From a virus: DNA of 64,000 bases. This document shows positions 1 to 64,000 of this stretch, in pieces (within the stretch, counting starts at the first letter, position 1; each line of letters begins with the position of its first letter). Where the stretch lies: IMG/VR virus record IMGVR_UViG_3300031578_000001; one strand, given 5' to 3'. The notes beneath the pieces were generated by a model. It saw only the letters and a list, made by a program, of their open reading frames with translations. It was not told where the DNA came from and did no database searches. The translations under genes were made by a program, and so were the position numbers.

Positions 1-2
1 GG

Positions 3-617
3 GAAGCAGTTCCGCTTCCGGCCGCGGCACACGAATTCGCGCACTCTGCTGGTGGCGCGATCCAGAAGATCACGAACGCCATCAAAGGAGCCCTCTTCAC
101 ACGGCCGGCAATGAAAGTTCCAGGGACGAATATGATCGTGAGATCTCCGGCCATATCGCCTGCCCACATCCCTCTGCTCATCGCGGCGGCGACCCCGAGG
201 AATAAGGACGAGAAGGGTGTGGTAGAGTTCGTCAAGAAGCACCCTGCTGCTCTTGCAGCAGCACTTGCGGCGGTTCCGATGGCATCAGAGGCTCATGCGA
301 GCCTGAAGGGTCTCAGGGCCATCAAGAAGATCTACGGCTCGAGGGCGGCGTGGCAATCTGCCGGTCCACTGGCCAGAACTTTTGGAGCCACAGCTGCATC
401 GTTCCTTCCGGCCATAGCCATGATCTGGGGGACGTCGAAGATTCGAGACATCCTCCAGGGTCGAAGGGAGAGGGAGAAGAGGGCAGGGGACCTCACTAAT
501 CTCGTGAATCTTCCAACCACTATGCCTACCCGGTATGGTAGGATTGTTGAGATAGATCCCATCATTGTGGGCAAGAAGCTGAGTCCGTCTGAGAAGAAGT
601 ACACGGAAATCTCTTGA
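3..617 (+). CDS. Zn-dependent metallopeptidase-like protein (5' truncated by window edge)
   Basis: The frame is open upstream of the listed ATG at 111 and reads ...LPAAAHEFAH (HEXXH). A downstream VPMASEAHASLKGLRAI segment resembles the third-ligand E-x-x-A-S motif of neutral zinc metallopeptidases (Zn_peptidase_2-like). Confidence 0.55.
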   Translation, partial: EAVPLPAAAHEFAHSAGGAIQKITNAIKGALFTRPAMKVPGTNMIVRSPAISPAHIPLLIAAATPRNKDEKGVVEFVKKHPAALAAALAAVPMASEAHASLKGLRAIKKIYGSRAAWQSAGPLARTFGATAASFLPAIAMIWGTSKIRDILQGRREREKRAGDLTNLVNLPTTMPTRYGRIVEIDPIIVGKKLSPSEKKYTEIS

Positions 618-629
618 AGAGGAGGAGTC

Positions 630-1025
630 ATGGAGTCCGAATTCTTGAAGGGTCTCGAGAGAGGCTTCGGTAAGGAAGCCGGAGCAGAGGGGATCATGGC
701 GAAGGTTGCCCAGGGTCTGAAGGAGATGCTGGAGGAAAATGGGGAGGAGGGCAAGGGCAAGGAGAAGGGCAAGGAAAAGGAAAAGGAAAAGGAAAAGGAA
801 AAGGAAAAGGAAAAGGAGAAGGAGGAGGAAGGCAAGAAGGCGGAAGCCTCTGACGTCACCTCGTCCATCCGCAAGAAGTTGGGTCTGGACAAGGAGGCGC
901 AGGTAGTTCCGGCCGCCGTCGACTCCATCGCAGCCAAGATCCAGGCCAAGCTCGGATTGGACAAGGAGGCGCAGGCGTCTCCTGAGGGGTGGAAGGGGAA
1001 GGTGACCGCGGTTCTCGATAAGTAG
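630..1025 (+). CDS. KE-repeat low-complexity protein, probably virion-associated
   Basis: Strong AGGAGG SD; poly-KE tract; duplicated GLDKEAQ motif. Confidence 0.7.
   Translation: MESEFLKGLERGFGKEAGAEGIMAKVAQGLKEMLEENGEEGKGKEKGKEKEKEKEKEKEKEKEKEEEGKKAEASDVTSSIRKKLGLDKEAQVVPAAVDSIAAKIQAKLGLDKEAQASPEGWKGKVTAVLDK
771..824 (+). repeat. (AAGGAA)n hexamer tandem repeat encoding poly-KE
   Basis: About 7 perfect AAGGAA units followed by AAGGAG variants. Confidence 0.9.
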
Positions 1026-1037
1026 CGAGGTCCCTTC

Positions 1038-2435
1038 GTGCTGCTTTCCCAGATCAAGGTCGCGTTAGACCGGAAGGGAGGAGAGCACGGTGAGCCCGGC
1101 TACTTCGCGCCAGGTCTTCCTTCCAGGGAGCTGAAGAGGGTCATTCCCTCGGTCAATAAGCCCGAGGAATGGGAATTCTCTGAGCAGATCCACGACGCTG
1201 ACCGGGCCGGACGGCATAGCGACCTTCGCCTGTCGGATGGTAGAACAGCCTTCTCGTGGGCGCTGCGGAAGGGCCTTCCGAGTGAGCCTGGGGAGAAGCG
1301 ACTCGCGATTCGGCAGCCGGACCACGCGCCATCCTATCTTCCGTTCAGCGGAAGGATCGAATCCCGATACGGACATGGTACGGTCGATGTGAATCGTATT
1401 GGTCCCGTACGGGTCCTTTCCGCATCCCCATCCAAGGTCAGAATCGTGGCCCTCGACCGCAAGAATCCCCAAGAGATTACGATGGTCAAGACCCCCGGTC
1501 AGGGCAAGGATAAGTGGCTGGCCATCGACACGACGCCGACTGTGAAGTCTCGTCCGGACATCGTGCTCGGCAAGGAAAAGTTCAGGCTCAGCTCTGCGAA
1601 CGATCTTGGTCGGTTTCTCAGCGGGAAGTTCATCATGGCCCCTAAGATCGACGGAGGGGCCGTAACAGTGAATCTGGGTGACCGAGTCGAGATATTTTCC
1701 CACGCGCCATCGACGAGCGGAGAGCTCGTCAATCACTCCTACGTGTTACCAACCGGCGAGGTGCCAAAGGATTTGAAGGGTACCCAGATCAAAGCCGAGA
1801 TCCTCGGGAGGCAGGGCGGTAAAGTGATCCCTCTCAGGACGCTTGGTGGGATCTTGAACTCGACTCCTGAGAATGCACTCGACCGGATGACAAAGGAGAA
1901 GATCAAACTATTCTTGGCCCCATGGAAGATGGTTAAGTTCCGCGGAAAGAGGGTGGACGATCTCCCGTATGAGGATCAGCTCGATCTGATGAAGGAGGTC
2001 ACTAAGAAGGTAGATGCCCCTTGGATCCGCATACCCCAGGCGTCGACTCCGACGTCCAAGATAAAACTCATCGAGGCCATGAAGAGCGGCAAGCATCCCC
2101 TGACCGATGAAGGACTCGTGGCGTGGCCCAAGGGGGCTATCTCTCCGATTCCGACCAAGGTCCCATTCAACGCCCACTCTCAGGTCTATATTGTGGACGT
2201 ATATCCCATGGTCTCCGGAGGTAAGAAGATGGCCATGGCTGGGGGTTTCTCGTATAGCCTGAAGCCAGGAGGGCCGGTTGTGGGGAACGTGGGAACTGGA
2301 TTCACGATGCAGGAGAGGAAGGAATTCTGGAGGGATCGAGAAGCTCTCAAGGGTGCCAAGATCGTGATCGAATCCAAAGGCCAGTTCCCCTCCGGAGCCC
2401 ACCGAGCTCCGAGTTACAAGTCTCTTCATTTGTAG
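1038..2435 (+). CDS. LigD-like protein: 3'-phosphoesterase domain fused to an ATP-dependent DNA ligase (adenylation + OB domains)
   Basis: N-terminal QIHDADRAGRHSDLRL...FSWALRKG matches the LigD PE motif (HxA..HxDLRL). Ligase motifs: KIDG (motif I), EGLVAW (motif IV) and OB-fold GNVGTGFT. Confidence 0.8.
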   Translation: MLLSQIKVALDRKGGEHGEPGYFAPGLPSRELKRVIPSVNKPEEWEFSEQIHDADRAGRHSDLRLSDGRTAFSWALRKGLPSEPGEKRLAIRQPDHAPSYLPFSGRIESRYGHGTVDVNRIGPVRVLSASPSKVRIVALDRKNPQEITMVKTPGQGKDKWLAIDTTPTVKSRPDIVLGKEKFRLSSANDLGRFLSGKFIMAPKIDGGAVTVNLGDRVEIFSHAPSTSGELVNHSYVLPTGEVPKDLKGTQIKAEILGRQGGKVIPLRTLGGILNSTPENALDRMTKEKIKLFLAPWKMVKFRGKRVDDLPYEDQLDLMKEVTKKVDAPWIRIPQASTPTSKIKLIEAMKSGKHPLTDEGLVAWPKGAISPIPTKVPFNAHSQVYIVDVYPMVSGGKKMAMAGGFSYSLKPGGPVVGNVGTGFTMQERKEFWRDREALKGAKIVIESKGQFPSGAHRAPSYKSLHL

Positions 2436-2505
2436 GGACTTGAAATTTTTCTGGAAAGAGGCATCCTCTTATTGAACAGTTGACCCCGTTATTCAGGAGG
2501 AAGCA

Positions 2506-3030
2506 ATGTCTCAATCGCCGTATTTCGGTTTCACCCTGTATCCCGAAGGGGACATGATCTTCGGGAAAGACCTGAACAAGGCCATCGTCGACATCGAAGA
2601 GAAACTCCAGGTGGCGCTCTTCGAGGAGCACGTACAGGATGAGGGCGTCTCCCTGGCCGTCTCCGTCGTCGGCATTCCGCTGACGACATCCTGGCTGCCG
2701 ATTCCCATGACCGGCGGTCGCGAGTTCGCCTTCGCTCGTGCCGGGAAGATCACCAAACTCCGGGCGATCGTTTTCAACGTCGTCACGCCGATCAACGGCG
2801 ACATCGAATTGGCGCTGGCTGAGGTCTCGGCTCCTACGGTGCCGATCACCCCGGTCATCACCTTCGCTGCCGCCATCGACGAGGTGGTGACGCCGCCCGT
2901 GCCTCCGACCTTCCTCGAGAGCGAGGAGTTCACGCTCATCGCCAAACTGCCGGTCGCGGGCGCCGCGACGGCGGGCGTGTTCGACATCCAGGCCGTGGTC
3001 GAGGCCGACCTCGAGCGCCAGGGGGCGTAG
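2506..3030 (+). CDS. hypothetical protein, possibly virion
   Basis: 174 aa; AGGAGG SD; beta-rich composition. Confidence 0.7.
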   Translation: MSQSPYFGFTLYPEGDMIFGKDLNKAIVDIEEKLQVALFEEHVQDEGVSLAVSVVGIPLTTSWLPIPMTGGREFAFARAGKITKLRAIVFNVVTPINGDIELALAEVSAPTVPITPVITFAAAIDEVVTPPVPPTFLESEEFTLIAKLPVAGAATAGVFDIQAVVEADLERQGA

Positions 3031-3039
3031 GAACGGTAA

Positions 3040-3205
3040 CAGCGCTGCGGGGGGCTCCGTCACCGCTTGACGGTGGCGACGGGGCCTCCCAAAGCGGTAT
3101 TTTCGTCAGAATAACCTTGTGTCGTACCAAACGGATTGGTACAACAGGGAGAACTGGACTGAGCATCCCATCCCATCCCATTAGGGACATCAGCCTCTTG
3201 TTCCC
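3040..3205 (+). ncRNA. candidate structured non-coding RNA or leader
   Basis: Intergenic segment with several hairpins (ccgtc-accg/cggt-gacgg; gtacca/tggtac), closed by a terminator. Confidence 0.25.
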
Positions 3206-3211
3206 GGCAGG

Positions 3212-3240
3212 ACCCGCGCTCCCGAAGCGCGGGTTTTTTA
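3212..3240 (+). terminator. intrinsic terminator
   Basis: acccgcgct-cccga-agcgcgggt stem followed by a T-tract. Confidence 0.85.
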
Positions 3241-3325
3241 TTGGATCGAGTCGCCTTGACTCCGATCACGGCCGTCCGTATCCTTAACTGAAAGTGCAGA
3301 ACCTACATCAGTAAGGGGAGCACCT

Positions 3326-3535
3326 ATGACGATAATGGAAGTCGCGTTAGCTGAAGAGCTCGAGAAGATCGCCCTGTTCGGCAAGAAGCCCAAGGGGATG
3401 TTTCCGACGTTCAAGCGCATCGGAAGGGCCGCCAAGTGGGGAGGCCTGGGTCTTGGCGCTCTCCTGGCCTACGGAGCCCTCAAGGGGGCCACAGAGGCCA
3501 AGGACGAGATCAAGAGGGAGAGGGAGTCATACTAA
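3326..3535 (+). CDS. small protein with ELxKIA motif and hydrophobic segment
   Basis: AEELEKIALF; GGAG SD. Confidence 0.7.
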   Translation: MTIMEVALAEELEKIALFGKKPKGMFPTFKRIGRAAKWGGLGLGALLAYGALKGATEAKDEIKRERESY

Positions 3536-3762
3536 TGCTTCAGAGGATCCAGAAAGCATTCGTCGAAGAGATCACTAAGATCGCTTTCGGTTTCCCAGGG
3601 ATGCCCCAACCCATGCCGATGCTTCCGTCGGCGAGGCCACCCGTCTTCCAGACCGCTCGTCCGATGGCACCTTCGGTTCCACCCCCGCGTCCGCAGATTC
3701 CCGTTGTCGGGGCTGCTACCGGTTCGGGAGCCTTGGCGTCTGGATTGATGGGGAAGCGATGA
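3535..3762 (+). CDS. small Pro-rich protein with F-x-E-E-I-x-K-I-A motif
   Basis: TAATG-coupled start at 3535 (MLQRIQKAFVEEITKIAFG). Confidence 0.65.
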   Translation: MLQRIQKAFVEEITKIAFGFPGMPQPMPMLPSARPPVFQTARPMAPSVPPPRPQIPVVGAATGSGALASGLMGKR

Positions 3763-3956
3763 GAGTGGGTCGCATCAAGAAGTCAACCAGGGACAAGCTC
3801 CCGAAGAATCTCGGTATCCCGAAATTCTTCAGCCCGTCCGACGTCGACCGTCTTGTGGCTGAGCGGAAGGCAGACCCGCACATCACCTGGCAGCAGGCCT
3901 TCGATCGTGTCGTTTTTAATTCGATTCCGGACATCAGGGCACTGGTGAATCAATGA
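3759..3956 (+). CDS. hypothetical protein
   Basis: ATGA-coupled on both sides. Confidence 0.6.
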   Translation: MRVGRIKKSTRDKLPKNLGIPKFFSPSDVDRLVAERKADPHITWQQAFDRVVFNSIPDIRALVNQ

Positions 3957-4378
3957 GTCTATTCCCAGCATTCTGCGATGAGCTCTCCAACAGGGGCCTT
4001 GGTCCGAAGATCTACAGGGTCGAGGCTACCCCGGAGGAGATTGAGAACCTTCTCGAGGTGGGACACGCCGGCACGGAAAGCGGTGTGGCCGGATTTTCCG
4101 GATCAGACGCCAGGCGCGTCTTCAAATCACTCCTCACATCGGAGGGAGGCAAACAGATCATCCGGGGCGTCTTCAACAAATTCGATGCAGAGGCGGAGAA
4201 AGTTCGCAACTTGAAGGACGCTTTCGTTCGTGGCCTCCTCAGGGCGCGAAGGGATCTTCAGGGTCCTTCCCCTCACCAGAGGAAGGATCTCATGTCCATG
4301 ATCTTCCAGTCCGACGGCTCCTCCGACTCCTACTTCTCACCTAAAACAAATGGGCAGGAGGGAAGAGCCGGGGAGTAG
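3953..4378 (+). CDS. hypothetical protein (partial AFxDEL motif)
   Basis: ATGA-coupled; AFCDELSN near the N-terminus. Confidence 0.6.
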   Translation: MSLFPAFCDELSNRGLGPKIYRVEATPEEIENLLEVGHAGTESGVAGFSGSDARRVFKSLLTSEGGKQIIRGVFNKFDAEAEKVRNLKDAFVRGLLRARRDLQGPSPHQRKDLMSMIFQSDGSSDSYFSPKTNGQEGRAGE

Positions 4379-4439
4379 GTCCCCGGCCCAACCCATTCAT
4401 GCTTCTGACGGTGCGACTGAGCACTCGAGGAGGCATGAC

Positions 4440-5090
4440 CTACCCTCCCAGCGGGCGAAACCTTCGTGCTTTTTAGCGTGGAGCGGGTGCTCGGGACACC
4501 TCTCACGGAGCGCAGCGAAGAGAGAGGTGGGACGGAGCACGAAGCGAAATGCTAAATACTTCCATCTGCACCATTGATCTGGTTCTTATGGCAGCGGTTC
4601 GCTGCCCCATCCGGTCCTTGGATCACGACTGAATCTTTCGGAGCTCTTCCCTCTCTTCCCGGCGACCGGAGGCATCCGGTCTCACCCATCCCGTGAAGAG
4701 CAACCTATTCTATCTCTTGCCACGATCCATCTCACGGAGCGTAACCACGAAGGAATTTCCTGATGACAACATCGGAGTCTCTCCGTCGGAGGCCTGCCAC
4801 GTAGCATGAGGCGGTCGACGAGAGAGGCCGGACGTCCAAGACGTCTCGTCTTGGTCGTCCGGAAGAGCGGGGCTATGTTACCCAAGGTGTGTTGGGTGGC
4901 CGGCCCTTGGAGATATGAGGATGAGAAGGACTCCGAAAGATTCCACGGAGATCTCCGCGGAATCTTTCGGAGGATGGTCACCGGACGGATGAGCCTCGTG
5001 ATACGGGTAGGCCGCCGGCGGAGGGGCGAGATGGATTCTCAGGAGGGGTGTGGTTTGCGCTGGTGACAGCGGTTCGCTGCCATTCCCTTG
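4440..5090. ncRNA. candidate large structured ncRNA or cis-element (e.g. origin) between convergent gene blocks
   Basis: No credible ORF. Many long stems: 4462-4470/4536-4544, 4497-4504/4522-4529, 4664-4681, 4828-4862, 4931-4972 and 4724-4733/5028-5037. Confidence 0.45.
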
Positions 5091-5106
5091 CATGAAGGGA
5101 AGCTCA

Positions 5107-5532
5107 TCAGGATTCGGTCGTCTTCTTCGAGACGATACCGTAGTAGTTGGAGATCTTGTGGGGTCCAGGAGCCAGTTGTTCGACTTCGAGAGCGATTTGC
5201 ATCTTCCCGTTCTGTGGGATCGCCTTAGAGATCTTGACGAGGAGATCTCGGCCCATGGATAGGATGCGGCATCCGCCCGTGTCCGATCCGGAGATTACCT
5301 GGTTATCCTTGTCGGTGCCCTTGATCATGTCTCGGACGAAGGTGATGAACTCGGCCACGCGTGTCGATGTGGACGGGGAAACAATAACTTCTCTCGGGAA
5401 TGCGATGCACTTTCCGTCCTTATCCACGATTCGCAGAGTTCCTGAGAGATCGTGGTCCTCCACGAACGCCTGGGCTTCTTTGACTTTGTCCGATGGTATT
5501 TTGATCCCGAAGTCTTCGATCTCTACGGACAT
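5107..5532 (-). CDS. hypothetical protein
   Basis: 141 aa ORF with a GGAG SD. Confidence 0.65.
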   Translation of the reverse strand: MSVEIEDFGIKIPSDKVKEAQAFVEDHDLSGTLRIVDKDGKCIAFPREVIVSPSTSTRVAEFITFVRDMIKGTDKDNQVISGSDTGGCRILSMGRDLLVKISKAIPQNGKMQIALEVEQLAPGPHKISNYYGIVSKKTTES

Positions 5533-5927
5533 GGTGATCTCCTTTTCCTGAACAGGAACTCATTAACTTCCTTCTTGGTCATGCGAGAAACTCCCATGTC
5601 TTGTAGCGCCATGATGTTTCCGACCTGGGTGCTGACCTCATTGTGAATCATTTCCTTGATCTTCCGCATGTCAGTCATGGGCGTCTGACTCTGCTGTGGC
5701 GGTTGACGAGTTGCCACGACTTCAAGCATATGTTCCATGAGATCGACGAGGAACATGCTCATCAATATTTCGAGACGGTCCAGCGCTATGCCGTAGTTGA
5801 TCTGCTGGCCGTCACGCACGGTGCTCAGCACGATCACGTTGGTGCCGATGTCCTTGAAGCGCTCTTTGAAACCCTCCTTGAACGCTCCGAGGATCTTGAA
5901 GGAGATCTCCCTGAGGTTAATTGTCAT
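5523..5927 (-). CDS. hypothetical protein
   Basis: Start reassigned to MTINLREISF at 5927, overlapping the upstream gene's stop. Confidence 0.55.
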   Translation of the reverse strand: MTINLREISFKILGAFKEGFKERFKDIGTNVIVLSTVRDGQQINYGIALDRLEILMSMFLVDLMEHMLEVVATRQPPQQSQTPMTDMRKIKEMIHNEVSTQVGNIMALQDMGVSRMTKKEVNEFLFRKRRSPCP

Positions 5928-6828
5928 CCTCGTCCTCCTCGTCTTCGATCGAGTCAGAGGCCGTGTCGATTGCCCTGTCGAGGATCCGGATATCATTCCT
6001 GAGAATGGCCGTCCTCTCCGCGAACAGATCGTCATCTCTGAGCTCGAGGATCCTCGTCTCGACCAGGTTGTTGATGTAGTCGGGATCGAGGGCATCGAGT
6101 TCCCAGGACTCTTCACCGTATTGTTCCACGTAGGCCGCATACCTGGCGTCGGATGTCTTGCCCGCGTTGGGAGGAGGACCAAGTTCCTCGATCTGGTCCA
6201 TGTTGAGGGCGAGACGTTCCATCGTGACGGGTTCACGGAAAGTGCTGAACCTATCCTCGATGTCCCGGGTCATGTCAAGCCCGGACGGATCGTGGTCTCC
6301 GAGGTGCAGGATGTGGATCTTTTTCCCCTCGAATCTCTTTTGTCTTGCGCGTCTGGCCGCACGCCAGGCGGCAGATTGGGATACGAACCCCTTACATGCG
6401 AAGTATGTCACGTCGAGTTCGGTGCAGGGGCGTGCGACCACATCGACGAGCGCCTCCTTCTCGATCCACACTTCTACATGGACCGGCTGGTTGGACCACA
6501 TGTCGATGGCGTAGGAGTTCTTGGCCGACTCGAGGACCGATTTCGGATTCTTCCAGTGTGAGTTGGACCTGAAGTGTCTCGTTCTATCCACGATGGCATC
6601 CCAGTCGATCATTCCCGCCAACCGGCCGTTGGATATGACGGTGCCGAGGTTCTTGTAGGAGCGGTTGTTGTTCGGGATCAGAGCTCTCGCCACGAACTGG
6701 TAGTAGAGCTGCCGTAAGGTGAGGACGTAGCCCTTGGCAGCATACTCTTCGATGATCTCGTTCGCCTGTTCGATTCGTTTGCGCGAGTCTGGTCTAAACT
6801 CTTTTGATTCGTACCTAATCAGCATCAA
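5917..6828 (-). CDS. Topo VI subunit A / Spo11-like winged-helix + Toprim protein
   Basis: TLRQLYY winged-helix motif; VWIEKEAL; YFACKG; ILHLGDHDPSG (DxD Toprim); ELDAL. Confidence 0.65.
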   Translation of the reverse strand: MMLIRYESKEFRPDSRKRIEQANEIIEEYAAKGYVLTLRQLYYQFVARALIPNNNRSYKNLGTVISNGRLAGMIDWDAIVDRTRHFRSNSHWKNPKSVLESAKNSYAIDMWSNQPVHVEVWIEKEALVDVVARPCTELDVTYFACKGFVSQSAAWRAARRARQKRFEGKKIHILHLGDHDPSGLDMTRDIEDRFSTFREPVTMERLALNMDQIEELGPPPNAGKTSDARYAAYVEQYGEESWELDALDPDYINNLVETRILELRDDDLFAERTAILRNDIRILDRAIDTASDSIEDEEDEDDN

Positions 6829-7004
6829 TCCTCCTTGTGTTGCGGGAAGACGCCGACGATGTCGTAGTCTGAACGATAACTCGAGATCTCGGAATTCTTA
6901 GCTTTGTCCACGGCCTTGGCCATCGCTTCGATCTCGTTGCTCGCCTCGACCTCTACTTCGATTTCGCCGAGAGAGGTCCTGAGTACCTTGACCTTGTACT
7001 TCAC
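6825..7004 (-). CDS. small hypothetical protein
   Basis: GTG start with GGAG SD; IEVEVEASNEIEA motif typical of small phage proteins. Confidence 0.5.
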   Translation of the reverse strand: MKYKVKVLRTSLGEIEVEVEASNEIEAMAKAVDKAKNSEISSYRSDYDIVGVFPQHKED

Positions 7005-7566
7005 GGGGCATGCTCCAATCCAGGCCCAGAGAGTCGAGAACCTCGCGGGCCTCTTCACTGAGGTTCACGAATTCGGTGAATGCTGCAACCAGATCTGTGC
7101 ACCTACCCTCTGAAGCGGTACGACCGAATTCGGCACTGATCTCCTTGTACGGAGGGTGGTATCTGTGCTTCCGCACCAGGTCGTTGCCCAGGTGCATGAG
7201 GACCTCCTTGAGATCCTTGCGGTGAGGGCTTTGAATCATGCGGCGCAGGGTGTCGATGAGACGGTCGACCGCTGATACGCCGTACTGTAAGACGAGCTGC
7301 TCGAAGACATCGCCGTTGTCGAGGCCGTGGGCGATGATGTGCGCGACGTACTCCTCGGTGGTCATCGCCTCCGGACAGCAGCCTTGGCAGAATGGTTTGG
7401 CTCCCTCTTCGCCTTCGAGGTCTTCCATGCCGGTTGCCGGCTGCGCCCAGACGATCGTCTCTTCCGATGTCCACTTCTTGCAGACGGAGCACTCGATCTC
7501 GGGAATGCCTGGTGGATCGGAGGGCGGCGGAATCCTCCTGATTCCTTCGTACGTGTAGTCGGTCAT
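6898..7566 (-). CDS. hypothetical protein with CxxC...CxxC
   Basis: ORF starts just downstream of the terminator; its C-terminal tail overlaps the next gene and may not be functional. Confidence 0.45.
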   Translation of the reverse strand: MTDYTYEGIRRIPPPSDPPGIPEIECSVCKKWTSEETIVWAQPATGMEDLEGEEGAKPFCQGCCPEAMTTEEYVAHIIAHGLDNGDVFEQLVLQYGVSAVDRLIDTLRRMIQSPHRKDLKEVLMHLGNDLVRKHRYHPPYKEISAEFGRTASEGRCTDLVAAFTEFVNLSEEAREVLDSLGLDWSMPREVQGQGTQDLSRRNRSRGRGEQRDRSDGQGRGQS

Positions 7567-7584
7567 TGGTGCCTCTCTTAATAG

Positions 7585-7615
7585 AAAAGGAGGGCCGGGA
7601 TATTATTCCCGGCCC
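7585..7615 (-). terminator. intrinsic terminator closing the effector-CRISPR-tracr unit
   Basis: 9-bp stem gggccggga/tcccggccc; on the minus strand followed by TCCTTTT. Confidence 0.7.
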
Positions 7616-7624
7616 CCCTGTGGA

Positions 7625-7850
7625 TGGTATGTGCCCGGCCCCGTAGGACCGGGCACTGCACACGGGAAAGTCCACCCCGGGACAGCCCGGGGCGAATGGG
7701 GAACATGTCCCCTTCCTGCTTCATCGACGACTGCTCCTCCACCAGATGGCTTCAGAGACTTACATCTCTCCACAGGCGTTAGGTTTCCGCGCACTTCGCG
7801 GTACCATGCACCCGCCCCTTTCGGAGCGGGAGATCATTCAGACTGGCTGT
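7625..7850 (-). ncRNA. candidate tracrRNA / omegaRNA-derived scaffold
   Basis: Anti-repeat at 7658-7673 (minus-strand GGACTTTCCCGTGTGC) pairs with repeat nt 12-27. Hairpins at 7631-7656, 7675-7692, 7698-7712 and 7811-7830. Confidence 0.6.
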
Positions 7851-7852
7851 AT

Positions 7853-8186
7853 ACCAACCTCTCTATGTGCGTGGGTTAGACGCTCGAACTTCACGTTAGT
7901 CTTCCCACGGCATCCAGTCTCCCCCATGTGCGTGGGTTAGACTCCTCGATGCTGATCCGGACCGATTCGGCGCCCCAGTCCTCCCCGTGTGCGTGGGTTA
8001 GACAGACCGACGTTTTGGGATTCGCCCGAGAAGCGCCAGTCCTCCCCGTGTGCGTGGGTTAGACCATCCTGTCGTTGACGACTGCGTCAGTGGGCTCCAG
8101 TCCTCCCCGTGTGCGTGGGTTAGACATCTTGAGTAGCTTCCTCGGCTCATGGATGTGCCAGTCCTCCCCGTGTGCGTGGGTTAGAC
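7853..8186 (-). CRISPR. CRISPR mini-array: 6 repeats (29 nt), 5 spacers (32 nt)
   Basis: Repeat (minus) GTCTAACCCACGCACACGGGGAGGACTGG at 8158-8186, 8097-8125, 8036-8064 and 7975-8003 (identical). Degenerate copies at 7914-7942 and 7853-7881. Constant 61-nt period. Confidence 0.97.
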
Positions 8187-8209
8187 ACCAATATACGGTA
8201 TCCGAAGAA

Positions 8210-9496
8210 TCAGCGGATCGCAACACCAAGACCATCCTGCATGAGATTCTTTACGGCATTGGTCTCCCTTTCCTCGCTCATCCCGCATTCGTCACATACG
8301 AATATCCGTTTACTGAGCGGGAATTCTTCTTTCACGTATCCACATGAACTGCATTTCTTACTCGACGGGAAACCAGTATTCAACACCAGAAGGTCTGATC
8401 CGAATTTGGGACACTTGTATTCAAGCATTTTCCAGAAGATTCCCCATCCCTTATCGGCTATGGCGCGGCTGTACTTCTTCTGTTCAAGGAGGCGATCGAT
8501 CCTCCAGTCTTCGATGATGATCGTTCTGAAGTTCTTAGCGAGATAGGTGGATAGTTTATTAAGGAAGTCAGCCCGTACGAATCGAACTCGGCGATGGATG
8601 AGTGCTCTTCTGGTTCTGCTTTTCTTATAGTTGTTGGATACAGGCTTCACCGGTTTCCTGTCGGGCCTCATGGGCCTTCCGAGCCTACGTCTCGCCACTT
8701 CCCTATCTACCCGTATCAGCTTCTTGAGAGCATGATCGAGAGGGGAAGGGTGATCTATCCTGTATGTATTCCCGTGGACAGATACGGATCCGTCAAATTT
8801 GTCCGAGTCCATCTCAGGCGTTTCCCCGTCAGATCGCATGATCGTGAATGGAAATTTGAGGCCGAGGTGAACGGCTATGGCTGGCCCGTTCCTCATTCCG
8901 GGTTTAGCCGATTTATCCTTGCAGCGAAATGATATATACCATCGATCCACATCACGCTTCACCGTGACACCTATGATGTCTCCTCTGGCGACGTGTGTTG
9001 TTTCTTTCGTTCTGATGGTCTTCAGTGTGGGAAGGGTTACAGATCGATCGACCGCCCTGATGGTGCGGCCGTAGAGATGGAAAGACTCCTCCGACGGAAT
9101 CGCTTTCCTCCATTTGGGGAATCCAACTTTCCTTCTCTGCCCCTTAGGCTTCTTTCGGTTCGAGAAGAACGCTGAGATTGCTTTATCGAGATCCCTGAAC
9201 GCACCTTCAACAGTGCCTCTCGCAGTTCCGAGTATTCCGACTTCGATAAGTCGCTCTTTTCCACGATCACTGTTTATCCATACTGTCCACTCCTTCTGGA
9301 GGGATATTGATTTCGGCATGCGTTCCCTATTGTCTTTCGGTAGATTGAGCCAGTCTTTGATCCTTCCGAGTGCCCAGTTCCAGGCGTATCTGGCCATTCT
9401 TGCATGGCGCTTCATTTCCGTTATCTGGGCATTGTTCGGGTCGAGTTCGTATTTGAGAACCTTGACTCGGTCTGGTTGCGCATCGGTCTTAGCCAT
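8210..9496 (-). CDS. tnpB: TnpB/Cas12f-like RNA-guided protein with predicted inactivated RuvC, CRISPR-associated
   Basis: TnpB architecture: ARYAWNWAL helix, GFPKWRK, IIIED (RuvC-II E329), W..F..MLEYK, CSSCG...CDECG Zn ribbon. RuvC-I reads AIAVHLG (D to H210) and RuvC-III reads ERETNAVKN (D to E411). Confidence 0.85.
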   Translation of the reverse strand: MAKTDAQPDRVKVLKYELDPNNAQITEMKRHARMARYAWNWALGRIKDWLNLPKDNRERMPKSISLQKEWTVWINSDRGKERLIEVGILGTARGTVEGAFRDLDKAISAFFSNRKKPKGQRRKVGFPKWRKAIPSEESFHLYGRTIRAVDRSVTLPTLKTIRTKETTHVARGDIIGVTVKRDVDRWYISFRCKDKSAKPGMRNGPAIAVHLGLKFPFTIMRSDGETPEMDSDKFDGSVSVHGNTYRIDHPSPLDHALKKLIRVDREVARRRLGRPMRPDRKPVKPVSNNYKKSRTRRALIHRRVRFVRADFLNKLSTYLAKNFRTIIIEDWRIDRLLEQKKYSRAIADKGWGIFWKMLEYKCPKFGSDLLVLNTGFPSSKKCSSCGYVKEEFPLSKRIFVCDECGMSEERETNAVKNLMQDGLGVAIR

Positions 9497-9521
9497 AGTT
9501 ACTCTCCGTGTTTCACTCTGA

Positions 9522-9626
9522 TAGCGGGGGCAGGAATCGAACCTGCGACCTCCGGTGATTACACCAATAGGTTCCCGTGGGTTCCAAAGGCGAGTGCCGG
9601 TGTGCCTACCACTGCACCACCCCGCA
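9522..9626 (-). tRNA. tRNA-like gene (initiator-tRNA-like acceptor stem) with ~32-nt insert in the anticodon arm; anticodon unresolved
   Basis: GCGGGG/CCCCGC acceptor; GTGC/GCAC D-stem; AGGTC variable loop; GCAGG-TTCGATT-CCTGC T-arm; ends A-TCA. Confidence 0.7.
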
Positions 9627-9634
9627 GTTGTTTC

Positions 9635-9979
9635 CTACCCGAAGGTGATCTTGACCTCGGTCTCGGTCTTGACGACGGAGTCCGCCTTGACGTGGGCGAT
9701 GATGATGCGCTGCTTGTTGAGGCTGGCGCCGTTCTTCTTCAGCCACGCGTTCGCGTCTTTCATGTCCGTGAGACCCTTGGCGATCTCGAGCAGGACCGTG
9801 GTTCCGGCCGAGAGGGGATGCGGTTCGTCGGCCAGGATGTCGTCGTGGGCCGCGATGGGCGGAACCTTCTTCGCGATGAAGATGGAGAAGGACCCCTTCT
9901 GCTGCTTCTTGGACTTGGGGACTTCGGTGCCCTGGTCGGATTCTTCGGCCCCCGCTTTCTTCTTTTTCTTTCCTGCCAT
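9635..9979 (-). CDS. basic hypothetical protein
   Basis: Start at MAGKKKK preceded by a GAGGAG SD. Confidence 0.65.
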   Translation of the reverse strand: MAGKKKKKAGAEESDQGTEVPKSKKQQKGSFSIFIAKKVPPIAAHDDILADEPHPLSAGTTVLLEIAKGLTDMKDANAWLKKNGASLNKQRIIIAHVKADSVVKTETEVKITFG

Positions 9980-10063
9980 GGTTAGGTTCTCCTCGCTGCT
10001 GGGACTTGGGTTACTTGTCACGGAGTGCCCGAAGGATATCCTTCGCAGACACCCCACTCTCGA

Positions 10064-10405
10064 TCAGGAATTCAACTTCTGGGTTGACCTGAACTCCGCC
10101 ATGGACTTCCTCGTCATCTCTCTAACGAGAACGGCGTACGCTGTGTGGCCGTGCTGCCGGAGAAGTTCTGCACGATCCAACGCTTCCATGGCCTTCTTGA
10201 AGTCCAATTCAGGATTGGGCCAGGTTTGCGGGATCAGTTTGCCGTCGCTCATTACACCCATGTAGACATTGACGAGTGTGCTTCCATGGCGCCTCTCGAG
10301 CTCCGTGGTGCAGAGGTTACAGAGCCTGGTCTTATTCTTCTTCCCTGGCTCCACCAGGTAGGCGTCGGCGCATCTGGGGCAGCGATTCTTCCGGTGGTTG
10401 GTCAT
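10064..10405 (-). CDS. hypothetical protein with N-terminal CxxC pairs
   Basis: 113 aa; GGAG SD. Confidence 0.65.
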   Translation of the reverse strand: MTNHRKNRCPRCADAYLVEPGKKNKTRLCNLCTTELERRHGSTLVNVYMGVMSDGKLIPQTWPNPELDFKKAMEALDRAELLRQHGHTAYAVLVREMTRKSMAEFRSTQKLNS

Positions 10406-10413
10406 GGCTCCTC

Positions 10414-10761
10414 CTACTGGTGGTACGTGGGCCTCTTACCTTTGAATTGGTTGAAGCCATTGGTCAGGGCGTGTTGTCTGTTCCTCATTCCGAGGATCCT
10501 GTGATCGAGATCGTCCAAGACCTCGTCGAGTTCTTCCTTGTTCGAGATGAGGTAATAGCCTTCGGAACACGATCCGATGGGAAGGTGATCCTCCTCGATC
10601 ATAGGCTTGATGACATCGAGACGGAGAGACTCGGACGTGATCCCTCCAGGGAGGCCGAGTGCTCACGAGAGTTCGGCGGCTACGATGGCGTTGTCCTTTC
10701 CCGTCCCGAGCAGGGCCAGGAGTCTTGCCCGGATCTTTGGTGGAAGAGTTTTCTGTTTCAA
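10414..10761 (-). pseudogene. winged-HTH DNA-binding protein interrupted by an in-frame TGA (codon 33, 10663-10665)
   Basis: TTG start with GGAG SD. NAIVAAELS*ALGL...LPIGSCSEGYYLISNKEEL reads as one HTH-type protein across the TGA. Confidence 0.6.
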
Positions 10762-10774
10762 TGTTCTGCTCCTA

Positions 10775-11101
10775 TCAGGGCTTGATGACCCTCTCGTCCG
10801 AGTTCTCGTCGGTGAACTCGATGAACCATTTGCATCCGATCTGGAAAGTGTCACCGATCGACATTTCCTTGTTCCCCCAGGCTCCGAGCACATACTCGGC
10901 AGCCGCCTTGGCGGCTTTGGCTTCGCCCATCGTCATGAAGGGACCCATTCGCTGGGGGTGTGTGTCTGTGACTTTGATGATGTCGAACTGGGTGTCGCAT
11001 CTGAAACATCGGAAGCAGAACCTCTCGCTCTTTTCTTCCTCGAGGGCGACGTTCCACTTGCAAAGCGGGCATAGGGTATCCGATCTCGGATCCTTGGCCA
11101 T
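10775..11101 (-). CDS. Zn-ribbon hypothetical protein
   Basis: MAKDPRSDTLCPLC...CFRC; GGAGGAG SD. Confidence 0.6.
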   Translation of the reverse strand: MAKDPRSDTLCPLCKWNVALEEEKSERFCFRCFRCDTQFDIIKVTDTHPQRMGPFMTMGEAKAAKAAAEYVLGAWGNKEMSIGDTFQIGCKWFIEFTDENSDERVIKP

Positions 11102-11109
11102 GGCTCCTC

Positions 11110-11274
11110 CTATCTGAACTCGCCGGCTACAGGAACGATGTATTCGTTCCCGCACTTGTGTCTCTTGGCCTCCTCCTCCGACTCGAACGTCTGGGCCTTC
11201 TGTAGGCACGTCGTGTACGACCCAGGGCTTCCGTGCTTGGCCACGTACAGGTTTCCCTTCTTGATGACGTACAT
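11110..11274 (-). CDS. small hypothetical protein
   Basis: 54 aa (MYVIKKGNLYV...), coupled to the upstream stop; not in the ORF track. Confidence 0.55.
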   Translation of the reverse strand: MYVIKKGNLYVAKHGSPGSYTTCLQKAQTFESEEEAKRHKCGNEYIVPVAGEFR

Positions 11275-11582
11275 CAGCCCTCCTTTTCTGGATCAGGGAC
11301 CCATACCCAGGCCTGGACCCACACTCCTCCGTCTCCACCGATGCTCAGGCGGGCGCCATCGTCAACCTCGATGTTGTCATCGCTCGGGTCGGCATACCGT
11401 TTCCTGGCCTCTTTCACGCGCCTCTCCTTCTCTTCGGATGTGAGGCTATCGTCTTTGCAGATCGTGTAAAGGGTCTCTCCACACTCGTTGCAGACTATGG
11501 CGATGCCCTGTCCGGCCTTGATTTCGATTCCGAGGCCGTGCTCGTCGTGCTCGAAAATCTTATCAACGTCGGTTTCATTCAT
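11274..11582 (-). CDS. hypothetical protein
   Basis: Start at MNETDVDK, coupled to the upstream gene. Confidence 0.55.
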   Translation of the reverse strand: MNETDVDKIFEHDEHGLGIEIKAGQGIAIVCNECGETLYTICKDDSLTSEEKERRVKEARKRYADPSDDNIEVDDGARLSIGGDGGVWVQAWVWVPDPEKEG

Positions 11583-11881
11583 TTCTTGATTTCCTTTCCT
11601 GTGGAGGGTGCTTCCGTCTCCTGGCCATCGGGTCCGAGGCAGTAGGGAATCATATTCTCGCAGAGCATGATCGCCATCGGTACGACCTGGAATGATCCGT
11701 CCTCGTCGGGATATGAGCATGCGAGGAAGGCCACCTCTTCATCCTTGTAGGTGCCCTGTACGAGGCACAGTCCGGTGTACTTTTCCTGATCGTTGGAGTT
11801 GCCTTTAGCGAGCATATCGAAGTTACTCCTGGCCATGTCGAATCTTTGGATGAGAAGATTCTTAGAAATTTCAAATCCCAT
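11579..11881 (-). CDS. hypothetical protein
   Basis: Start at MGFEISK with an AGAGGGG SD. Confidence 0.6.
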   Translation of the reverse strand: MGFEISKNLLIQRFDMARSNFDMLAKGNSNDQEKYTGLCLVQGTYKDEEVAFLACSYPDEDGSFQVVPMAIMLCENMIPYCLGPDGQETEAPSTGKEIKK

Positions 11882-11894
11882 TGTTTCCCCTCTT

Positions 11895-11928
11895 GAAAAG
11901 AAAGCCCGGGGGACGAATCCCCCGGGCT
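11895..11928 (-). terminator. intrinsic terminator
   Basis: 11-bp stem agcccggggga/tcccccgggct; T-rich tail on the minus strand. Confidence 0.8.
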
Positions 11929-11958
11929 CAGTTCGCATGCCTGCTTCCACTTGTGGTT

Positions 11959-12408
11959 TCAGAGGCGCTGGGCCGGTTTGAGCCGACCCTTCAGTAGAAT
12001 CGTGGTCCCCCTAACCCCCTTCCCGTGCCGCAGATATTGCGTGCAGTAAGCGATCAAATCGACAGAGGTGTCCCAGTGATGCCGGACCCCGGGTCTCAGA
12101 CTCCCGGTCCAGGCGAGGAACCTCAGATCGTGCGTCTTCGTGGTAGCGAAGTACAGGTCGGTCTGATTGCCGCAGCGTTCGTCGTCGTAATTGACGGAGG
12201 TGGCTTCAAGGATGCCCGCGTCATGTGGAACGATCGTCCAGGGCGTCACGGTGAAGATCTCGGGGTGCGACATCATCTTGACGGTCTTTTCTTGGAGAGC
12301 CGGTGTCTCCGATCTCCCGTCCATCGTCGACATGGCGACGATGGCAAGCAGTCCGAAGACGAGCACCGTGATCATTACGATCAGGATGCCGATGTTGAAC
12401 ATTCGCAT
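11959..12408 (-). CDS. membrane-anchored hypothetical protein
   Basis: N-terminal hydrophobic helix; GAGGA SD. Confidence 0.65.
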   Translation of the reverse strand: MRMFNIGILIVMITVLVFGLLAIVAMSTMDGRSETPALQEKTVKMMSHPEIFTVTPWTIVPHDAGILEATSVNYDDERCGNQTDLYFATTKTHDLRFLAWTGSLRPGVRHHWDTSVDLIAYCTQYLRHGKGVRGTTILLKGRLKPAQRL

Positions 12409-12581
12409 ACAATTTCCTCCTCGGATTTGGTCTTCTTGACGGGTCTCTGCCTTCCTTACGATGTGGTATCACACGGTTCCGGTACTGGCTGCCCCCGGCT
12501 TTCTCACACAGTACACCTCCTTTCCGATGACCTAATTGGTTTTGAGTCTTTATTATGCTCTTTATAGCGTCGGATTGAAAG

Positions 12582-12914
12582 TCAGGATTCGGTGATGCTG
12601 AAGGTGAAGCCCGAGACTCCTCCTTTATCCTTCTTGCCGGCGCTGAGTCTCAGTCTGATCGTATCGGCCTCGATGAGGGTCATGAGATCGCTGATCGGTA
12701 TCTTGAGTTCATCTTTCAGATTGGAGATCATCAGAGCCGTGAGCCTGATCTTCGAGTTCGCTGATCCGAACGCCCTTCCCGCGGACCGTTGACCCTGCTC
12801 GTTGAACATGAGGCCGGCGACGACCACGCAGTCGATTTTTTCGAGTTCGTAGATGTCCTTGAGGGCGACGTTGATGGCCTCTTCTGGAGTGGATGGCTTT
12901 ACGTCTTCGCTCAT
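12582..12914 (-). CDS. hypothetical protein
   Basis: ATGA-coupled start MSEDVKP. Confidence 0.6.
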   Translation of the reverse strand: MSEDVKPSTPEEAINVALKDIYELEKIDCVVVAGLMFNEQGQRSAGRAFGSANSKIRLTALMISNLKDELKIPISDLMTLIEADTIRLRLSAGKKDKGGVSGFTFSITES

Positions 12915-13333
12915 GGTTTCCTTTCCCTCTTCAGGACGTTGATGTTCTTCAGACCCCATTCTTTCATCAGAGGCGCCTCGCTCCCGCAGGTATTGTGTCC
13001 TCCACCTTCCCAGAAGGCTGTCTGGAGATTATCGGGAATCGGGTGCAGCATCTCCCAGATTTTGCTGACTGAGTCCGGGTCAAGGTTCTTGTGCGGAAGA
13101 TGGATAGGGAGTCCGTCTGATCCGTAGGCTCCGGAGAGGACAATCTCGTGGCCACAGACCTTGGTTTGCCCCATCATCCAGGGTCCGAATTGCTTCAGGA
13201 TGACAGATCTAAGGATGGCTCGAAGTTCTGGTCGCAGTGCCTTGGATTCGGGATCCTGGCATACGACGAGGAACGATCCGCGACTGCACTGGCACCCGTC
13301 TCCGTCGTACCATCCATTTCCATCGATGAACAT
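12911..13333 (-). CDS. hypothetical protein
   Basis: TGATG-coupled start MFIDGNG. Confidence 0.6.
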   Translation of the reverse strand: MFIDGNGWYDGDGCQCSRGSFLVVCQDPESKALRPELRAILRSVILKQFGPWMMGQTKVCGHEIVLSGAYGSDGLPIHLPHKNLDPDSVSKIWEMLHPIPDNLQTAFWEGGGHNTCGSEAPLMKEWGLKNINVLKRERKP

Positions 13334-13530
13334 CAGGAACGCCTCCTCTTCTCCTCGATCACTTGGCATTTGTAGTAGGACGTACCGAGTTCGTACTTGC
13401 TCCAGTCAGGCTCGAAGCCGCCCTTGGCGATCCATTCCATCAGATCATGACACCACTGGTCTATCTCGTCGCCGCTCTTGCGCGACGATACGAACTCATC
13501 GATTCTTCTGAGACATTCGTTTGGATCCAC
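13333..13530 (-). CDS. small hypothetical protein
   Basis: 65 aa; MDPN..L....L..WI.KGGF.P.W pattern typical of small phage proteins. Confidence 0.6.
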   Translation of the reverse strand: MDPNECLRRIDEFVSSRKSGDEIDQWCHDLMEWIAKGGFEPDWSKYELGTSYYKCQVIEEKRRRS

Positions 13531-14122
13531 GCTTCTTCCCTTTCTTGAGCAGGGATGCGACGGTTCTGGACGCAGCCTCGGCGATCTTTCTCGACTCGTC
13601 CCAGGTCACTCCTGTGTCCGCTATGTTTCCGAGAATCTCTTTGATGATGGTCTCGGCGCCCGTATCTTCTGCTGGGTGACCGGAGACGACCTTCTCTACC
13701 GTCTTTTCGAGGTTCTCGACGATGGATCGCTCGATCCTTCCGGATACGGTTCTGATTGCGTACACCATGGCCTGAACGAGTTCCTTCTCCATCTCCTCAG
13801 ATGCCTTGAGGATCGCCTGGGCCATGTTTGATGGGACGGTGTATCGATTCCCGTAATCTCCGTATCCACCGATCCTGATCACGGTCGTCTCGTCGTCGGC
13901 GCTTCCGTATCTCGATTCCTTGAACTTGAGGGCGCGGAACAGCGGGCGAAGGACCCTCTCGAAGGTGCCCCTGATGCGGACGATAGTGGGCTCTCCGCGG
14001 AACATCTCTTCGCGTTCCTCGTACGCGTTGACGGTCACCTTGAGTGTTTCGATCATGCACCAGGGGCATCCTCTGTCATCTCTGAGATATTCCGGGTGCA
14101 CGCTGCATCTGCGCTTTCTCAC
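13496..14122 (-). CDS. hypothetical protein
   Basis: 208 aa; AAGGAGG SD. Confidence 0.6.
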   Translation of the reverse strand: MRKRRCSVHPEYLRDDRGCPWCMIETLKVTVNAYEEREEMFRGEPTIVRIRGTFERVLRPLFRALKFKESRYGSADDETTVIRIGGYGDYGNRYTVPSNMAQAILKASEEMEKELVQAMVYAIRTVSGRIERSIVENLEKTVEKVVSGHPAEDTGAETIIKEILGNIADTGVTWDESRKIAEAASRTVASLLKKGKKRGSKRMSQKNR

Positions 14123-14131
14123 CTGCCCTCC

Positions 14132-14398
14132 TTACTTGGCCAGCGGGACGTAATTGTCGATCGGTTCGATCTCGAGCTTCAGACCGAGTGCTCTGCAACA
14201 GGACTCGATCGTGAAATAGGAGGGCTTCGATGTTCTTCCCCTGAACAGACGCAGGACGGTGGCCGGAGCCAGGAAGGCTTTTTCGGCGAGGCCGGATGGG
14301 GATAGTCCCTGTCTCTTCATTCCCGTCTCGATGTCCCGAACCTTGGCGATGAGTTCTATCGTTCTACGGAGATTTTCCATACTTGCACCAGTTTCCAT
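14132..14398 (-). CDS. XRE-family HTH transcriptional regulator
   Basis: GLSPSGLAEKAFLAPATVLRLFRG...TIESCCRALGLKL. Confidence 0.7.
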   Translation of the reverse strand: METGASMENLRRTIELIAKVRDIETGMKRQGLSPSGLAEKAFLAPATVLRLFRGRTSKPSYFTIESCCRALGLKLEIEPIDNYVPLAK

Positions 14399-14718
14399 GA
14401 TCTGCCTCTTAGTTAATGAAGCGGACTGTAGAATTAACAAATGAGGACGGGGGAGCATTTTCGGCGTTTGTACCTGACCGAGGTCAGGCCACGTAGGTTT
14501 CCCATCGTGATACCGAGACGATCCCTCGCGTCACCTGTCCCGCTTTCGCGGCGTCCTCAAGAATGCAAAACCTCTCGGGGAGCAAATGAGGGTTTGTTGG
14601 AAGGCCTGTCGCACGGAGGCGCCCCGAGAGGAGATTAAACCGGTGGAGAAGTGGCCGTCAGGATCATTACATTCTCGCAGCTCATGATCTGCCCGCCTGC
14701 CGGCACCGGTCTCATGTT

Positions 14719-16170
14719 CTACAAACCGAGGTTTCCCAGCTGGTATCCGAGCCAGAGCGCATGGCCCACATCGGACACCAGGCGCTCTTCGATGATCGTG
14801 TCCAGGATCTCCTGGCGTGAGCCTACGATTTCCAGGATAGCCGGACCGTTCGGGGCCATGAGGGTAGCCTTGAACTCGTAGTTAGGGGCATGATCGAACG
14901 TCCATTGGCCTTTTTCGTCCCACCATTCCCGCACCCTCCGGTGCTTCTCCACGATCTCGAGAGCCGGAGCCCAGTCGCGTTCGTAGATGTGGGCCGACTG
15001 GGAGATGATGGTGAGGTCGCCGAGAGCGTAGCGCTTGTCGTCCTGGTAATCGCCCTTGCAGGCCGCGGTCAGAGTTCTCACGAGATCCTGTAACCTCATC
15101 AGGCCATACGCATTCTCCGGCCATCCGAAGTACATATCGTTGGACCTGATGGTGGCCGTCATATGGAGGGCGCCGTTCATGATCCTGAACCAGAGATGGT
15201 TCAGGCACGGACTATGCTTCCTCGTCCACTTCGGATCCCAGAGGCTGATGACCGCGGATCGTGAGGACTCATCTTTAGCCAGCTTCTGTGCTACCTTCTG
15301 GATCTGATCGACGCCGAAATAGCCTCGGATCAGGTTACCGTACGTGTAGGTCACGTCCTGGTCCTCGAAGTTGGTGATGAGCTTCGGATAGTAGGCTTCC
15401 AGGTGATCGTGATCGAATGGAATGTACTCCGGGATATCACCTGGTTCAACTTTCAGTTTCTGATCGCTGATCACGACGGCGAGGTTCATGAGTTCCCTGC
15501 TTGGTTCACCGTAGTGGGTGTCGATCACGGTGCCGAATTTCATGATCTGGTAGAGTAACTCCAGGTAGCCCTCTTCAATGGTCTTGACCCGGATGGGGTG
15601 GAGGTTGTTCGGAGATGGGTAGGCGATCGGGTTGATCCTTGGAGGGGCTATCTCGGTCGCCGGCATGTCCCTTGGGTCGTCGCTGGTGAAGCGCGGGTCG
15701 GTCAGGGTGCTCACGAGGAGTTCGGCCTTTCTGAGTTCCACGACCTTGATGTTCTTGAGAAGTGTGACGATCATGCTGAGCGGGATGTTGTCCCAGATTC
15801 TGATGCTGTTCCAGTCGGGCTCGTCGATCGTGTAGTAGTTGTCCTTGTGGACGAGGCTCTCTGGACGCCTCTTCATCTCGAGGAATGCCTCGCTCGCCCC
15901 CGATAGGTCTGGGCCACAGAATATGATGTTCCGGATGGAAGGGGCCGCGAGCAGGTTTCGGATCATGATGTCGATCCCACGGGAGGCCGTATAGAGGTTC
16001 CCGATGATCGCGATGTTCGCGAGGGGGCTGTCCTCGCCCACGGTCTTGCGCCACGCCTCGTCGAGCTTGCTGAGGAAGACTTCCCTCTGTGCCCACCCGC
16101 ACACCACTGCGATCGATGATTTTCTGTTCCCGACGATGACCTGGTCAGGGAGGAACGGAGGCCACTTCAT
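14719..16170 (-). CDS. thyA: thymidylate synthase fused to an N-terminal MtrA-like domain and a C-terminal DUF4346-like domain
   Basis: SRSAVISLW, catalytic SPCL, RSNDMYFGWPEN and QSAHIYERD motifs. N-terminus IAIIGNLYT..GI..MIRNLLAAP.IR.IIFCG.D; C-terminus HALWLGYQLG. Confidence 0.75.
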   Translation of the reverse strand: MKWPPFLPDQVIVGNRKSSIAVVCGWAQREVFLSKLDEAWRKTVGEDSPLANIAIIGNLYTASRGIDIMIRNLLAAPSIRNIIFCGPDLSGASEAFLEMKRRPESLVHKDNYYTIDEPDWNSIRIWDNIPLSMIVTLLKNIKVVELRKAELLVSTLTDPRFTSDDPRDMPATEIAPPRINPIAYPSPNNLHPIRVKTIEEGYLELLYQIMKFGTVIDTHYGEPSRELMNLAVVISDQKLKVEPGDIPEYIPFDHDHLEAYYPKLITNFEDQDVTYTYGNLIRGYFGVDQIQKVAQKLAKDESSRSAVISLWDPKWTRKHSPCLNHLWFRIMNGALHMTATIRSNDMYFGWPENAYGLMRLQDLVRTLTAACKGDYQDDKRYALGDLTIISQSAHIYERDWAPALEIVEKHRRVREWWDEKGQWTFDHAPNYEFKATLMAPNGPAILEIVGSRQEILDTIIEERLVSDVGHALWLGYQLGNLGL

Positions 16171-16234
16171 GAAAAAACCTTTCATACGAAAAAACCCGAT
16201 GCACTTGGCATCGGGTACAGGAGGACGACGGCTT

Positions 16235-16465
16235 CTATCCGAACTCGGGTGGAGCTGGAAGGCGCGTGACCTCCTGTTTGACTGTGGTGAGCATCGGGAT
16301 CTGGTTTCCCTGGCTATCCAGGACGTACGTGAGGAACACGGCACCGCTCACCTGCTGCGCCCGTCCATCGCACGATTCCCACCCCTGGTAAAAGCGGAGG
16401 ATGGGTTGGGATTGCCCGTCGGATCTCTTGTTGAGTCCGGGGGCAAACTTGCTGAGCGGTATCAT
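16235..16465 (-). CDS. hypothetical protein
   Basis: MIPLSKF start with a GGAGGAG SD. Confidence 0.55.
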   Translation of the reverse strand: MIPLSKFAPGLNKRSDGQSQPILRFYQGWESCDGRAQQVSGAVFLTYVLDSQGNQIPMLTTVKQEVTRLPAPPEFG

Positions 16466-16516
16466 CGCTCTCCTCCCTTTAAAAAAGAAACGGGAATGAA
16501 ACTTCTTCCTCATTCA

Positions 16517-16525
16517 TCTTATGAC
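16517..16525 (-). promoter_or_regulatory. extended -10-like motif GTCATAAGA
   Basis: Recurrent motif upstream of minus-strand genes; resembles TGnTATAAT. Confidence 0.45.
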
Positions 16526-16541
16526 AAATCGAGGCTCATTT

Positions 16542-17474
16542 TTATCCCGTAATCTTGTAGCGCGTGTTTTTTCTGAATCTGTTCTTACTCATCGGTTTCA
16601 CATACATGGAAACGTAATAGTTACTGATATTAGTGATTTCCTTGAACACGGCTACGAGACCGCGTTCTCGCATCATGGTCCATAGTTTGATCATTCGTTT
16701 CCATCGATCGGTTCCGAGATTAGTCTGACGGTTTTGGTATCGGCCCACTGGGCGGAATCCTCTATTTTCGAGATCAGTCCCTGACAGACTCATTGGCCAT
16801 GTCGGAACTTCGTTGCCGATAAGATATGCTTCGTCAGTTCCTTTCTCGAATACCTCCTTGGAATAGCACATTTCACAGATCGATTCCTGGAGTACATCAT
16901 CCCATAGGAAGCACTCCTCATCCAGCTCACGGTTGCATCCTTCGCAATGCATGGTGTGGTCGCTACCTTGATCTCTGCATCTCTCGGAACAGAATTTCAT
17001 GATGATTCCTTCTGTGTTCTCGCGTGCGCTTTCGAAATGCTCAGAGGTGAGCCATTCGGAGATGACCACAGCGTCCTGGCATTCGGAGCACTCGAAGAAT
17101 GGCTCGACGACCTCGTCTTCAACGAGCTGATACCTGGCCTCGATCTCATCGTAGATCAGCAGGTGGAGGCGTTTTAGAGTTTCCTCCGGTGTCTCCTGAA
17201 GGAAGAGATCGAGCTCGGCCTGGTATAGAGTTCTTCGTCTGAACGGGATCTTGCGACCGAGTTCATTGCGGCCAGTATGCAGGATGAACCGTCCGCTGCA
17301 TTCGTCCTTGTCCTTGGAGCAGAACCGACAGGCTTCCCTGCCGTAGAATTGGATCTTCCAGCATTCGTCCGAGTACTTGTGATCTCGGCCCCTTCTCGTA
17401 TGGAAGGAAGGGACCGAGTTCCACCCATAGTATCTGTGCCGAGTCTCCTTGACGATATCTTTGATGTCAGGCAC
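16542..17474 (-). CDS. Cys-rich (multi-CxxC) hypothetical protein
   Basis: 310 aa with at least four CxxC pairs. Confidence 0.65.
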   Translation of the reverse strand: MPDIKDIVKETRHRYYGWNSVPSFHTRRGRDHKYSDECWKIQFYGREACRFCSKDKDECSGRFILHTGRNELGRKIPFRRRTLYQAELDLFLQETPEETLKRLHLLIYDEIEARYQLVEDEVVEPFFECSECQDAVVISEWLTSEHFESARENTEGIIMKFCSERCRDQGSDHTMHCEGCNRELDEECFLWDDVLQESICEMCYSKEVFEKGTDEAYLIGNEVPTWPMSLSGTDLENRGFRPVGRYQNRQTNLGTDRWKRMIKLWTMMRERGLVAVFKEITNISNYYVSMYVKPMSKNRFRKNTRYKITG

Positions 17475-17504
17475 CTGCGCCTCCTTGTACCAATCCGTTG
17501 GGTT

Positions 17505-17999
17505 CTACCTGAGAGCCACCGCCTTGATCTTTCTGAGGTCGATGTAGACGATCGGCTTGTCCATGGCCATGGCATACTCAACGCAGTTGGCCGTTCCTCC
17601 TCTCGATCGATCCCACACGGCCAGGAGAAGATTGGACTTATCAACCATCCATTTGTTCCTATCCTGCATCAGTTTAGGGCTGTAGGGTTGATCGGATACC
17701 AGAACCTGCGTCACGAATGGGTTGAAGAGAATTCCGCGGTATCTGGCCCTGCTCGTGTCGGGCCACAAGGCGTCCTGATTCTTGCACGGGATGCAGGCGA
17801 CCACGGTGATGCAGGCGGAGATTCCTGCCTCGGCCCACAGCATGTCCACACCCAGGGCCATTCCGCTCAAGATCCGTTCAGGTTTGTACTTATCGATGAT
17901 CTCGTCCATTTCGATTCTGATCAGGTTAGAGATCGGCCCGTTCCCGTTGAACTCGTTATTGAGCTTCCCGGGTCTGTGTCCAGTGCAGGCGATATACAT
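17505..17999 (-). CDS. YspA/YpsA-like SLOG family protein
   Basis: ACTGHRP, SGMALGVD, RNKWMVD, AVWD...GGTANCVEYA motifs. Confidence 0.85.
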   Translation of the reverse strand: MYIACTGHRPGKLNNEFNGNGPISNLIRIEMDEIIDKYKPERILSGMALGVDMLWAEAGISACITVVACIPCKNQDALWPDTSRARYRGILFNPFVTQVLVSDQPYSPKLMQDRNKWMVDKSNLLLAVWDRSRGGTANCVEYAMAMDKPIVYIDLRKIKAVALR

Positions 18000-18180
18000 A
18001 AAACCTCCTCGATACGGCCTCTACACGCGTGCGCGTTGGGGTCGAGTTAAAAATGTATGCAGACCCCTTCCAGGGTGGAGTGTCCAGATGGAGGGAAAAT
18101 TAGAGAGGGGCGTGGGGCCAGGGGTTGCGCCCCTGGCCCCACCAGTGCCGGTGGCCAGTAATACCGTCCATCAGCACTAC

Positions 18181-18189
18181 TCTTATAAC
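18181..18189 (-). promoter_or_regulatory. extended -10-like motif GTTATAAGA
   Basis: Reads TGT-TATAAG on the minus strand, upstream of 17999. Confidence 0.45.
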
Positions 18190-18273
18190 ACAAAAAGGAA
18201 TCGTTTTCGTCCATTAAGGGAGGGGAGGGGAATACGCTCCCCCTCCCTCTCCCATTCCTTTCGTGATCGAGAC

Positions 18274-19332
18274 TCAGATGGTTACCTGGTAGAGGTTCTT
18301 GATGTAGTCCTTTCCCTTCCCTCGAGGGAAGGGAAGAATCCACTTCAGGCGTGTGGGCCTGTTCTCCACGTCACGTGGGCCATACGGGACTTCCCTGTAA
18401 TGGCCGCGTACCCAGTGGGCTCTTCGTTTCGCCCCTTTCGTTCCCTCTCTCGGGTCTCCTGATTCGTTGGTGTCGAGGGGAGAGATTCTTATTCCCCTTC
18501 CGACAACGTAGACGCGCTTCGAGGATGCCATCTTCCTCTGTTTCTTATTCATGAGCTTCTTGAACGGGATCCCCTGGTTCCCTTTGCCCCCGTCCACTCT
18601 TGCTTTCGGCATCGTGATGTAGAGTACGATGTTGATGAGCCACTCGAAGACACCCTTAAAGGACTCCATGTTCAGCTTCATGGCCTCCAGTTCATTCTCC
18701 GTGCTGATCCCTAAGGAGGCTCTCGACATGAATTCCGATATTCTCCAATCTATCTGTGGAAGCAGGAGATCGTTCCTGAAGAATATAGGGAAGCTGAATA
18801 GGCAATCGTCATTCTTGATTTTCGATTCCTTGATTACATCGGATACGGGGATGAAGATGATCGGTTTCAGAGGAACTCCGACAAGATGGTCGCCTCCTCC
18901 GATCATTGTTTCCATTACTTCCTTGTCGAGGGTCACAATCGGATCATGGAGTACATAGACTCCCGACAATGGGGCCGTTTGGATCTCAGATGGCATCGCG
19001 TACGACACCGTGAAATCGTTCTGTGGAAGGTCGATGAAGATCGAGTCGAATGGGAGGTTGAAGTGCTTCAGAGAGATCGAGTCGAGGCTCGTATTCAGAA
19101 GCAGGTCTCCGATTCCGTCCTCGATGATGTAGATTCTCGTGCCTCTCCACATGGCGAAGGTGATATCCAACGACGAGATACTCTGCCTTGATATCATCGA
19201 TATCACTTGCCGTCTGTATTCCGAGAACGTCGAGTCTTTTCCATTCAGGAGTCTCTTCTCGAAGAAGTCGTATACGGATTTGGAGATAGCATCGTAGGTT
19301 CTCTCCCACCGGATCGGATGCGGTTCTTTCAT
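18274..19332 (-). CDS. conserved-type phage hypothetical protein
   Basis: 352 aa; C-terminal RRAHWVRGHYR..YG...KWI.P motif seen in many phage proteins. Confidence 0.7.
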   Translation of the reverse strand: MKEPHPIRWERTYDAISKSVYDFFEKRLLNGKDSTFSEYRRQVISMISRQSISSLDITFAMWRGTRIYIIEDGIGDLLLNTSLDSISLKHFNLPFDSIFIDLPQNDFTVSYAMPSEIQTAPLSGVYVLHDPIVTLDKEVMETMIGGGDHLVGVPLKPIIFIPVSDVIKESKIKNDDCLFSFPIFFRNDLLLPQIDWRISEFMSRASLGISTENELEAMKLNMESFKGVFEWLINIVLYITMPKARVDGGKGNQGIPFKKLMNKKQRKMASSKRVYVVGRGIRISPLDTNESGDPREGTKGAKRRAHWVRGHYREVPYGPRDVENRPTRLKWILPFPRGKGKDYIKNLYQVTI

Positions 19333-19892
19333 GACTCTAATCCTTGGTGCTGTCTAAGGAGCTTCTCGAGATCGTAGACGGCCTCGTTCCCGGCACCTAT
19401 CCGGACGAGCTCGACCACCAGGTATTGGAGTGAGATGAACTCGTCCTCCTGGGGGATGTCAAACTTCAGGATCGCTGGGATGTTCTTATCCATGGCGTGG
19501 ATGCACACGGAGCAGAACCCGTTGTAGATGACTACGTCGGGGTCGATGGTCTGGTTGATGCGCCTGTCCCTTCTGAGGATCGGGAAGAGAGGCTTGAGTC
19601 TCCCGTCGATCTCGGACAGATCCTTGAGAAGACTCCACGGATCCGAGACGAGTGTCGCTCGTTTCTTTGCCCCGACCTTCCCGCACCGGATGCACGTGAC
19701 CTGCGGCAGGAGATCGTTCTCCATGTTTGAGATGAACGTCCCCAGGTGGTTTGCGTCCTGAGGATTGATCCCCAACTTGATGGCTGCCGCCCTGAGCACG
19801 GCCGGCGTGTCGTACCTTGGCCTCGCCGATTCCAAGCCTGCTTTCACCTTGACTTTGTCGAGGGTCTCGACCGATTCCCTGGGTAGATACAT
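19329..19892 (-). CDS. hypothetical protein with CxxC pairs
   Basis: 187 aa; AGGAG SD; ATGA-coupled to the next gene. Confidence 0.65.
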   Translation of the reverse strand: MYLPRESVETLDKVKVKAGLESARPRYDTPAVLRAAAIKLGINPQDANHLGTFISNMENDLLPQVTCIRCGKVGAKKRATLVSDPWSLLKDLSEIDGRLKPLFPILRRDRRINQTIDPDVVIYNGFCSVCIHAMDKNIPAILKFDIPQEDEFISLQYLVVELVRIGAGNEAVYDLEKLLRQHQGLES

Positions 19893-19981
19893 ACTACTCC
19901 TCCTAAAATGTCATTGTGTGAAGACACCCGGCACATCTATCGAGATGCCCGGGATTTACTTCACTGGAATCCTTTCAAAGT

Positions 19982-19990
19982 TCTTATGAC
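19982..19990 (-). promoter_or_regulatory. extended -10-like motif GTCATAAGA
   Basis: Upstream of 19892, in a divergent intergenic region. Confidence 0.45.
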
Positions 19991-20049
19991 ACAAAAGGAC
20001 TGCTTTCTTAGAGACCAGTACAGCGTTATCCTTATGGTGGAGGTATCCC

Positions 20050-22017
20050 ATGGGCGACATGGTTCAAGCTTTGCAGTCTACCCAGAAATACATCGGCCAC
20101 GACTGCACTACGATTCTCCAAGACCTCACCCGTGCCATGCGGAAGATCACGGATCGCGAGGTGAAGCGTCAACGGGAGGAAGCAGGCAAGGTCCAGAAGG
20201 ACTTCGAGGCCAGGAAGTCCGGTGGCCTATGGGACGATATCACCTCCGGGCCGCTCAACGAGTTCAAAGCATCCATTGCCGAAGTCCAGACGAACTACGA
20301 CGAGGGATCTCAGCAGCAGCAGGGATTTCTCGAGAGGTATCAGAAGTATCTCGACGCGGGGATGAACATGGCCGGCATGGCCACCGAGCTCGTGTCGGGA
20401 GTTACTTCCGGGATCGTGGATGAGATGGGCGCCATCAACGCCGTGAGCGAAGCTGCCGGCATGGGCTCGCTCGTTCCTACGGGTGAGAACGAGACCTGCG
20501 GTACCGGATCCCTGCTTATCGGAACGGTGACCAGCGTCTTTCGTGTGGGCGCAGACGCGGCAACCCTCGCCGCGCAATCTGTTTTTGCTGTCCAGTCCTC
20601 CATCGGGATGGCACTCCAGGTACTGCCCGATCTGTACTCGGCTTTGATGAGCATGCCGTCAGGCCTTCTATCCATCATCCTCACGAACAAGGAGGCCCTG
20701 CTGGATCGGATCGAGAGTACCATCAAACAGTCTCTCGACATCGTCGTTTCGATGACAGATAAGGACTACCCTTTCGATCATGCCGCGTTCATTGCCGCTG
20801 CCAAGGCCCGGCTCGAGGATGCGGATGCGGATCTCTCGGCCGTGGAGGAGATCCTCGAGGCTGGAGGGTTGTTCCAGGAGCCGAACTGGAGTCGTGCCAA
20901 GGATACGATCGAGGAGACTGGAAATGATCTTCTCGGGATCGGGGAAGGATCCCTCATTCCAGGTTTCGTTCAGACGAAGATCATCAAGATCCTGGGATAC
21001 CAGAAGCTTCTCGAGATGCTGATCAAGGTGCTCGACGAGCGTCAGAGCATCTTTGCCCAGCTTGCCGGAAACATCGGATCTTTCCAGTCGAACTTCCAGA
21101 CCACGGCTAAGTTTCAGAATCTGATGGCTCCGATTGTTCAGCAGGTTCGCTGCACGCTCCAGAAGATTATCCAGGACATGGGAGACACCATAAATCTGAA
21201 CGCGCTCCTCAGGTACTTCATCAAGGAGAAGAAGTGGGGGATCGATCTCCTGTCCCTCGCCGTCTACATGGTCAACACGGGTCACCTCGGTGACGACCTC
21301 GGGGTCCCGTCCAGTGCACTCAACGATCTCGCGAACAAGATGTCGTCTTCCATTGGAGACGGTGCGGACTACTTCGCAGGAGCGGAGTCCTACGACGTTC
21401 TCACCGGGCTTCTCGCGAACTACACGAGAGAACTCAAGATGAAGGCATCGAGGAACGCTGACCCGAAGATCCTCGATGGGATCGCCCAGGCCATCTTCAC
21501 GGAGATTGAGATCCAAAGGAAAAGCAACAGCGATCTGTCGGAGATCCTGAATGGCTTCAACTCCTCGATCGCCGGAGCCGGTCTCGTGGCCGTGCAGGCC
21601 ATCTCGGGTCTCCTCTCGCTCCTTGGCGATCAGGGCCTCGACACGATCGTGGACTCCATCATGAACGGGGACATCGCCGCACTCTTCAGCGTCGATGCCG
21701 TGAAGCGTCAGGTCGAGGCTACGGCCAGGAAGGCGATCGGTGATGCGCTCCAGTGCTGCACGGACAACGCTGGAGACGGAGACGCGGCCGAGCGCCTTAC
21801 GAATATGAGCAGGGTCGTCCAGGAGCTTCAGAAGGGGAAGGAGATTTTCGACCGTTATACCAAGGGGTATGCGGATCTGTACGTGAAGAACGTCTACAAG
21901 AAGCAGATTCCGGGCCTACAGCAGATCAACAGGGACGTTGCGAACGTCAAGAGAGCCAGGTGCATGAACAAGGGGCAGACCAGCGCGGCGGGTGATCTCG
22001 GCTTGACTCTGGTGTAG
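20050..22017 (+). CDS. large helical protein, probably virion/tail-associated
   Basis: 655 aa; GGAGG SD; precedes the gp25-like gene. Confidence 0.7.
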   Translation: MGDMVQALQSTQKYIGHDCTTILQDLTRAMRKITDREVKRQREEAGKVQKDFEARKSGGLWDDITSGPLNEFKASIAEVQTNYDEGSQQQQGFLERYQKYLDAGMNMAGMATELVSGVTSGIVDEMGAINAVSEAAGMGSLVPTGENETCGTGSLLIGTVTSVFRVGADAATLAAQSVFAVQSSIGMALQVLPDLYSALMSMPSGLLSIILTNKEALLDRIESTIKQSLDIVVSMTDKDYPFDHAAFIAAAKARLEDADADLSAVEEILEAGGLFQEPNWSRAKDTIEETGNDLLGIGEGSLIPGFVQTKIIKILGYQKLLEMLIKVLDERQSIFAQLAGNIGSFQSNFQTTAKFQNLMAPIVQQVRCTLQKIIQDMGDTINLNALLRYFIKEKKWGIDLLSLAVYMVNTGHLGDDLGVPSSALNDLANKMSSSIGDGADYFAGAESYDVLTGLLANYTRELKMKASRNADPKILDGIAQAIFTEIEIQRKSNSDLSEILNGFNSSIAGAGLVAVQAISGLLSLLGDQGLDTIVDSIMNGDIAALFSVDAVKRQVEATARKAIGDALQCCTDNAGDGDAAERLTNMSRVVQELQKGKEIFDRYTKGYADLYVKNVYKKQIPGLQQINRDVANVKRARCMNKGQTSAAGDLGLTLV

Positions 22018-22070
22018 GCAACCCTATACTAAAATTCGGCTCAAGGTTTGTTCTATCTGGTAGATGGCTG

Positions 22071-22469
22071 ATGGACTTCGGTGCGATCACCTTCAATCGA
22101 GACAACTCCATCACGCTCGAGTCTGGCAATAGTCCTCGTCGGCTCAGCGGGATGGCGGCTCTCATGCAGACGGTGATCATCGATCTGCTCTCCGATCCTG
22201 CGATCACAGGCGGGGGATCAGGATTCATCACGGCGCTACAGAACGCGAGGATCGGATCCTCAGAAATTAAGGCGGTCCTCAGGTCGAGGATCAGGGCGGC
22301 TCAGGAGAACATCTTCTCCTACCAGCAGGACAGCAACTCTCCGGACGACGAGAAGCTGAAGAGTCTGGATCTCCTCGATGTCCAGGAGAACGATGACGGT
22401 GATGGCTGGGAGGCTGGGATCATCGTGACGAACGTATCCGGAGAAGTTCAGATGCAGACGTTAGGATGA
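22071..22469 (+). CDS. gp25-like baseplate wedge subunit
   Basis: Size and pattern (L.G...L.Q.V...LL.DP...; V..NV.GE at the C-terminus) plus structural context. Confidence 0.5.
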   Translation: MDFGAITFNRDNSITLESGNSPRRLSGMAALMQTVIIDLLSDPAITGGGSGFITALQNARIGSSEIKAVLRSRIRAAQENIFSYQQDSNSPDDEKLKSLDLLDVQENDDGDGWEAGIIVTNVSGEVQMQTLG

Positions 22470-22473
22470 GTCG

Positions 22474-22650
22474 ATGAACGAGAAGATCGCGGAAGCCTTC
22501 CTGGACGAGTTGGATAAGATTGGGATCTGGCCTGCCATCGCGGCGGCTGCAAGGGCGGCAGCTCCAGCGGTCATCAGCGCTATACCATCCCTGGTGGGTG
22601 GGGTGAAGAAACCCAAACCTCCCGTTTCGATAACAGGAGGCATCAAGTGA
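22474..22650 (+). CDS. small protein with AFLDELDKIG motif
   Basis: 58 aa; not in the ORF track; GTGA-coupled to the next gene. Confidence 0.6.
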   Translation: MNEKIAEAFLDELDKIGIWPAIAAAARAAAPAVISAIPSLVGGVKKPKPPVSITGGIK

Positions 22651-22874
22651 GAGACCGTATCGCCGCGGCCATGCTCGACGAACTCGGGCGTCTCGACAAA
22701 GATGGTGCAGTGGGAGCGGCCATCGGGGCTCTGGCAAAGAAGGTCGTGGGGTCGTCGGCGGCCAAGTCGGTGGGCCAAGGGCTCGCCTATCAAGCCCCTT
22801 ACATGGCCATGTCCGCGATGCAGTCCAGACAGCAGCAGAAAACACCGAAGGACACGACAGGAGGCGTCTGGTAG
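22647..22874 (+). CDS. small protein with a partial DEL..K motif
   Basis: AMLDELGRLDKDG. Confidence 0.6.
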   Translation: MRDRIAAAMLDELGRLDKDGAVGAAIGALAKKVVGSSAAKSVGQGLAYQAPYMAMSAMQSRQQQKTPKDTTGGVW

Positions 22875-23261
22875 ATGGCGCTTCATCCGGACCAGATTCG
22901 CCTTTCCGACCTTTGTGTCCAGGGAGAGTATGATTGTCCGGCTTCCATTGCCGTGGGGGATCCGGCCTACCTGGCCTCGGCCGACGCGGTGGATCTGGCC
23001 GACTGTTTGGACGCAGATAAGATGCCGGCCGAGGGGATCGTGTCGAGGAAGATAACGGCGACCAGGTGTGTTGTAGTGACTCATGGATCGGTGAAGAAAT
23101 CGGGATGGAGTCTTGATCCTGACAACGAGTATTTTGTAGGATCTGGACATATCGTGAAATCGAACAACATTCCTATTTCGTTTGTCATGGTCCAATCGAT
23201 CGGCTGGGCCAAGAACACAGGTGAATTAACCGTCGACACCAGGGGCGTGACCGTCAGGTAG
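22875..23261 (+). CDS. putative head decoration/cement-like protein
   Basis: 128 aa beta-rich protein (I.VGD.AY...A...A...PA.GIV). Confidence 0.45.
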   Translation: MALHPDQIRLSDLCVQGEYDCPASIAVGDPAYLASADAVDLADCLDADKMPAEGIVSRKITATRCVVVTHGSVKKSGWSLDPDNEYFVGSGHIVKSNNIPISFVMVQSIGWAKNTGELTVDTRGVTVR

Positions 23262-23292
23262 CACCAGGCACGTATTGTGAAGGAGCAGAGAT

Positions 23293-26082
23293 ATGCCAGC
23301 AACTTTAGTTCTCGGTTTTAATACGGAAGCATTGGTGCAGACGGCACTGACGCTGGCCGAATCCCTGGCGCTCACAGCGGGCGAGCTCGCGGTCGATGCC
23401 GGAGGCGTCGATCACGACGCACTGCTCAACTACGATGTGGACGATCACGTCGCCCACTCGAGTGTGAGCATCACCGGGGTTAACGGTTTGTCAGGAGGTG
23501 GGGATATCTCGGCGTCGAGGGATCTTGCCCTCAACATCAACGGTCTCACGAATACGGAAACTGTCCTGGCCAGCGACGATCTCGTGGCGATCTATGACAC
23601 CTCTGGTGGCTCTACGGACAAGATGACCGTCGCCAACTTCAACGCAGGACTGTCGCACGATGCCCTGAGTGGTTTCGCAGCGGATAAGCATGTCGCCCAT
23701 ACCTCGGTGTCGATCGCTGCGGGTGAAGGTCTTGTAGGCGGCGGTGACGTCTCATCGACGAGGACCCTCACTACCGACTGGTCCGACCTCTCGAATACAT
23801 CGGTCGCCATGGTCGCCGCGGATCTCATGGCCGTCTACGACAACGGGAACTCAAGGAACGAGAAGATCTCCTTCGCCAACTTCAACGCGTCGGTCGACCA
23901 CAACGTGCTCACCAACTTCGTGGCTGACAAGCACATCGCCCACTCGACGGTCACATTCACGGCGGGTGACGGCCTCACGGGCGGTGGTGACACTTCCGCC
24001 AGCAGATCCTTCGCCGTGGACTTCAGCGACTTCGCGGTGACCGAAGCGGCCATCGTCGCCGCTGATCTTCTCGCCTTCTACGACACCAGCGAAGGCAACA
24101 TGGCCAAGATGACCTACGCCAACTTCGAGTCCAATCTCGCGATCCTGGGTTCACAGGTGGAAGCTGGAAGCCCGACGTTCGATGCCATTACGATGAACGG
24201 GAACATTAACGCGAACCTGAACAAGATCGTGAACATGGCCGACGGAACCCTCGCGACAGACGCCGTGACCCTGTCCCAGCTCCAGGCATCGCAGTCCGGC
24301 ATCACGATAAAGCCTCCTTCCCAGGCGTCCACTACGGAGGATCTCGAGATCACGACGAGTCAGACGATCGACTATCTCGATGGCCTCGAACCTCTGACCC
24401 CGGGTGTCGGTGCGACCCTGGAACCGACAACGAACGGAGTTCTTTCGGCTATCGACGGTTACACGCCGGGGCTCGGCGACACTCTCCTGATCAAAGATGG
24501 AGCCGGCTTTGAGGCGCAGGTCAGCCTGGCCACGGCCATCGCCGATGTCGGCGGAGCCTTGAACGGGAAATACTTCTTCATCTCATCCGCGAACGACGCC
24601 TCCAACTTCTACGTCTGGATGAACGTGGACGCCGGCGGAAACGATCCTCTCGTCGCCAATAAGACGGGAATCTCCGTTGCGATTGTTACGGATGACACAG
24701 CCACCGCCGTAGCCACCGCCGTAGCGACGGCGGTCGACGGGGAATCGGATTTCGCAGCCTCATCGATAGGCGCGAACATCACCATCACGAACGCCGGCAA
24801 CGGTCGGTCTACCGATATCGCGGACTTCAACACGGGGTTCACCGGAGTCGGTACCGACACAACCGGGAAGGGCTACGAGGTCGGAGGCTTGTACGAAGTC
24901 ACAGCGGTCGGGGACGAGTCGAACCCTTGGTTGCTTACCAGGATCACGCAGTTCGACGGCGATCCAGACAACCCGACTCATGAAATACGTGAAGGTGCCC
25001 TGACTCTGGTGATTCACGGGAGCACCAACGGAAACACGCAATGGGCGGTAGCAGCCGGCGTGGAAAACGTCGACGCCATCGAGGTCGGCATCAAGGCGAT
25101 ACCTTGGAACGAGTTCGCGCAGCCTTCCGTGCTTACCGCCGGGGCGGGCTTGACCGAGGCTCCGGCTCTCACGTTCAACGTGGGGGAGGGGACAGGCATC
25201 GTCGTCAACGCCAACGACGTGGCGGTCGACGTGGGAACGACCGCGAACAAGATCCTCCAGCTCAACGGTTCGGCCCAGATTCCGGCCGTGAACGGCGCTC
25301 TCCTCACCAACCTGAACGCCAGCAGCCTGACTTCGGGTCTGGCATCGTTCGCGGTGGGCGGCACCGGCTTCGACGCCTCCGTCCTCGCCGCGGGAACCCT
25401 GATCAAGACCAACGCGGGTGGAACCGCCTTCGAGGCTCTCAACCAGGGAACCGTCAACCAGGCCCTCGTGTCGGCTGGCGCAGGTGCGGCTCCGACCTTC
25501 GCGTCGCTGACTCTCGATGGCAACCTCGATCTGACCGTTACAAGGGTCGAACTTGACCAGTTGTCCGGCATTCTCGCTACCGTCACGGGCGCGAACCTCA
25601 ACGCTCTGACGGAGGGTATCAGTAGCGGGACAACACCGACCACACTTCACGCTCACGATGCCCTGGTCAGCAACTCGATCTGGAACTCGGCGGTTGCTCT
25701 CACCGCCAACCTCTTCGTATCCATGGCCTCCGGAAGCGTCACGATTGCGTCGGCCAGCACGCTTGCTCTCGCTGACAGTTTGATGGGGCTCTGCTACCAG
25801 TCCTCGCTCCTCGGCGCTCCGGCCTTTGTCCAGACGGGCGAAGGGGCACATCTGATCGGAACCCTTCCGAACACTCACTCGGCCATCACTGCCGGTATAA
25901 CAATCCTTTATCTGGAGCAGAACGGGGGCGCGGACATCGGGAAAGTGATCCCGGACTCAGACGTCGTCGTGACCCCAGGCAGCATCATCAAAAGGATCGG
26001 GCCTTCCGGCGCGAGTATCGCACCGAACACAGGCGGACCGGTCGCTCTGATCTATTCCCCGACATCCATCATCGTCGTGTAG
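23293..26082 (+). CDS. long fibre-like virion protein with three ~81-aa internal repeats
   Basis: Three copies of H.AH.SV...G.GL.GGGD.S.SR...D...YD...K...ANF; Ala/Gly/Thr-rich. Confidence 0.7.
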   Translation: MPATLVLGFNTEALVQTALTLAESLALTAGELAVDAGGVDHDALLNYDVDDHVAHSSVSITGVNGLSGGGDISASRDLALNINGLTNTETVLASDDLVAIYDTSGGSTDKMTVANFNAGLSHDALSGFAADKHVAHTSVSIAAGEGLVGGGDVSSTRTLTTDWSDLSNTSVAMVAADLMAVYDNGNSRNEKISFANFNASVDHNVLTNFVADKHIAHSTVTFTAGDGLTGGGDTSASRSFAVDFSDFAVTEAAIVAADLLAFYDTSEGNMAKMTYANFESNLAILGSQVEAGSPTFDAITMNGNINANLNKIVNMADGTLATDAVTLSQLQASQSGITIKPPSQASTTEDLEITTSQTIDYLDGLEPLTPGVGATLEPTTNGVLSAIDGYTPGLGDTLLIKDGAGFEAQVSLATAIADVGGALNGKYFFISSANDASNFYVWMNVDAGGNDPLVANKTGISVAIVTDDTATAVATAVATAVDGESDFAASSIGANITITNAGNGRSTDIADFNTGFTGVGTDTTGKGYEVGGLYEVTAVGDESNPWLLTRITQFDGDPDNPTHEIREGALTLVIHGSTNGNTQWAVAAGVENVDAIEVGIKAIPWNEFAQPSVLTAGAGLTEAPALTFNVGEGTGIVVNANDVAVDVGTTANKILQLNGSAQIPAVNGALLTNLNASSLTSGLASFAVGGTGFDASVLAAGTLIKTNAGGTAFEALNQGTVNQALVSAGAGAAPTFASLTLDGNLDLTVTRVELDQLSGILATVTGANLNALTEGISSGTTPTTLHAHDALVSNSIWNSAVALTANLFVSMASGSVTIASASTLALADSLMGLCYQSSLLGAPAFVQTGEGAHLIGTLPNTHSAITAGITILYLEQNGGADIGKVIPDSDVVVTPGSIIKRIGPSGASIAPNTGGPVALIYSPTSIIVV

Positions 26083-26104
26083 GAGCAGGGAGTAGGAGAC
26101 TGAA

Positions 26105-26596
26105 ATGGGAGAAAAAGGTCCTGAGAAGCCTATTCCTCCGAGAGTGCCCCCGGCATCTCCGAGGAAACCACCGGAGCCTCCGACGAGGAAGAAGTTGGAC
26201 ATGGGACCTCCTCCTCCGAAACTGGAGACGGAACCGATCAATGAACCTGAGTCCCCGGGACCTTCCGTAGGTCCCGGGGACATTCCTCAGATCGGACCCG
26301 GAGGAGAGGTTCACGTTCCGATTCCAGAGGTCAAATATCTGAAGTTCAGGATCACGAAGCTCGAGGAGGAGAATATCAAACTCCAGGAGGCAAAGATTTC
26401 GTCGGATGAGACGATCCTCAGGATGAGCAAGATGAACTTATCGATGATGAAGGAGGCGTTCGCGAAGAGGACGTCCGAAACCTACAAGGAAATCGGAGTG
26501 GGCGACGGCGACAAGGTGATCCAAAGAGGAGACGGTTTCTTCATCGTCAAGGAAGTCAGGGGAATGGGGTTGAACCCGTCCGGCGTCAGGAAATGA
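26105..26596 (+). CDS. Pro-rich N-terminus + coiled-coil hypothetical protein
   Basis: 163 aa; GGAG SD. Confidence 0.65.
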   Translation: MGEKGPEKPIPPRVPPASPRKPPEPPTRKKLDMGPPPPKLETEPINEPESPGPSVGPGDIPQIGPGGEVHVPIPEVKYLKFRITKLEEENIKLQEAKISSDETILRMSKMNLSMMKEAFAKRTSETYKEIGVGDGDKVIQRGDGFFIVKEVRGMGLNPSGVRK

Positions 26597-26619
26597 CTTG
26601 GTGGGCGGGATAAAGAATG

Positions 26620-26653
26620 ACCGGACGGGACCAATGATCCCGTCCGGTTTTAA
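26620..26653 (+). terminator. intrinsic terminator
   Basis: 11-bp stem accggacggga/tcccgtccggt followed by TTTAATT. Confidence 0.8.
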
Positions 26654-26665
26654 TTAGGTCTCGGC

Positions 26666-27703
26666 ATGACGACCATTCTCGGTTTTAACACGACGAGTCT
26701 TATGTTCCAGGGCCACCCGCTTAGCGAGGCCGAGGACGATCTCGTCTACTTTTCCGCGGAGGGAGTGCTTGCCGTAGGTGGGTCTGGAACTTCCAAGGCC
26801 CTAACCAAGGTCTATTCTGAACTCCTCGGACTTCCTCTTGATAATGGCGCCTTCACCATATCGAGGTCCTTAGATACGGTTTCGATGGCGAACTCGGCTC
26901 CGGCAGGAGAGACGCACTTCGGAACGCTGGTCCTTGATGCCTCCGGGCACTTTAGTCCGGTAGCGCCGGGTTTATACTATTTCGGGTATACCGGGTTCGA
27001 GTGGCTTGAAGTGGCGACGAACACGCTTTATATCAAACCGGGAGGAGGGGCCGCCAAAGCCGGTGATATTATCACGTCGGATTCAGGTATCGGAATAGAC
27101 GTCTATCTCTATGACTCCTACCTCGGTGATGTTAAAAAATTGATGTCGGAATATGATAACCTCGCCGGGGATGTTACCGGGCTTCTGAACAATACGGTCG
27201 TTGCCAAGATCCACGGTGATATCGTGGATACGGACGCACCTACAACTGGCGATGTATTCCAATGGAACGGGTCGGAGTGGCACCAACAGCCAATTTCGAA
27301 GGTTCGGGCACATTTGAGCACTGACTTTGCTGTTGCGCCCTCTACTTGGAAAAAAGTTCCGTTTGATACGGAGGACTATGATACTCTCTCAGAATACGAT
27401 CCTTCCGCAAACTATAGGTTTACATGCAATGAGGCGGGTTATTACAAGGTTGACGCAGCAGTCAAGTGGGAATTCAGCGCTCAGGGCGATCAAATTCTTA
27501 TAGCTATCCGGCGCAACGGTTCAATAGTTGCTGGCTGCGAAAGATACGTAAGGTATGGTGTATATAATAGCCAGCAAGTTAATGATGTGATCTATTTAAC
27601 AGCATCTCAGTATCTTGAAATCTTCGTATATACCTCATCAAATAGCGCCAACCTAATTGCCAGCGAAGGATCTTCTCACTTTACTGTTCACAGGGTTCTT
27701 TAA
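26666..27703 (+). CDS. fibre protein with a C-terminal C1q/TNF-like beta-sandwich
   Basis: GDVFQWNGSEW fibre motif; W.KVPFDTE.YD....YD....RFTC.EAGYY.V.A.V C1q-like pattern. Confidence 0.65.
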   Translation: MTTILGFNTTSLMFQGHPLSEAEDDLVYFSAEGVLAVGGSGTSKALTKVYSELLGLPLDNGAFTISRSLDTVSMANSAPAGETHFGTLVLDASGHFSPVAPGLYYFGYTGFEWLEVATNTLYIKPGGGAAKAGDIITSDSGIGIDVYLYDSYLGDVKKLMSEYDNLAGDVTGLLNNTVVAKIHGDIVDTDAPTTGDVFQWNGSEWHQQPISKVRAHLSTDFAVAPSTWKKVPFDTEDYDTLSEYDPSANYRFTCNEAGYYKVDAAVKWEFSAQGDQILIAIRRNGSIVAGCERYVRYGVYNSQQVNDVIYLTASQYLEIFVYTSSNSANLIASEGSSHFTVHRVL

Positions 27704-28061
27704 GGACGTGACGACGGGAACGAAATATAGATTGAAGGTGGACAACGGGGTCGTCGTTCTTGAAGAAGTAGTATGAATGTTCCTCGTCCACGAGAGGCAG
27801 ATCTTCCAAGCTAAGTTACTGGCTAAAGACTGCATTCCCATACTATTTCAGAATTATTTCTTGGGTGATTTATTCCCATCCACAAAGGTGGAATGTCATC
27901 ACCCTTTGTCATAAAAAAGGGGGTAGGCTTACCTACTCCCTAATGTCCCCAAAAGAGGACACTTTCCTTCCAGGAGATCTTCAGAATGATCGTGGCTGTC
28001 CGAAGACATATTCGGTCCAAGGAATGGCAGGAGCAGGTCATTCCGGCCATCAGTGAGACTG

Positions 28062-28559
28062 TCAGGTAGGATCCGCTTCCCATGAGGCGTTCCTCTTGAC
28101 GATGATGATGGCATCGGGGATGACCGATTCGATGATGGCCGAAACCACCCTCCAGTCACCCCCGCCAAGGCCGCACCCGTAGCCGTGGGGGAAGTAGATA
28201 GGGAGGTTGTCTCCGTAATGCTTCTTTCGCATGAGGGAGAGCCTCATGAGGCATATTCGGATAGCATTGTAGTCCGTGCGCCTGTAGTTGGTCCCCACGT
28301 CGCACTGGGAAGCGCAGTTGACCACGTAGAGATTGTCCTGGGGATCTCCTACGTTCACGATCTGGATGTCCCCCAGGCTCCACCCGTTCTTCTTGTACTT
28401 GTAGAGGTACAGGTCTCGCACCTTGGGCCAGCGGTCTGCGATGATCTTCGCGAGGCCTGCACCAAACAGGCCGGCGCAGTTCACCTGGTGGGTTATGAAG
28501 CCCGTCTTGAGCCTCATCAGGTCGCCCGGTAGCGCTATCATTGGCGTACTCCTTGTCAC
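28062..28559 (-). CDS. macrodomain (ADP-ribose-binding/hydrolase) protein
   Basis: ITHQVNC.G.FGAGLA..I..RWP and FP...GCGLGGGDW..V..II motifs. Confidence 0.85.
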   Translation of the reverse strand: MTRSTPMIALPGDLMRLKTGFITHQVNCAGLFGAGLAKIIADRWPKVRDLYLYKYKKNGWSLGDIQIVNVGDPQDNLYVVNCASQCDVGTNYRRTDYNAIRICLMRLSLMRKKHYGDNLPIYFPHGYGCGLGGGDWRVVSAIIESVIPDAIIIVKRNASWEADPT

Positions 28560-28676
28560 AGGTCCTCCCTCGTTTCTTAGGCTCGACGGAACCCATTTCG
28601 TTGGGCGTCGTGCTATGATAACCAGTAAAAGAGCGGATGCCTTTCGACACCCGCCCTCGCGGATGATGGCGGTAGG

Positions 28677-28781
28677 TTATCCCGTGACAGACTTGAGAGA
28701 CCTCTTGACGTTTGCAGCGATACGCTGCGCCGCCCGCTTGACCCTCTTGCCTACCGACGGTTTCTTTTCCTTCTTTGCCAT
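28677..28781 (-). CDS. 34-aa highly basic peptide
   Basis: MAKKEKKPSVGKRVKRAA...; GGAGGAG SD. Confidence 0.5.
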   Translation of the reverse strand: MAKKEKKPSVGKRVKRAAQRIAANVKRSLKSVTG

Positions 28782-28821
28782 GTTCTTCTCCTCCACTAAT
28801 GCGACAATTCGCACTCAGTTG

Positions 28822-28830
28822 TCTTATGAC
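28822..28830 (-). promoter_or_regulatory. extended -10-like motif GTCATAAGA
   Basis: Upstream of 28781. Confidence 0.45.
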
Positions 28831-28934
28831 GCATCGGGGATATACTTTTGGTGGAGCAAAAAATAAGCCCCTGTCGGGGAGCAGGATTCCGACAGGGGCA
28901 CCTTGAAACGGTCCCGGGGGCGCGATCCCAGGAC

Positions 28935-29105
28935 TTAGACTTTCTTTTTCTTTTCCTTCCTCTCTTTGGCCAGGTACTCCTCGAGGGCCTCCGTCACGAT
29001 AATCTGGATGGAGACCCTATGCTTGGCCGCATGAACCCTGACCTTGTTTCCAGTCGCCTTCGGGATCCTGGTGGTCAGCGGCTCGAGATTCTCTTTGTCG
29101 GGCAT
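28935..29105 (-). CDS. ribbon-helix-helix DNA-binding protein
   Basis: LTTRIPK...KVRVHAAKHRVSIQIIVTEALEEYL; not in the ORF track. Confidence 0.65.
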   Translation of the reverse strand: MPDKENLEPLTTRIPKATGNKVRVHAAKHRVSIQIIVTEALEEYLAKERKEKKKKV

Positions 29106-29108
29106 GGC

Positions 29109-29879
29109 TCAGATTTCGAGTGAAAAGTAGATAGGAGCCTCACTCTTGAGGGACACGTCTTTGCCGGTGGCCTTCAGGAATAAGGCGTTGATCTTAGCGA
29201 CAGAATCGAATTTGACGGTTACGTTTCCGGCCAAGGCCTCCTTTGAGACTGCGCCTCGGATCTCGAAGCCGACACTTCCGTCCTTGGACATGATCGGAAC
29301 GATGCTGATCATGTCCCAAGGAATCCCGGCCTTCATGAGGTCTCCGACGACGTCGCGGATGTCGGGTCGGTAGCTCCTCTTCGGTTGGGGGACGGGGACC
29401 TTCTCTGGTTCCCCGAGGGCGACGATCTCGTTTTCCTGAGACTCTTCGAAGTCATCAGCGGCCGGGATGGCCTGGCTGATTAGGTAGCGGGCGACAGTGA
29501 CGAATGCGAGGACGATCCCAGCCTTCGCCTCCGACTTCTCCTTTGCGCTGTCCTCGATCATCTTCACGATGAGAGGGATCTCCTCGAAGACGTAGGAGAG
29601 TTCGTTGGCGTTATTCGCCATGATCGCATCCGTATCGCCCAGGTAATTCTCCGTGATCCCCGAGAGGACCGAGGACACGCTCATGGCTTCGAACGATTCC
29701 CAGATCTTGGAGAAGGCCGCTACGAGGCCGATGGTGTACTTATCGTTCCCGGATCCTGGAATGGAGAGTCTCGATCTCAGTGCTGGGCACGCTTCGGCGG
29801 CCTCTTGGACGACTTGCTCGTTGATGAGCAGGCGCTTCGGGGGATCGATCGAGGCCAGGAGTTTGATTGCCTGTGTCAT
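29109..29879 (-). CDS. hypothetical protein
   Basis: 256 aa; GGAG SD. Confidence 0.7.
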   Translation of the reverse strand: MTQAIKLLASIDPPKRLLINEQVVQEAAEACPALRSRLSIPGSGNDKYTIGLVAAFSKIWESFEAMSVSSVLSGITENYLGDTDAIMANNANELSYVFEEIPLIVKMIEDSAKEKSEAKAGIVLAFVTVARYLISQAIPAADDFEESQENEIVALGEPEKVPVPQPKRSYRPDIRDVVGDLMKAGIPWDMISIVPIMSKDGSVGFEIRGAVSKEALAGNVTVKFDSVAKINALFLKATGKDVSLKSEAPIYFSLEI

Positions 29880-30058
29880 TCAAGTTCTCCCTAATGCTTC
29901 ACTACCCTTGCAAGATTACATGCAAGCATCTAAGCAATCAAGGATAAAAAGATAAAATTTATTGGATCATGGTTACGGTCCTTCATGTCTCTGTTGATAA
30001 CCCCAAGGGCTAACATATACTAAGAAGATGAAAGAGACTCTTATGAGACGGTGCGAGG

Positions 30059-32029
30059 ATGGCTGATCCAAATAGATTCTCGATTCCGGTGATCGATTTC
30101 ATCACGCAGATTCTGCGTGAATCGTCTCCCTCGATGGACCTCTCCAGGGGGAGCGCGAACTACCAGCAGCTCGTCCTGCCGGCGTCGGTGATCCTACAAC
30201 CGTTCAGGGACCGGAGCAACGTCATCAAGCGTAATCAGAGCCTTCGCAACTACCAGCTCATGGACGAGAGCGAGATGGACCGGAAGGCCGCTAACTTTCT
30301 CGTCGAGCGCAGTCTCGGGTCCAGGGCCTTCGGGCTCCAGCGCGTCTACTTCGCCGAGGAAAGGGCCGTCTACATCGACGAGAGTGCCCTATTCCTCGAT
30401 GACCAGGATCATAGATGGAGGCCGGTGGTTCCCGTGTCCGCCACCTCCATTGAGCTCTCGGCCAATGTGGTCACGGAAACGAACGAGTATTTTCTCGACG
30501 TGGCCGTCGTAGCCGAGGCAGATGGTGAGGAGTATCGGGCCGAGGCCGGGCAGGTGAACAGGGTCACGAACGTGGTAGGAGCCACGCGCACGACGAACCT
30601 GTCCGACTACTTCCGGGGCGATGATCCTGAGACCAACACCAAACTCTTCGTTCGGATCGTTGAGTCGATCACGAACAGGGATCTCGTGAAGTCGACCGCG
30701 ATCGTCGCGGCCATCAAGGACGCATTCCCAACGGTGCGTGCCGCCATCCCGATCGGGTACGGAGACACGGAAATGCTCAGGGATGTGGTCGAGGCCATTG
30801 TCTCGATCGATCAGGTCCTCCGGTTCTCTTTCTGCCAGAAGGTCAACCTACCTCTTGATGAGAACGGGGATGTGAAATGGTTCGACGATTCCGGTAATCC
30901 GATCATCAGTCCGGTCGGTGGCTACGTAGCTGGTGTCGTGGATGTGACCGGAGTGGACTTCAACAATGTGATCCTTTCCTCGGCTCCGGACACGTCAGTG
31001 CGCATCTCAGTTCAGCCCGGGTTCAGGGTTCGCATGTACGAGGCGTACAGCGGAGATTCGGACGCCGGCGACTACAGCGTGACCCGTGTGGAAGAGGTTC
31101 CTATCACTCCGAACGGAACCCCGATCAAGGTCATGAGGCTGAACCGACCTTTCGGAGATCCGCAGATCTCGACCTGGGATCCGGACACGGACTTCGATAA
31201 GTATTCCTACACGATCTTCGGAGGGGCGAGTACGAAGACGTTCCACATCGGTGGAAAGATCGATGTCTACATCGATTCGACAGCCGACGAGGAGGACTTT
31301 GTCATCGTGAGTACACTTCCCGAGATTGCCAATGGTGTCTCGGAGATTCAGATCACGGATATCAATTCGATCAACCCGTCCACGAACCTTCCGCTCTTCG
31401 AGAATAACAAGCCCTTCAGGCTTCCGATGCTCGGGATCTTAAAGGTGGAACAGGTGGACTTCGAGGACGACGCGAAGGTGGAGAGGGAGCTCGTCGCTGA
31501 CGCGAACTTCAGGTTCGTCTCGGCCGAGTCCCGCGGAAAGTACACGAGGGCTGAGGACGATGTTCTCATCATAAAGGGATTCGAGAGTGACGGTACGACG
31601 CCGGCGTTCACGGGCCGAAGGATCAAGATCTACTACACCACGAACTCCGACATTCCGCTGATCCAGGACTGGGCGAACCTTCCCACCATCAGAGACATCG
31701 GGAAGGACACGCTCATTAAGCCGAATAAGACCGCCATTGTCGATATCGAGCTATCCTACACTGGCCCTCTCGAAGTCTCCGAGGTGGATGAGATTCTCAG
31801 CAACTACATCAAGGCGAAAGGATTCGGAGGGACGATCAGTTCCCACGAGGTGGACGCCCTTCTCGCCGTGTTTGGTGTTACGGACGTACAGCACCCGGTC
31901 TACCTGCGTCTCAGGAGGGACATCGGAAACGGGGTCACTGAGTTCGACATTTCGCAGGATTCCCTCACGGCCCGGGCCAATGAGGTCTTCTATCCTGCGA
32001 GCTCACTATCACTGACGAAGATCACATGA
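30059..32029 (+). CDS. baseplate J-like wedge protein
   Basis: Pattern including A...G..Y...AG.....N......G.D.ETN..L..RI..SI..R.L; context. Confidence 0.7.
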   Translation: MADPNRFSIPVIDFITQILRESSPSMDLSRGSANYQQLVLPASVILQPFRDRSNVIKRNQSLRNYQLMDESEMDRKAANFLVERSLGSRAFGLQRVYFAEERAVYIDESALFLDDQDHRWRPVVPVSATSIELSANVVTETNEYFLDVAVVAEADGEEYRAEAGQVNRVTNVVGATRTTNLSDYFRGDDPETNTKLFVRIVESITNRDLVKSTAIVAAIKDAFPTVRAAIPIGYGDTEMLRDVVEAIVSIDQVLRFSFCQKVNLPLDENGDVKWFDDSGNPIISPVGGYVAGVVDVTGVDFNNVILSSAPDTSVRISVQPGFRVRMYEAYSGDSDAGDYSVTRVEEVPITPNGTPIKVMRLNRPFGDPQISTWDPDTDFDKYSYTIFGGASTKTFHIGGKIDVYIDSTADEEDFVIVSTLPEIANGVSEIQITDINSINPSTNLPLFENNKPFRLPMLGILKVEQVDFEDDAKVERELVADANFRFVSAESRGKYTRAEDDVLIIKGFESDGTTPAFTGRRIKIYYTTNSDIPLIQDWANLPTIRDIGKDTLIKPNKTAIVDIELSYTGPLEVSEVDEILSNYIKAKGFGGTISSHEVDALLAVFGVTDVQHPVYLRLRRDIGNGVTEFDISQDSLTARANEVFYPASSLSLTKIT

Positions 32030-34899
32030 CAAGAATCTTCGACCCAAATCCGATTTTCGATCTCCTCAGATCGTTCTGGCGAAAACATTACAAGGACAGG
32101 AAGAAGCTGGAACGATTCTGGGAGGGGTTCGTTCGTTTGATGGACGACGAGTACGCCTCCATCGAGCAGATCAGCGACGCTGGATCCGTGATCTCGTGCC
32201 CGTCGTTCATCTATCACACCTACCTCTACAGGAAGCTCGAGGACTGGAAGATCTACGGTGTTCCTCACAAGCACTTCTCGAAGAGGTTCAGGGCATCCGC
32301 CGGCCAGACAGTGTTCTACTTGGGCGTATGGGTGAATACCGGCCTTACCCAGGTGTTCCTGCACGGCAAGGAAACCGATCCTCTGGTGGACCCTTATAAG
32401 ATCACATTCGAGCAGGACTCGACGCAGCCAGGGACCAATCCTACCGGCGCCAGGCTGATCTTCCAGAACCCGCTGAGCGTCAACGCTCCAGTGGCTGTCT
32501 TCTCCGACCGGGAGGTGGCGAGGCAGGAAGTCGAGGTCACCTCTTCCGGGTTGTACGACATCACGTTTCCAGGGGACGTGGATGAATCTTCCATCCGTAT
32601 GATCCTGAAGAAGATCAATCTCACGAGGTTTCTCGACGTTCAGCCCCAGTCCTTTTCGTGGAAGACCTTTCCATCCGGTGTCCAAGACACCAGGATCTTT
32701 CGTCGTGGAGAAGTATTCGAAATCGTTGACGGAGCCGTCAGGCAGACCGTCTCCCTTTCGGTGACGGGACAAAGCGTTTCGATTCCTACGGCCGTGAATC
32801 CGCTGACCGCCAATGTATACCGTCTAATTGACCTCGATATCACCGACGGAAAGATCACGATGGATGGAGCTGTCCTTCGATCCGGAAATCAGGCCTTTCC
32901 TCCGTCGTCCCTGGTCCGGGCCGCCGATTTCATCGGAAGCGAGGGCATCGAGGTCAAGGAGGCCGTTAGCTCGATCGAGTACAGGAGAGCGTACGACTCA
33001 TCGTCGTTCAAGGCGTTCATGTATGCCGGTGAGATCACAGGAGGCTACTCTTCCGTGGAGGATAAGATCACCTTCTCCAGATCCTTCATGGAGGGAGTGG
33101 TCCTGGTTGTCGAGGCCAATCTGAACGAGGATAACGACCATGCCGAGTACAGGCAGGTCACCTCAGCCCTCACTAACCAGATTTCCGTTCCGATCACGAG
33201 ACCATTTGCACTCACGGCAGGTCTGGCGGAGAGGCCGAACTACCCGGTCATGCTCTTCATAGACGGCGTGCTTCAACCACTTGATACCTACACGTTCCTC
33301 TCGACGGTCACGCTCCAGATGAATACCAGTGTGATCCCGCAGACCTCGGTCGTGGATCTCTACTACGTAGACCTCGAGGAGCCTGAGCCTCATCTCCATG
33401 TTGTAGAGCGCATCCGTGTGAAGACTCCGACGGTCGCTTTCCATCTCGAGTCGAAGCCAGCGGATCGATACCCGAGGATCGTGACAGTCTCGGGTATCAT
33501 GGAGAGCGATAAGACGAAGAGGTACTTCGTACAGGACGGGGAGTTCCTTAATTTCTACCAGCCACTTTCGAGCGGGTCTCTCGTTCAGGTCAGAGGAGCC
33601 AAGAAGTCATTCCGTTTCTACCATGACATCGACACGGAGTTCGTGAAGGCAGACTATCTCCAGAATGGAATCGACGAGAAGTCAGGCAAAATTCCAGGAG
33701 GATGGACGATCCAGCTTCCGTGGAGATCGGGGTTTCTGATCACGTCCGGCATCCTCGAGTCCGACTACAACATCGAGAATGCCTGGTTCGTCAATGCCTT
33801 TGTCGACGAGCGCACGGGCTACAACAACTTCGGGTTCCTTGTCGAGTTTGATCGGCAGACGTCAAACGAATATATTCGGATCCTGCGGGCCATGTTCTCT
33901 GGCAACTACGCAGGGTCTCAGATCTGGACGATTGAGTCCCTCGTCTGCATCCTACTCGGCTCTGAGTATCTCGATGAGTCCGGTGCGGTGGACTCGATCT
34001 CCGGCAATCTGGTACGGATCGGCGACAGAACTTACGACGTCGATCCGGAGGTAGGACCTCGTGTGAAGCCCGGTGTCGAGTACGGGAAGTATCACGCTGT
34101 TTCGGCGATGGCCGAGGTCATCGATGACTGGGAGCCGTTCCCCGAGATCGCTCTGATCGCGAGCGACTTCTCGGATACCTATTCTTACGCCAGGACTCTC
34201 GATGTGCATCGGGACCGTATTCTCAATGGTCCGAGCTGTCATTACGACAGCCATCTCGATCGTATCATCGATCCCGATACAGACTTCTTCCTCAAGGAGG
34301 TGTGGCCTGGAGATCTAATCGCCGTCTTTACCCAGAACGATCCGAGTACGGCGCTTTACGGTCGAGTGATCAGGGTCGAACGGCACACTCTTCAGACAAC
34401 GATCATTCCCGATGTGCTTCCCAGCGCCTACGGCCGCGGACGCTTTGGCCAGTGGGCCTACGGTGTCGGTTCGCTTATAATACCTCTTGATAGGTACCGG
34501 ATCTGGGTGAGGAGGACTGACACCCTTGATGTCTACCGTCACCTTGACGAGGCTCTCCAGGAGGATGTTCCGTATCTCGCAGAGCGTCTTCATGACCTTC
34601 TGTCCACGTTCACTTTTCTCGTGAACATCAAGTGGTCCTCCGTGAGAGATGGGACGGCACTCAGGGATGTTGAGAATCTCGTCGAGCGTCTCAAACCCAA
34701 GGAGCAGCGAGGGATCATCATGACGAGAGCCTTCGATGGAGGGCTCGTCGAAGAGGTCGTCGGTCAAGTGCTGGACCAGGAGCCCACGATCACTGAAGTT
34801 CCGAACTACGCTTTCGTGTCTTCGGTTCCGGAGATCATTGGAATAGTGGGAGAGAACGGCCAGATCAGCCCTAACATGGGTTCGTTCCTCGGTCCGTAG
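32026..34899 (+). CDS. baseplate wedge protein (gpI/gp7-like context)
   Basis: 957 aa; ATGA-coupled to baseplate J; C-terminal V..LKP motif. Confidence 0.6.
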   Translation: MTRIFDPNPIFDLLRSFWRKHYKDRKKLERFWEGFVRLMDDEYASIEQISDAGSVISCPSFIYHTYLYRKLEDWKIYGVPHKHFSKRFRASAGQTVFYLGVWVNTGLTQVFLHGKETDPLVDPYKITFEQDSTQPGTNPTGARLIFQNPLSVNAPVAVFSDREVARQEVEVTSSGLYDITFPGDVDESSIRMILKKINLTRFLDVQPQSFSWKTFPSGVQDTRIFRRGEVFEIVDGAVRQTVSLSVTGQSVSIPTAVNPLTANVYRLIDLDITDGKITMDGAVLRSGNQAFPPSSLVRAADFIGSEGIEVKEAVSSIEYRRAYDSSSFKAFMYAGEITGGYSSVEDKITFSRSFMEGVVLVVEANLNEDNDHAEYRQVTSALTNQISVPITRPFALTAGLAERPNYPVMLFIDGVLQPLDTYTFLSTVTLQMNTSVIPQTSVVDLYYVDLEEPEPHLHVVERIRVKTPTVAFHLESKPADRYPRIVTVSGIMESDKTKRYFVQDGEFLNFYQPLSSGSLVQVRGAKKSFRFYHDIDTEFVKADYLQNGIDEKSGKIPGGWTIQLPWRSGFLITSGILESDYNIENAWFVNAFVDERTGYNNFGFLVEFDRQTSNEYIRILRAMFSGNYAGSQIWTIESLVCILLGSEYLDESGAVDSISGNLVRIGDRTYDVDPEVGPRVKPGVEYGKYHAVSAMAEVIDDWEPFPEIALIASDFSDTYSYARTLDVHRDRILNGPSCHYDSHLDRIIDPDTDFFLKEVWPGDLIAVFTQNDPSTALYGRVIRVERHTLQTTIIPDVLPSAYGRGRFGQWAYGVGSLIIPLDRYRIWVRRTDTLDVYRHLDEALQEDVPYLAERLHDLLSTFTFLVNIKWSSVRDGTALRDVENLVERLKPKEQRGIIMTRAFDGGLVEEVVGQVLDQEPTITEVPNYAFVSSVPEIIGIVGENGQISPNMGSFLGP

Positions 34900-34907
34900 G
34901 AGTTCTT

Positions 34908-36230
34908 ATGGACAAGGTCAATTTCAGCGACAGAGAGAAGCTTGTACCGGAGGACATGAATGCCCTCCACGACCTGGCGGAGGTGGCCCTCGCGGATCTC
35001 GTCCGTTCGGTTACGGGAGGGTCGGCGGATGTCTTGTTCAAGAATGCTCCCCCGACGGCCATTCACGTGTCTCCCAACATCAGAATCGACGTGCCGGAGC
35101 AGTGGTTTGCGGTTTCCGGGGTCACGGAAAAAGTGCTCGCTGCAACGATCAACAAGCCCGACATACCCGACTATCATCGGATCTTCTTCATCATATCGAG
35201 AGTAGATCAGACCGGAAGTCGGGACTTCTTCCAGATCGTCGGTGGATCGGTTCAGGTCGTGACGCAGACTTCGGTGATCAGGAAGAATACGGCGGTCCGA
35301 ATCGAAGTTCTGAGCTCTGGGAATCCAGCAGTGGCTCCGGGGACCCCCACACTCAATCCGAACGACATCGGGTATATCGAGCTCGCATCGGTCGTGTGGA
35401 ACGGGACTGTGATCTCGGTGGCCCATAATATATCGGCGCTCTACGCGTTCCCTGGGGCATCGATCGCTCCGACGGGTCACGCGCCCACGCACTTGCCAGG
35501 GGGTGGGGACGCCATCCAATTGGCGACACTGGGAAGTGATCCGCTGGGTTCGACTCCTGGTCTGGTTCCCTCCGGCGCCTTCGCTGTCTTGATGGCCGCA
35601 CTCCAGACGCTGGAAATCTCGCCACAGGCGAAGTTCCTCACGAAGATCATCAGTGGAACCAATAGTTCTATCGACCCGAAGAAGGTGGAGCTGGCTCTCA
35701 AGATCAACCAGTCTCTCGCCGGCTTCTTTGATTCTCAGACGGGACAGACACTGCTCGGAGTCAACTTCGCGAAAGGTCCGTACGCCGGCGACTCTCCTCT
35801 GGTCGCGAGCGGGAACCACAGGCACCCGCCAAGCCAGTCTCCTGTTGCCGTGCTGATTGAGCATGCCACGGTGCAGGCGTCCGATCTCGGTACTCTCATC
35901 TCGATTCCGAGGTTTGTCGGTGTCTCCAGGATCTACACGACGCAGGTGTTCTGGGCACCTCCGGGCAAGGTCAGCCCTCCCTACCCTCAGATCGAGTGTG
36001 GATGGGATGAGAGGACGGCCGGGAACTTCACCGGGGCAAAGGTCCATATCATCTCTCAGGACGAGGTGAAGCTCGAGCTCGGCTTCAAGGCGATCACCCG
36101 CATGGGTCAGGCAGCTCTCGACTATGTGCTCAGCACACTGCCTGCGCCGACGCCGAACTGGACCTACGCCGATGCCATCTCGGAGCCGACCGAGGGCGAG
36201 ATGTATGTGAAAGTGATCGGTCTCAGATGA
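34908..36230 (+). CDS. baseplate/tail-associated structural protein
   Basis: 440 aa; in the baseplate operon. Confidence 0.6.
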   Translation: MDKVNFSDREKLVPEDMNALHDLAEVALADLVRSVTGGSADVLFKNAPPTAIHVSPNIRIDVPEQWFAVSGVTEKVLAATINKPDIPDYHRIFFIISRVDQTGSRDFFQIVGGSVQVVTQTSVIRKNTAVRIEVLSSGNPAVAPGTPTLNPNDIGYIELASVVWNGTVISVAHNISALYAFPGASIAPTGHAPTHLPGGGDAIQLATLGSDPLGSTPGLVPSGAFAVLMAALQTLEISPQAKFLTKIISGTNSSIDPKKVELALKINQSLAGFFDSQTGQTLLGVNFAKGPYAGDSPLVASGNHRHPPSQSPVAVLIEHATVQASDLGTLISIPRFVGVSRIYTTQVFWAPPGKVSPPYPQIECGWDERTAGNFTGAKVHIISQDEVKLELGFKAITRMGQAALDYVLSTLPAPTPNWTYADAISEPTEGEMYVKVIGLR

Positions 36231-36745
36231 TGGAACAACGAGAGAAGATCGAGGGCAGGATCTCCGGGTTCCTGATGGTGTATGAGTGCCGCAACGGCGG
36301 AGAGCCAGTTCTCGTCCTGGACGGACGCAACTCGATCACCGATTATTCGGAGACGATCATCAAGGGACTCCTGGCCAGAAACCCTGAGGACTTCATGATC
36401 GACGGCATCGCTATCGGCCTTGGGGGCGATGCCGAGATCTCCGAGCCTCACAACGATACGGGTGCCAGAGTGGCTCCGGATCCGGTCGAGGAGACGATGC
36501 GGATCCCTCTCGAGACCATCCTGATTCAGATGACCCAGGAGGTGTCCGGAGGGATCGAATTCACGGCTCTCGCTCGACCTGATCAGGCCATTTCCGATAA
36601 CATCAACGAGTTCGGCCTGGTGGCTCGGAACGGTAAGATCTTCGCTCACTACGTCCCCGATGCGGACCCGACCAGGGCGGAGAAGAAGCCCAAGACCGAC
36701 ATCTACTGGATCATGAAGTGGACCGTGGAATACGCCAATGCGTAG
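36227..36745 (+). CDS. baseplate/tail-fibre attachment protein
   Basis: IAIGLGG...EFTA......INEFGL pattern of fibre-proximal baseplate proteins. Confidence 0.55.
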   Translation: MMEQREKIEGRISGFLMVYECRNGGEPVLVLDGRNSITDYSETIIKGLLARNPEDFMIDGIAIGLGGDAEISEPHNDTGARVAPDPVEETMRIPLETILIQMTQEVSGGIEFTALARPDQAISDNINEFGLVARNGKIFAHYVPDADPTRAEKKPKTDIYWIMKWTVEYANA

Positions 36746-36753
36746 GAGGGGCC

Positions 36754-37200
36754 ATGAATGAGATTCCCAATAGCATGCAGAAACAGGAGCCGGTGAGGAT
36801 CTCCAAGAGGGATCTCGACATGCTCCAGTACAACCGAGAGCTGATGCGCAGGGCCTCGCTGACCGGTCCGTCAACCATGCTCATGGGAGCCGACCTTCCC
36901 ATGATCCGGACGTTTGCCCAGGAAACCTTCATGCAGATGTCCAACATGCACCCGGACCAATTCAAGGGAAAGACCGTGAGGGACTGGGAGGAAGCCATCA
37001 AGACTTTCATCCAGTCCAGACGCCCGGAGTTCAAGAACGAGATCCTCACCAAGATGAAAGCAAGGTACGCCGAGGGAGGGGACGTTCCGAACGTGGTCCT
37101 GTCGAAGTCCATGGAACAGGAGGGTATGCAGCAGAAGAAGGCCAGTGCCCTCGACGCTCTCCTCTCCAAGGCTCTCGATGTCGTGGAGGCATCCGAGTGA
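36754..37200 (+). CDS. hypothetical protein
   Basis: Start at 36754 with an AGGAGG SD. Confidence 0.65.
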   Translation: MNEIPNSMQKQEPVRISKRDLDMLQYNRELMRRASLTGPSTMLMGADLPMIRTFAQETFMQMSNMHPDQFKGKTVRDWEEAIKTFIQSRRPEFKNEILTKMKARYAEGGDVPNVVLSKSMEQEGMQQKKASALDALLSKALDVVEASE

Positions 37201-37844
37201 TAGTGATCCAGGAAGATGAACCTATCATCATGAGAGGGTGGAAGGTAGTCGGAACGCGGCCCATTGGACACTTCATGGCCCAGGAGCGAAGGCCCACTTT
37301 CGGTAGGACCAGAGAGTACAAGGATGGTATCGTGATCAAAGAATCGATGGCCAAGGCGTTCAACGACGAATTGGATAAAATCGCTGCTGATTACATCAAT
37401 CCCACGATCGCGAGATCCAATCCGACCGTGGCTGCACACCAGAATGCTATCCCAACGAAGATTAACCCGAAGCCGAAAAATCTGACGCCGACACCGGCAC
37501 CAGCACCTTCGAAGATAACACCTCCGAAGCCCAGACGGGCTTTCTTCGGCAAACCCGCGCTGATGGGTAGTGCGGCTATAGGGGGAGCCATGCTTCTCGG
37601 AAGTCACTTATTAAAGTCCGCGAGCGCTTTCATTGACGAGATCTCCAAGATCGCCAGGAAGATGCCCCATTTCACGGATCAGAACAGAGATCCTAAGGCC
37701 AAGGAGGTCTACCGGAGCCTGAAGCGGGAGCATCCCGGGTGGCCTGCTGGAAAGAAGGCGAGGATCGCCGAGGCTGCCGCGAACGAAGCGGGTATGGGGG
37801 CCGGTGATCAGCCTGGAGGCATCCGGTATTCCAGGAAGAAATGA
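37197..37844 (+). CDS. basic protein with two F-x-D-E-L/I-x-K-I-A motifs
   Basis: AFNDELDKIA and AFIDEISKIA. Confidence 0.7.
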   Translation: MIVIQEDEPIIMRGWKVVGTRPIGHFMAQERRPTFGRTREYKDGIVIKESMAKAFNDELDKIAADYINPTIARSNPTVAAHQNAIPTKINPKPKNLTPTPAPAPSKITPPKPRRAFFGKPALMGSAAIGGAMLLGSHLLKSASAFIDEISKIARKMPHFTDQNRDPKAKEVYRSLKREHPGWPAGKKARIAEAAANEAGMGAGDQPGGIRYSRKK

Positions 37845-38371
37845 GTATCGAAAAGAGAATTGAATCTGCATTCGTTGATGAGATCGAGAAGATCGGGATC
37901 TCGGCTTACGGTCTCGGACGCAGTCTTGGGTTATCAAAGAGTCAGATCTTCGGCTTAGCTAAGTCCAAGAATCAGCTCGAGGATGCGATCCTTCGGCTCA
38001 CAAGAGGGAAGAGGCCGAAACATATTCTCGAGAGGATTCCTCCTGGCATGGTGAGGACAAGAGCCGTGGTCAAGGGCATAGTCAACAAACTCAAAAAGGG
38101 AGGACCTACATCGTGGGCCATGGGCAAGGTGCTGGAGCGTCCGAGGAAGCGAGCCCTTGTGGGAGGTCTAATCGGAGGTTTGATTGGATTGCCAGCGCCT
38201 CCTGGAATCCCGGCGATGATGGTGCTGGCCCCTGGAGTGGCGACTGCTACGGAGCTTCCGAGGATCTTGAGATTAGGGAAGCAGCGCCAGAAGATGATCC
38301 TTCCCAAGATCATCCAGACGATCAAGGGCCTGCCGCAGCGGGTGACGCAGGCGATCAGGAAGAGGACATAG
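37841..38371 (+). CDS. basic protein with AFVDEIEKIG motif and hydrophobic segment
   Basis: ATGA-coupled. Confidence 0.7.
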   Translation: MSIEKRIESAFVDEIEKIGISAYGLGRSLGLSKSQIFGLAKSKNQLEDAILRLTRGKRPKHILERIPPGMVRTRAVVKGIVNKLKKGGPTSWAMGKVLERPRKRALVGGLIGGLIGLPAPPGIPAMMVLAPGVATATELPRILRLGKQRQKMILPKIIQTIKGLPQRVTQAIRKRT

Positions 38372-38384
38372 TCCGGAGACAATC

Positions 38385-40748
38385 ATGACGCAGCTCAGGC
38401 TCTTTTCGTTCCACGAGCAGGACACCTCGAGGGCGCACAATCAGAGGATCGCGAGCCTTTTGGCCCCAGGCGTCTACAAGGGATACAGGATCCGTCCGAA
38501 TGCCTCCGATCCATCCAAGCTCGACGTCACCCATGGGAACGATGGGACGTCCGTTCTCGTAACCGTGGAGGGCGTGAGGATCCAGGAGACGGCGGAGATC
38601 ACGGGAACGCTCCAGGTACAGAATGCGGACCCATCGAGGCTGCGCTATGACCTGGTCGTGGCCGAGTACCAATGGTCTCCGAACAACGCCATCCAGCAGA
38701 CCTACAAGGTGATCCGTGGAGGCTACGCCAGGAGTTCTTCGGACACCCCTCCGATCCCGGTCCAGCAGAGCATCTACCAGATCCCCCTGGCCATGATCCT
38801 GGTGAGGCCCCAGGTAGCCATCGGAGGGATCTTCCGTGTCGAGATTCAGGAGACGGACGTCTACCACATCAGGAAGGCGTCCGATCCAGGATCCGAGGAC
38901 ATTGGGACTCTCAAGCCAATCATCGACCCGGTGAACAATCTCAGGGTCTTCGTTTATTCCGGAGCCTTCCCGACCCTCGACGGTCTCAGTTTCATCCAGT
39001 TCGAAGGCGGGTACTCCGATGAGATTGACGATTCCCAGATGTCCGACGGGGAGACACGATACTTCCTCATCGGTGTGGGCGATGACAAGGGTGTCTCGAT
39101 CGCAGGGGAGAGTTCGACTCTCGACACAGTTCCGAATCTGGACTCCGATATTCTCCCCGTGGCCGTGGCCAAGGTGACGAAACGGGGAGGCTCCTCTTAT
39201 ATCGAGGACCTGGTGGACATCAGGTTCCCCTTCGCACGGAAGACGGTTCCGAGAGAGGAAGAGGACTTCTACCAGGATCAGGCGAACACGAGCGTCTTCA
39301 GGTATGTTAGGATCGACTCGTTCCGCGGAGAGGGTCTCATCAATCTTGCCACACTTCTACCCGCTGATGCGAACCTCAGCGCCGTGATCGATAGAGGAGA
39401 GACGAGTCTGAAGGTCTCATGGGACGGCTTGGGGCAGCCTACGGCTGATGTCACGATCAGCACGGAAGATCTTCTCGGAAACTCCGAGATCGACCAGGTT
39501 CGCCATATCATGATAACGGTGGACACGGACGTGGAGAACCTCACGTTCGACTATTCCTCCGTTTCCGGGTATCACGGCTTCAGCGGACGTGATTTTGAGC
39601 CGAATAAAATCATCGGTCTCGCAGACGGCGTGTCCCAGCTCTTCATCAGGTTCAAGATTCCGGCCTCGGAATTCGACGGTGGAGGCATCAAGAGGGTCTT
39701 CAGTTTCGCCGTGTTCATGATCCTCGATTACGAGATGCTTAACGAGAAGTCGCTAAGCGGTCTTGGCCTCGAGTCGGCGGCCTACTCGATCCCGAACCTA
39801 ATCCCAAACGGTGACTTCAGGATGTGGAGCAGAGCTACGGATTCCTCGTCAGCCTATCCGGACATCAACTCGAGGGATCTCATCTCTTACCAGATCAACA
39901 AGGATGACTTCGCGGATCGGAGGAACATTTTCGCCGGCGACGGATGGCAGTTCACTCGCCTCGAGTTCAACCCTAACGACGGCCTGATCTCGAGGATCCT
40001 CTGGAGCCGTGACGTAGTGGAGAGTCTCGACGAGAACACCATGGACACCGCGTTGAAGTGGACAGGCGAAGCGGGCACCGCGGGGCAGCAGAACTACTTG
40101 GAGTTCAGGACACTGGCACCCCAGGGATACGATGGCCAGTTCGTCACCTTCGCCTTCGACTACAAGTCCCAGCCCAGAGAGGCCGTGGGCATCCGGCTCG
40201 TCCTGTACGAGCGCGGAAGCGACGGATCGCTGGCAGTTCACGATGCCGTGGAGTCCGGACCTCTCAGGACGGAAGGGACGCTGATCATCAGCTCGAACAC
40301 GGCCCTGAACTCGAAGGTCTTCGCCATCGGATTCATCATCGTGTTCCAGCAGACCACGGGAATCTCCACGGTGTACGTGAAGAGCGCGAGAGCCGCGATC
40401 GGTCAATACTCGGTGCTTCCGTTCACGAGAAACACAGACGCGGACGACATGTGCTCCAAGTATTACGAGCGTGGACAACTCTTCGCATCATCGTCGGCAG
40501 AGGAGGGCGAGGAGGTAGGAGGAGCCGTCCAGTTCGCAACGAGGAAGCTCGTCGGACTCTCTGAGAACAACTCGATCGCAGGAGCCCTGGCAGAGGCTCT
40601 CTCGAGCAGCAGGAACGTGAACGCTTCGGGCCTGTCCCTCACGGCGACCGAGAGAGGGATCCTGGCGAGGGCCACAGCCGCGCAGACGGGGCTCGTGGTT
40701 ATCGACGTAGATTGGGAGGCCTCGGTGGTGTACTCTCCGGCCACGTAG
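38385..40748 (+). CDS. tail/baseplate protein with internal NLIPNGDF (CBM-like) domain
   Basis: 787 aa; N-terminal R.D.VV.....P baseplate-binding motif; NL..NG.F motif. Confidence 0.6.
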   Translation: MTQLRLFSFHEQDTSRAHNQRIASLLAPGVYKGYRIRPNASDPSKLDVTHGNDGTSVLVTVEGVRIQETAEITGTLQVQNADPSRLRYDLVVAEYQWSPNNAIQQTYKVIRGGYARSSSDTPPIPVQQSIYQIPLAMILVRPQVAIGGIFRVEIQETDVYHIRKASDPGSEDIGTLKPIIDPVNNLRVFVYSGAFPTLDGLSFIQFEGGYSDEIDDSQMSDGETRYFLIGVGDDKGVSIAGESSTLDTVPNLDSDILPVAVAKVTKRGGSSYIEDLVDIRFPFARKTVPREEEDFYQDQANTSVFRYVRIDSFRGEGLINLATLLPADANLSAVIDRGETSLKVSWDGLGQPTADVTISTEDLLGNSEIDQVRHIMITVDTDVENLTFDYSSVSGYHGFSGRDFEPNKIIGLADGVSQLFIRFKIPASEFDGGGIKRVFSFAVFMILDYEMLNEKSLSGLGLESAAYSIPNLIPNGDFRMWSRATDSSSAYPDINSRDLISYQINKDDFADRRNIFAGDGWQFTRLEFNPNDGLISRILWSRDVVESLDENTMDTALKWTGEAGTAGQQNYLEFRTLAPQGYDGQFVTFAFDYKSQPREAVGIRLVLYERGSDGSLAVHDAVESGPLRTEGTLIISSNTALNSKVFAIGFIIVFQQTTGISTVYVKSARAAIGQYSVLPFTRNTDADDMCSKYYERGQLFASSSAEEGEEVGGAVQFATRKLVGLSENNSIAGALAEALSSSRNVNASGLSLTATERGILARATAAQTGLVVIDVDWEASVVYSPAT

Positions 40749-40778
40749 TACCTAACTGATGGGTACGAGGAGGAACGG

Positions 40779-41435
40779 ATGTCTTTGATGGTCCAGGTCA
40801 GGAGGAACGGAATCCCGGTTCCGGGCCTCTTCATGAAGCGGGGCACCGAAGGTGACGTCTTTCGGTTCGTTGGAGCCGAGACGGGCCATGCTCAGATCAT
40901 CAGGATCCAGGACAATACGGTTCTTCCGGATGGGAGGAACAGGGTCACGGTAGGTCCGAATCACACAGCCCCTAACAACACGCCCCAGTACATAGACTTC
41001 GTCCTGGGGTTCAGGTACTTTGTGGGTCTTCACCAGCTGGACGTGGGCGTTGTGGGACTTCCCAGAGGAACCGTACAGCCCATTGTCGCGAGAGAGGTCA
41101 TAGACAGGGCGAGACAGGACTGGGCTGGTTGGGCGAACCCTCCGTACAACTTGGAGCTCGATCCGGATGGGGTGTTCGTCACCTATTTCCAGGAGACGGC
41201 CCCGGACGTGGTTCGTGTCGTGAACCCGTGGCGGGCTGCCATCTTCATATTCTCCGTTCCTCATACTTCTCTTCAGACCGTGTCCAAGAACCGGATCACG
41301 GTCGAGAACCAAGGGGACAACAGGGCCATCGAACTCCTGGGAGAGAACGACGGCATCGTATTCAAAGCGCCCAACGGGCTCAGGGGTCTTCTCAGGATCG
41401 ACAACAATCTCCATCTGGGGGTAGATCCGGTCTGA
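40779..41435 (+). CDS. tail-associated structural protein
   Basis: 218 aa; AGGAGG SD. Confidence 0.6.
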   Translation: MSLMVQVRRNGIPVPGLFMKRGTEGDVFRFVGAETGHAQIIRIQDNTVLPDGRNRVTVGPNHTAPNNTPQYIDFVLGFRYFVGLHQLDVGVVGLPRGTVQPIVAREVIDRARQDWAGWANPPYNLELDPDGVFVTYFQETAPDVVRVVNPWRAAIFIFSVPHTSLQTVSKNRITVENQGDNRAIELLGENDGIVFKAPNGLRGLLRIDNNLHLGVDPV

Positions 41436-42430
41436 TGCGTTATACTGACGTCTATAACACGGTGAACCTTGTGCGAAATGGAGGGCTCGACTTCCTCAAG
41501 TCCCTCAATGAAATCCCTCCGTTCTGGAAGATGCAGGGAGCGGAGCCCAATGCAATCCCTCCCGTGAATTCATTCAGTATCGTAACGGGGCATGTTCCGG
41601 AATCGGAGAATGGGGCTGCGCGGTACTTCAGGTTCGTCCTGTCCTCGTCATCGCCCGTCATCCTCCAGCAGGAGTTTATCGACATCAATCCCCAGATGAC
41701 GTTCTGTCCGATGGGGTCCTATCCATGGCAGACGTATGGGGACCGTCTCAGCAACGATAGGTATCCCATTTACGAATACACCCTGATCAGAGGCATCGAA
41801 ATCTCGATCGCTGCGAGCATCCGCGTGGTAAAGGGCAGTGCGAAGATCAGCCTGTCCAACAGGTTCAAGGCGGCCAATGAGGAAGAGATAGAGGTCTACG
41901 CAGCCCTGGCATCGAAGGACTGGGTCAGGCCTTCGACCGTGGTGGATCTCAGGGGTCGGATGTTGAAGACGCTCGGCATCAAGATGGAGCGTATCGGAAT
42001 GGGCGACGTGGCCGAGATCCATGTGGGCGCGGTGACCATGATCACGGGATCCACGTCGGATGTGCCCTACGTTGGTGATCCGATGGCAGACGCAATTCCG
42101 AAGGGAGCCATCGTGTTCATGTTCGGAGATGCGTGTCCTCCCGGATTCGATCTCGTGGAACTTCCTGCGCCGGCCAAGCACGGGAGGATCTTTCCGAGGG
42201 AGGGAGCTCCATCTCTTGATGTTGGTGGGGATGAGACGCACGTTCACGACACGGCAGAGATGGTCATGAGTCCGGAAGATGGATGGCTCACCCTTGATTT
42301 GATCCCGACACCCTTCGGCCAGAACTATGGGACGCCGGCCGACAGTGGAGAGGACGTCCATACCCATGATATGGGCAGTGGTGATCATGTTCCGCCGTCG
42401 AAAGACGTTATTCTCTGTAAGAGACTCTAA
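41435..42430 (+). CDS. receptor-binding/tail-collar protein, paralog 1
   Basis: TGATG-coupled start; NLVRNGG; IPKGAIVFMFGDACPPGF collar motif; HxH repeats; ends VILCKRL. Confidence 0.65.
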   Translation: MRYTDVYNTVNLVRNGGLDFLKSLNEIPPFWKMQGAEPNAIPPVNSFSIVTGHVPESENGAARYFRFVLSSSSPVILQQEFIDINPQMTFCPMGSYPWQTYGDRLSNDRYPIYEYTLIRGIEISIAASIRVVKGSAKISLSNRFKAANEEEIEVYAALASKDWVRPSTVVDLRGRMLKTLGIKMERIGMGDVAEIHVGAVTMITGSTSDVPYVGDPMADAIPKGAIVFMFGDACPPGFDLVELPAPAKHGRIFPREGAPSLDVGGDETHVHDTAEMVMSPEDGWLTLDLIPTPFGQNYGTPADSGEDVHTHDMGSGDHVPPSKDVILCKRL

Positions 42431-44673
42431 TGACCCAGAAGATCGAGAGCGCGTTTTCCAGGGTGGCGAACGGGAACTTCTCCCATGGTACCGCGTACTG
42501 GGAGTCCGTGCTCGCTGGCGATCTGCGTATCCGTACATCAGGGGGCGAGAGCACGGCTCCGAGCCACGAGCTCTATTCAAGATACTGGCTCGAGGCCAGG
42601 GGCCATTTCCAGCACGTCATCCAGTACAAAGATTTTCCTATCTATCCGGCTGCCTCTCGTTTCGACACGGCGGTAGTCCCCGTCGCTCCGAACCTGTACC
42701 TGCTGGCGGCGCAGCCGAATCCCGGAATCGAAGCGATCCGACTTCAGCCGTTCGGAGTCTTCAACCCAGTCGGGCCGCCGATCGCCATGAAGAGAGGATC
42801 GAAGATCCTCGTGGGTTCTCCTTCCGGCGACCACGATCTCGAGACCCGGATCAACAGAGTTCTTAAAGTAACCGAGAAGATCTACAGCCAGACTCCTTAC
42901 CTCACGGAGGTGCTGGTCAATATTTCCGGCTCAGGCATGCCAAAGATCTTCAAGCAGGCGATGAGCAGTTACAAGAGGCCGATCAGCAACAACCTATTCT
43001 CGGTCAGGATAGACAGGACGGCCATAGACAGCGCCATTCGTCCCGACGGAACTGTCGGTGTAAGGGTGGGAGACTACTTCGTGGCCAGGGATCCTCTTTG
43101 TTCCGGCAGGATATCGGGCATTACGGCCACGGAGATCTTCGTTGTCAAGGATACCAGTCTTCACAGGCTCCCTCTTCTGACTGTTTTCGATAAGCCGATC
43201 AGAGACTGGTACATCGTCCCGGGATATAACACGACCATGTTCCGGGAAGGCGAGTTCATCCAATACGATCTGACGCTGGCCTTCGACGTCGCCGGAATAA
43301 ATAACATCTACAGTGTTTTCATCAAGTTCTACGACGAAATATATTCGGGTACTAACGGCGCCCTGTTCCCCGTGAGAGTCAATCCTGGAGAGTCGATTCC
43401 TAAATTCTGGTATGAGAAACAGATTGGAAACGTCAAAAGGTTTTTCATGCGATTCTTCGGGGAGTACGAGGCTCCGATCATCCACGATAAAGCTGTGATC
43501 GAGTTCACTCAGATCTTTGACAATGCGGAGACTCTCGTCGGAAACGTGGTTCTTCTCCGTGGAAACTACATAGACCGGCTCAAGAAGGAAGACACCAGTC
43601 CCACGGCCGAGGTGGTCGATCTTCTCGAGTCACCGATCAACGTGGAATCGAACATCATTCCCAAGGGTACGATTTTCGCCTACGTGGGAGGATCCGTGTG
43701 TCCTCCAGGATATGAAAGAGCCGAGGGCGTGGGCCGGTTCGAAGCCGGGTCCTTGAAGGATCTTGATGGTCTCAGACTCGACTTCGGTGAAGGACCTGGA
43801 TGGTATGGGACCTCGGCTATCCACTGGGACAGAGGCGGGGATCTCGTCAACGGGACCTTTCGTGACCCAACGCATCTGAGGCCCATGACGATCTTTGGCA
43901 TCAACGAATTTGGTCGAGAGAGCGTCGGAAAGTCCTATCCATATCAGGTATCTTCCAGATACGTACCTGTTACTCCTTTCCGGTATACCACCGGATCCAA
44001 CGCGAATCTCCTGGCCTACAGAGATGGGATCGGAGGGGATCCGAGCCCGATTCTCGTGACGGAGGAGTATCTGAGGACGGACGTGGTTCCGGGCGACATT
44101 GTCGAATTCTACAACGAATCGAAACACTACTCGGTGTGCGCTCTCATCGTCCAAGTGGTCGCTGGGGAGTTTGTCACGCACATCCAGGAAGGAGTGCCTC
44201 CCGACATCTTCAACGGTGATCCGGACCTATATCGTGCGAGGCGGCAAGTAGGGGCCGGTATCCCGAGGAACTCGGTGTACCAGGGATACGGAATGTTCGG
44301 GCCGTTCGCCTTCATCCGCGAGCCTCAGACTTTCGTGGAACTCTACGGCGACTTCCAAGAGGTTATCATCAATGCGGCTATCGATCACGCGAAGATGAGG
44401 ATCTGGAAGAGCGGTACGATCGCGCATGCCCAGAGGATCCCCGAGGCTCAGATTACCGGACCTCTCGGAGGCTACGGCTACTTCGGAGAGCCCCATACCC
44501 ACGTCATGAAGCAGAGCCATGACATCTCCACCTATGGTGACGTGGGGCACTCGAGTCAGGGAGCATTCATCACGACTCCTCTCAAGATTCCGTATACTCA
44601 CACGCATAGATCCTTGTTCGGAGCCGTTACGATTCCGAGGATTCGTCCCGTGCTCCTCTGTCAGAAGATCTGA
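42430..44673 (+). CDS. receptor-binding/tail-collar protein, paralog 2
   Basis: VANGNFSH; IPKGTIFAYVGGSVCPPGY; HTH motifs; ends VLLCQKI. Confidence 0.7.
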   Translation: MTQKIESAFSRVANGNFSHGTAYWESVLAGDLRIRTSGGESTAPSHELYSRYWLEARGHFQHVIQYKDFPIYPAASRFDTAVVPVAPNLYLLAAQPNPGIEAIRLQPFGVFNPVGPPIAMKRGSKILVGSPSGDHDLETRINRVLKVTEKIYSQTPYLTEVLVNISGSGMPKIFKQAMSSYKRPISNNLFSVRIDRTAIDSAIRPDGTVGVRVGDYFVARDPLCSGRISGITATEIFVVKDTSLHRLPLLTVFDKPIRDWYIVPGYNTTMFREGEFIQYDLTLAFDVAGINNIYSVFIKFYDEIYSGTNGALFPVRVNPGESIPKFWYEKQIGNVKRFFMRFFGEYEAPIIHDKAVIEFTQIFDNAETLVGNVVLLRGNYIDRLKKEDTSPTAEVVDLLESPINVESNIIPKGTIFAYVGGSVCPPGYERAEGVGRFEAGSLKDLDGLRLDFGEGPGWYGTSAIHWDRGGDLVNGTFRDPTHLRPMTIFGINEFGRESVGKSYPYQVSSRYVPVTPFRYTTGSNANLLAYRDGIGGDPSPILVTEEYLRTDVVPGDIVEFYNESKHYSVCALIVQVVAGEFVTHIQEGVPPDIFNGDPDLYRARRQVGAGIPRNSVYQGYGMFGPFAFIREPQTFVELYGDFQEVIINAAIDHAKMRIWKSGTIAHAQRIPEAQITGPLGGYGYFGEPHTHVMKQSHDISTYGDVGHSSQGAFITTPLKIPYTHTHRSLFGAVTIPRIRPVLLCQKI

Positions 44674-45902
44674 TGGCAACGAACGACTACACACGACTGG
44701 CGCTCAGGCCCATGGCCATCAACCGGTTGAAGAACGGTAACTTCAACCGTACGCCCCGGCAGCATACTATCACCGACAATTACAATGTGTCGGCCTACGC
44801 CACGGCTGGGATCACGCGCACGTTCCGTACCAGATACAAGTACGACTCCCAGATGGTCATCGATGGTGCGACGTTGCAGAATCGCGTTACGATCCCAGGA
44901 TTCCATGTCCTTGCGCAGAAACCCGCCGAGACCTTCATCTCTGATTGGTTCGTATGGGGAGCGGAGGGAGTCATCAGCTTCGACGAGCGTGGTAGATCCA
45001 TGGACGACGGAGCGAGAGCCGATCTCGAGTTTCTCGCGCCAGGAGATGTCACGTTCCTTCAGTCGATCGAGAGCTTCGATAAGTTCAGGGGCAAGCCCGT
45101 GACCCTCGCCGTCTCAGGTTACCAGAGGAACCGGAACGTGAAGGTCCAGTTCGTGATCGACTGCGGATCCAAGGTGATCGAAGGACGTCCCTTCCATTCC
45201 AGATACTTCGGTCCGTACACCAGGATGATTGACGTCTTTGAGTCGATTCCCCTGGACATTTCGAAGTTCGAGGTCATGCTCAAGATGACCGGAGGCCAGG
45301 GCGGTTCGGTAGGCTTGTCCGGGATCATGATGGCCATAGGAGCCTACGCTTCGGACCTCCCTTATTCGGATAACCCATCCGACGTGGCAGTTCCGAGCGG
45401 GGCCGTGATTCTCTGGCTCGGAGACACGTGACCTCCAGGCTACCGCCCCCTCGTAGAGGATGGCACGTCACTTCACGCGTTCATCGGGGATCCCAACGCT
45501 TTCTTTGGCAACACTGGGTACAGCCAGATGCGCGGCATTCCCACGGCGATCTATAATCTGAGGCCGGATTTTCCTCCTTCTGGTTCGCGAAATCTCGAGG
45601 TGGGGAGCAACGAGCATAGTCACGAGTCCGGTAACAGGTGGGAGATTCAACCCTCCGGTCTCAAGGAGGAGACGGACAGGTTCAAGACGCCTATCATCGC
45701 TGACAAGCAGGTCCCTATGAGGGAAGTGGCTGCTGCCGCGGCCCAAGGAGATCCACCGGATCCGAATGCCACCAATCCGGTTCCGCCCTACGAGGGACTG
45801 ATTTCGGAAGCGTTGCCCATAGAACATGCGCACGAGATCAAGCTGGGTCAGGAAGACATTCAGATCCCGTACGTCAAGGTCAGGATATGCGAGAAGATCT
45901 AA
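44673..45902 (+). CDS. receptor-binding/tail-collar protein, paralog 3, with an in-frame TGA at codon 253 (45429-45431)
   Basis: LKNGNFN; VPSGAVILWLGDT*PPGY; the frame continues to HSH/HAH motifs and ends VRICEKI, like its paralogs. Confidence 0.7.
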
Positions 45903-46339
45903 TACCGAGGAAGGATCAGAATCCGATCCTATTGTATTCGCCCACATGTCCTTACTGCGGTAAGACACTCGAACCTGTGATCGAATTTTTCCTATCGAGA
46001 GGTATACTTCTAATAGTCCGGCGCCCAATGAAGGAGGAGATCGACAGGATCCCAGGATATCCGGCTCTCTACATTCCGAAGGCGTACTCGGAGCCGATCA
46101 TCCTCTTTGGTACCGGTATTGTAGAGACACTCGAGAAGCTTCCTGAGTTGGCGAATTATTATGGACCCTCTCTCCATCATTACGAAGAACATTCCGATCG
46201 CGCTGGTGGCCCAGGCATACAGCGAGCAACTCCAAGCGGTGGGAGGAGTACCGCCGTACACGTGGAGCTTGGACTCAGGAGCGTTACCATCGGGGGTGTC
46301 ACTATCGCCCAGCGGGATCCTGGATGCTGCGGCGGGTAA
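45887..46339 (+). CDS. glutaredoxin/thioredoxin-like protein (CPYC)
   Basis: ILLYSPTCPYC...IPGYPALYI (cis-Pro motif). The C-terminal tail overlaps the next gene by ~180 nt. Confidence 0.5.
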   Translation: MREDLIPRKDQNPILLYSPTCPYCGKTLEPVIEFFLSRGILLIVRRPMKEEIDRIPGYPALYIPKAYSEPIILFGTGIVETLEKLPELANYYGPSLHHYEEHSDRAGGPGIQRATPSGGRSTAVHVELGLRSVTIGGVTIAQRDPGCCGG

Positions 46340-49121
46340 CATCCAAGCCGCCGACGTAGGCATTCACATCTTCGTGCTCAAGGTCACTGATTCCGCGGGC
46401 GTACCTGTCTCTGTCACTGACCCGGTCACGATGGAAGTCGCCCCCTACGGCTACGACCGCGTGATCGAGTTCCTCATCGACACGAGGTTCAGATCTCTTC
46501 TCGATCGCTACAACCTCGATGAGGTGACACGCAACAAGGTCGAGCGTCATTTCTTCCGCAGCCTCATGGGGGTCGAAGGGGACACGTTAGTCCATATGGA
46601 TCGCGACATCTTCTGCGAGGATTGGCCTACTCCAGGGACTGACAAGACCCTGCGCGAGGTCCTCGAGCTGATCGACACCTCGGCCTCTGAAGCGATCAAG
46701 ACCATCAACTCGATTCAACCTGATCTCGCTACCAATGACTTCAGGGTTAGAGGCACGGCAGGAGTCACGATCACTCCGATCACCAATGGTCTCGAAATCG
46801 GAGTCGTAGATCTTCAGAAGGTGGAGAGATACACGGCCGTAGGGTCCGTGGCTCCTGGAGCCAATCTTGATCTCCTGCTCCAGTCCAGGCCCACTTTCTT
46901 TGACGCCTTGGTGGAGACGTCCCCGGACATCTGGTATCCCGTGGCCGATATCCCCGCCTTCGCCGGCAAGCACATAGATCACAGCATCGTGGGAATCAGC
47001 GGGAACGTGATCGCGCACGCGGTCGGAATGAGGGGAAGCGTACCCGTCGTCCACGTGATCTGGAACGATCCGGGATCTCCGTCCATCAAGATCTCGAGAT
47101 TCCACGGAGAGACCCTGGCCCTCGAGCAGACGATAGGATTCGTCCCGGCCGCACCGATCGTTGGCTATCCTCTGATCATGGTCGGAATCAACGGTCAGGT
47201 GATCATTGCCTGGTGCAACACGGCTGGGGACTTCTGGCATGGGATCTTGAATCCATCCGATTACACGGACACGACGCTGCCCACCTATCTGAATCCACCG
47301 GTCCTGACGGCGGCCCTGAACCCGAGCGCCCCTCCGATCAGCAACAACCGGCTCATCGGCGCCGTGGTGCCCTCAGGCCCCTCAGCGGGCCTCTGCTACA
47401 TCGGGCTGGATCAGGCCGGCACTCCGGCCGTGATAGAGATCAACACCCTCACAGCAGGGCCAGGAGGGGGCTACACGGGCACGACAGCGACCGGTCCGGC
47501 TGGAGCGGCGTGGTTGGATATGCTCGTGGACTCCCCAAGTAATCTTCTGTTACTCCTGGGCGTGGATGGCTACGGCGGTCCAGCGGATAACCTGGGACTC
47601 TGGGGCGTGACCATCAACCCGTTCCCGGCCGGGGCTCTGCCGGCCTATGTGGTCCTCGATGGTCCAGTGGTCGACGGTGTCTATTTCGAAGACGGGATGA
47701 TGGCCTTGGGCGACTCGCCCTCGGGCTCTCCCACTCGTGCGGTCACGGCCGCCTATATCCTGAACGATTTCTCCGTCCTGCCTGGTCAAGGTTTCCTGAA
47801 GGTCGTATGGCAGGATGCGACGGAGACTTGGCCGGTAGTTCCTCCCCCCGTCGTTACCACGGTCGCGAGGGCGAAGTCGACGGACTCGCCCGGAGGCCTG
47901 TTCGTACGCGAATGGGATTCAGGTGGAAGCGACGAGTGCAACGTCTATTTCCTCGACGTCGATAAGGCCGACGTGGGTGACGTCGTGCTCAGACGCATGA
48001 TGATCGTACCGAATGTCGGAGTGGTCGAAGGCGAGACCGTGGTGTCGCAATACAACTCGCTTCCCACGTGGATGAAGGCGAGTCATGTATCTGAAGCGAT
48101 CCCCGGTGCCTGGAAGCCGAGAGTGCTGACTTCTGACGACATCTTCATGAGCGTGTCGGAGACCTTCGGCGCCAAGAACTTCAACGCCTTCTACGACGAC
48201 TCGAACAAGAAGGTGGTGTTCAAGAACTACTCTGAGTTCGAGTGGACTGTCCAGGTGGAAGCGCTGGTGAATACCGGAGGCACGGATCTCCCTCCCAATC
48301 TCATGATCCCGTGTTTCCAGCTTGCACAGGCTCTCAGGAACTTCTACGATGACGCCGGTTTCTTCCCGTCGCCTTCAGCGTCGGGAGGGGTGACCTGGAC
48401 GGAGTCACAGTTGGCCGCATCGACCACGAGCGGCTTCCTGTTCTCGAACTACTACTCCGTCGTCCCGGGGTCGTACGACATGTACGGAGGGATGGTTGCC
48501 CAAGCCTTCTACTACTCGGATGAAGCGGCTGGTTTGGCATCCGACCAAATAGTCGTGTTTCGCTACAACTATATGCCGGTTAATATTACGGTCGCTGAAT
48601 TGGTGGTCCAGGCCGTGATTGTCGCCAACCTTCCGATCACGCCTCCGTCCTCAGGAGGCGCAGCGAATCCGAACTACTACACCCTGGCGGAACTGGATGT
48701 GAAACTGGGGACGACTTTCGCATCCACCTACGTGGGACCTCCTTTCGATTACTACAAGTACTTCTGCTTCCTGGACACGACGGGAGCTCTCTATCATCAC
48801 GGTTGGTTCTCGCAGAATCACATCGACACGGCTCTATCGTACGGTCCCTATCCCACCACGCAGCCCACGATCCCGGTGGAGGAGCGGTTCACGGTGGGAG
48901 CAGACGCGACGACAGGAGTGTCAACCTCATTCATCCTGTCTCATCCCGTGGCCACGGCTCATGTGTTCGTGAACGGCATCAGGTACACGAGGGATCTGGA
49001 CTGGTCCTTCGGCGCTTCCATGAACGAGATCCTGTACCTGAACCGCGCCGGCACGATCACGAACCCGGGCTACACGCTACACCAGTACGACGAAGTCATG
49101 GTCGACAAGTACCTACTGTAG
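46161..49121 (+). CDS. large virion protein with an N-terminal putative Ig (He_PIG-like) domain
   Basis: YSEQLQAVGGVPPYTWSLDSGALPSGVSLSPSGIL...F.LKVTDS. Confidence 0.75.
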   Translation: MDPLSIITKNIPIALVAQAYSEQLQAVGGVPPYTWSLDSGALPSGVSLSPSGILDAAAGNIQAADVGIHIFVLKVTDSAGVPVSVTDPVTMEVAPYGYDRVIEFLIDTRFRSLLDRYNLDEVTRNKVERHFFRSLMGVEGDTLVHMDRDIFCEDWPTPGTDKTLREVLELIDTSASEAIKTINSIQPDLATNDFRVRGTAGVTITPITNGLEIGVVDLQKVERYTAVGSVAPGANLDLLLQSRPTFFDALVETSPDIWYPVADIPAFAGKHIDHSIVGISGNVIAHAVGMRGSVPVVHVIWNDPGSPSIKISRFHGETLALEQTIGFVPAAPIVGYPLIMVGINGQVIIAWCNTAGDFWHGILNPSDYTDTTLPTYLNPPVLTAALNPSAPPISNNRLIGAVVPSGPSAGLCYIGLDQAGTPAVIEINTLTAGPGGGYTGTTATGPAGAAWLDMLVDSPSNLLLLLGVDGYGGPADNLGLWGVTINPFPAGALPAYVVLDGPVVDGVYFEDGMMALGDSPSGSPTRAVTAAYILNDFSVLPGQGFLKVVWQDATETWPVVPPPVVTTVARAKSTDSPGGLFVREWDSGGSDECNVYFLDVDKADVGDVVLRRMMIVPNVGVVEGETVVSQYNSLPTWMKASHVSEAIPGAWKPRVLTSDDIFMSVSETFGAKNFNAFYDDSNKKVVFKNYSEFEWTVQVEALVNTGGTDLPPNLMIPCFQLAQALRNFYDDAGFFPSPSASGGVTWTESQLAASTTSGFLFSNYYSVVPGSYDMYGGMVAQAFYYSDEAAGLASDQIVVFRYNYMPVNITVAELVVQAVIVANLPITPPSSGGAANPNYYTLAELDVKLGTTFASTYVGPPFDYYKYFCFLDTTGALYHHGWFSQNHIDTALSYGPYPTTQPTIPVEERFTVGADATTGVSTSFILSHPVATAHVFVNGIRYTRDLDWSFGASMNEILYLNRAGTITNPGYTLHQYDEVMVDKYLL

Positions 49122-49129
49122 AGGAAGGC

Positions 49130-49303
49130 ATGAGGGAGAAGTGCTGTGCTTGTGATGAGATCGCCGAGGGCGAATACAGGGATCTCGACGACTCCGTCTT
49201 CTCCGAGGCCATCCGCACCTTGATAAAAGACCCGGACGCCAAGCGCGTCTTCATCTGTGACCAATGCTCGGGCGGATCCAACATGCCCGTGCACATGCCG
49301 TAG
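49130..49303 (+). CDS. small Zn-finger protein
   Basis: CCAC...CDQC; GAGG SD. Confidence 0.55.
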   Translation: MREKCCACDEIAEGEYRDLDDSVFSEAIRTLIKDPDAKRVFICDQCSGGSNMPVHMP

Positions 49304-49311
49304 GAGGTACG

Positions 49312-49671
49312 ATGCCTTTCAAGTCCGATGCTCAGAGACGCTGGATGTACGCCACTCACCCCAAGATGGCGAAGAGATGGCAGAAGGAGACTCCGAAGGG
49401 CAAGGATCTCCCCGAGAAGGTGGCAGCGGCCTTCGTCGACGAGCTGAACAAGATCTCAGCGGCACAGGCGTTCAAACCGAGCCCTGGCCCGAAGAAGCCG
49501 GATCCGTTCAAGTCCTTCGCATCTAAGGCGCCGAGGCCGGTCCATGTTGCCGGGGTCAGGGACGCCAGTGGGAAAGGTATCGGTATCGGCTATAGCATGC
49601 AGAGCTCACCGAAGCCTTTGAAGGTCCCGGCGGGGTACGAGCAGCTCCTACGGAGAGCACCGAAGTTCTGA
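49312..49671 (+). CDS. small basic protein (MPFKS.AQRR.M type) with AFVDELNKIS motif
   Basis: AGGAGG SD; N-terminus recognisable as a common phage small-protein family. Confidence 0.7.
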   Translation: MPFKSDAQRRWMYATHPKMAKRWQKETPKGKDLPEKVAAAFVDELNKISAAQAFKPSPGPKKPDPFKSFASKAPRPVHVAGVRDASGKGIGIGYSMQSSPKPLKVPAGYEQLLRRAPKF

Positions 49672-49680
49672 GGAGGAGAA

Positions 49681-49929
49681 ATGAGAAGTCTGATTGCCAC
49701 TGCCTTCGTCGACGAGCTGAGCAAGATCGCAAATGGGCTCGAGAAGGGTTCCCTCGGCAGGATGATGAGAGGCCCGAAGCACACTTATCTTAGGCCCCAG
49801 TACGCAGAGGAGATCCGGGAGCAGAGGAGGAGTCCGGAGATGAGGGGCCGAGGCAGCCGGTCCCATGAGTGGCTCAACAACGCCCGGGTGGTTGAAAGGG
49901 ATATGCGGATCAGAAGAGCCTCCAGATGA
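49681..49929 (+). CDS. small basic protein with AFVDELSKIA motif
   Basis: GAGGAG SD. Confidence 0.7.
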   Translation: MRSLIATAFVDELSKIANGLEKGSLGRMMRGPKHTYLRPQYAEEIREQRRSPEMRGRGSRSHEWLNNARVVERDMRIRRASR

Positions 49930-49989
49930 GCAAGATGGGCCACATCTCAGGGAAGAACTACGCAAGAGCGATGTAGAAAGAAGACGACC

Positions 49990-50229
49990 ATGAACGACAG
50001 GATCGCGCAGTCATTCATCGACGAGCTGAACAAGATCGCCATGGGCTACGACCCTGCGAGACAGCCTCACGAACTCAATCTTCAGCGCATGGCAGCGAAG
50101 TCAGGCGGAGGAATATCGTTCATACGAGGCGGTAAGAGTTACGGTACCCCAACCTCGATGCCGACGAATGTTCTGAAGAGCGTATCCAAGAACATCGGAG
50201 CAGGAAAGTTCAAGGTTGTGCCTCATTAG
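49990..50229 (+). CDS. small basic protein with SFIDELNKIA motif
   Basis: 79 aa. Confidence 0.7.
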   Translation: MNDRIAQSFIDELNKIAMGYDPARQPHELNLQRMAAKSGGGISFIRGGKSYGTPTSMPTNVLKSVSKNIGAGKFKVVPH

Positions 50230-50241
50230 AGGAGGCTGGGC

Positions 50242-50433
50242 GTGAAGTATGGAGTCCCAGCCTACAATCCGAAGTGGCCCTTCTGGCGACTGTCTCTCAT
50301 CCTGATCATCTCCCTTCTGGTCTTCGGGATCGCCACCTTCAGCTTCGTAGCCATCGGTTTCTCGGTGATCTCTTTCCTCCTCGCCTACCTGTTCAAGCGC
50401 GAATGGGAGAGAAAGAACGGAAGATCGAACTAA
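50242..50433 (+). CDS. small two-TM membrane protein
   Basis: Two hydrophobic helices; GAGGAGG SD. Confidence 0.6.
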   Translation: MKYGVPAYNPKWPFWRLSLILIISLLVFGIATFSFVAIGFSVISFLLAYLFKREWERKNGRSN

Positions 50434-50467
50434 AAAGAAAGCTGACGACGAATCACCGGCTTTCAGA

Positions 50468-50803
50468 TCACGACTTATCTTTAATGTACCCGCCACCCTT
50501 CTTTGGTGGCTTATCCACCCTATTTGTTCTCCTCCAAATTGCTGTTTTCGGAGACCATGACTTTTCGTTCACGATCTCACTAATGCGGACTTGGGTCACA
50601 CCTGCGATCACGGCGAGACAATCCTGGGATACTCCCTGGGAGTGCGCTTCTCGGACGGCTTCAATGAACTGCTCGGTGTGGATCGTGTTATAGTGATCCT
50701 CTACTGTTTGGCCGGTCCGAACTCGACAGCCCCGCCCGTCCTCTCCGCGAGCCGGAGGGCGTCCTCGTCCTTCTCGTTCGTCGAGCCATTCTTGAAAGCC
50801 CAT
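50468..50803 (-). CDS. HTH DNA-binding protein
   Basis: GVSQDCLAVIAGVTQVRISEIVN. Confidence 0.55.
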   Translation of the reverse strand: MGFQEWLDEREGRGRPPARGEDGRGCRVRTGQTVEDHYNTIHTEQFIEAVREAHSQGVSQDCLAVIAGVTQVRISEIVNEKSWSPKTAIWRRTNRVDKPPKKGGGYIKDKS

Positions 50804-50813
50804 TAGATCCTCC

Positions 50814-51071
50814 TCAATCCTCGATCCTGTTGATAAGATTCTCTGCATCCTTCATCCCCAAGAAGATGGCCCCGTTCTTCTGCGCACGAATGGCGTCGTT
50901 GGCGGAGAGGCCGAAGGCGAGCACCTTCGTCGTCTCGAGCCCGCAGTCAGGGTCCGTGCACTCGACGGGCCGTTCGAAAATGAGGAGGTACTCGCCCGTC
51001 CGGATCACTCCCAAGGACTTTTCTGCTGCGGTGTTCTTCACCACGTAGACCTTCGTCTCCTGGTTAAACAT
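50814..51071 (-). CDS. hypothetical protein
   Basis: GAGGAGG SD. Confidence 0.6.
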   Translation of the reverse strand: MFNQETKVYVVKNTAAEKSLGVIRTGEYLLIFERPVECTDPDCGLETTKVLAFGLSANDAIRAQKNGAIFLGMKDAENLINRIED

Positions 51072-51080
51072 CGGTCCTCC

Positions 51081-51302
51081 TCAGTCTTGTTCGGCCTCGC
51101 TGAGACCGTCGGCGCGGCCTCGGTCGTATCCCTCGCTGTCTCCCTCTTCTTTCGCCCCTTCCAGGCACTTCTCGCATGGTTCGACCTCGATCGCCGGATC
51201 CTGGCGCGAGTAGCTCGTCCGTCGGCGCTCGCTCGTCTGGTTGCAGAGCCCGGCGTCGCACTTGGCGCAGAAGACCTCGAACTGAACGGTCATTTCGGGC
51301 AT
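51081..51302 (-). CDS. small Zn-binding hypothetical protein
   Basis: CAKC...CEKC. Confidence 0.6.
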   Translation of the reverse strand: MPEMTVQFEVFCAKCDAGLCNQTSERRRTSYSRQDPAIEVEPCEKCLEGAKEEGDSEGYDRGRADGLSEAEQD

Positions 51303-51311
51303 GGTTACTCC

Positions 51312-51503
51312 TCACGCCACTTCGAATAGCAGCTCTTCAGCTCCGTACACGGCGTCCTCCCCGCACTCGTCGCACTGGTACCCGCGGGCGTCCGGTTCGA
51401 CGCCACTGGTTTCGGCCCCGCAGTGGACGCAGAAGCCCAGGTTGTCGTCCTCCCGGACTGCGGCCATGACCCGGTCCTGGGTGATAGACGGGTGTAACTG
51501 CAT
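51312..51503 (-). CDS. small Zn-ribbon protein
   Basis: GFCVHCG...EPDA..Y.CDECG..VYG. Confidence 0.7.
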   Translation of the reverse strand: MQLHPSITQDRVMAAVREDDNLGFCVHCGAETSGVEPDARGYQCDECGEDAVYGAEELLFEVA

Positions 51504-51515
51504 GTCAGCCTCCTC

Positions 51516-51947
51516 TCAGCCAATCGGCCGGGCGTCTTCCGGATCATCCAGTCCGGTCTTGTCCTTGAATAGTTTCTTCTTGTGATCCTCGAAGCTCGGA
51601 AGTCCGAAGGCTTCGTCGTTGCTCACGATCTGGCCAGGGGTGCCACCACCGCCTACCGAGAACTGCTCCCACCCGGCGATGGCCAAGAAGTTTCCCGAGC
51701 ACCTCTCGCACGGGACTCTCAATCCCTTGCGAGGACCTCGCGTGATCGTCTTGTGCTCCCGCCTGTAGCGAACGATCACGAAGTACTTGGTGAAGAACCG
51801 CAGGAGTTGGATGCAGCGGGCGACGAATTGATAGTTGCGGTAGGCGCAGGACTTGATCTCGTAGGTCTCGTCCTCTTCGATGCCGAAATGCTCCTTGCAG
51901 AAGTCCTCGCCGCATTGACCAGAGCGCTGCGGTCGGCCTACTTTCAC
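51516..51947 (-). CDS. hypothetical protein
   Basis: GTGA-coupled. Confidence 0.55.
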   Translation of the reverse strand: MKVGRPQRSGQCGEDFCKEHFGIEEDETYEIKSCAYRNYQFVARCIQLLRFFTKYFVIVRYRREHKTITRGPRKGLRVPCERCSGNFLAIAGWEQFSVGGGGTPGQIVSNDEAFGLPSFEDHKKKLFKDKTGLDDPEDARPIG

Positions 51948-52171
51948 ACGTCCTCCGGATCCAGGGAGTACACAGCGAACAGGGCCACACCGTGGTATTT
52001 CTCTTGCGGTGCGAGGACCTTGTTCGCCCAGTCGATTAGTTCGTTCGTGAGCAGGTCACCGATGTCGAACCGAACGCCGTTGTCGCGGTCGTCCGAGTGC
52101 TCGGGCACGTCGACGACTTCCGTCGACCAGATGCGGTCCTCCCACGCGAGCAAAAACTCGACTCGTTTCAT
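51944..52171 (-). CDS. hypothetical protein
   Basis: ATGA-coupled. Confidence 0.6.
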   Translation of the reverse strand: MKRVEFLLAWEDRIWSTEVVDVPEHSDDRDNGVRFDIGDLLTNELIDWANKVLAPQEKYHGVALFAVYSLDPEDV

Positions 52172-52395
52172 TTCAGGCAGCCCTCCACGAACTCGTCGTA
52201 CATGTTGGAGAAGGTCTGTACAACCGATCCGTTCTCGACCAGGTCGGCGATGATCCCTTCGTGGGTGAATCGAATGTGAAGCTCCTGACTCTCATCGAGC
52301 CGATCGGATTTGACGATGAGCGAGACCGTGGATTCGGCGGCTTTAACGATAACCTGCCCGTTCACCTGAACTTTGATTTCGTTGGTCATGCTCAC
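52168..52395 (-). CDS. hypothetical protein
   Basis: Coupled to its neighbours. Confidence 0.6.
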   Translation of the reverse strand: MSMTNEIKVQVNGQVIVKAAESTVSLIVKSDRLDESQELHIRFTHEGIIADLVENGSVVQTFSNMYDEFVEGCLK

Positions 52396-52565
52396 TCCTT
52401 GTTGAAGGCCTTCGCTGCGTATCTGACGAGGGCGGTGTAGACCTCAGGTTCGAGAAAGATCGTGTTCGTCGCCCCGACCCCGTTCTCGGTCGTCAACTTG
52501 AACGACCCGTCTTCGACCTCGATGTAGACGCTGTCTCCGAGGTATTCCTTCTCTACTTGTTTCAT
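52392..52565 (-). CDS. small hypothetical protein
   Basis: KEYLGDSVY...TENG....N.I.LEPEV..AL.RY pattern; GGAG SD. Confidence 0.6.
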   Translation of the reverse strand: MKQVEKEYLGDSVYIEVEDGSFKLTTENGVGATNTIFLEPEVYTALVRYAAKAFNKE

Positions 52566-52668
52566 GGCTCCTCTGAACGTCTCTTGCGGATCTATAACAA
52601 ATCGTAGCATTTTACTTTTCCTTTAAGCGGCCCGACTACCTTCATTAGAAACAGTTCGGCTATTCTGT

Positions 52669-52995
52669 CTAATCCTCACATCTTTGCATTTCGGGTCCTA
52701 TCAATTCAATTTCAATTTTAGTTATCCTTTTTTCTTTGAAACTACCCCCAAAACGCAGACGCTCTATTATTGCATAAACATCATAAACCCCATCCCCAAA
52801 CCCAGATTGAAAAGATACCGCAAGCCAATCTTTCCCGTCAGGAGTACAAACTTGACCTCCCATCTCAGGACTTATCCTGACATTAAGGGCCTGATTGTAT
52901 TCATTCGGCCCGAAATATTTTTTGATATAGTACGGGTCTATAACCATCAATGTTCCGGAATTGACACCAACTCTCCCTATCTTGATTCGTTCCAT
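52669..52995 (-). CDS. DUF4241-like protein
   Basis: VGVNSG.L...DP...; AVSFQSGFGDG.Y.VY. Confidence 0.55.
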   Translation of the reverse strand: MERIKIGRVGVNSGTLMVIDPYYIKKYFGPNEYNQALNVRISPEMGGQVCTPDGKDWLAVSFQSGFGDGVYDVYAIIERLRFGGSFKEKRITKIEIELIGPEMQRCED

Positions 52996-53077
52996 TCATC
53001 ATCTCCTTTAAACACTTGGGTTATTCTGTCTCGTCGTTTTCGATTCCATTTCGCTTCCCCCATAGAAAGTCTGATTA

Positions 53078-53365
53078 TCAACGGCTGAGATAGATGCTTG
53101 CACCAGTGTCTATCCCCTTCTCGGCGGCGTACTCTTTCAGCCCCATGATAAAGCCGTCGATGTTTGCGCCCATCTTGGCGCAATGCTGAAGCATGATCAT
53201 TGCAAGGCCGGTTCCCTCTGGCAGCACGAATGTTTCCCCGCGTTCGCCGGGGGCATACTCTACGACAGCCACGAAGGCGAGTCCCTTGGCTCCGCACTTG
53301 TCGGCAAGTTCTTTGAGCCGAGGTGCAATTTCCGCGTCGTACCACTCTTCAGTCGTGCTCTGCAT
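53078..53365 (-). CDS. hypothetical protein
   Basis: 95 aa; GGGGG SD-like site. Confidence 0.55.
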   Translation of the reverse strand: MQSTTEEWYDAEIAPRLKELADKCGAKGLAFVAVVEYAPGERGETFVLPEGTGLAMIMLQHCAKMGANIDGFIMGLKEYAAEKGIDTGASIYLSR

Positions 53366-53554
53366 CTTTACCCCCCCACCAATTATGTCTTCTTTGGTTC
53401 ATAGGGACACGGCAGGTGTTCCAGTTTTTTGTATTTGATTTCGTGCCTGATGCGAAAATCCGGCTCTCCCCGGCACAATCTGCACCCATTCGTGCAGTTG
53501 CATTTTACGTAATTGATCTGGGGCATTCTCGGTCCTTTCAATTCGATATTTGTG

Positions 53555-53785
53555 TCAAAAAGGTGGGTTGGGGAATTCGATCTTTGTAAAATGGGCGTTT
53601 TCGACTTCTGATTTGTACATGAAAGACCCTTCGGCAACGTACATCGGCCTACCGTAGCCGTCTTCCCATACCTGCACCCGCACCCAGATCGGCTTGGCTT
53701 CTTTTGTTTTCCCGAAGCGATATCCATAAAACCAGTAATCTCCTGGTTCTGTCGGGAATTCCTTCGACCATACCGTATTGTTCAT
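53555..53785 (-). CDS. hypothetical protein
   Basis: WSKE.PTEPGDYWFYG motif typical of small phage proteins. Confidence 0.55.
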   Translation of the reverse strand: MNNTVWSKEFPTEPGDYWFYGYRFGKTKEAKPIWVRVQVWEDGYGRPMYVAEGSFMYKSEVENAHFTKIEFPNPPF

Positions 53786-53827
53786 CTTTACTCTCCATTC
53801 TATTTGTCTTGCTTTCGACCCCAAAAG

Positions 53828-54070
53828 TCAAATACCGCTTATCGCGTCAAGGAAGTCCTGATAAGATCCGTTGTCCTTGATGATGTTTGCGGCATCCAAC
53901 AACCGATGCCCGGCCTTCCCGTTGCCCATTTCCTGACAGTAGGCAAAAGTACACCGTGCTCCAACACAACCAAGGGTGCAAAGTGGGTTTCCCCTCTTTC
54001 GATTGGATTCGTCGAAAGCACGATAGCGACAGCGCTTCGCCAGGATCCTCCATTCGCCATTCGTTAGCAT
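53828..54070 (-). CDS. small Cys-rich hypothetical protein
   Basis: AGGAGG SD before MLTNGEW. Confidence 0.5.
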   Translation of the reverse strand: MLTNGEWRILAKRCRYRAFDESNRKRGNPLCTLGCVGARCTFAYCQEMGNGKAGHRLLDAANIIKDNGSYQDFLDAISGI

Positions 54071-54233
54071 TGCACCCCTCCTTCCTTGCACTCGGACTCA
54101 AGTGCCTTGCACTCCATATCAAAAGCCTTGCGGCGTTGTCTTCGACGGGCCGGGGGTTGAGCCCCAGCGTCTCCCCTGCCCGTTCAGCGGGGTTTCGCCC
54201 CACCACTGCATAAGTCACCTCCCTTTCAACTGA

Positions 54234-54356
54234 TGGCGCGGGCCGGATTCGAACCGGCTTAGGCTTCCCGTAAGGAGTAGGTAAGTCGGGGTACTCCTTG
54301 CCGCGAAACCCACCACTCCCCACCTACGTGGGCACGTCCCACCGTGCCACCGCGCC
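54234..54356 (-). tRNA. tRNA-like gene with an extended, insert-containing anticodon arm and a long variable arm; anticodon unresolved
   Basis: GGCGCGG/CCGCGCC acceptor; GCAC/GTGC D-stem; GCCGG-TTCGAAT-CCGGC T-arm; ends A-TCA. Confidence 0.65.
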
Positions 54357-54573
54357 TTTCTTGCATTTCCAATCCCATTTTGTTAGAATCCCCTACTATC
54401 CTCACTCTTTCGCTTTTTTGCTGGTCAGTCCTCTGGCTTTGCCAGCTTCCTCCAGCGTCTTCCGCGCCCAGTAGTCCAGCGTGCAGATCGTATCGCCGTT
54501 CGTGATCTCGACGCCGCCGGCGATGTTGGCGAGCCGCTTTATAGAATCGACCAGCGCGTCCCGCTCATCACGG

Positions 54574-55035
54574 TCATACGGTCCTTCCTTTCATCTCTTC
54601 CCTGATCTTCATCAGGATCTTTCCAAGCCTGTTCTGACCCTTGATCTTGGCGCACTTCTTGCACCCGCAGTCGCCCCAGTAATTGTCGTGCCAGTGGTTC
54701 CTCTCGATGAGGATGGCGTCTCCGGTGGAGAGCAGGAGCTGGGCGAGGTTTGGTTCCAGGAACTTCTCCCTGACGATGCTCTCCATGATCCGGTCCTTCA
54801 CCCGGTCCCAGTCTGGCCGAAGCGTTATGTCCCGGCCTCGTATCTTGGCGTGGCCGGCGTGGCGTGCCTCGATGATCCATGTGATCTCTGGGATCTTCTT
54901 CGTCTTGCAGGCCTGGTAGGCCTGTTCGGCAGATTTCGCGATCCAATCGTAGAGATGGTAGGAGAAGCGGATCTCACAGGGGTGGAAGTTGCTGAGGAAT
55001 GCGTAGTCGCCCTTGAAAGAGTTGATGGTAGTCAT
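54574..55035 (-). CDS. NADAR family N-glycosidase (YbiA-like)
   Basis: F...Y.FLSNFHP, SAEQAYQA.K, R.DW...KD.IM, KF, LLSTGD..L.E....D.YWG, GQN.LG.ILM.IRE. Confidence 0.9.
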   Translation of the reverse strand: MTTINSFKGDYAFLSNFHPCEIRFSYHLYDWIAKSAEQAYQACKTKKIPEITWIIEARHAGHAKIRGRDITLRPDWDRVKDRIMESIVREKFLEPNLAQLLLSTGDAILIERNHWHDNYWGDCGCKKCAKIKGQNRLGKILMKIREEMKGRTV

Positions 55036-55274
55036 GGTTGTTCCTTCGGCATCTTGTAGCCGGGAAGGTTGCCGCCTTCCTGCTCCACAATGCGTATGTG
55101 GAGGTGGTTATCTTTCCGCTCGACGGTCATGTGGTAGTCCTTGTGCGGGTCCAGGTTCCTCACGATCTCCAAGGCATCCCCCAAGGTGTTCTGCATCGGC
55201 CTATGGGTGTCTTGGTTTACCGACTTGGCGCCGAGCACGATATTGCCGAGTTTCTTGCGCAGGTCCTCGTTCAT
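55032..55274 (-). CDS. hypothetical protein
   Basis: ATGA-coupled. Confidence 0.55.
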   Translation of the reverse strand: MNEDLRKKLGNIVLGAKSVNQDTHRPMQNTLGDALEIVRNLDPHKDYHMTVERKDNHLHIRIVEQEGGNLPGYKMPKEQP

Positions 55275-55307
55275 GCGTCCTCTTCTCCATTCGCCTCTGG
55301 TGGTTGT

Positions 55308-55490
55308 TCATGACTCCTCCTTGCATCCGCACTTGAAGGCGCCAGGAGGCATCGCCCCTTCCCAGTTCTTCTTGATACAGCGCTTCCGGCCGCAGTCCGG
55401 GCACTTGTAGATCAGGACCGTGTACCAGGGAGGCTGAAAGCCTCGCCGGCGTTCGGACCCGATACAGTCCTTGAAGTTGATGGTCGCCAT
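55308..55490 (-). CDS. small Zn-ribbon protein
   Basis: CPDCG...C.CGC; GGAGGAG SD. Confidence 0.55.
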   Translation of the reverse strand: MATINFKDCIGSERRRGFQPPWYTVLIYKCPDCGRKRCIKKNWEGAMPPGAFKCGCKEES

Positions 55491-55502
55491 GGCTCCTCCT
55501 TG

Positions 55503-55841
55503 TCAGGCCGGGCTATCCAGATACGCCTGGACGCTCTCTTTCAGCGTCGGTGCGAGATGGTGGATCTTTCTATCCCATTCCACTCGCGAGAAGGTGTTGT
55601 TGTCCAGGGGCTGGCACATCCACCATCCGGCGTGCTTGGGGATCGTCGTCACTTTGAGGTACTCCTCGGACACTGTCTTCCACGCGCCGTCTATCTTCCG
55701 TTTGACATCCCGCAGGACGATCTTTGCGTCCGGGTAGCGGGCTCTGTGCATCCCGTGGTAGACCGAGATTCTCCGCAAGGGTATGCGCCGCACCGATAGG
55801 AAGTGTTCGGCGATCGTCTCCAGCAGTTCGCTGTCGGTCAT
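55503..55841 (-). CDS. hypothetical protein
   Basis: ATGA-coupled start MTDSELL. Confidence 0.55.
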   Translation of the reverse strand: MTDSELLETIAEHFLSVRRIPLRRISVYHGMHRARYPDAKIVLRDVKRKIDGAWKTVSEEYLKVTTIPKHAGWWMCQPLDNNTFSRVEWDRKIHHLAPTLKESVQAYLDSPA

Positions 55842-56152
55842 GTATTCCTCCCAATCTGGTAGCGGTCCTTCCTGGCCTGCCGCCCCGCTTCCCATTCGAT
55901 GATCATTTTCGCGAGGAGGTCACCGTCACCGGCTGCTTTCACGTGGTAGACGGCGATCGTCGGTGAGTACCACACACGAGGATTCAGCTGGTCCGCCCAT
56001 CCGTAGTGTCCTGGCCACTTGATCACGAGGGTCTCTCTGTTCTGTGCGAGAACGATCCCGAGACCTCCATGGTCTACGCCGTGCATCTTGGCCTTTCCAT
56101 CGGCGATTGTGATTCGTCCGTCCATGGTGTATAGATCCTCCCTTGCACCCAA
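55838..56152 (-). CDS. hypothetical protein
   Basis: About 100 aa; exact start uncertain. Confidence 0.5.
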   Translation of the reverse strand: MGAREDLYTMDGRITIADGKAKMHGVDHGGLGIVLAQNRETLVIKWPGHYGWADQLNPRVWYSPTIAVYHVKAAGDGDLLAKMIIEWEAGRQARKDRYQIGRNT

Positions 56153-56162
56153 CCGTTGGGTT

Positions 56163-56756
56163 CTACATGACGTCGACGCCGTACGCCTTCCAGATCTCCT
56201 CGGTTCCCTTCCTGGCCCTGTCGACGAGGGCGTTGATCTGCCGCATGGTGAGGCTGGTCACGTCCCACACGAACTCGATCTGCTTCTCCATGCGACCGTG
56301 GTTTGATCCGTAGTTCCAGTGTTTCTCGCCGTCCCTCTTGTGCTTGTCGAGGTGCTTGTCCTCGCTCATGACCTCGATCCTGGCACAGAGGTCACGGCTC
56401 GCCTTGAAGATCTTCGTCCAGGCGGGTGAGTCGTCTGAGAAGGCGACGAACTCCGTGACCAGGATCGTGATGAAGCGGCGCTCCTTGGTGACGGCGTAGA
56501 CGCGGAAGCGGGAGTTGTTGATAGACTGCTTCTCCAGCACGGACTTCACCATGAACGCATCGATCCACGGGAAGGCGTCGTCCACCTGCTTCTCGATGGC
56601 CTCGAGGACGGCCTTGTCCATCTTCGCCCTGTCCTCCTTCTTGCTGCTCGTGATGACCTTGACCGGGATACCGATCGTGTTCAGGTTCACGGAGCCTCCC
56701 ACCAGGTTCTTGTTCAGGAAAATCTCGCCCAATGAGTTGATTGTGATGCTCTTCAT
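56163..56756 (-). CDS. hypothetical protein
   Basis: 197 aa; GAGGAGG SD. Confidence 0.65.
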   Translation of the reverse strand: MKSITINSLGEIFLNKNLVGGSVNLNTIGIPVKVITSSKKEDRAKMDKAVLEAIEKQVDDAFPWIDAFMVKSVLEKQSINNSRFRVYAVTKERRFITILVTEFVAFSDDSPAWTKIFKASRDLCARIEVMSEDKHLDKHKRDGEKHWNYGSNHGRMEKQIEFVWDVTSLTMRQINALVDRARKGTEEIWKAYGVDVM

Positions 56757-57118
56757 CCGTTCCTCCTCTCGAGTGATGCTCTCTGGTTACGACGTCCCTT
56801 CAGGTACTCGAGATCCTCAGGGTTCTTTCCATAAAGGGCCTCGAGGGTTTCCTCGATGAGATGTGGTGCGATCCTCCCATCCTTGATCAGAAGATGGACT
56901 GCCTTGGCGCAAAGACGGGCGTCGTTTGGATGACCCGTCACCCGCACCCAGCGGCTGGGCTTTATCACGCTGGCATCGGGGAGGTCGATGTTGGTGTCGG
57001 TCAGGTGCTCGAGCGTGCGGATGTTCCTCCCTTCGCGTCCAATGAGACGTCCCACCATCTCGTCGAGATTCTCGCTTTCGATACGAACGTGCACGGTCTT
57101 GTCCGCCGGCGCTTCCAT
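56753..57118 (-). CDS. stand-alone RNase Y-type KH-domain protein
   Basis: EMVGRLIGREGRNIRTLE (GXXG loop) and LLIKDGRIAP..IEE closely resemble the RNase Y KH region. Confidence 0.75.
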   Translation of the reverse strand: MEAPADKTVHVRIESENLDEMVGRLIGREGRNIRTLEHLTDTNIDLPDASVIKPSRWVRVTGHPNDARLCAKAVHLLIKDGRIAPHLIEETLEALYGKNPEDLEYLKGRRNQRASLERRNG

Positions 57119-57148
57119 GGTTACCTCCGGAATTGGGTTTCGATGTCT

Positions 57149-57721
57149 CTACCACAGGACTGGTAGATCACGCGGATTCTGCCCGTACTCCACGGCGAGC
57201 TTGGCCAATTTCGCCGCCTGCTTGTAGATCTCTTTGCGGGGGTAGCGCAGGCGTCCTGCCCGATCGTCGATGTAGAACTCGGCCGGGTTGGTCATGGCCG
57301 ATCTGGCGATCAGGCCGGCATTGGCACCTATCATCGTGTGAAGGATGATCTGCTCGACCATCAGTTTCTTGTCGTCGTCGGTCACGGGGCTTTCACGGGC
57401 CACCGTCTCTTTTGACACGTCCTTCTTCACCGTCTGATATCGGGCATCCGAGAAGACGGAGAACATGTCGGCGAGATCGTTCAGGCGCTCCCGGCAGTGT
57501 TCCATGATCTCCTGGAAGGTCTGGTCGTTGCCGTTGTTATCATCCTCGGTGTCCCAGATCTTGAAGTATCCGATGCTGATCTGAACGTATCCCGAACCCG
57601 GAGATCGTGCCACCACGAACTCCATCGCTTCGCCGTGCGCCATCATGGCTTCGTAGAACTCTTCTTGCAGGGCGTCGGCTACCGCATTAGCCGCCGCGAT
57701 CACTTCTTTGTCCACATACAT
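57149..57721 (-). CDS. hypothetical protein
   Basis: 190 aa; GGAGGAG SD. Confidence 0.65.
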   Translation of the reverse strand: MYVDKEVIAAANAVADALQEEFYEAMMAHGEAMEFVVARSPGSGYVQISIGYFKIWDTEDDNNGNDQTFQEIMEHCRERLNDLADMFSVFSDARYQTVKKDVSKETVARESPVTDDDKKLMVEQIILHTMIGANAGLIARSAMTNPAEFYIDDRAGRLRYPRKEIYKQAAKLAKLAVEYGQNPRDLPVLW

Positions 57722-57745
57722 ATCTCCTCCTGAATAAAACTTGAT

Positions 57746-57775
57746 GAGAAAAGAGAACCGGAGATCACTCTCCGG
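57746..57775 (-). terminator. intrinsic terminator
   Basis: ccggaga-tcac-tctccgg stem; TTCTCTTTT tail on the minus strand. Confidence 0.65.
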
Positions 57776-57820
57776 CCCTCCTGTTCCTCACGGATGGACT
57801 ACGACTTGGTCTCGAGGATC

Positions 57821-58078
57821 TTAGGCCTTCTTGGCCTCACACAGAATGCTCTCCTTCTCGTACTCCGGCCTGAGCAGGTCCGCCAGTTGGGAACCGATCT
57901 CCAGTTCCCAGACGGTGATATCCCTGCGCCAGTCGAAGTCCTCGGGGAGGTTGGCCTCGGGGAAGGCCTCCCTGTACGGAACGCGTTCCAGGAGGTGCTT
58001 GGCGTGGATGCACGCCATGCTCTCCCTTTGATCCCCGAGCTGCTCGCACAACTCATCCGTGAGTTCGTATCGAGGCAT
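57821..58078 (-). CDS. hypothetical protein
   Basis: GGAGGAGG SD. Confidence 0.65.
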   Translation of the reverse strand: MPRYELTDELCEQLGDQRESMACIHAKHLLERVPYREAFPEANLPEDFDWRRDITVWELEIGSQLADLLRPEYEKESILCEAKKA

Positions 58079-58114
58079 TTATCCTCCTCCAAAAATGCAC
58101 TCGTTATCCAGTTA

Positions 58115-58123
58115 TCTTATGAC
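58115..58123 (-). promoter_or_regulatory. extended -10-like motif GTCATAAGA
   Basis: Upstream of 58078. Confidence 0.45.
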
Positions 58124-58158
58124 GTAAAAGAAAGGCGTTCTTGCGAACGCCCTCTGTC

Positions 58159-58566
58159 TCACCACCTTCCCTGCCTGGCCATCTGCATGATTTGCAGCCA
58201 CCGGAGCACCCGCTCCGATACGTCCGCATATCTGGCGACGGCCTTAGCGCCAGGGAAGTGGATGCGGTAGATGTCCCCCTTGAGTTCGGGGGCCGGTTGG
58301 GCCGTCAGGACACACCCTGACGGCAACTCGGTGATCCGGCAGTTCCTCGAGGCGAGACCGGGGTCTGGTGGACTTACGCAGTCCATCGTGCAGATGGTGC
58401 GTACCTCCTCCAGACTTATGGCGACCTGGTGCAGGCCGCGTTCGGCCATTTCCCTCGAGATTTCCTTGGCGAGATCATCCATGCCTACTCCTTCACAAAA
58501 TAGGACATCGTCTTCAATCATCTTATGACATAAATTTTGTTTGTTTGCATGCTTGCATTCTTGCAA
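58159..58566 (-). CDS. hypothetical protein
   Basis: 135 aa maximum; true start may be internal. Confidence 0.45.
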   Translation of the reverse strand: MQECKHANKQNLCHKMIEDDVLFCEGVGMDDLAKEISREMAERGLHQVAISLEEVRTICTMDCVSPPDPGLASRNCRITELPSGCVLTAQPAPELKGDIYRIHFPGAKAVARYADVSERVLRWLQIMQMARQGRW

Positions 58567-58613
58567 TAGTGGTCATATGATCTCAGGCAGGAGCAGGGGG
58601 AAAGGCATCTCTG

Positions 58614-59276
58614 ATGTCGAACTGGAAAGAGAGCACGATGAAGCACCAAGCCAGGGTTGCCTTCCTCCTTGGTGTATTCTCCAGGGAACTCGCCAAGAGG
58701 GCCGTATCTCATGATGCGAGCAAGCTCGGGCCTGAAGAGGCACCGCGCTTCGAGGAGATCACCCACAAGCTTGAGGGCCTCACCTACGGGTCTCCAGAGT
58801 ACCAGGAGAGCCTGAAGGAACTCGGCCCGGCACTCGAGCACCACTACACCCACAACAGGCATCATCCCGAGCACCACGAGAGGGGTATCGGGGAGATGAA
58901 CCTGGTTGACATTATCGAGATGATCTGCGACTGGATCGCCGCGGCCGAGAGACACACTGACGGATGCCCATTCAAGAGTCTGACTAAGAACGAGGATAGA
59001 TTCCATCTATCCTTCGAGATGACGGTCATCTTTAGGCGTACCATCGCCGCCGTTCTGTCCGTCAATGCGGATGGAGGCGTCCCCCATAACGAGATCATTA
59101 TTAACCCCGACGGCTTCCTGGAATTCTGGAAGGGTTGGGGAGTCGAATGTGAGAAGAGAGAAGAAGGAGGAAATGATGCGCGAGGAACAAGCAGTGATGG
59201 AGCGAGTGGAAAGTCCAGCCGAACAGATTCTCATGAGGATCCAGAAACTCATGGGGGCGGCTCGGAGCGTGTGTGA
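58614..59276 (+). CDS. DUF5662-like HD-type protein
   Basis: HDASKL..EE, ALEHHY.HNRHHPEH, M.L.D..EM.CDW.AA motifs. Confidence 0.75.
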   Translation: MSNWKESTMKHQARVAFLLGVFSRELAKRAVSHDASKLGPEEAPRFEEITHKLEGLTYGSPEYQESLKELGPALEHHYTHNRHHPEHHERGIGEMNLVDIIEMICDWIAAAERHTDGCPFKSLTKNEDRFHLSFEMTVIFRRTIAAVLSVNADGGVPHNEIIINPDGFLEFWKGWGVECEKREEGGNDARGTSSDGASGKSSRTDSHEDPETHGGGSERV

Positions 59277-59508
59277 TGGGATCGACGGAACGGAGAGACT
59301 TCTGGTGGGGAATACTCCCAAAGACACGGATGTCGATAAGGAAGGGTCGCTGAATTCAGATCCTGTCGGCTTTCTCGCAATTCTCGACTACCGTATCAGT
59401 ATTCTGGAGACAAGGCTATCCAGGGCGCTGAAGACCCTGAGTGTTGTCAACGAACTTCTGCGAGTCCCAGAGGCGAAGACCTCCCCCAGCGTACGGAGCG
59501 ACTCCTAA
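59173..59508 (+). CDS. coiled-coil hypothetical protein
   Basis: AGGAGG SD before MMREEQ. Confidence 0.55.
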   Translation: MMREEQAVMERVESPAEQILMRIQKLMGAARSVCDGIDGTERLLVGNTPKDTDVDKEGSLNSDPVGFLAILDYRISILETRLSRALKTLSVVNELLRVPEAKTSPSVRSDS

Positions 59509-59515
59509 CTATTAG

Positions 59516-59956
59516 ATGAGACCGATGGTCAAGTATCAGAACATTCAAGAGTTCTGCGAATGTCAGTTGGTCTCCGTCTGGAATGCCTGTCGGTTCTGGG
59601 GCATTGACGAGCAGAAGATCCCTCACCAGTTCACCAAGAAATACAAGGCTGCATGCGACAGTGCCAACGCGGTTCATGGGGGCGTGATCGGGATAGACAA
59701 GCAGCTCAAGAAGTATGGCGTTAAGATGGTGGGAGGCGAACTCACCTTGAAGTGGGTGAGGGAACATTTGCCCGTGGAACTTTCGGTATTCTGTCACCGC
59801 GGATACCACAGCGTACTGGTCGTGAAGGTAGACCGTTGCGATATGATCCTGACGAACTACGCTTGGGGACGCCTCTACAGAATGAGATGGTCCCATCTGG
59901 CCAAGATCGCGGACAAGAGAATAAAGCCTCGTCAGTACATCATGAGGAAGAAATGA
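59516..59956 (+). CDS. possible C39-like cysteine peptidase fold protein
   Basis: Q....CEC.LVSVWNA followed by GYHSVLVV...D; spacing is C39-like. Confidence 0.35.
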   Translation: MRPMVKYQNIQEFCECQLVSVWNACRFWGIDEQKIPHQFTKKYKAACDSANAVHGGVIGIDKQLKKYGVKMVGGELTLKWVREHLPVELSVFCHRGYHSVLVVKVDRCDMILTNYAWGRLYRMRWSHLAKIADKRIKPRQYIMRKK

Positions 59957-60087
59957 TCGACTGCGCATTCTGTGGAGCCCAGATTCCGAAAGAAAATGTG
60001 ACCACGTGCCTGCTCGATGGGTGGGATGTCACATGCCATGAATGCGGAACCGTTATGGAAGTTGTTCTCGAGATCAAGGAGGCGTGA
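59953..60087 (+). CDS. small Zn-ribbon protein
   Basis: CAFC...CHECG; ATGA-coupled. Confidence 0.55.
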   Translation: MIDCAFCGAQIPKENVTTCLLDGWDVTCHECGTVMEVVLEIKEA

Positions 60088-60767
60088 TGAATGATCTGCC
60101 GAAAACCTGCAAGGTCTGCAACTACCGCCCGGCGTACGCTGGTGACACCTGCTACGTGTGCAAGAAGACGCCCCCTGTCATCGGCACCATCAAGAACTGT
60201 GCCCGGTGCCAGAAGGACCATATCGAGTTGTGTTTCTTTCCCCTCGCCGGTGAGCCCGTCGAAGGCATCGAAGGGAACTACACCCACTGGGCCATGTGCC
60301 CGAACAAGCAGCAACCTATCCTGCTCATGAGGGGCGTGATCGTTCCCACGATCAACACAGGGCCTCTCGAAACCGCCCTGAGGAATGTGACCCAGGCCGT
60401 GGCCGCTAAGGGGCTCGCTCCGGCCGAGATCAAGGCCGTGAAGGACATGCTACTCAAGGCCTTCAAGGTCGTCTTCAAGGATACGGCGCTCATCGTGCCG
60501 CGGAGTCCCAGGATTCGTGTCGGTCTCGAAGGCACCAACCTCGAGTTCGTCTTCGACGTTCCGGTGAGTGGTCTCCTTACTGCGGAGGAGGCTCGAGGCA
60601 TGGCCGTCATCGAGATGATGAGGCACGGGACGAAGAACGCCATGCGGCGGGCTGAGAACATGCCCGGTCCTGACGCCTGGGTCGAGAACCCGGAAGTGGA
60701 GGTGGACTTTGTTCCTGCGCCGTATCACCTGCCTGATTCGGGACCACGTCCCGGTGAAGGTGACTGA
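60087..60767 (+). CDS. hypothetical protein with N-terminal Cys-rich region
   Basis: TGATG-coupled start. Confidence 0.6.
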   Translation: MNDLPKTCKVCNYRPAYAGDTCYVCKKTPPVIGTIKNCARCQKDHIELCFFPLAGEPVEGIEGNYTHWAMCPNKQQPILLMRGVIVPTINTGPLETALRNVTQAVAAKGLAPAEIKAVKDMLLKAFKVVFKDTALIVPRSPRIRVGLEGTNLEFVFDVPVSGLLTAEEARGMAVIEMMRHGTKNAMRRAENMPGPDAWVENPEVEVDFVPAPYHLPDSGPRPGEGD

Positions 60768-60862
60768 GACATGGAAGACCTATAAAGGTGGCGTATCCAG
60801 GGTGAAGTGGCGCAAGCGTAGACGATCCTGGATTGAGTGTGGCAGATGTGGGAGGAAGATGG

Positions 60863-61876
60863 ATGTCAGAGAACAAGATTCGGATCAACAACAACCCAGA
60901 GCTCGAGTGGGACCTGGATGACAAGTGGATGGATCACCTGATCTCCTTCCTCAACGAGCGTGGAAAGGCTGCATCATTCGGAGCGGCAGCGCAGGAGAAA
61001 CTGAAGGAGAGGTTCCGGCCGTGCGAGTGCAACGCTATCCCTCACAGCAAGGAGTGTCCGAAGTCAGCGCATGGTGAAGACGAGTCCGCGATCAGGTTCG
61101 ACAACGGATCCACGATCAAGGCCGTGGCCGCCGACGGTGCCGAGCCCGTGGAGGGCGTCTCTCTCGATCTTCTCGACGAAATCGATGACCGCTCCAACGA
61201 CCGGTTCGAGGCCATGGACGAGGGCGATGTCCAGCGCATCGTCACCGTGGCTGTGCGTGAGGCTGATCGCAGTTTCCAGGCCTCCGGTGGATCATCGAGA
61301 CATTGGGTCAGGGACTGGTTCCTGCCCTACTTGCGCCAGAAGAACCTGGAGGTCGTGCGTGTGGTCGAGACAGTCGTACCTGTCGAGCATACGCCGTCGA
61401 CCAATTATCTGGATCAGATCAACGCTGTGAAGAGGGGCGTGGTCGGGGACTTGTCCGCGCTCGATTTTCTCAAGGAAGAGCCTGCTCCCACGATGCCCAA
61501 CGTCGCTGGGGCAGCGGCAGAGTTCATCCGAACGAAGATGGGAGAGCCTGCTCCCTCTTTCAATGACGTCACGATCACTGTCGGCATGAGAGGCGGTGGA
61601 TCGTTCACACTCATGGCCGACAACATCAAGTTCGAGACCACCAGGGAAGTCACCAAGCAATACGATGACCCTGGATCAAAAAAGTTCAAATTGACGCCCA
61701 GTCGTCGAATCAAAACGAGAATTTCCGTCACCGAGGCGAAGATCTACGGCTCCCCCTGGCTGGATAAGGTCTCCAAGGATTGGAAGCACATCCAGATCGT
61801 CAAGGATGGCATGGATGCCCATCAAGAGTCCCTGGCGAGAAGGAAGCAGGGGGATGAGAAAGGACCTCGGGAATGA
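60863..61876 (+). CDS. hypothetical protein
   Basis: Start MSENKIR; GGAGG SD. Confidence 0.65.
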   Translation: MSENKIRINNNPELEWDLDDKWMDHLISFLNERGKAASFGAAAQEKLKERFRPCECNAIPHSKECPKSAHGEDESAIRFDNGSTIKAVAADGAEPVEGVSLDLLDEIDDRSNDRFEAMDEGDVQRIVTVAVREADRSFQASGGSSRHWVRDWFLPYLRQKNLEVVRVVETVVPVEHTPSTNYLDQINAVKRGVVGDLSALDFLKEEPAPTMPNVAGAAAEFIRTKMGEPAPSFNDVTITVGMRGGGSFTLMADNIKFETTREVTKQYDDPGSKKFKLTPSRRIKTRISVTEAKIYGSPWLDKVSKDWKHIQIVKDGMDAHQESLARRKQGDEKGPRE

Positions 61877-62009
61877 TCCCTGTTCTCCTGGCGCTGGTTA
61901 TTGGTTTCATAGTCGGGTGGGTGGCCCGGAGCTTCCTGGTCAGCAAGCCTACCCCGTGGAGTTGAAAGAGGTACTGTCGAAGAGAGGACCGTTCAGAGGA
62001 GACTGATCA

Positions 62010-62591
62010 ATGATGGATGAGATGGAACACGAGAAGATCTGGAAAACGACTGAAGAGGCCGGTGAGATGAAATCCATGTTGGCAAAGACCGGTGGGACGC
62101 TCAAGCAGATGGTCGGCAAACAGATCGCCGGATGGAAGATCCTCTTCATGGAACAGCGAGGTCGAGACTTCAAGGTCATCTTTCAGCACATCACGAGCAA
62201 CGAGGTGAAGATCGTACATGAGCATGCCTTCGTATGGAAGGAGCAGGGCATTCCTGTTCTCCTGGCCAAAGCAGAGACTCATCCGGCTGCCGAACTGGGT
62301 CACTTCTGTGCAAAACACGGAGAGTTCTTCCACGGGGATTTCTGCGAGTTCTGCGTAGGCTTTCACGCAACTCTTCCCAAAGCCCGGTGCAGGATCTGCG
62401 GCGTCAAGCCGGTGGTTCAGGGGAACACCTGCGTCGACTGCTTCAAGGTCTTCATCGGCATGGAGGAGCCTCCGCCAGACCTCAAGGTCGAAGTCAAAGG
62501 AAAATACACGTACTACACCAGAGGTGGATATACCTACATCGAACCATTGGAGACGGGTCCCACCGCCTCCGTCATCACTCCTTCCAACTGA
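62010..62591 (+). CDS. hypothetical protein with C-terminal CxxC motifs
   Basis: 193 aa; GAGGAG SD. Confidence 0.65.
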   Translation: MMDEMEHEKIWKTTEEAGEMKSMLAKTGGTLKQMVGKQIAGWKILFMEQRGRDFKVIFQHITSNEVKIVHEHAFVWKEQGIPVLLAKAETHPAAELGHFCAKHGEFFHGDFCEFCVGFHATLPKARCRICGVKPVVQGNTCVDCFKVFIGMEEPPPDLKVEVKGKYTYYTRGGYTYIEPLETGPTASVITPSN

Positions 62592-62651
62592 ATTGGCTTT
62601 ATCTAATGTCGGTGTATACTATTGAGAGCAACCCAGATCTGGAGGAAGTAG

Positions 62652-63086
62652 ATGTTTGAGCGCAGTGATACCGTGATCGCCGCCTCTTTCTTGGACGAAC
62701 TGGAGTCCTTGGAGAAGGAATCCGGTCTCAGACATCTGGGAATGAAAGCCGGTCTTGCTGCGAGCATGCTCCTTCCTGGTGCCTGCAAGAAGTCTCCTTT
62801 CCTTCCGACCGTGGAGTTGAGCCAGAAGGAGGCTCCTGCGGCTCCTGCGGCTTCTGCGAAGGGTCGTATCGTGGAGGGCCATATCGCGAAGGGCGATCAG
62901 ATCGTGGCAGGTAAACCTAAGATCGGTGTTGGCAAGATCACCAAAGAGCAGAGAGAGAAAGAACAGTCGGACAAACTGCGTTCATGGTTTTCGGGGAAGC
63001 ACGGTCGTGAGGGGCTCAAGGAGCATCTCAAGCCGGAGAGCGACAAGCTCTTAAAGAAGTCGGTGCGTCTCTCGGGGTCGTATTAA
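62652..63086 (+). CDS. basic protein with a partial SFLDEL..LEKES motif and a lipobox-like segment
   Basis: GGAGG SD; LLPGAC segment. Confidence 0.6.
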   Translation: MFERSDTVIAASFLDELESLEKESGLRHLGMKAGLAASMLLPGACKKSPFLPTVELSQKEAPAAPAASAKGRIVEGHIAKGDQIVAGKPKIGVGKITKEQREKEQSDKLRSWFSGKHGREGLKEHLKPESDKLLKKSVRLSGSY

Positions 63087-63089
63087 GAC

Positions 63090-63428
63090 ATGGCTGCGAT
63101 CGTTCCTTTCATCGATGAGCTCGAGAAGATCGCCCAGATGAATGGTAGGAAGGGCCGGAGTGGCGAGAGAGTGATTCGCAGGGTTGTGAGGATGCTCGCC
63201 GGAGAGCGACAGAAGGATAAGTCCGAGCGGCTGATCCAGCTCATCGCCCTTCTCAGCGCCGTGGTTGGCGCCAGGCTGGCCGGAGGTTCTAAGATGGATA
63301 CAACTCTCATCAAGAAGCTTCTCAGAACGACAGCAGGCGGTACCGGGGGTGCGATACTCGGGAGTCACGCAGGTGTTCGGATCGAGGATCTTCTTCGCAA
63401 GCGTAAGAATAGGAGGAAATTGAAATGA
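63090..63428 (+). CDS. basic protein with PFIDELEKIA motif
   Basis: 112 aa. Confidence 0.65.
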   Translation: MAAIVPFIDELEKIAQMNGRKGRSGERVIRRVVRMLAGERQKDKSERLIQLIALLSAVVGARLAGGSKMDTTLIKKLLRTTAGGTGGAILGSHAGVRIEDLLRKRKNRRKLK

Positions 63429-63655
63429 TCGACAGGATCACGGATGCGTTCATCAACGAGGTGGAGAAGATCGCCCAGGGCAAAAAGTGGATCCAGGGAG
63501 CAATCAAGCATCCGGGAGCGCTCTCCAAGAAGCTCGGTGTCCCGGAGAAGGAGAATATCCCCGCCTCGAAGCTCGATGTGAAACCTGGTGATTCTCCTAC
63601 CACCGTGCACCAGAAGAACCTGGCCAAGACCCTCAAGAAGATCTCGAAGAGGTAG
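63425..63655 (+). CDS. basic protein with AFINEVEKIA motif
   Basis: KWIQGAIKHPGAL motif; ATGA-coupled. Confidence 0.7.
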   Translation: MIDRITDAFINEVEKIAQGKKWIQGAIKHPGALSKKLGVPEKENIPASKLDVKPGDSPTTVHQKNLAKTLKKISKR

Positions 63656-63681
63656 TCTGCCACTTCGACGGAGGATGGGGG

Positions 63682-64000
63682 ATGAAGTTGGACATTCAGG
63701 CCATGATCAAGAACGCCAACGGCGATGAGGGGGAATCCGAGTCGAAGGGGGAGACTCCGACCGAAGAGCAGGTCATCAAGTTCCTCCAGAAGCATCCGTC
63801 ACCGAAAGATAAGGTGTTCCACGAGTGGGCCGAGGAGAATGGCTTCAACGTCCATAAGGCCGAGGCCATCGCCTACAAGATCATCAGCGACCTCGTGAGT
63901 AAGGGACGGTCGAAAGGGCAGCATCCGCCCGGGATCGCCACGGCCGACGTGGCCAAGGGTGTGAAGATCGAGGAAGAACACACGTCGAACAAGACGATCC
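63682..64000 (+). CDS. DUF5661-like protein (3' truncated by window edge)
   Basis: Open to the end of the window; KGVKIEEEHT resembles the G.K.E.EHT motif. Confidence 0.5.
   Translation, partial: MKLDIQAMIKNANGDEGESESKGETPTEEQVIKFLQKHPSPKDKVFHEWAEENGFNVHKAEAIAYKIISDLVSKGRSKGQHPPGIATADVAKGVKIEEEHTSNKTI

Follow-up and report, generated by a model that had tools for sequence, protein, structure and literature searches.

Does a phage-borne, TnpB-like protein that is encoded next to its own CRISPR array and carries replacements at the RuvC active site still cut DNA, or does it use its guides to hold DNA? We addressed this question for a locus in the window, i.e. the whole 64-kb stretch of viral DNA that was analyzed. 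We lean toward the reading that a ~182-kb bacteriophage carries, at this locus, a self-contained dual-RNA CRISPR module derived from TnpB, and that this module holds its target without cutting it.

The effector is a TnpB-fold protein with an altered RuvC site

The effector gene (8210-9496, minus strand) is a 428-aa ORF with no frameshift. The protein has the TnpB fold with its HTH/WED, RuvC and Zn-ribbon (TNB) domains, and the Pfam domains HTH_OrfB_IS605 (PF12323), OrfB_IS605 (PF01385) and Cas12f1-like_TNB (PF07282) are all detected. It scores 158 bits against the NCBIfam model guided_TnpB (cut-off 100), its profile match in the PDB is ISDra2 TnpB (E=2.8e-83), and its AF2 model (pLDDT 90) reaches TM values of 0.71-0.73 against TnpB structures. 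The CxxC...CxxC Zn ribbon is intact and the C-terminal tail is absent. Compared with a 79% identical homologue, dN/dS is 0.10 with zero indels, indicative of strong purifying selection on the gene.

In the alignments, His210 (RuvC-I), Glu329 (RuvC-II) and Glu411 (RuvC-III) correspond to Asp191, Glu278 and Asp361 of ISDra2 TnpB, and the four Zn-ribbon Cys residues are also aligned with those of ISDra2 TnpB and the relatives. An earlier note on this DNA had listed the same two replacements, an intact Glu329 and Zn ribbon and an unbroken ORF; the alignment with ISDra2 TnpB and 261 relatives, together with the ORF call, bears this out. The triad is D/E/D in 243 of these 261 relatives and H/E/E in P0001-4 and P0122, whereas the sister proteins P0121 and P0134 read A/Q/G and have thus lost all three residues. 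RuvC-I His occurs in nine relatives with the triads HEE, HED or HQE, two of which retain the RuvC-III Asp, and it persists among proteins that are at most 40% identical. In quick trees, P0122 and the HED group fell outside the clade of the window effector. A single clade is, however, not rejected in AU tests (p 0.87 and 0.65), so that the His change may have arisen once or more than once.

The effector gene is followed by a leader-like segment and a CRISPR array

The CRISPR array (7853-8186, minus strand) is co-oriented with the effector gene and comprises six repeats of 29 nt (8158-8186, 8097-8125, 8036-8064, 7975-8003, 7914-7942 and 7853-7881 for repeats 1 to 6, minus strand) and five spacers of 32 nt, with a period of exactly 61 nt across all six repeats. 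On the minus strand, all four gene-proximal repeats read GTCTAACCCACGCACACGGGGAGGACTGG; the same 29-mer recurring four times with constant spacing cannot be a product of chance. Repeat 5 has three substitutions and repeat 6 is degenerate. Because the repeats decay at the distal end, the leader is placed on the gene side, where 23 nt (8187-8209, minus strand) separate the stop codon from repeat 1, exactly as the earlier note had described for a co-oriented array of six repeats behind a 428-aa TnpB-fold ORF. This leader ends in ATAT(A/C)TTGGT, a motif that lies ahead of the first repeat not only in the window but also in L001, L002/L007 and L006 and that may be a promoter or processing signal.

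Homologues encoded in the same phage lineage are 79% (L002/L007), 63% (L001) and 49% (L006) identical to the effector, and their genes are directly followed by homologous repeats, of which L001 has ~14. Most of the close loci belong to this one lineage by synteny and are therefore not independent. In IMG/VR, no relative closer than 35% identity was found. Arrays also follow the homologous genes in L087, L172 and L173. L087 is a 38% identical relative on an unrelated element with an integrase, and has 36-nt repeats followed by the same kind of RNA as in the window, while L172, a more distant His-bearing relative, carries a 29-nt repeat no fewer than 17 times with a 61-nt period; the repeats of both arrays differ from that of the window.

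A tRNA-like gene sits upstream of the effector in the window. It was considered as a part of the module and rejected, because it is missing from the 79% identical relatives and a tmRNA is found at that position in L001. As the earlier note had stated for the neighborhood, a scan of the 31 larger ORFs, which lie mostly within window 1-20 kb, revealed no tnpA, Tn7, cas1 or cas2 domain. The flanking genes in the window and its phage relatives are without known domains, include no integrase or conserved enzymatic neighbor, and where conserved reflect genome synteny.

The five spacers of the window have no target in the 64-kb window and no match to flanking DNA, and the 26 spacers from four loci have none in any of the fetched loci. 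A comparison of the window array and the L001 array with 50,697 phage records gave chance-level matches only (E of at least 3), and three 22-nt spacer seeds gave no target in IMG/VR. The window repeat pattern is absent from IMG/VR and from species genomes, and neither a host nor a host array of that type was identified. The earlier proposal that the virus silences host or competitor genes thus found no support among the 26 spacers. None of them is shared between loci, and this complete divergence between related loci suggests that the targets change, as they would for competing mobile elements, and speaks against a fixed regulatory target.

The RNA encoded after the array is a former omegaRNA scaffold

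A structured RNA, the candidate tracrRNA, is encoded directly after the array (7620-7852, minus strand). A covariance model built from 20 canonical omegaRNA scaffolds only matches its core (7689-7809, minus strand; E=3.7e-13), which is the sole match in the 64-kb window, and also matches L087 (E=8.9e-9) and L001 (E=3.4e-7). The RNA folds with z = -5.9 relative to shuffles, has a further hairpin at 7631-7656 (minus strand), and shows compensatory changes between the window and L001 in 10 of 62 pairs. We conclude that, as judged by homology, it derives from the canonical scaffold of TnpB omegaRNAs. It is followed by an intrinsic terminator (7580-7619, minus strand; hairpin and T-run called at 7619-7588) with a 13-bp GC-rich stem followed by UUUUCUAUU, and a different hairpin with a T-run occupies this position in L001. 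Thus, the order of structured RNA and then terminator given in the earlier note is recovered, and so is its anti-repeat.

The anti-repeat CUUUCCCGUGUGC (7658-7670, minus strand) can pair with nt 12-24 of the repeat (GCACACGGGGAGG) in 13 contiguous pairs, two of them G-U, leaving ACUGG before the spacer. It is the best repeat-to-RNA duplex found, the three substitutions of repeat 5 preserve all 13 pairs, and the G-U pairs fit the gene strand only. Corresponding sites are found in L001 (3626-3640) and L087 (5144-5152), altered in step with their own repeats, and the anti-repeat is located in the 3' part of the scaffold in all three loci. It is this co-variation with the repeat in three loci on which we base the reading of the helper RNA as a tracrRNA; the duplex energies alone are not significant, with 48, 15 and 47 of 300 shuffled repeats performing equally well, and the anti-repeat is also able to pair internally with GCAGGAA of the same RNA. 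Repeat and anti-repeat are predicted to pair in vivo.

Relatives arrange the same elements differently. In L170, the scaffold directly follows the gene, and in L173/L174, which like L172 are more distant His-bearing relatives, repeats flank the scaffold on both sides (scaffold model E=2.7e-9). In canonical loci, the motif ACGCCTGTGGAG lies just beyond the ORF core in 23 cases and GAAGCAGGAA in 39. We considered an origin of the repeat in the omegaRNA 3' end, together with an ORF whose 3' end is free of scaffold remnants. An unfiltered scan of 7840-8330 with the omegaRNA model gave nothing above noise, so that only L173 and short similarities speak for this origin of the repeat.

A model for the module and its alternatives

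The data support that effector, array and candidate tracrRNA form a real, TnpB-derived module in which an altered RuvC site is kept under selection. We suggest the following model for its function. The array would be transcribed on the gene strand, and the spacer-proximal half of the repeat would pair with the anti-repeat of the ~230-nt tracrRNA encoded just after the array. This tracrRNA would be what was once the omegaRNA scaffold, an element that canonical relatives encode in overlap with the 3' end of tnpB; in the window, the scaffold would have come to lie behind the array and the protein would have lost the overlapping tail. The 428-aa effector would then bind the tracrRNA:crRNA pair, and the spacer, located 3' of the repeat like the guides of TnpB and Cas12, would direct it to complementary dsDNA beside a TAM/PAM. 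There, the effector with its H-E-E site would hold the target, most likely without cutting, and transcription or replication of the bound DNA would be blocked, in the way known from Cas12m2 and its His-Asp-Asp site. The RuvC-like site may still process RNA.

In Cas12m2, the first RuvC Asp is likewise replaced by His, which holds a single Mg and the non-target strand, and this protein does not cleave dsDNA and silences by DNA binding (PMC10442227). With H-E-E in place of D-E-D and this precedent (HDD), we favor a clamp without cleavage and, by analogy, infer that the effector binds DNA without cutting it. Moreover, the A/Q/G sisters P0121 and P0134 keep ~620-660 nt of non-coding DNA 3' of their genes, which suggests that cleavage is dispensable in this clade. 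The same dual-RNA module could instead have a rearranged and active H-E-E site, perhaps with another metal, and cut or nick its targets as a phage interference nuclease in the manner of Cas12r or TranC systems. Conserved RuvC replacements often represent a rearranged yet active site according to Altae-Tran et al., and such replacements elsewhere in TnpB are compatible with activity (PMC10691335). The phage Cas12r and TranC systems tested so far are nucleases, and drift would be expected at a site that is simply dead, yet the His is kept at 40% identity or less and in nine relatives, including the two with a RuvC-III Asp. Because the sole solved case of a RuvC-I His, Cas12m2, does not cut DNA and the A/Q/G sisters retain their non-coding DNA, we regard a cutting enzyme as unlikely, although it is the alternative that we take most seriously. 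Both His and Glu are able to bind metal. The earlier note had spoken of selection for binding without cleavage in a nuclease-dead protein; purifying selection is borne out by the dN/dS of 0.10, whereas nuclease-dead is not established for metal-capable residues.

Two other readings were considered. In one, the effector would be a guide-loaded targeting subunit for a partner, e.g. the tyrosine integrase of L087 or an unknown phage protein. The L087 integrase ends 1 nt before the effector start codon, two more contigs with P0122 were called with this gene order as well, and integrase-linked inactivated TnpBs have been noted previously (PMC10691335); the missing integrase or conserved enzymatic neighbor in the window and its phage relatives makes this reading improbable for the module at hand. 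In the other, the array would be a phage mini-array in the style of type I-E, independent of the effector and feeding a host Cascade, with a decaying TnpB merely adjoining it. The 29-nt repeat, the 32-nt spacers and the start of the repeat's reverse complement (GTCCTCCCCG) do resemble I-E repeats, but the repeat occurs in none of the species genomes or IMG/VR contigs searched, repeat decay indicates a leader on the gene side, the relative with 36-nt repeats keeps the layout of gene, array and scaffold with a matching anti-repeat, and strong purifying selection acts on the gene. We consider a stand-alone array very improbable.

As a tentative generalization, in which our confidence is limited, the RuvC-I His effectors of phages and integrative elements may be miniature, multi-guide, tracrRNA-dependent DNA clamps, the smallest natural systems of CRISPRi type, in which the Asp-to-His change would have arisen independently of Cas12m and whose relatives, from L170 over L173 to the window and L087, would display the splitting of the omegaRNA. 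If binding without cutting holds true, then few natural programmable DNA binders with a multiplex array would be as small as this 428-aa protein, which would be useful for base-editing fusions or compact repression. The effector would, in addition, represent a second, independent Asp-to-His change in RuvC after Cas12m and would shed general light on the conversion of nucleases into clamps. The clear homology between the tracrRNA and the omegaRNA of close TnpB relatives, together with the intermediate layouts, provides an unusually readable case of a CRISPR guide system arising from a transposon RNA, and the locus adds to the phages with RNA-guided weapons of their own.

Comparison with known systems

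The type of system is known already, as TnpB-to-CRISPR intermediates (TranC, type V-U) and as the non-cutting Cas12m. Repeated TnpB-to-Cas12 transitions, with ~40-50 V-U groups and the TranC clades, have been described, among them cases in which the RuvC site is altered and cases carried by phages (PMC10691335, PMC12669027, bioRxiv 10.64898/2026.03.27.714800). Thus, the earlier claim of an independently evolved system overstated the novelty. The effector falls outside every named Cas12 model compared.

The nearest solved structures and sequences are those of ISDra2 and ISFba1 TnpB (PDB 8EXA, 8H1J, 8IAZ), and the omegaRNA scaffold of this family is homologous to the helper RNA of the window. 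Unlike these proteins, the window effector has no transposase or transposon ends, a multi-spacer array replaces the one flank-derived guide, the RNA is split, the protein lacks the C-terminal tail and its RuvC site is altered. A TnpB borne on an IS200/IS605 or IS607 transposon was rejected, because there is no transposase domain in the 31 larger ORFs scanned (mainly from window 1-20 kb), a five-spacer array is present and a D-E-D triad is lacking; the effector scores 183 bits with the IS200_TnpB and IS607_TnpB models (cut-offs 425 and 350). TldR is similarly TnpB-derived, with a damaged RuvC and a presumed binding function (bioRxiv 10.1101/2023.11.30.569447), but uses one fixed guide on a neighboring host gene, while the window has a variable array with no spacer common between loci. 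Membership in TldR of the fliC/oppF type was rejected on these grounds, the spacers being all different and without a flanking match.

Among array-linked families, Cas12m shares with the window the replacement of the first RuvC Asp by His (HDD, HEK and HQK in the Cas12m clades; HEE, HED and HQE here), the link to an array, the lack of adaptation genes and carriage by mobile elements, and its member Cas12m2 has been shown to bind and silence DNA without cutting (PMC10442227). However, Cas12m is no relative in sequence; its proteins measure ~600 aa, contain a REC2 coiled coil and use a single crRNA without tracrRNA, as opposed to 428 aa with a TnpB-like architecture. In the profile comparison with the PDB, Cas12m is matched at E=5e-9, and only over the C-terminal 120 residues (RuvC/TNB end), compared with 2.8e-83 for ISDra2 TnpB; membership in Cas12m (V-M) was rejected for this reason and because size and architecture differ. 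PADLOC assigned 195 bits to Cas12u4 and 181 bits to Cas12f, but canonical TnpB relatives score 264-320 on the same models, so that these matches to Cas12n (V-N, former V-U4) and Cas12f (V-F) are non-specific; RdCas12n reaches 76 bits against the effector and ISDra2 TnpB 104 bits. Cas12k/CAST (V-K) was rejected because the scan of the 31 larger ORFs, mainly those of window 1-20 kb, detected no Tn7-like tnsB, tnsC or tniQ.

Cas12r of the Thermus Lalka phages is likewise phage-encoded and TnpB-derived, and its short array, which lies within a few bases downstream and has degenerate 29-bp repeats and 31-33-nt spacers, resembles that of the window (bioRxiv 10.64898/2026.04.20.719267). By description, it differs in having 564 aa, a RuvC Asp needed for interference and no tracrRNA, and it originates from a thermophile TnpB branch (bioRxiv 10.64898/2026.04.20.719267). 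In the wide sense of type V (V-U/TranC), an effector with a conserved adjacent array is what the window contains. According to published accounts, TranC and type V-U also have a TnpB-sized effector among canonical TnpBs, a downstream array and no cas1/cas2 (Jin et al., Cell 2025, via PMC13565253, bioRxiv 10.64898/2026.03.27.714800; PMC10691335), TranC has an omegaRNA split into tracrRNA and crRNA as we propose here (bioRxiv 10.64898/2026.03.27.714800), and CauTranC9 is a phage-borne member. In the same accounts, the TranC members examined are D-E-D nucleases with the scaffold between gene and array, whereas the window has H-E-E and a scaffold after the array; LaTranC matches P0001 weakly (54 bits). 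Among the groups V-U6 to V-U45, some (V-U24, 43 and 44) have altered RuvC sites, and the effector may belong to one of these groups. As judged from sequence comparison, the branch represented by the window, with its combination of features, appears to lie outside every named family that was compared.

Architecture and gene context of the locus

In the window, an intact effector ORF of 428 aa with three TnpB Pfam domains (8210-9496, minus strand) is followed on the same strand by a CRISPR array of six 29-nt repeats and five 32-nt spacers with an exact 61-nt period (7853-8186), by a strongly structured stretch, here termed the helper RNA (7620-7852; z -5.9 versus shuffles), and, beyond it, by an intrinsic terminator (7619-7588). 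The first repeat starts 23 nt past the stop codon; counted from the gene, repeats 1-4 are identical, repeat 5 has three substitutions and repeat 6 is degenerate. The intact ORF, co-oriented array, structured RNA and terminator described in the earlier note were all found in place, and its statement that no tnpA, Tn7 genes or cas1/cas2 lie nearby also held: the 31 larger ORFs scanned, most within 1-20 kb, contained no transposase, Tn7, cas1 or cas2 domains. Virion, tail and phage replication families give the window a viral look, and its own contig is 182 kb long. On the plus strand, the repeat of this array starts GTCCTCCCCG; the 29/32 geometry is as in type I-E arrays, and that of locus L087, discussed below, is 36/35, so that the two arrays may differ in the host adaptation machinery they use.

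A tRNA-like gene (9522-9626, minus strand; Rfam tRNA, 46.7 bits) lies 26 nt upstream of the effector gene. Its acceptor, D and T arms are normal, 41 nt stand in place of the 9-nt anticodon loop, and ARAGORN makes no call; it may be an intron-containing tRNA or a tRNA-like element. It is absent from relatives with 79% protein identity, and a tmRNA occupies its position in the related locus L001. Other genes encode a 465-aa LigD 3'-phosphoesterase-domain protein (1038-2435, plus strand; PF13298, E=9.6e-14) with a C-terminus matching phage ATP-dependent DNA ligases (phrog_114) and, on the minus strand, a 303-aa protein (5917-6828) matching phrog_6247 ('DNA topoisomerase') over its full span (E=1.5e-111), with no Pfam match and 72% identity to its L001 counterpart; a 541-aa thymidylate synthase-like protein (14719-16344), the C-terminal half of which matches PF00303 (E=5e-12) and the long N-terminal part of which is without explanation; and a 164-aa SLOG-type protein (17505-17999) with DprA/YpsA-like matches (E about 1e-8).

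The effector resembles TnpB and has an altered RuvC site

The profile of the effector's clade matches ISDra2 TnpB (E=2.8e-83) far better than Cas12n, Cas12f or Cas12m, the confident AlphaFold model (pLDDT 90) gives its best superpositions with the TnpB structures of ISFba1 and ISDra2, and in NCBIfam the general TnpB model alone exceeds its cut-off. PADLOC matches to Cas12u4 and Cas12f were rejected as non-specific, since both models give canonical TnpBs far higher scores. His210, Glu329 and Glu411 stand where ISDra2 TnpB has Asp191, Glu278 and Asp361, bearing out the earlier reading that the RuvC-I Asp is replaced by His and the RuvC-III Asp by Glu, with the RuvC-II Glu kept; D/E/D is found in 243 of the 261 aligned relatives. 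Against the 79% homologue, dN is 0.12, dS is 1.18 and there are no indels; thus, the gene is under strong purifying selection. In P0121 and P0134, sisters of the clade, the three sites read A/Q/G, and their genes are followed by about 620-660 nt of gene-free DNA.

The array accompanies the gene in relatives

An exhaustive profile search over 1.84 billion representatives showed that the clade is very small, and that repeats are present in every member having DNA past the gene. In three loci (L002 and L007, 79% protein identity; L006, 49%), the window's ATAT(A/C)TTGGT leader recurs with a homologous repeat after it, and in L001 (63%), there are about 14 repeats, which decay with distance from the gene. 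Several short contigs stop right at repeat 1, as is typical of assemblies that run into an array. L001, L002, L007 and L008 are syntenic with the window phage and, therefore, represent one lineage, in which the spacers are fully turned over and the repeats, helper RNA and protein retained. In L002, the contig past the third repeat (1783-1906) again shows the final ~100 nt of the effector gene, in slightly diverged form, together with the leader and repeat 1; this reflects either strains merged into a chimera during assembly or a true tandem duplication spanning the gene end, leader and array. In L001, a full-length tmRNA gene (788-1156, plus strand; Rfam, 103.5 bits), which lies upstream of the effector gene at a distance of about 190 nt, suggests that the host is bacterial.

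L087 provides an independent context. Its effector gene (38%, same H/E/E; 3364-4557) lies directly behind a tyrosine integrase gene (2064-3362) ending 1 nt before the effector start codon, and is followed by an unrelated 36-nt repeat in 6-7 copies, past which lies the same kind of RNA. This integrase-effector order was called on two more contigs carrying that protein. Further upstream of the integrase, the 10.9-kb L087 contig encodes a ParB-like 621-aa protein.

The helper RNA is a homologue of the omegaRNA scaffold

The motifs ACGCCTGTGGAG and GAAGCAGGAA of the helper RNA also occur just beyond the ORF core in many canonical TnpB relatives, in which GAAGCAGGAA codes for the conserved Lys-Gln-Glu of the C-terminal tails. 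A covariance model built from 20 canonical omegaRNA scaffolds only had one match in the window (7689-7809, minus strand; E=3.7e-13) and also matched L087 (E=8.9e-9) and L001 (E=3.4e-7), each time directly behind the array; it matched neither the 3' end of the effector ORF nor the repeats. Thus, the scaffold, which in the ancestors overlaps the tnpB end, is here found past the array, and the protein no longer has the overlapping tail. Of 62 predicted pairs, 10 are altered on both sides between the window and L001 with pairing kept, and the G-U pairs are compatible with the gene's strand only.

The anti-repeat proposed in the earlier note was found: CUUUCCCGUGUGC (7658-7670, minus strand) forms 13 contiguous pairs with repeat nt 12-24, leaving ACUGG ahead of the spacer, and all 13 pairs survive the substitutions in repeat 5. 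In L001, repeat and anti-repeat site are both altered (GCUUCC-A-GUGUGUGG versus CCACACAC..GGAAG), and in L087, UAACCACCG, immediately past GAAGCAGGAA, is complementary to CGGUGGUUA in its unrelated repeat, with GUGACGG, similar to the xxACGG at the end of canonical omegaRNAs, next and ahead of the spacer. Thus, the anti-repeat changes with the repeat; yet duplex energies on their own do not exceed those of shuffled repeats, and the anti-repeat site can alternatively pair inside the helper RNA itself. For these reasons, we consider a tracrRNA role of the helper RNA well supported but not proven.

Apparently intermediate layouts among His-bearing relatives

RuvC-I is His in nine aligned relatives (HEE, HED, HQE). 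In L172 (HED), an array of 29-nt repeats, at least 17 in number and with a 61-nt period, lies downstream of the gene, and the omegaRNA model has no match in this locus; a 159-aa minus-strand gene called inside its array (5893-6372; array 5958-7006 and beyond) is probably a false call. In L173 and L174 (HED, phage-like context), short repeat units flank a model-recognised scaffold (E=2.7e-9) on both sides; in L173 (5128-5651), the units are of the CACAGGTGTGGGTGATGG type and the 3' end of the omegaRNA-like scaffold resembles the repeat, which suggests a stage midway from one omegaRNA to an array. In L170 (HEE), the gene is immediately followed by a scaffold-like start, and L171 (HQE) has no repeats. 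The His may have arisen once or several times: the His-bearing proteins are scattered in quick trees, and AU tests are compatible with a single clade made up of the array clade and P0122, the L087 effector (p 0.87), and with a single clade of all eleven altered proteins (p 0.65).

Proposed mode of action

Based on the architecture, we predict a dual-RNA guide in which, as for TnpB and Cas12, the spacer lies 3' of the repeat. The earlier note regarded the effector as nuclease-dead; the altered site and the purifying selection stand, and binding without cutting is favoured by analogy. Cas12m2 carries the same Asp-to-His change and is left with a single Mg, which holds the non-target strand; dsDNA is not cut and silencing occurs by binding; further Cas12m clades are HEK and HQK (PMC10442227). 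Conservation of the His over deep divergence argues that it has a role, and the close sisters that lack all three RuvC residues suggest that cutting is dispensable. Together with the Cas12m2 precedent, these observations lead us to lean towards an effector that would bind its target without cutting; the main rival, a rearranged and active RuvC site, appears less likely. No two of the 26 spacers from four loci are alike, and no target was found for any of them in the fetched loci, for the window and L001 arrays in 50,697 phage records (chance-level matches only), or for three 22-nt spacer seeds in IMG/VR; our guess is that this diversity fits changing targets, e.g. rival mobile elements.

Comparison with known systems

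It is documented that type V systems arose from TnpB repeatedly: the V-U groups number about 40-50, and the RuvC site is altered in some of them (PMC10691335, PMC12669027). TnpB-sized intermediates with split omegaRNA, one of them phage-borne, have been named TranC, as cited in PMC13565253 and in bioRxiv 10.64898/2026.03.27.714800. Phage Cas12r shares the 29-bp repeat geometry of the window; however, it is an active nuclease without tracrRNA (bioRxiv 10.64898/2026.04.20.719267). Thus, the locus is a variant of an already known kind of TnpB-derived type V system. Judged against the named families compared here, its distinctive features are a Cas12m-like His site in a TnpB-sized, putatively tracrRNA-dependent effector, a scaffold that sits after the array, and relatives that show intermediate layouts.

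Follow-up and report, generated by a model that had tools for sequence, protein, structure and literature searches.

The sequence data show that positions 44673-45902 of the viral DNA analysed here, a stretch of 64,000 nucleotides that we call the window, read as one gene for a predicted single 409-residue protein of the tail-fibre type, whose full-length synthesis would require site-specific recoding of a UGA codon. The gene and its parts are as follows.

44673-45902, plus strand: the recoded gene, of tail-fibre type, with 252 codons, TGA as codon 253, 156 further codons and TAA
44673-45428, plus strand: codons 1-252, a predicted N-terminal CBM4/9-like beta-sandwich and the conserved segment before the TGA
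45162-45164, plus strand: the codon of Cys164, a cysteine exclusive to the stop-bearing lineages
45429-45431, plus strand: TGA codon 253, at the near-invariant Cys position of a G-x-x-C-P-x-G-Y/F motif
45432-45902, plus strand: codons 254-409 and TAA, a C-terminal module with two HxH motifs and the terminal Cys406

The open reading frame at 44673-45431 encodes 252 amino acids and terminates with the TGA at 45429-45431, after which the unchanged frame stays open for 156 codons until the TAA at 45900-45902, as a first-pass annotation of this DNA had reported. The annotation had also placed the TGA at a cysteine shared by two paralogs, and this observation is confirmed, codon 253 aligning with the Cys of CPPGF in one paralog and of CPPGY in the other.

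41435-42430, plus strand: paralog 1 (331 aa), containing CPPGF, whose Cys codon is the TGT at 42134, and ending in LCKRL
42430-44673, plus strand: paralog 2 (747 aa), containing CPPGY, whose Cys codon is the TGT at 43699, and ending in LCQKI

The common terminus that had been described likewise holds, as all three paralogous proteins finish with HxH...C-x-K-I/L. The TGA that terminates paralog 2 overlaps the start codon (ATG) of the recoded gene, and the two-paralog synteny is kept in L005. The HxH motifs of the C-terminal module are His315/317 and His385/387, of which His315, His385 and His387 are invariant or nearly so in the family, and the codon of Cys406 lies at 45888-45890. Thr252, the last residue before the TGA, is invariant within the stop-bearing clade.

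The most confident part of the structural model is the N-terminal region, which is predicted to be a CBM4/9-like beta-sandwich of the phage tail-fibre kind, in a gene that sits in the tail module. AF2 pLDDT exceeds 90 across most of residues 70-260; Foldseek gives a probability of 1.0 to CBM4, CBM22, CBM29, CBM61 and many BFVD tail fibres; and the atlas features of the 252-residue product lead to viral clusters with CBM_4_9. Monomer modelling yielded no fold for the C-terminal module. The label of tail-collar protein given in the first-pass annotation survives as a weak motif-level likeness: over 26 residues, the profile matches the collar motif of the solved tail fibre PDB 9qgo (E 0.25). It does not extend to a Pfam assignment, since Collar (PF07484) is absent and no Pfam family matched the recoded protein or either paralog at E up to 0.1. 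A PHROG search gave no match.

The 252-residue product is recorded on three contigs, for which the source collections listed are JGI, Logan and ENA. A metagenome contig with 85% protein identity, L001, carries the same TGA at its positions 381-383, so that close homologs do not all have a TGC or TGT codon at this site. The proteins P0003, P0012 and P0104 end at the same alignment column as the 252-residue product of the window, and with them two further lineages, at about 54% identity, stop exactly before codon 253. The TGA itself was read at the DNA level in the window and L001, and the ends of P0012 and P0104 are known from protein sequences. Since five related sequences from four lineages terminate at exactly this codon, the coincidence is far beyond chance. 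P0104 is paired with a conserved downstream ORF, P0071, which probably lies on the contig that encodes P0104. The best tree places its stop-bearing sequences (n = 4) in one clade, with weak support. No match was found in the GenBank phage collection; IMG/VR scans, run with the family alignment and again with P0071, and a scan of GTDB genomes were likewise negative. A sequencing or assembly error, or a mutation private to this virus, would also put a TGA at a cysteine codon; with the product on three contigs and three source collections listed for it, the same TGA in the diverged L001 and two more lineages truncated at the same codon, the probability of such an origin is negligible.

Between the window and L001, omega is 0.044 upstream of the TGA and 0.065 downstream, where 78 of the 114 differences fall at third codon positions. 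The first 30 codons past the TGA contain 10 synonymous and no non-synonymous changes. The 31 codons that follow the TGA contain no ATG, GTG or TTG, and the first Met is not the same in the two sequences. These results bear on a reading of the TGA as a true stop, which would leave either two separate proteins, the second with an independent downstream start, or a decaying remnant downstream. Gene callers do annotate two ORFs (P0002 with P0014; P0104 with P0071), yet the start-free codons directly after the TGA are those in which every change is synonymous, and a remnant is hard to reconcile with the low downstream omega. In the C-terminal domain, P0071 and the window are 39% identical, on a par with the mean of 40% for similarly diverged Cys-bearing pairs; constraint is thus unrelaxed even in the distant stop lineage. 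We therefore consider a true stop very improbable. A recent nonsense change switching off one fibre is contradicted by the same omega and unrelaxed C-terminal domain, and by the persistence of the stop down to 54% identity. Four diverged lineages have retained the stop, and the codons immediately beyond it are translated and under selection. Read-through thus appears necessary, and we conclude from these comparisons that ribosomes very probably read through the UGA at codon 253.

Other candidates were tried and rejected. A frameshift is excluded, as both halves share one frame. Ribosome hopping from an ACG to a downstream ACG would skip codons that are under selection, and the landing codon differs in L001. 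DGR-type mutagenesis is not supported, because the L001 differences fall mostly at third positions, are mostly synonymous and do not lie in one variable patch.

TGA ends 14 of the 30 long genes in the window and is their commonest terminator; among these genes is paralog 2, which is also TGA-ended in L001. Genuine TGA-C terminators are present elsewhere in the window. The earlier claim that TGA is a normal stop outside this site, and that the event is site-specific, is thus borne out, and the recoding is probably local and directed in cis. A scan for further genes split by a single TGA gave no convincing second case in the 64-kb window. Use of TGA as a genome-wide sense codon was rejected, given the number of genes that it terminates, the single interrupted gene in the window and a negative ARAGORN search for tRNAs. 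A trans-acting suppressor, phage-made or phage-induced (for example, an unusual tRNA), could instead read UGA late in infection and act as a timing lock on late genes. The window does contain two odd tRNA-like genes in which inserts replace the anticodon arm.

9522-9626: tRNA-like RNA 1 (Rfam tRNA, 46.7 bits)
54234-54356: tRNA-like RNA 2

However, ARAGORN finds no tRNA, and neither tRNA-like RNA has a UCA anticodon loop. A general suppressor would also read through the 14 TGA-ended genes, whereas codon 253 is the sole in-frame TGA interrupting a gene in the window. We consider a suppressor improbable.

Of the 66 aligned family members, 62 have cysteine in the codon-253 column, as do both paralogs; the remaining members have Val or Ala, and Trp never occurs. 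Residues 253 and 406 co-vary (Fisher p 7e-6), with 61 members carrying Cys at both positions, four losing both (Val/Ala with Leu/Ile/Val) and one having Cys with Gly. Cys406 is retained in every stop lineage with a known C-terminus. Cys253 looks like a buried pairing partner. Given the co-variation of Cys253 with Cys406 and the retention of Cys406 by the stop clade, the residue inserted at the UGA should be Cys-like rather than Trp. A UGA on a family cysteine with Cys homologs is, at the level of the alignment, the classic signature of a Sec/Cys pair. Residue 164 is Cys in the window, P0003, P0012 and P0104, and Thr, Ser or Val in 16 of 16 close relatives that carry Cys253.

The first-pass annotation had drawn attention to a glutaredoxin-like gene immediately downstream, and this gene is present.

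45887-46339, plus strand: a glutaredoxin-like ORF with a thioredoxin fold and a CPYC motif, overlapping the 3' end of the fibre gene

Its sequence matches in the PDB are weak (thioltransferase and glutaredoxins, E 0.04-0.1). An association specific to the TGA did not hold up, because a version with CPFC adjoins the Cys-bearing fibre ortholog in L005.

The best explanation, to which we give about an even chance, is that selenocysteine (Sec) is inserted at codon 253 by host SelB and tRNA-Sec, guided by the first of two hairpins that follow the TGA.

45445-45464, plus strand: hairpin H1, with 3 bp, a one-base bulge, 4 bp and the apical loop GUA at 45453-45455, a candidate SECIS or read-through stimulator
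45477-45499, plus strand: hairpin H2, in which a C-to-U change in L001 preserves a G-U pair; not significant against shuffles

Host SelB and tRNA-Sec would deliver selenocysteine to UGA 253, and H1, which starts 13 nt downstream, is placed as a bacterial SECIS would be and has the minimum of its features, would guide the insertion. Sec253 would then substitute for the near-invariant Cys253 and pair with Cys406, a selenylsulfide replacing the disulfide. Ribosomes that fail to recode would release the 252-residue product, which is mostly the sandwich domain. We hold at somewhat less than even the fuller picture of a phage virion selenoprotein with a Sec253-Cys406 selenylsulfide, perhaps acting with Cys164 and the glutaredoxin-like protein, in which this UGA would be one of at least two hairpin-guided sites and late proteins would depend on the host Sec machinery. 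Sec decoding is confined to a minority of bacteria. Most known Sec residues are catalytic, and the apparently buried, pairing character of the codon-253 cysteine disfavours the Sec reading, as does the number of copies that a virion protein needs, which exceeds what Sec insertion usually supplies. In the 64-kb window, the part of the 182-kb genome that was searched, there is no SelA, SelB or SelD domain and no tRNA-Sec.

Bacterial SECIS elements, by consensus, have a loop of 3-9 nt with G in its first two positions, an upper stem of at least 4 bp, a distance of 16-37 nt from the UGA and a minimum free energy of -7.5 or lower (PMC13188914). H1 starts 13 nt past the TGA and has a predicted energy of -8.3 kcal/mol (z about -2). 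Its 3-nt loop beginning with GU, 4-bp upper stem, 21-nt spacing and energy place it minimally within the consensus, which 15.6% of random window positions also satisfy. In L001, H1 is identical save one unpaired base, its conservation being judged on the two DNA sequences that span the site, the window and L001. A borderline hairpin also occurs in the H1 region of three of five Cys-bearing orthologs, and on counting, synonymous-site conservation over H1 is not an outlier. The CTAC/GTAG hairpin that the first-pass annotation had noted after the TGA does exist in the window; it is weakened in the 85%-identical L001, and the hairpin that stays unchanged there is H1. The distance of H2 from the TGA exceeds the consensus range. 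Longer folds around the site were no better than shuffles, a long helix enclosing the UGA was rejected because two L001 changes break its pairing, and Rfam gave nothing near the TGA site.

The chief rival to selenocysteine is programmed leaky termination, in which a near-cognate tRNA (that for Trp or, rarely, Cys) would compete with RF2 for a weak UGA-C stop. The outcome would be a fixed ratio of the short 252-residue protein to scarce full-length protein, setting a stoichiometry or providing two products. UGA-C is the weakest RF2 context, and C follows the stop in both the window and L001. The stop also falls just past the confidently folded sandwich, so that the short product could, on the model, fold alone. 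A phage precedent for UGA read-through exists in Q-beta A1 (PMC8310308), and the window holds neither Sec machinery nor a convincing SECIS. Furthermore, near-cognate decoding could restore the native residue at few kinds of stop, and a stop that arose from a Cys codon is among them. Bacterial UGA leak, however, is mainly due to tRNA-Trp, and Trp, which would leave the conserved Cys406 unpaired, is never found at a column that holds Cys, Val and Ala only. A single TGA-to-TGY change would restore Cys at full yield, yet no stop lineage has reverted. The constraint on the C-terminal domain equals that in Cys-bearing relatives, and the TGA-C context also serves real terminators elsewhere in the window. 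Weighing these points, we regard leaky termination as possible but unlikely. Selenocysteine and programmed read-through thus survive side by side from the four options first offered for the TGA, and sequencing error and recent nonsense mutation are rejected.

If Sec is inserted, selenium biology would be extended to phage particles, with a rare Sec at a structural pairing position, and phage assembly would be tied to a host trait of some bacteria, a link relevant to host range and to the prediction of hosts. If read-through is leaky, a DNA phage would have a new means of controlling how much is made of one fibre among three paralogs. Either way, gene callers split such genes, and the halves are annotated as separate unknown proteins. 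In the literature that we searched, neither a selenoprotein nor programmed UGA read-through was reported for a tailed-phage structural gene; the viral selenoproteins found there were poxvirus glutathione peroxidases only, and the phage read-through was Q-beta A1 only.

The T4 tail fibres gp12 and gp37 have metal-binding HxH motifs. The present protein resembles HxH/collar tail fibres in the invariant HxH pairs of its C-terminal module, its weak alignment with the 9qgo collar motif and its location in the tail module beside two paralogs; it differs from them in lacking a Pfam Collar match and in having its Cys before, rather than after, the P-x-G-Y/W motif. Phages that recode TGA or TAG in their late genes were reportedly described by Borges et al. 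The present virus resembles them in having a stop codon in frame within a late structural gene. However, stop-reassigned phages contain numerous in-frame stops, avoid using that codon to end genes and carry suppressor tRNAs, whereas the gene described here has one such site, TGA ends more genes in the window than any other stop codon, and the window yielded no suppressor.

As in Q-beta A1, where a leaky UGA ends the coat gene, read-through would give a fraction of a virion protein an additional C-terminal domain. For Q-beta it is immaterial which residue is inserted, and the extension is an add-on, whereas here the UGA replaces a required paired Cys within a module that is continuous in all relatives. 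The gene resembles bacterial selenoprotein genes with a SECIS inside the ORF, of which E. coli fdhF is the prototype, in that its UGA is aligned with the Cys of homologs, coding conservation extends to both sides, and a hairpin with an apical loop starting in GU lies near downstream at an allowed distance. Unlike those genes, it encodes a phage virion-type protein rather than a redox enzyme, its Cys is a co-varying partner rather than a known catalytic residue, and its hairpin barely satisfies the consensus and has weak statistical support. Glutathione peroxidase selenoproteins are encoded by the poxviruses molluscum contagiosum virus and fowlpox virus (PMC8310308). Like them, the gene described here is a viral gene proposed to rely on the host Sec machinery, and the fowlpox SECIS also lies inside the coding region. 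The poxvirus proteins are captured cellular enzymes in viruses of eukaryotes, whereas the present case would be a native phage structural family in which one clade has switched from Cys to UGA.

The open reading frame that starts at 44673 runs for 252 codons to a TGA (45429-45431), after which the same frame is free of stops for 156 codons, up to a TAA at 45900-45902. When the TGA is read through, the 409-residue protein aligned over its full length with two upstream paralogs. This alignment placed the TGA on the cysteine of the paralogs' CPPGF and CPPGY motifs and bore out the first-pass annotation's claim of a common terminus in all three proteins, consisting of HxH and C-x-K-I/L. The elements of this region are:

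41435-42430 (+), paralog 1
42430-44673 (+), paralog 2, ending in a TGA that overlaps the ATG of the next gene
44673-45902 (+), recoded gene, with UGA at codon 253
45445-45464, small hairpin (H1) downstream of the UGA
45887-46339, glutaredoxin-like gene with a CPYC motif

As had been stated, TGA is an ordinary terminator and is not reassigned: it ends 14 of the 30 long genes in the window. Since it is the commonest terminator here, decoding of this UGA must be local.

Comparison with homologs for TGA versus TGC/TGT showed that the stop is shared. The 252-aa product is recorded on three contigs, the longest of 182 kb, with JGI, Logan and ENA as listed sources. L001, a related 1-kb metagenome contig, has TGA at the same codon followed by an open, alignable frame, with 85% protein identity to the window by tblastn and 89% identity over aligned DNA columns; its gene also ends in TGA. 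A sequencing error, which the first-pass annotation had entertained, is contradicted by the three contigs and by the same TGA in the diverged L001. Three related proteins, P0003 (87% identical), P0012 (54%) and P0104 (81% to P0012), each end exactly one residue before codon 253. A separate 120-residue ORF, P0071, matches the C-terminal part of the window protein and has its two HxH motifs and its terminal Cys; P0104 and P0071 probably lie on one and the same contig, the longest for each being 26,375 nt. Among 1.84 billion representative proteins searched, 92 belonged to the family, and of these, contig-end and split fragments aside, only the window's cluster ends at column 253 (window protein numbering). 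A maximum-likelihood analysis of the N-terminal domain grouped the four stop-bearing rows, in its best tree, into one weakly supported clade (69/59), made up of two pairs with long branches between them.

The sequence after the TGA is under selection. Between the window and L001, omega was 0.044 upstream of the TGA and 0.065 downstream, with synonymous sites near saturation, and third positions held 78 of the 114 downstream differences. The first 30 codons past the TGA, which lie ahead of any possible start codon, had accumulated 10 synonymous changes and not one non-synonymous change, and the window and L001 do not share the first in-frame Met. This excludes a second half that is initiated on its own. 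C-terminal identity between the window and P0071 was 39%, at an N-terminal identity of 51%, and Cys-bearing pairs of like N-terminal divergence averaged 40%; the C-terminal domain of the stop-bearing clade is thus conserved no less than elsewhere. Taken together, conservation, selection and the clade show that the stop is old and kept, and that what follows it is made and needed, which does away with the proposal of a recent nonsense change. We are confident that this conserved stop is read through; a split gene, a remnant or an error appears, even jointly, the least probable account.

Of 66 aligned family members, 62 have Cys at column 253 and the other four Val or Ala; at column 406, 61 have Cys. 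The two columns were coupled (Fisher p = 7e-6): 61 rows were C/C, four had lost both Cys to a pair of small hydrophobic residues, and one was C/G. As the rows are related, they represent about two or three independent events. The pattern is that of a disulfide in the protein interior or of a ligand site to which both residues belong. Because the UGA takes the very place of a Cys that is needed and paired, the partner Cys406 is kept in every stop-bearing lineage with a known C-terminus, and no reversion to TGY has occurred over a long divergence, we favour selenocysteine as the candidate inserted residue, with a chance that we judge to be about even. A Sec/Cys pair with conserved flanks is the standard criterion of selenoprotein prediction (PMC13188914).

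The bacterial SECIS (selenocysteine insertion element) consensus calls for a 3-9-nt apical loop that has G in its first two positions, an upper stem 4-16 bp long, a UGA-to-loop distance of 16-37 nt and an MFE <= -7.5 kcal/mol (PMC13188914). H1, with a GUA loop, a 4-bp upper stem and 3 bp below a bulge, a spacing of 21 nt and -8.3 kcal/mol, passed all four rules in our own implementation, as did 15.6% of random window positions. Two DNA sequences cover the site, and H1 in L001 is the same but for one unpaired base. Since that random pass rate is high, three of five Cys-bearing orthologs have a borderline hairpin nearby, several other stretches of unchanged codons in the gene are at least as long as the one over H1, and longer folds were no better than shuffles, support for H1 as a SECIS is weak. 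This counts against selenocysteine, as do a site that looks structural rather than catalytic and the copy number required of a virion protein. The main rival is leaky read-through of UGA-C, by which a short protein with the sandwich domain would be made along with small amounts of the full-length fibre. UGA leak in bacteria usually inserts Trp, and Trp occurred at column 253 in none of the 66 members; we consider this rival possible but rather unlikely. No tRNA was found by ARAGORN within the 64-kb window, nor were SelA, SelB or SelD domains, and we regard it as very unlikely that another trans-acting suppressor reads the UGA.

Two tRNA-like genes, 9522-9626 (-) (46.7 bits to Rfam tRNA, 41-nt insert) and 54234-54356 (-), carry long inserts in place of the anticodon arm; neither has a UCA anticodon loop, and no link to UGA recoding was found. 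At 49264-50229 (+), three small ORFs share one frame, with a single TGA or TAG stop between one and the next. A short helical tag, F-V/I-D-E-L-N/S-K-I, recurs in each of them, and they have the look of individual tagged genes rather than of read-through.

Cys164 (45162-45164), in the sandwich domain, is Cys in all four stop-bearing lineages and Thr, Ser or Val in 16 of 16 close Cys253-bearing relatives; among the 66 aligned members only the window's own row has Cys. It arose together with the UGA and might be a third redox partner. Thr252 (45426-45428), directly before the UGA, is likewise shared by all four lineages and is encoded by ACG in both DNA sequences that cover the site. Cys-bearing relatives differ among themselves at this column (Ala, Ser, Asn, Tyr and others). 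Thr252 may be part of the context that recoding needs. A Shine-Dalgarno-like GGAG (45420-45428; GAGG in L001) lies 5-9 nt ahead of the UGA and may simply reflect the Gly/Glu-Asp codons of the motif.

Our literature searches turned up neither a phage selenoprotein nor a structural gene of a tailed phage with programmed read-through of UGA. In a review of recoding, poxvirus glutathione peroxidases are the sole viral selenoproteins named and Q-beta is the sole phage case of read-through (PMC8310308), and phages are absent from the text of a 2026 review of prokaryotic selenoproteomes.

Neither Pfam nor PHROGs matched the recoded protein or its paralogs. AlphaFold2 with the family alignment predicted a beta-sandwich (pLDDT >90 over most of residues 70-260), modelled residues 270-400 poorly as a monomer, and was confident again for the last strand (403-408). 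Foldseek matched the sandwich to carbohydrate-binding modules (CBM4, CBM22, CBM29, CBM61) and many phage tail fibres, and an atlas search agreed. Against solved structures, the family profile had one match only, 26 residues of the collar motif in the trimeric tail fibre 9qgo (E 0.25). The earlier tail-collar label thus retains a weak motif match but no Pfam match, and we treat it as a lead, not family membership. P0025, P0026, P0029 and others (1,500-2,050 aa, from other metagenomic sequences) have at their C-terminus the same module, made up of sandwich, C-P-x-G-Y, HxH and terminal Cys; because of its presence in such long proteins, we consider it a portable fibre-tip cassette.

In L005, a relative whose ortholog has TGC at the recoded codon, gene order is the same as in the window: a 787-aa protein, a 219-aa protein, paralog 1, paralog 2, the ortholog, the glutaredoxin-like gene and a large Ig-domain protein of ~1,000 aa. 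The CPYC gene that the first-pass annotation placed downstream is present, with weak glutaredoxin and thioltransferase matches, but is not UGA-specific: since it also adjoins Cys-bearing orthologs, it belongs to the fibre module and not to the recoding. The gene (CPFC in L005, 11122-11568) always follows the three Cys-pair fibre paralogs, which suggests a phage-encoded thiol-disulfide helper in fibre folding, an idea similar to the poxvirus cytoplasmic disulfide pathway. His315, His385 and His387 show little or no variation. HxH metal-binding motifs are known from trimeric phage fibres, and the conserved His of the window protein recall those of T4 gp12 and gp37.
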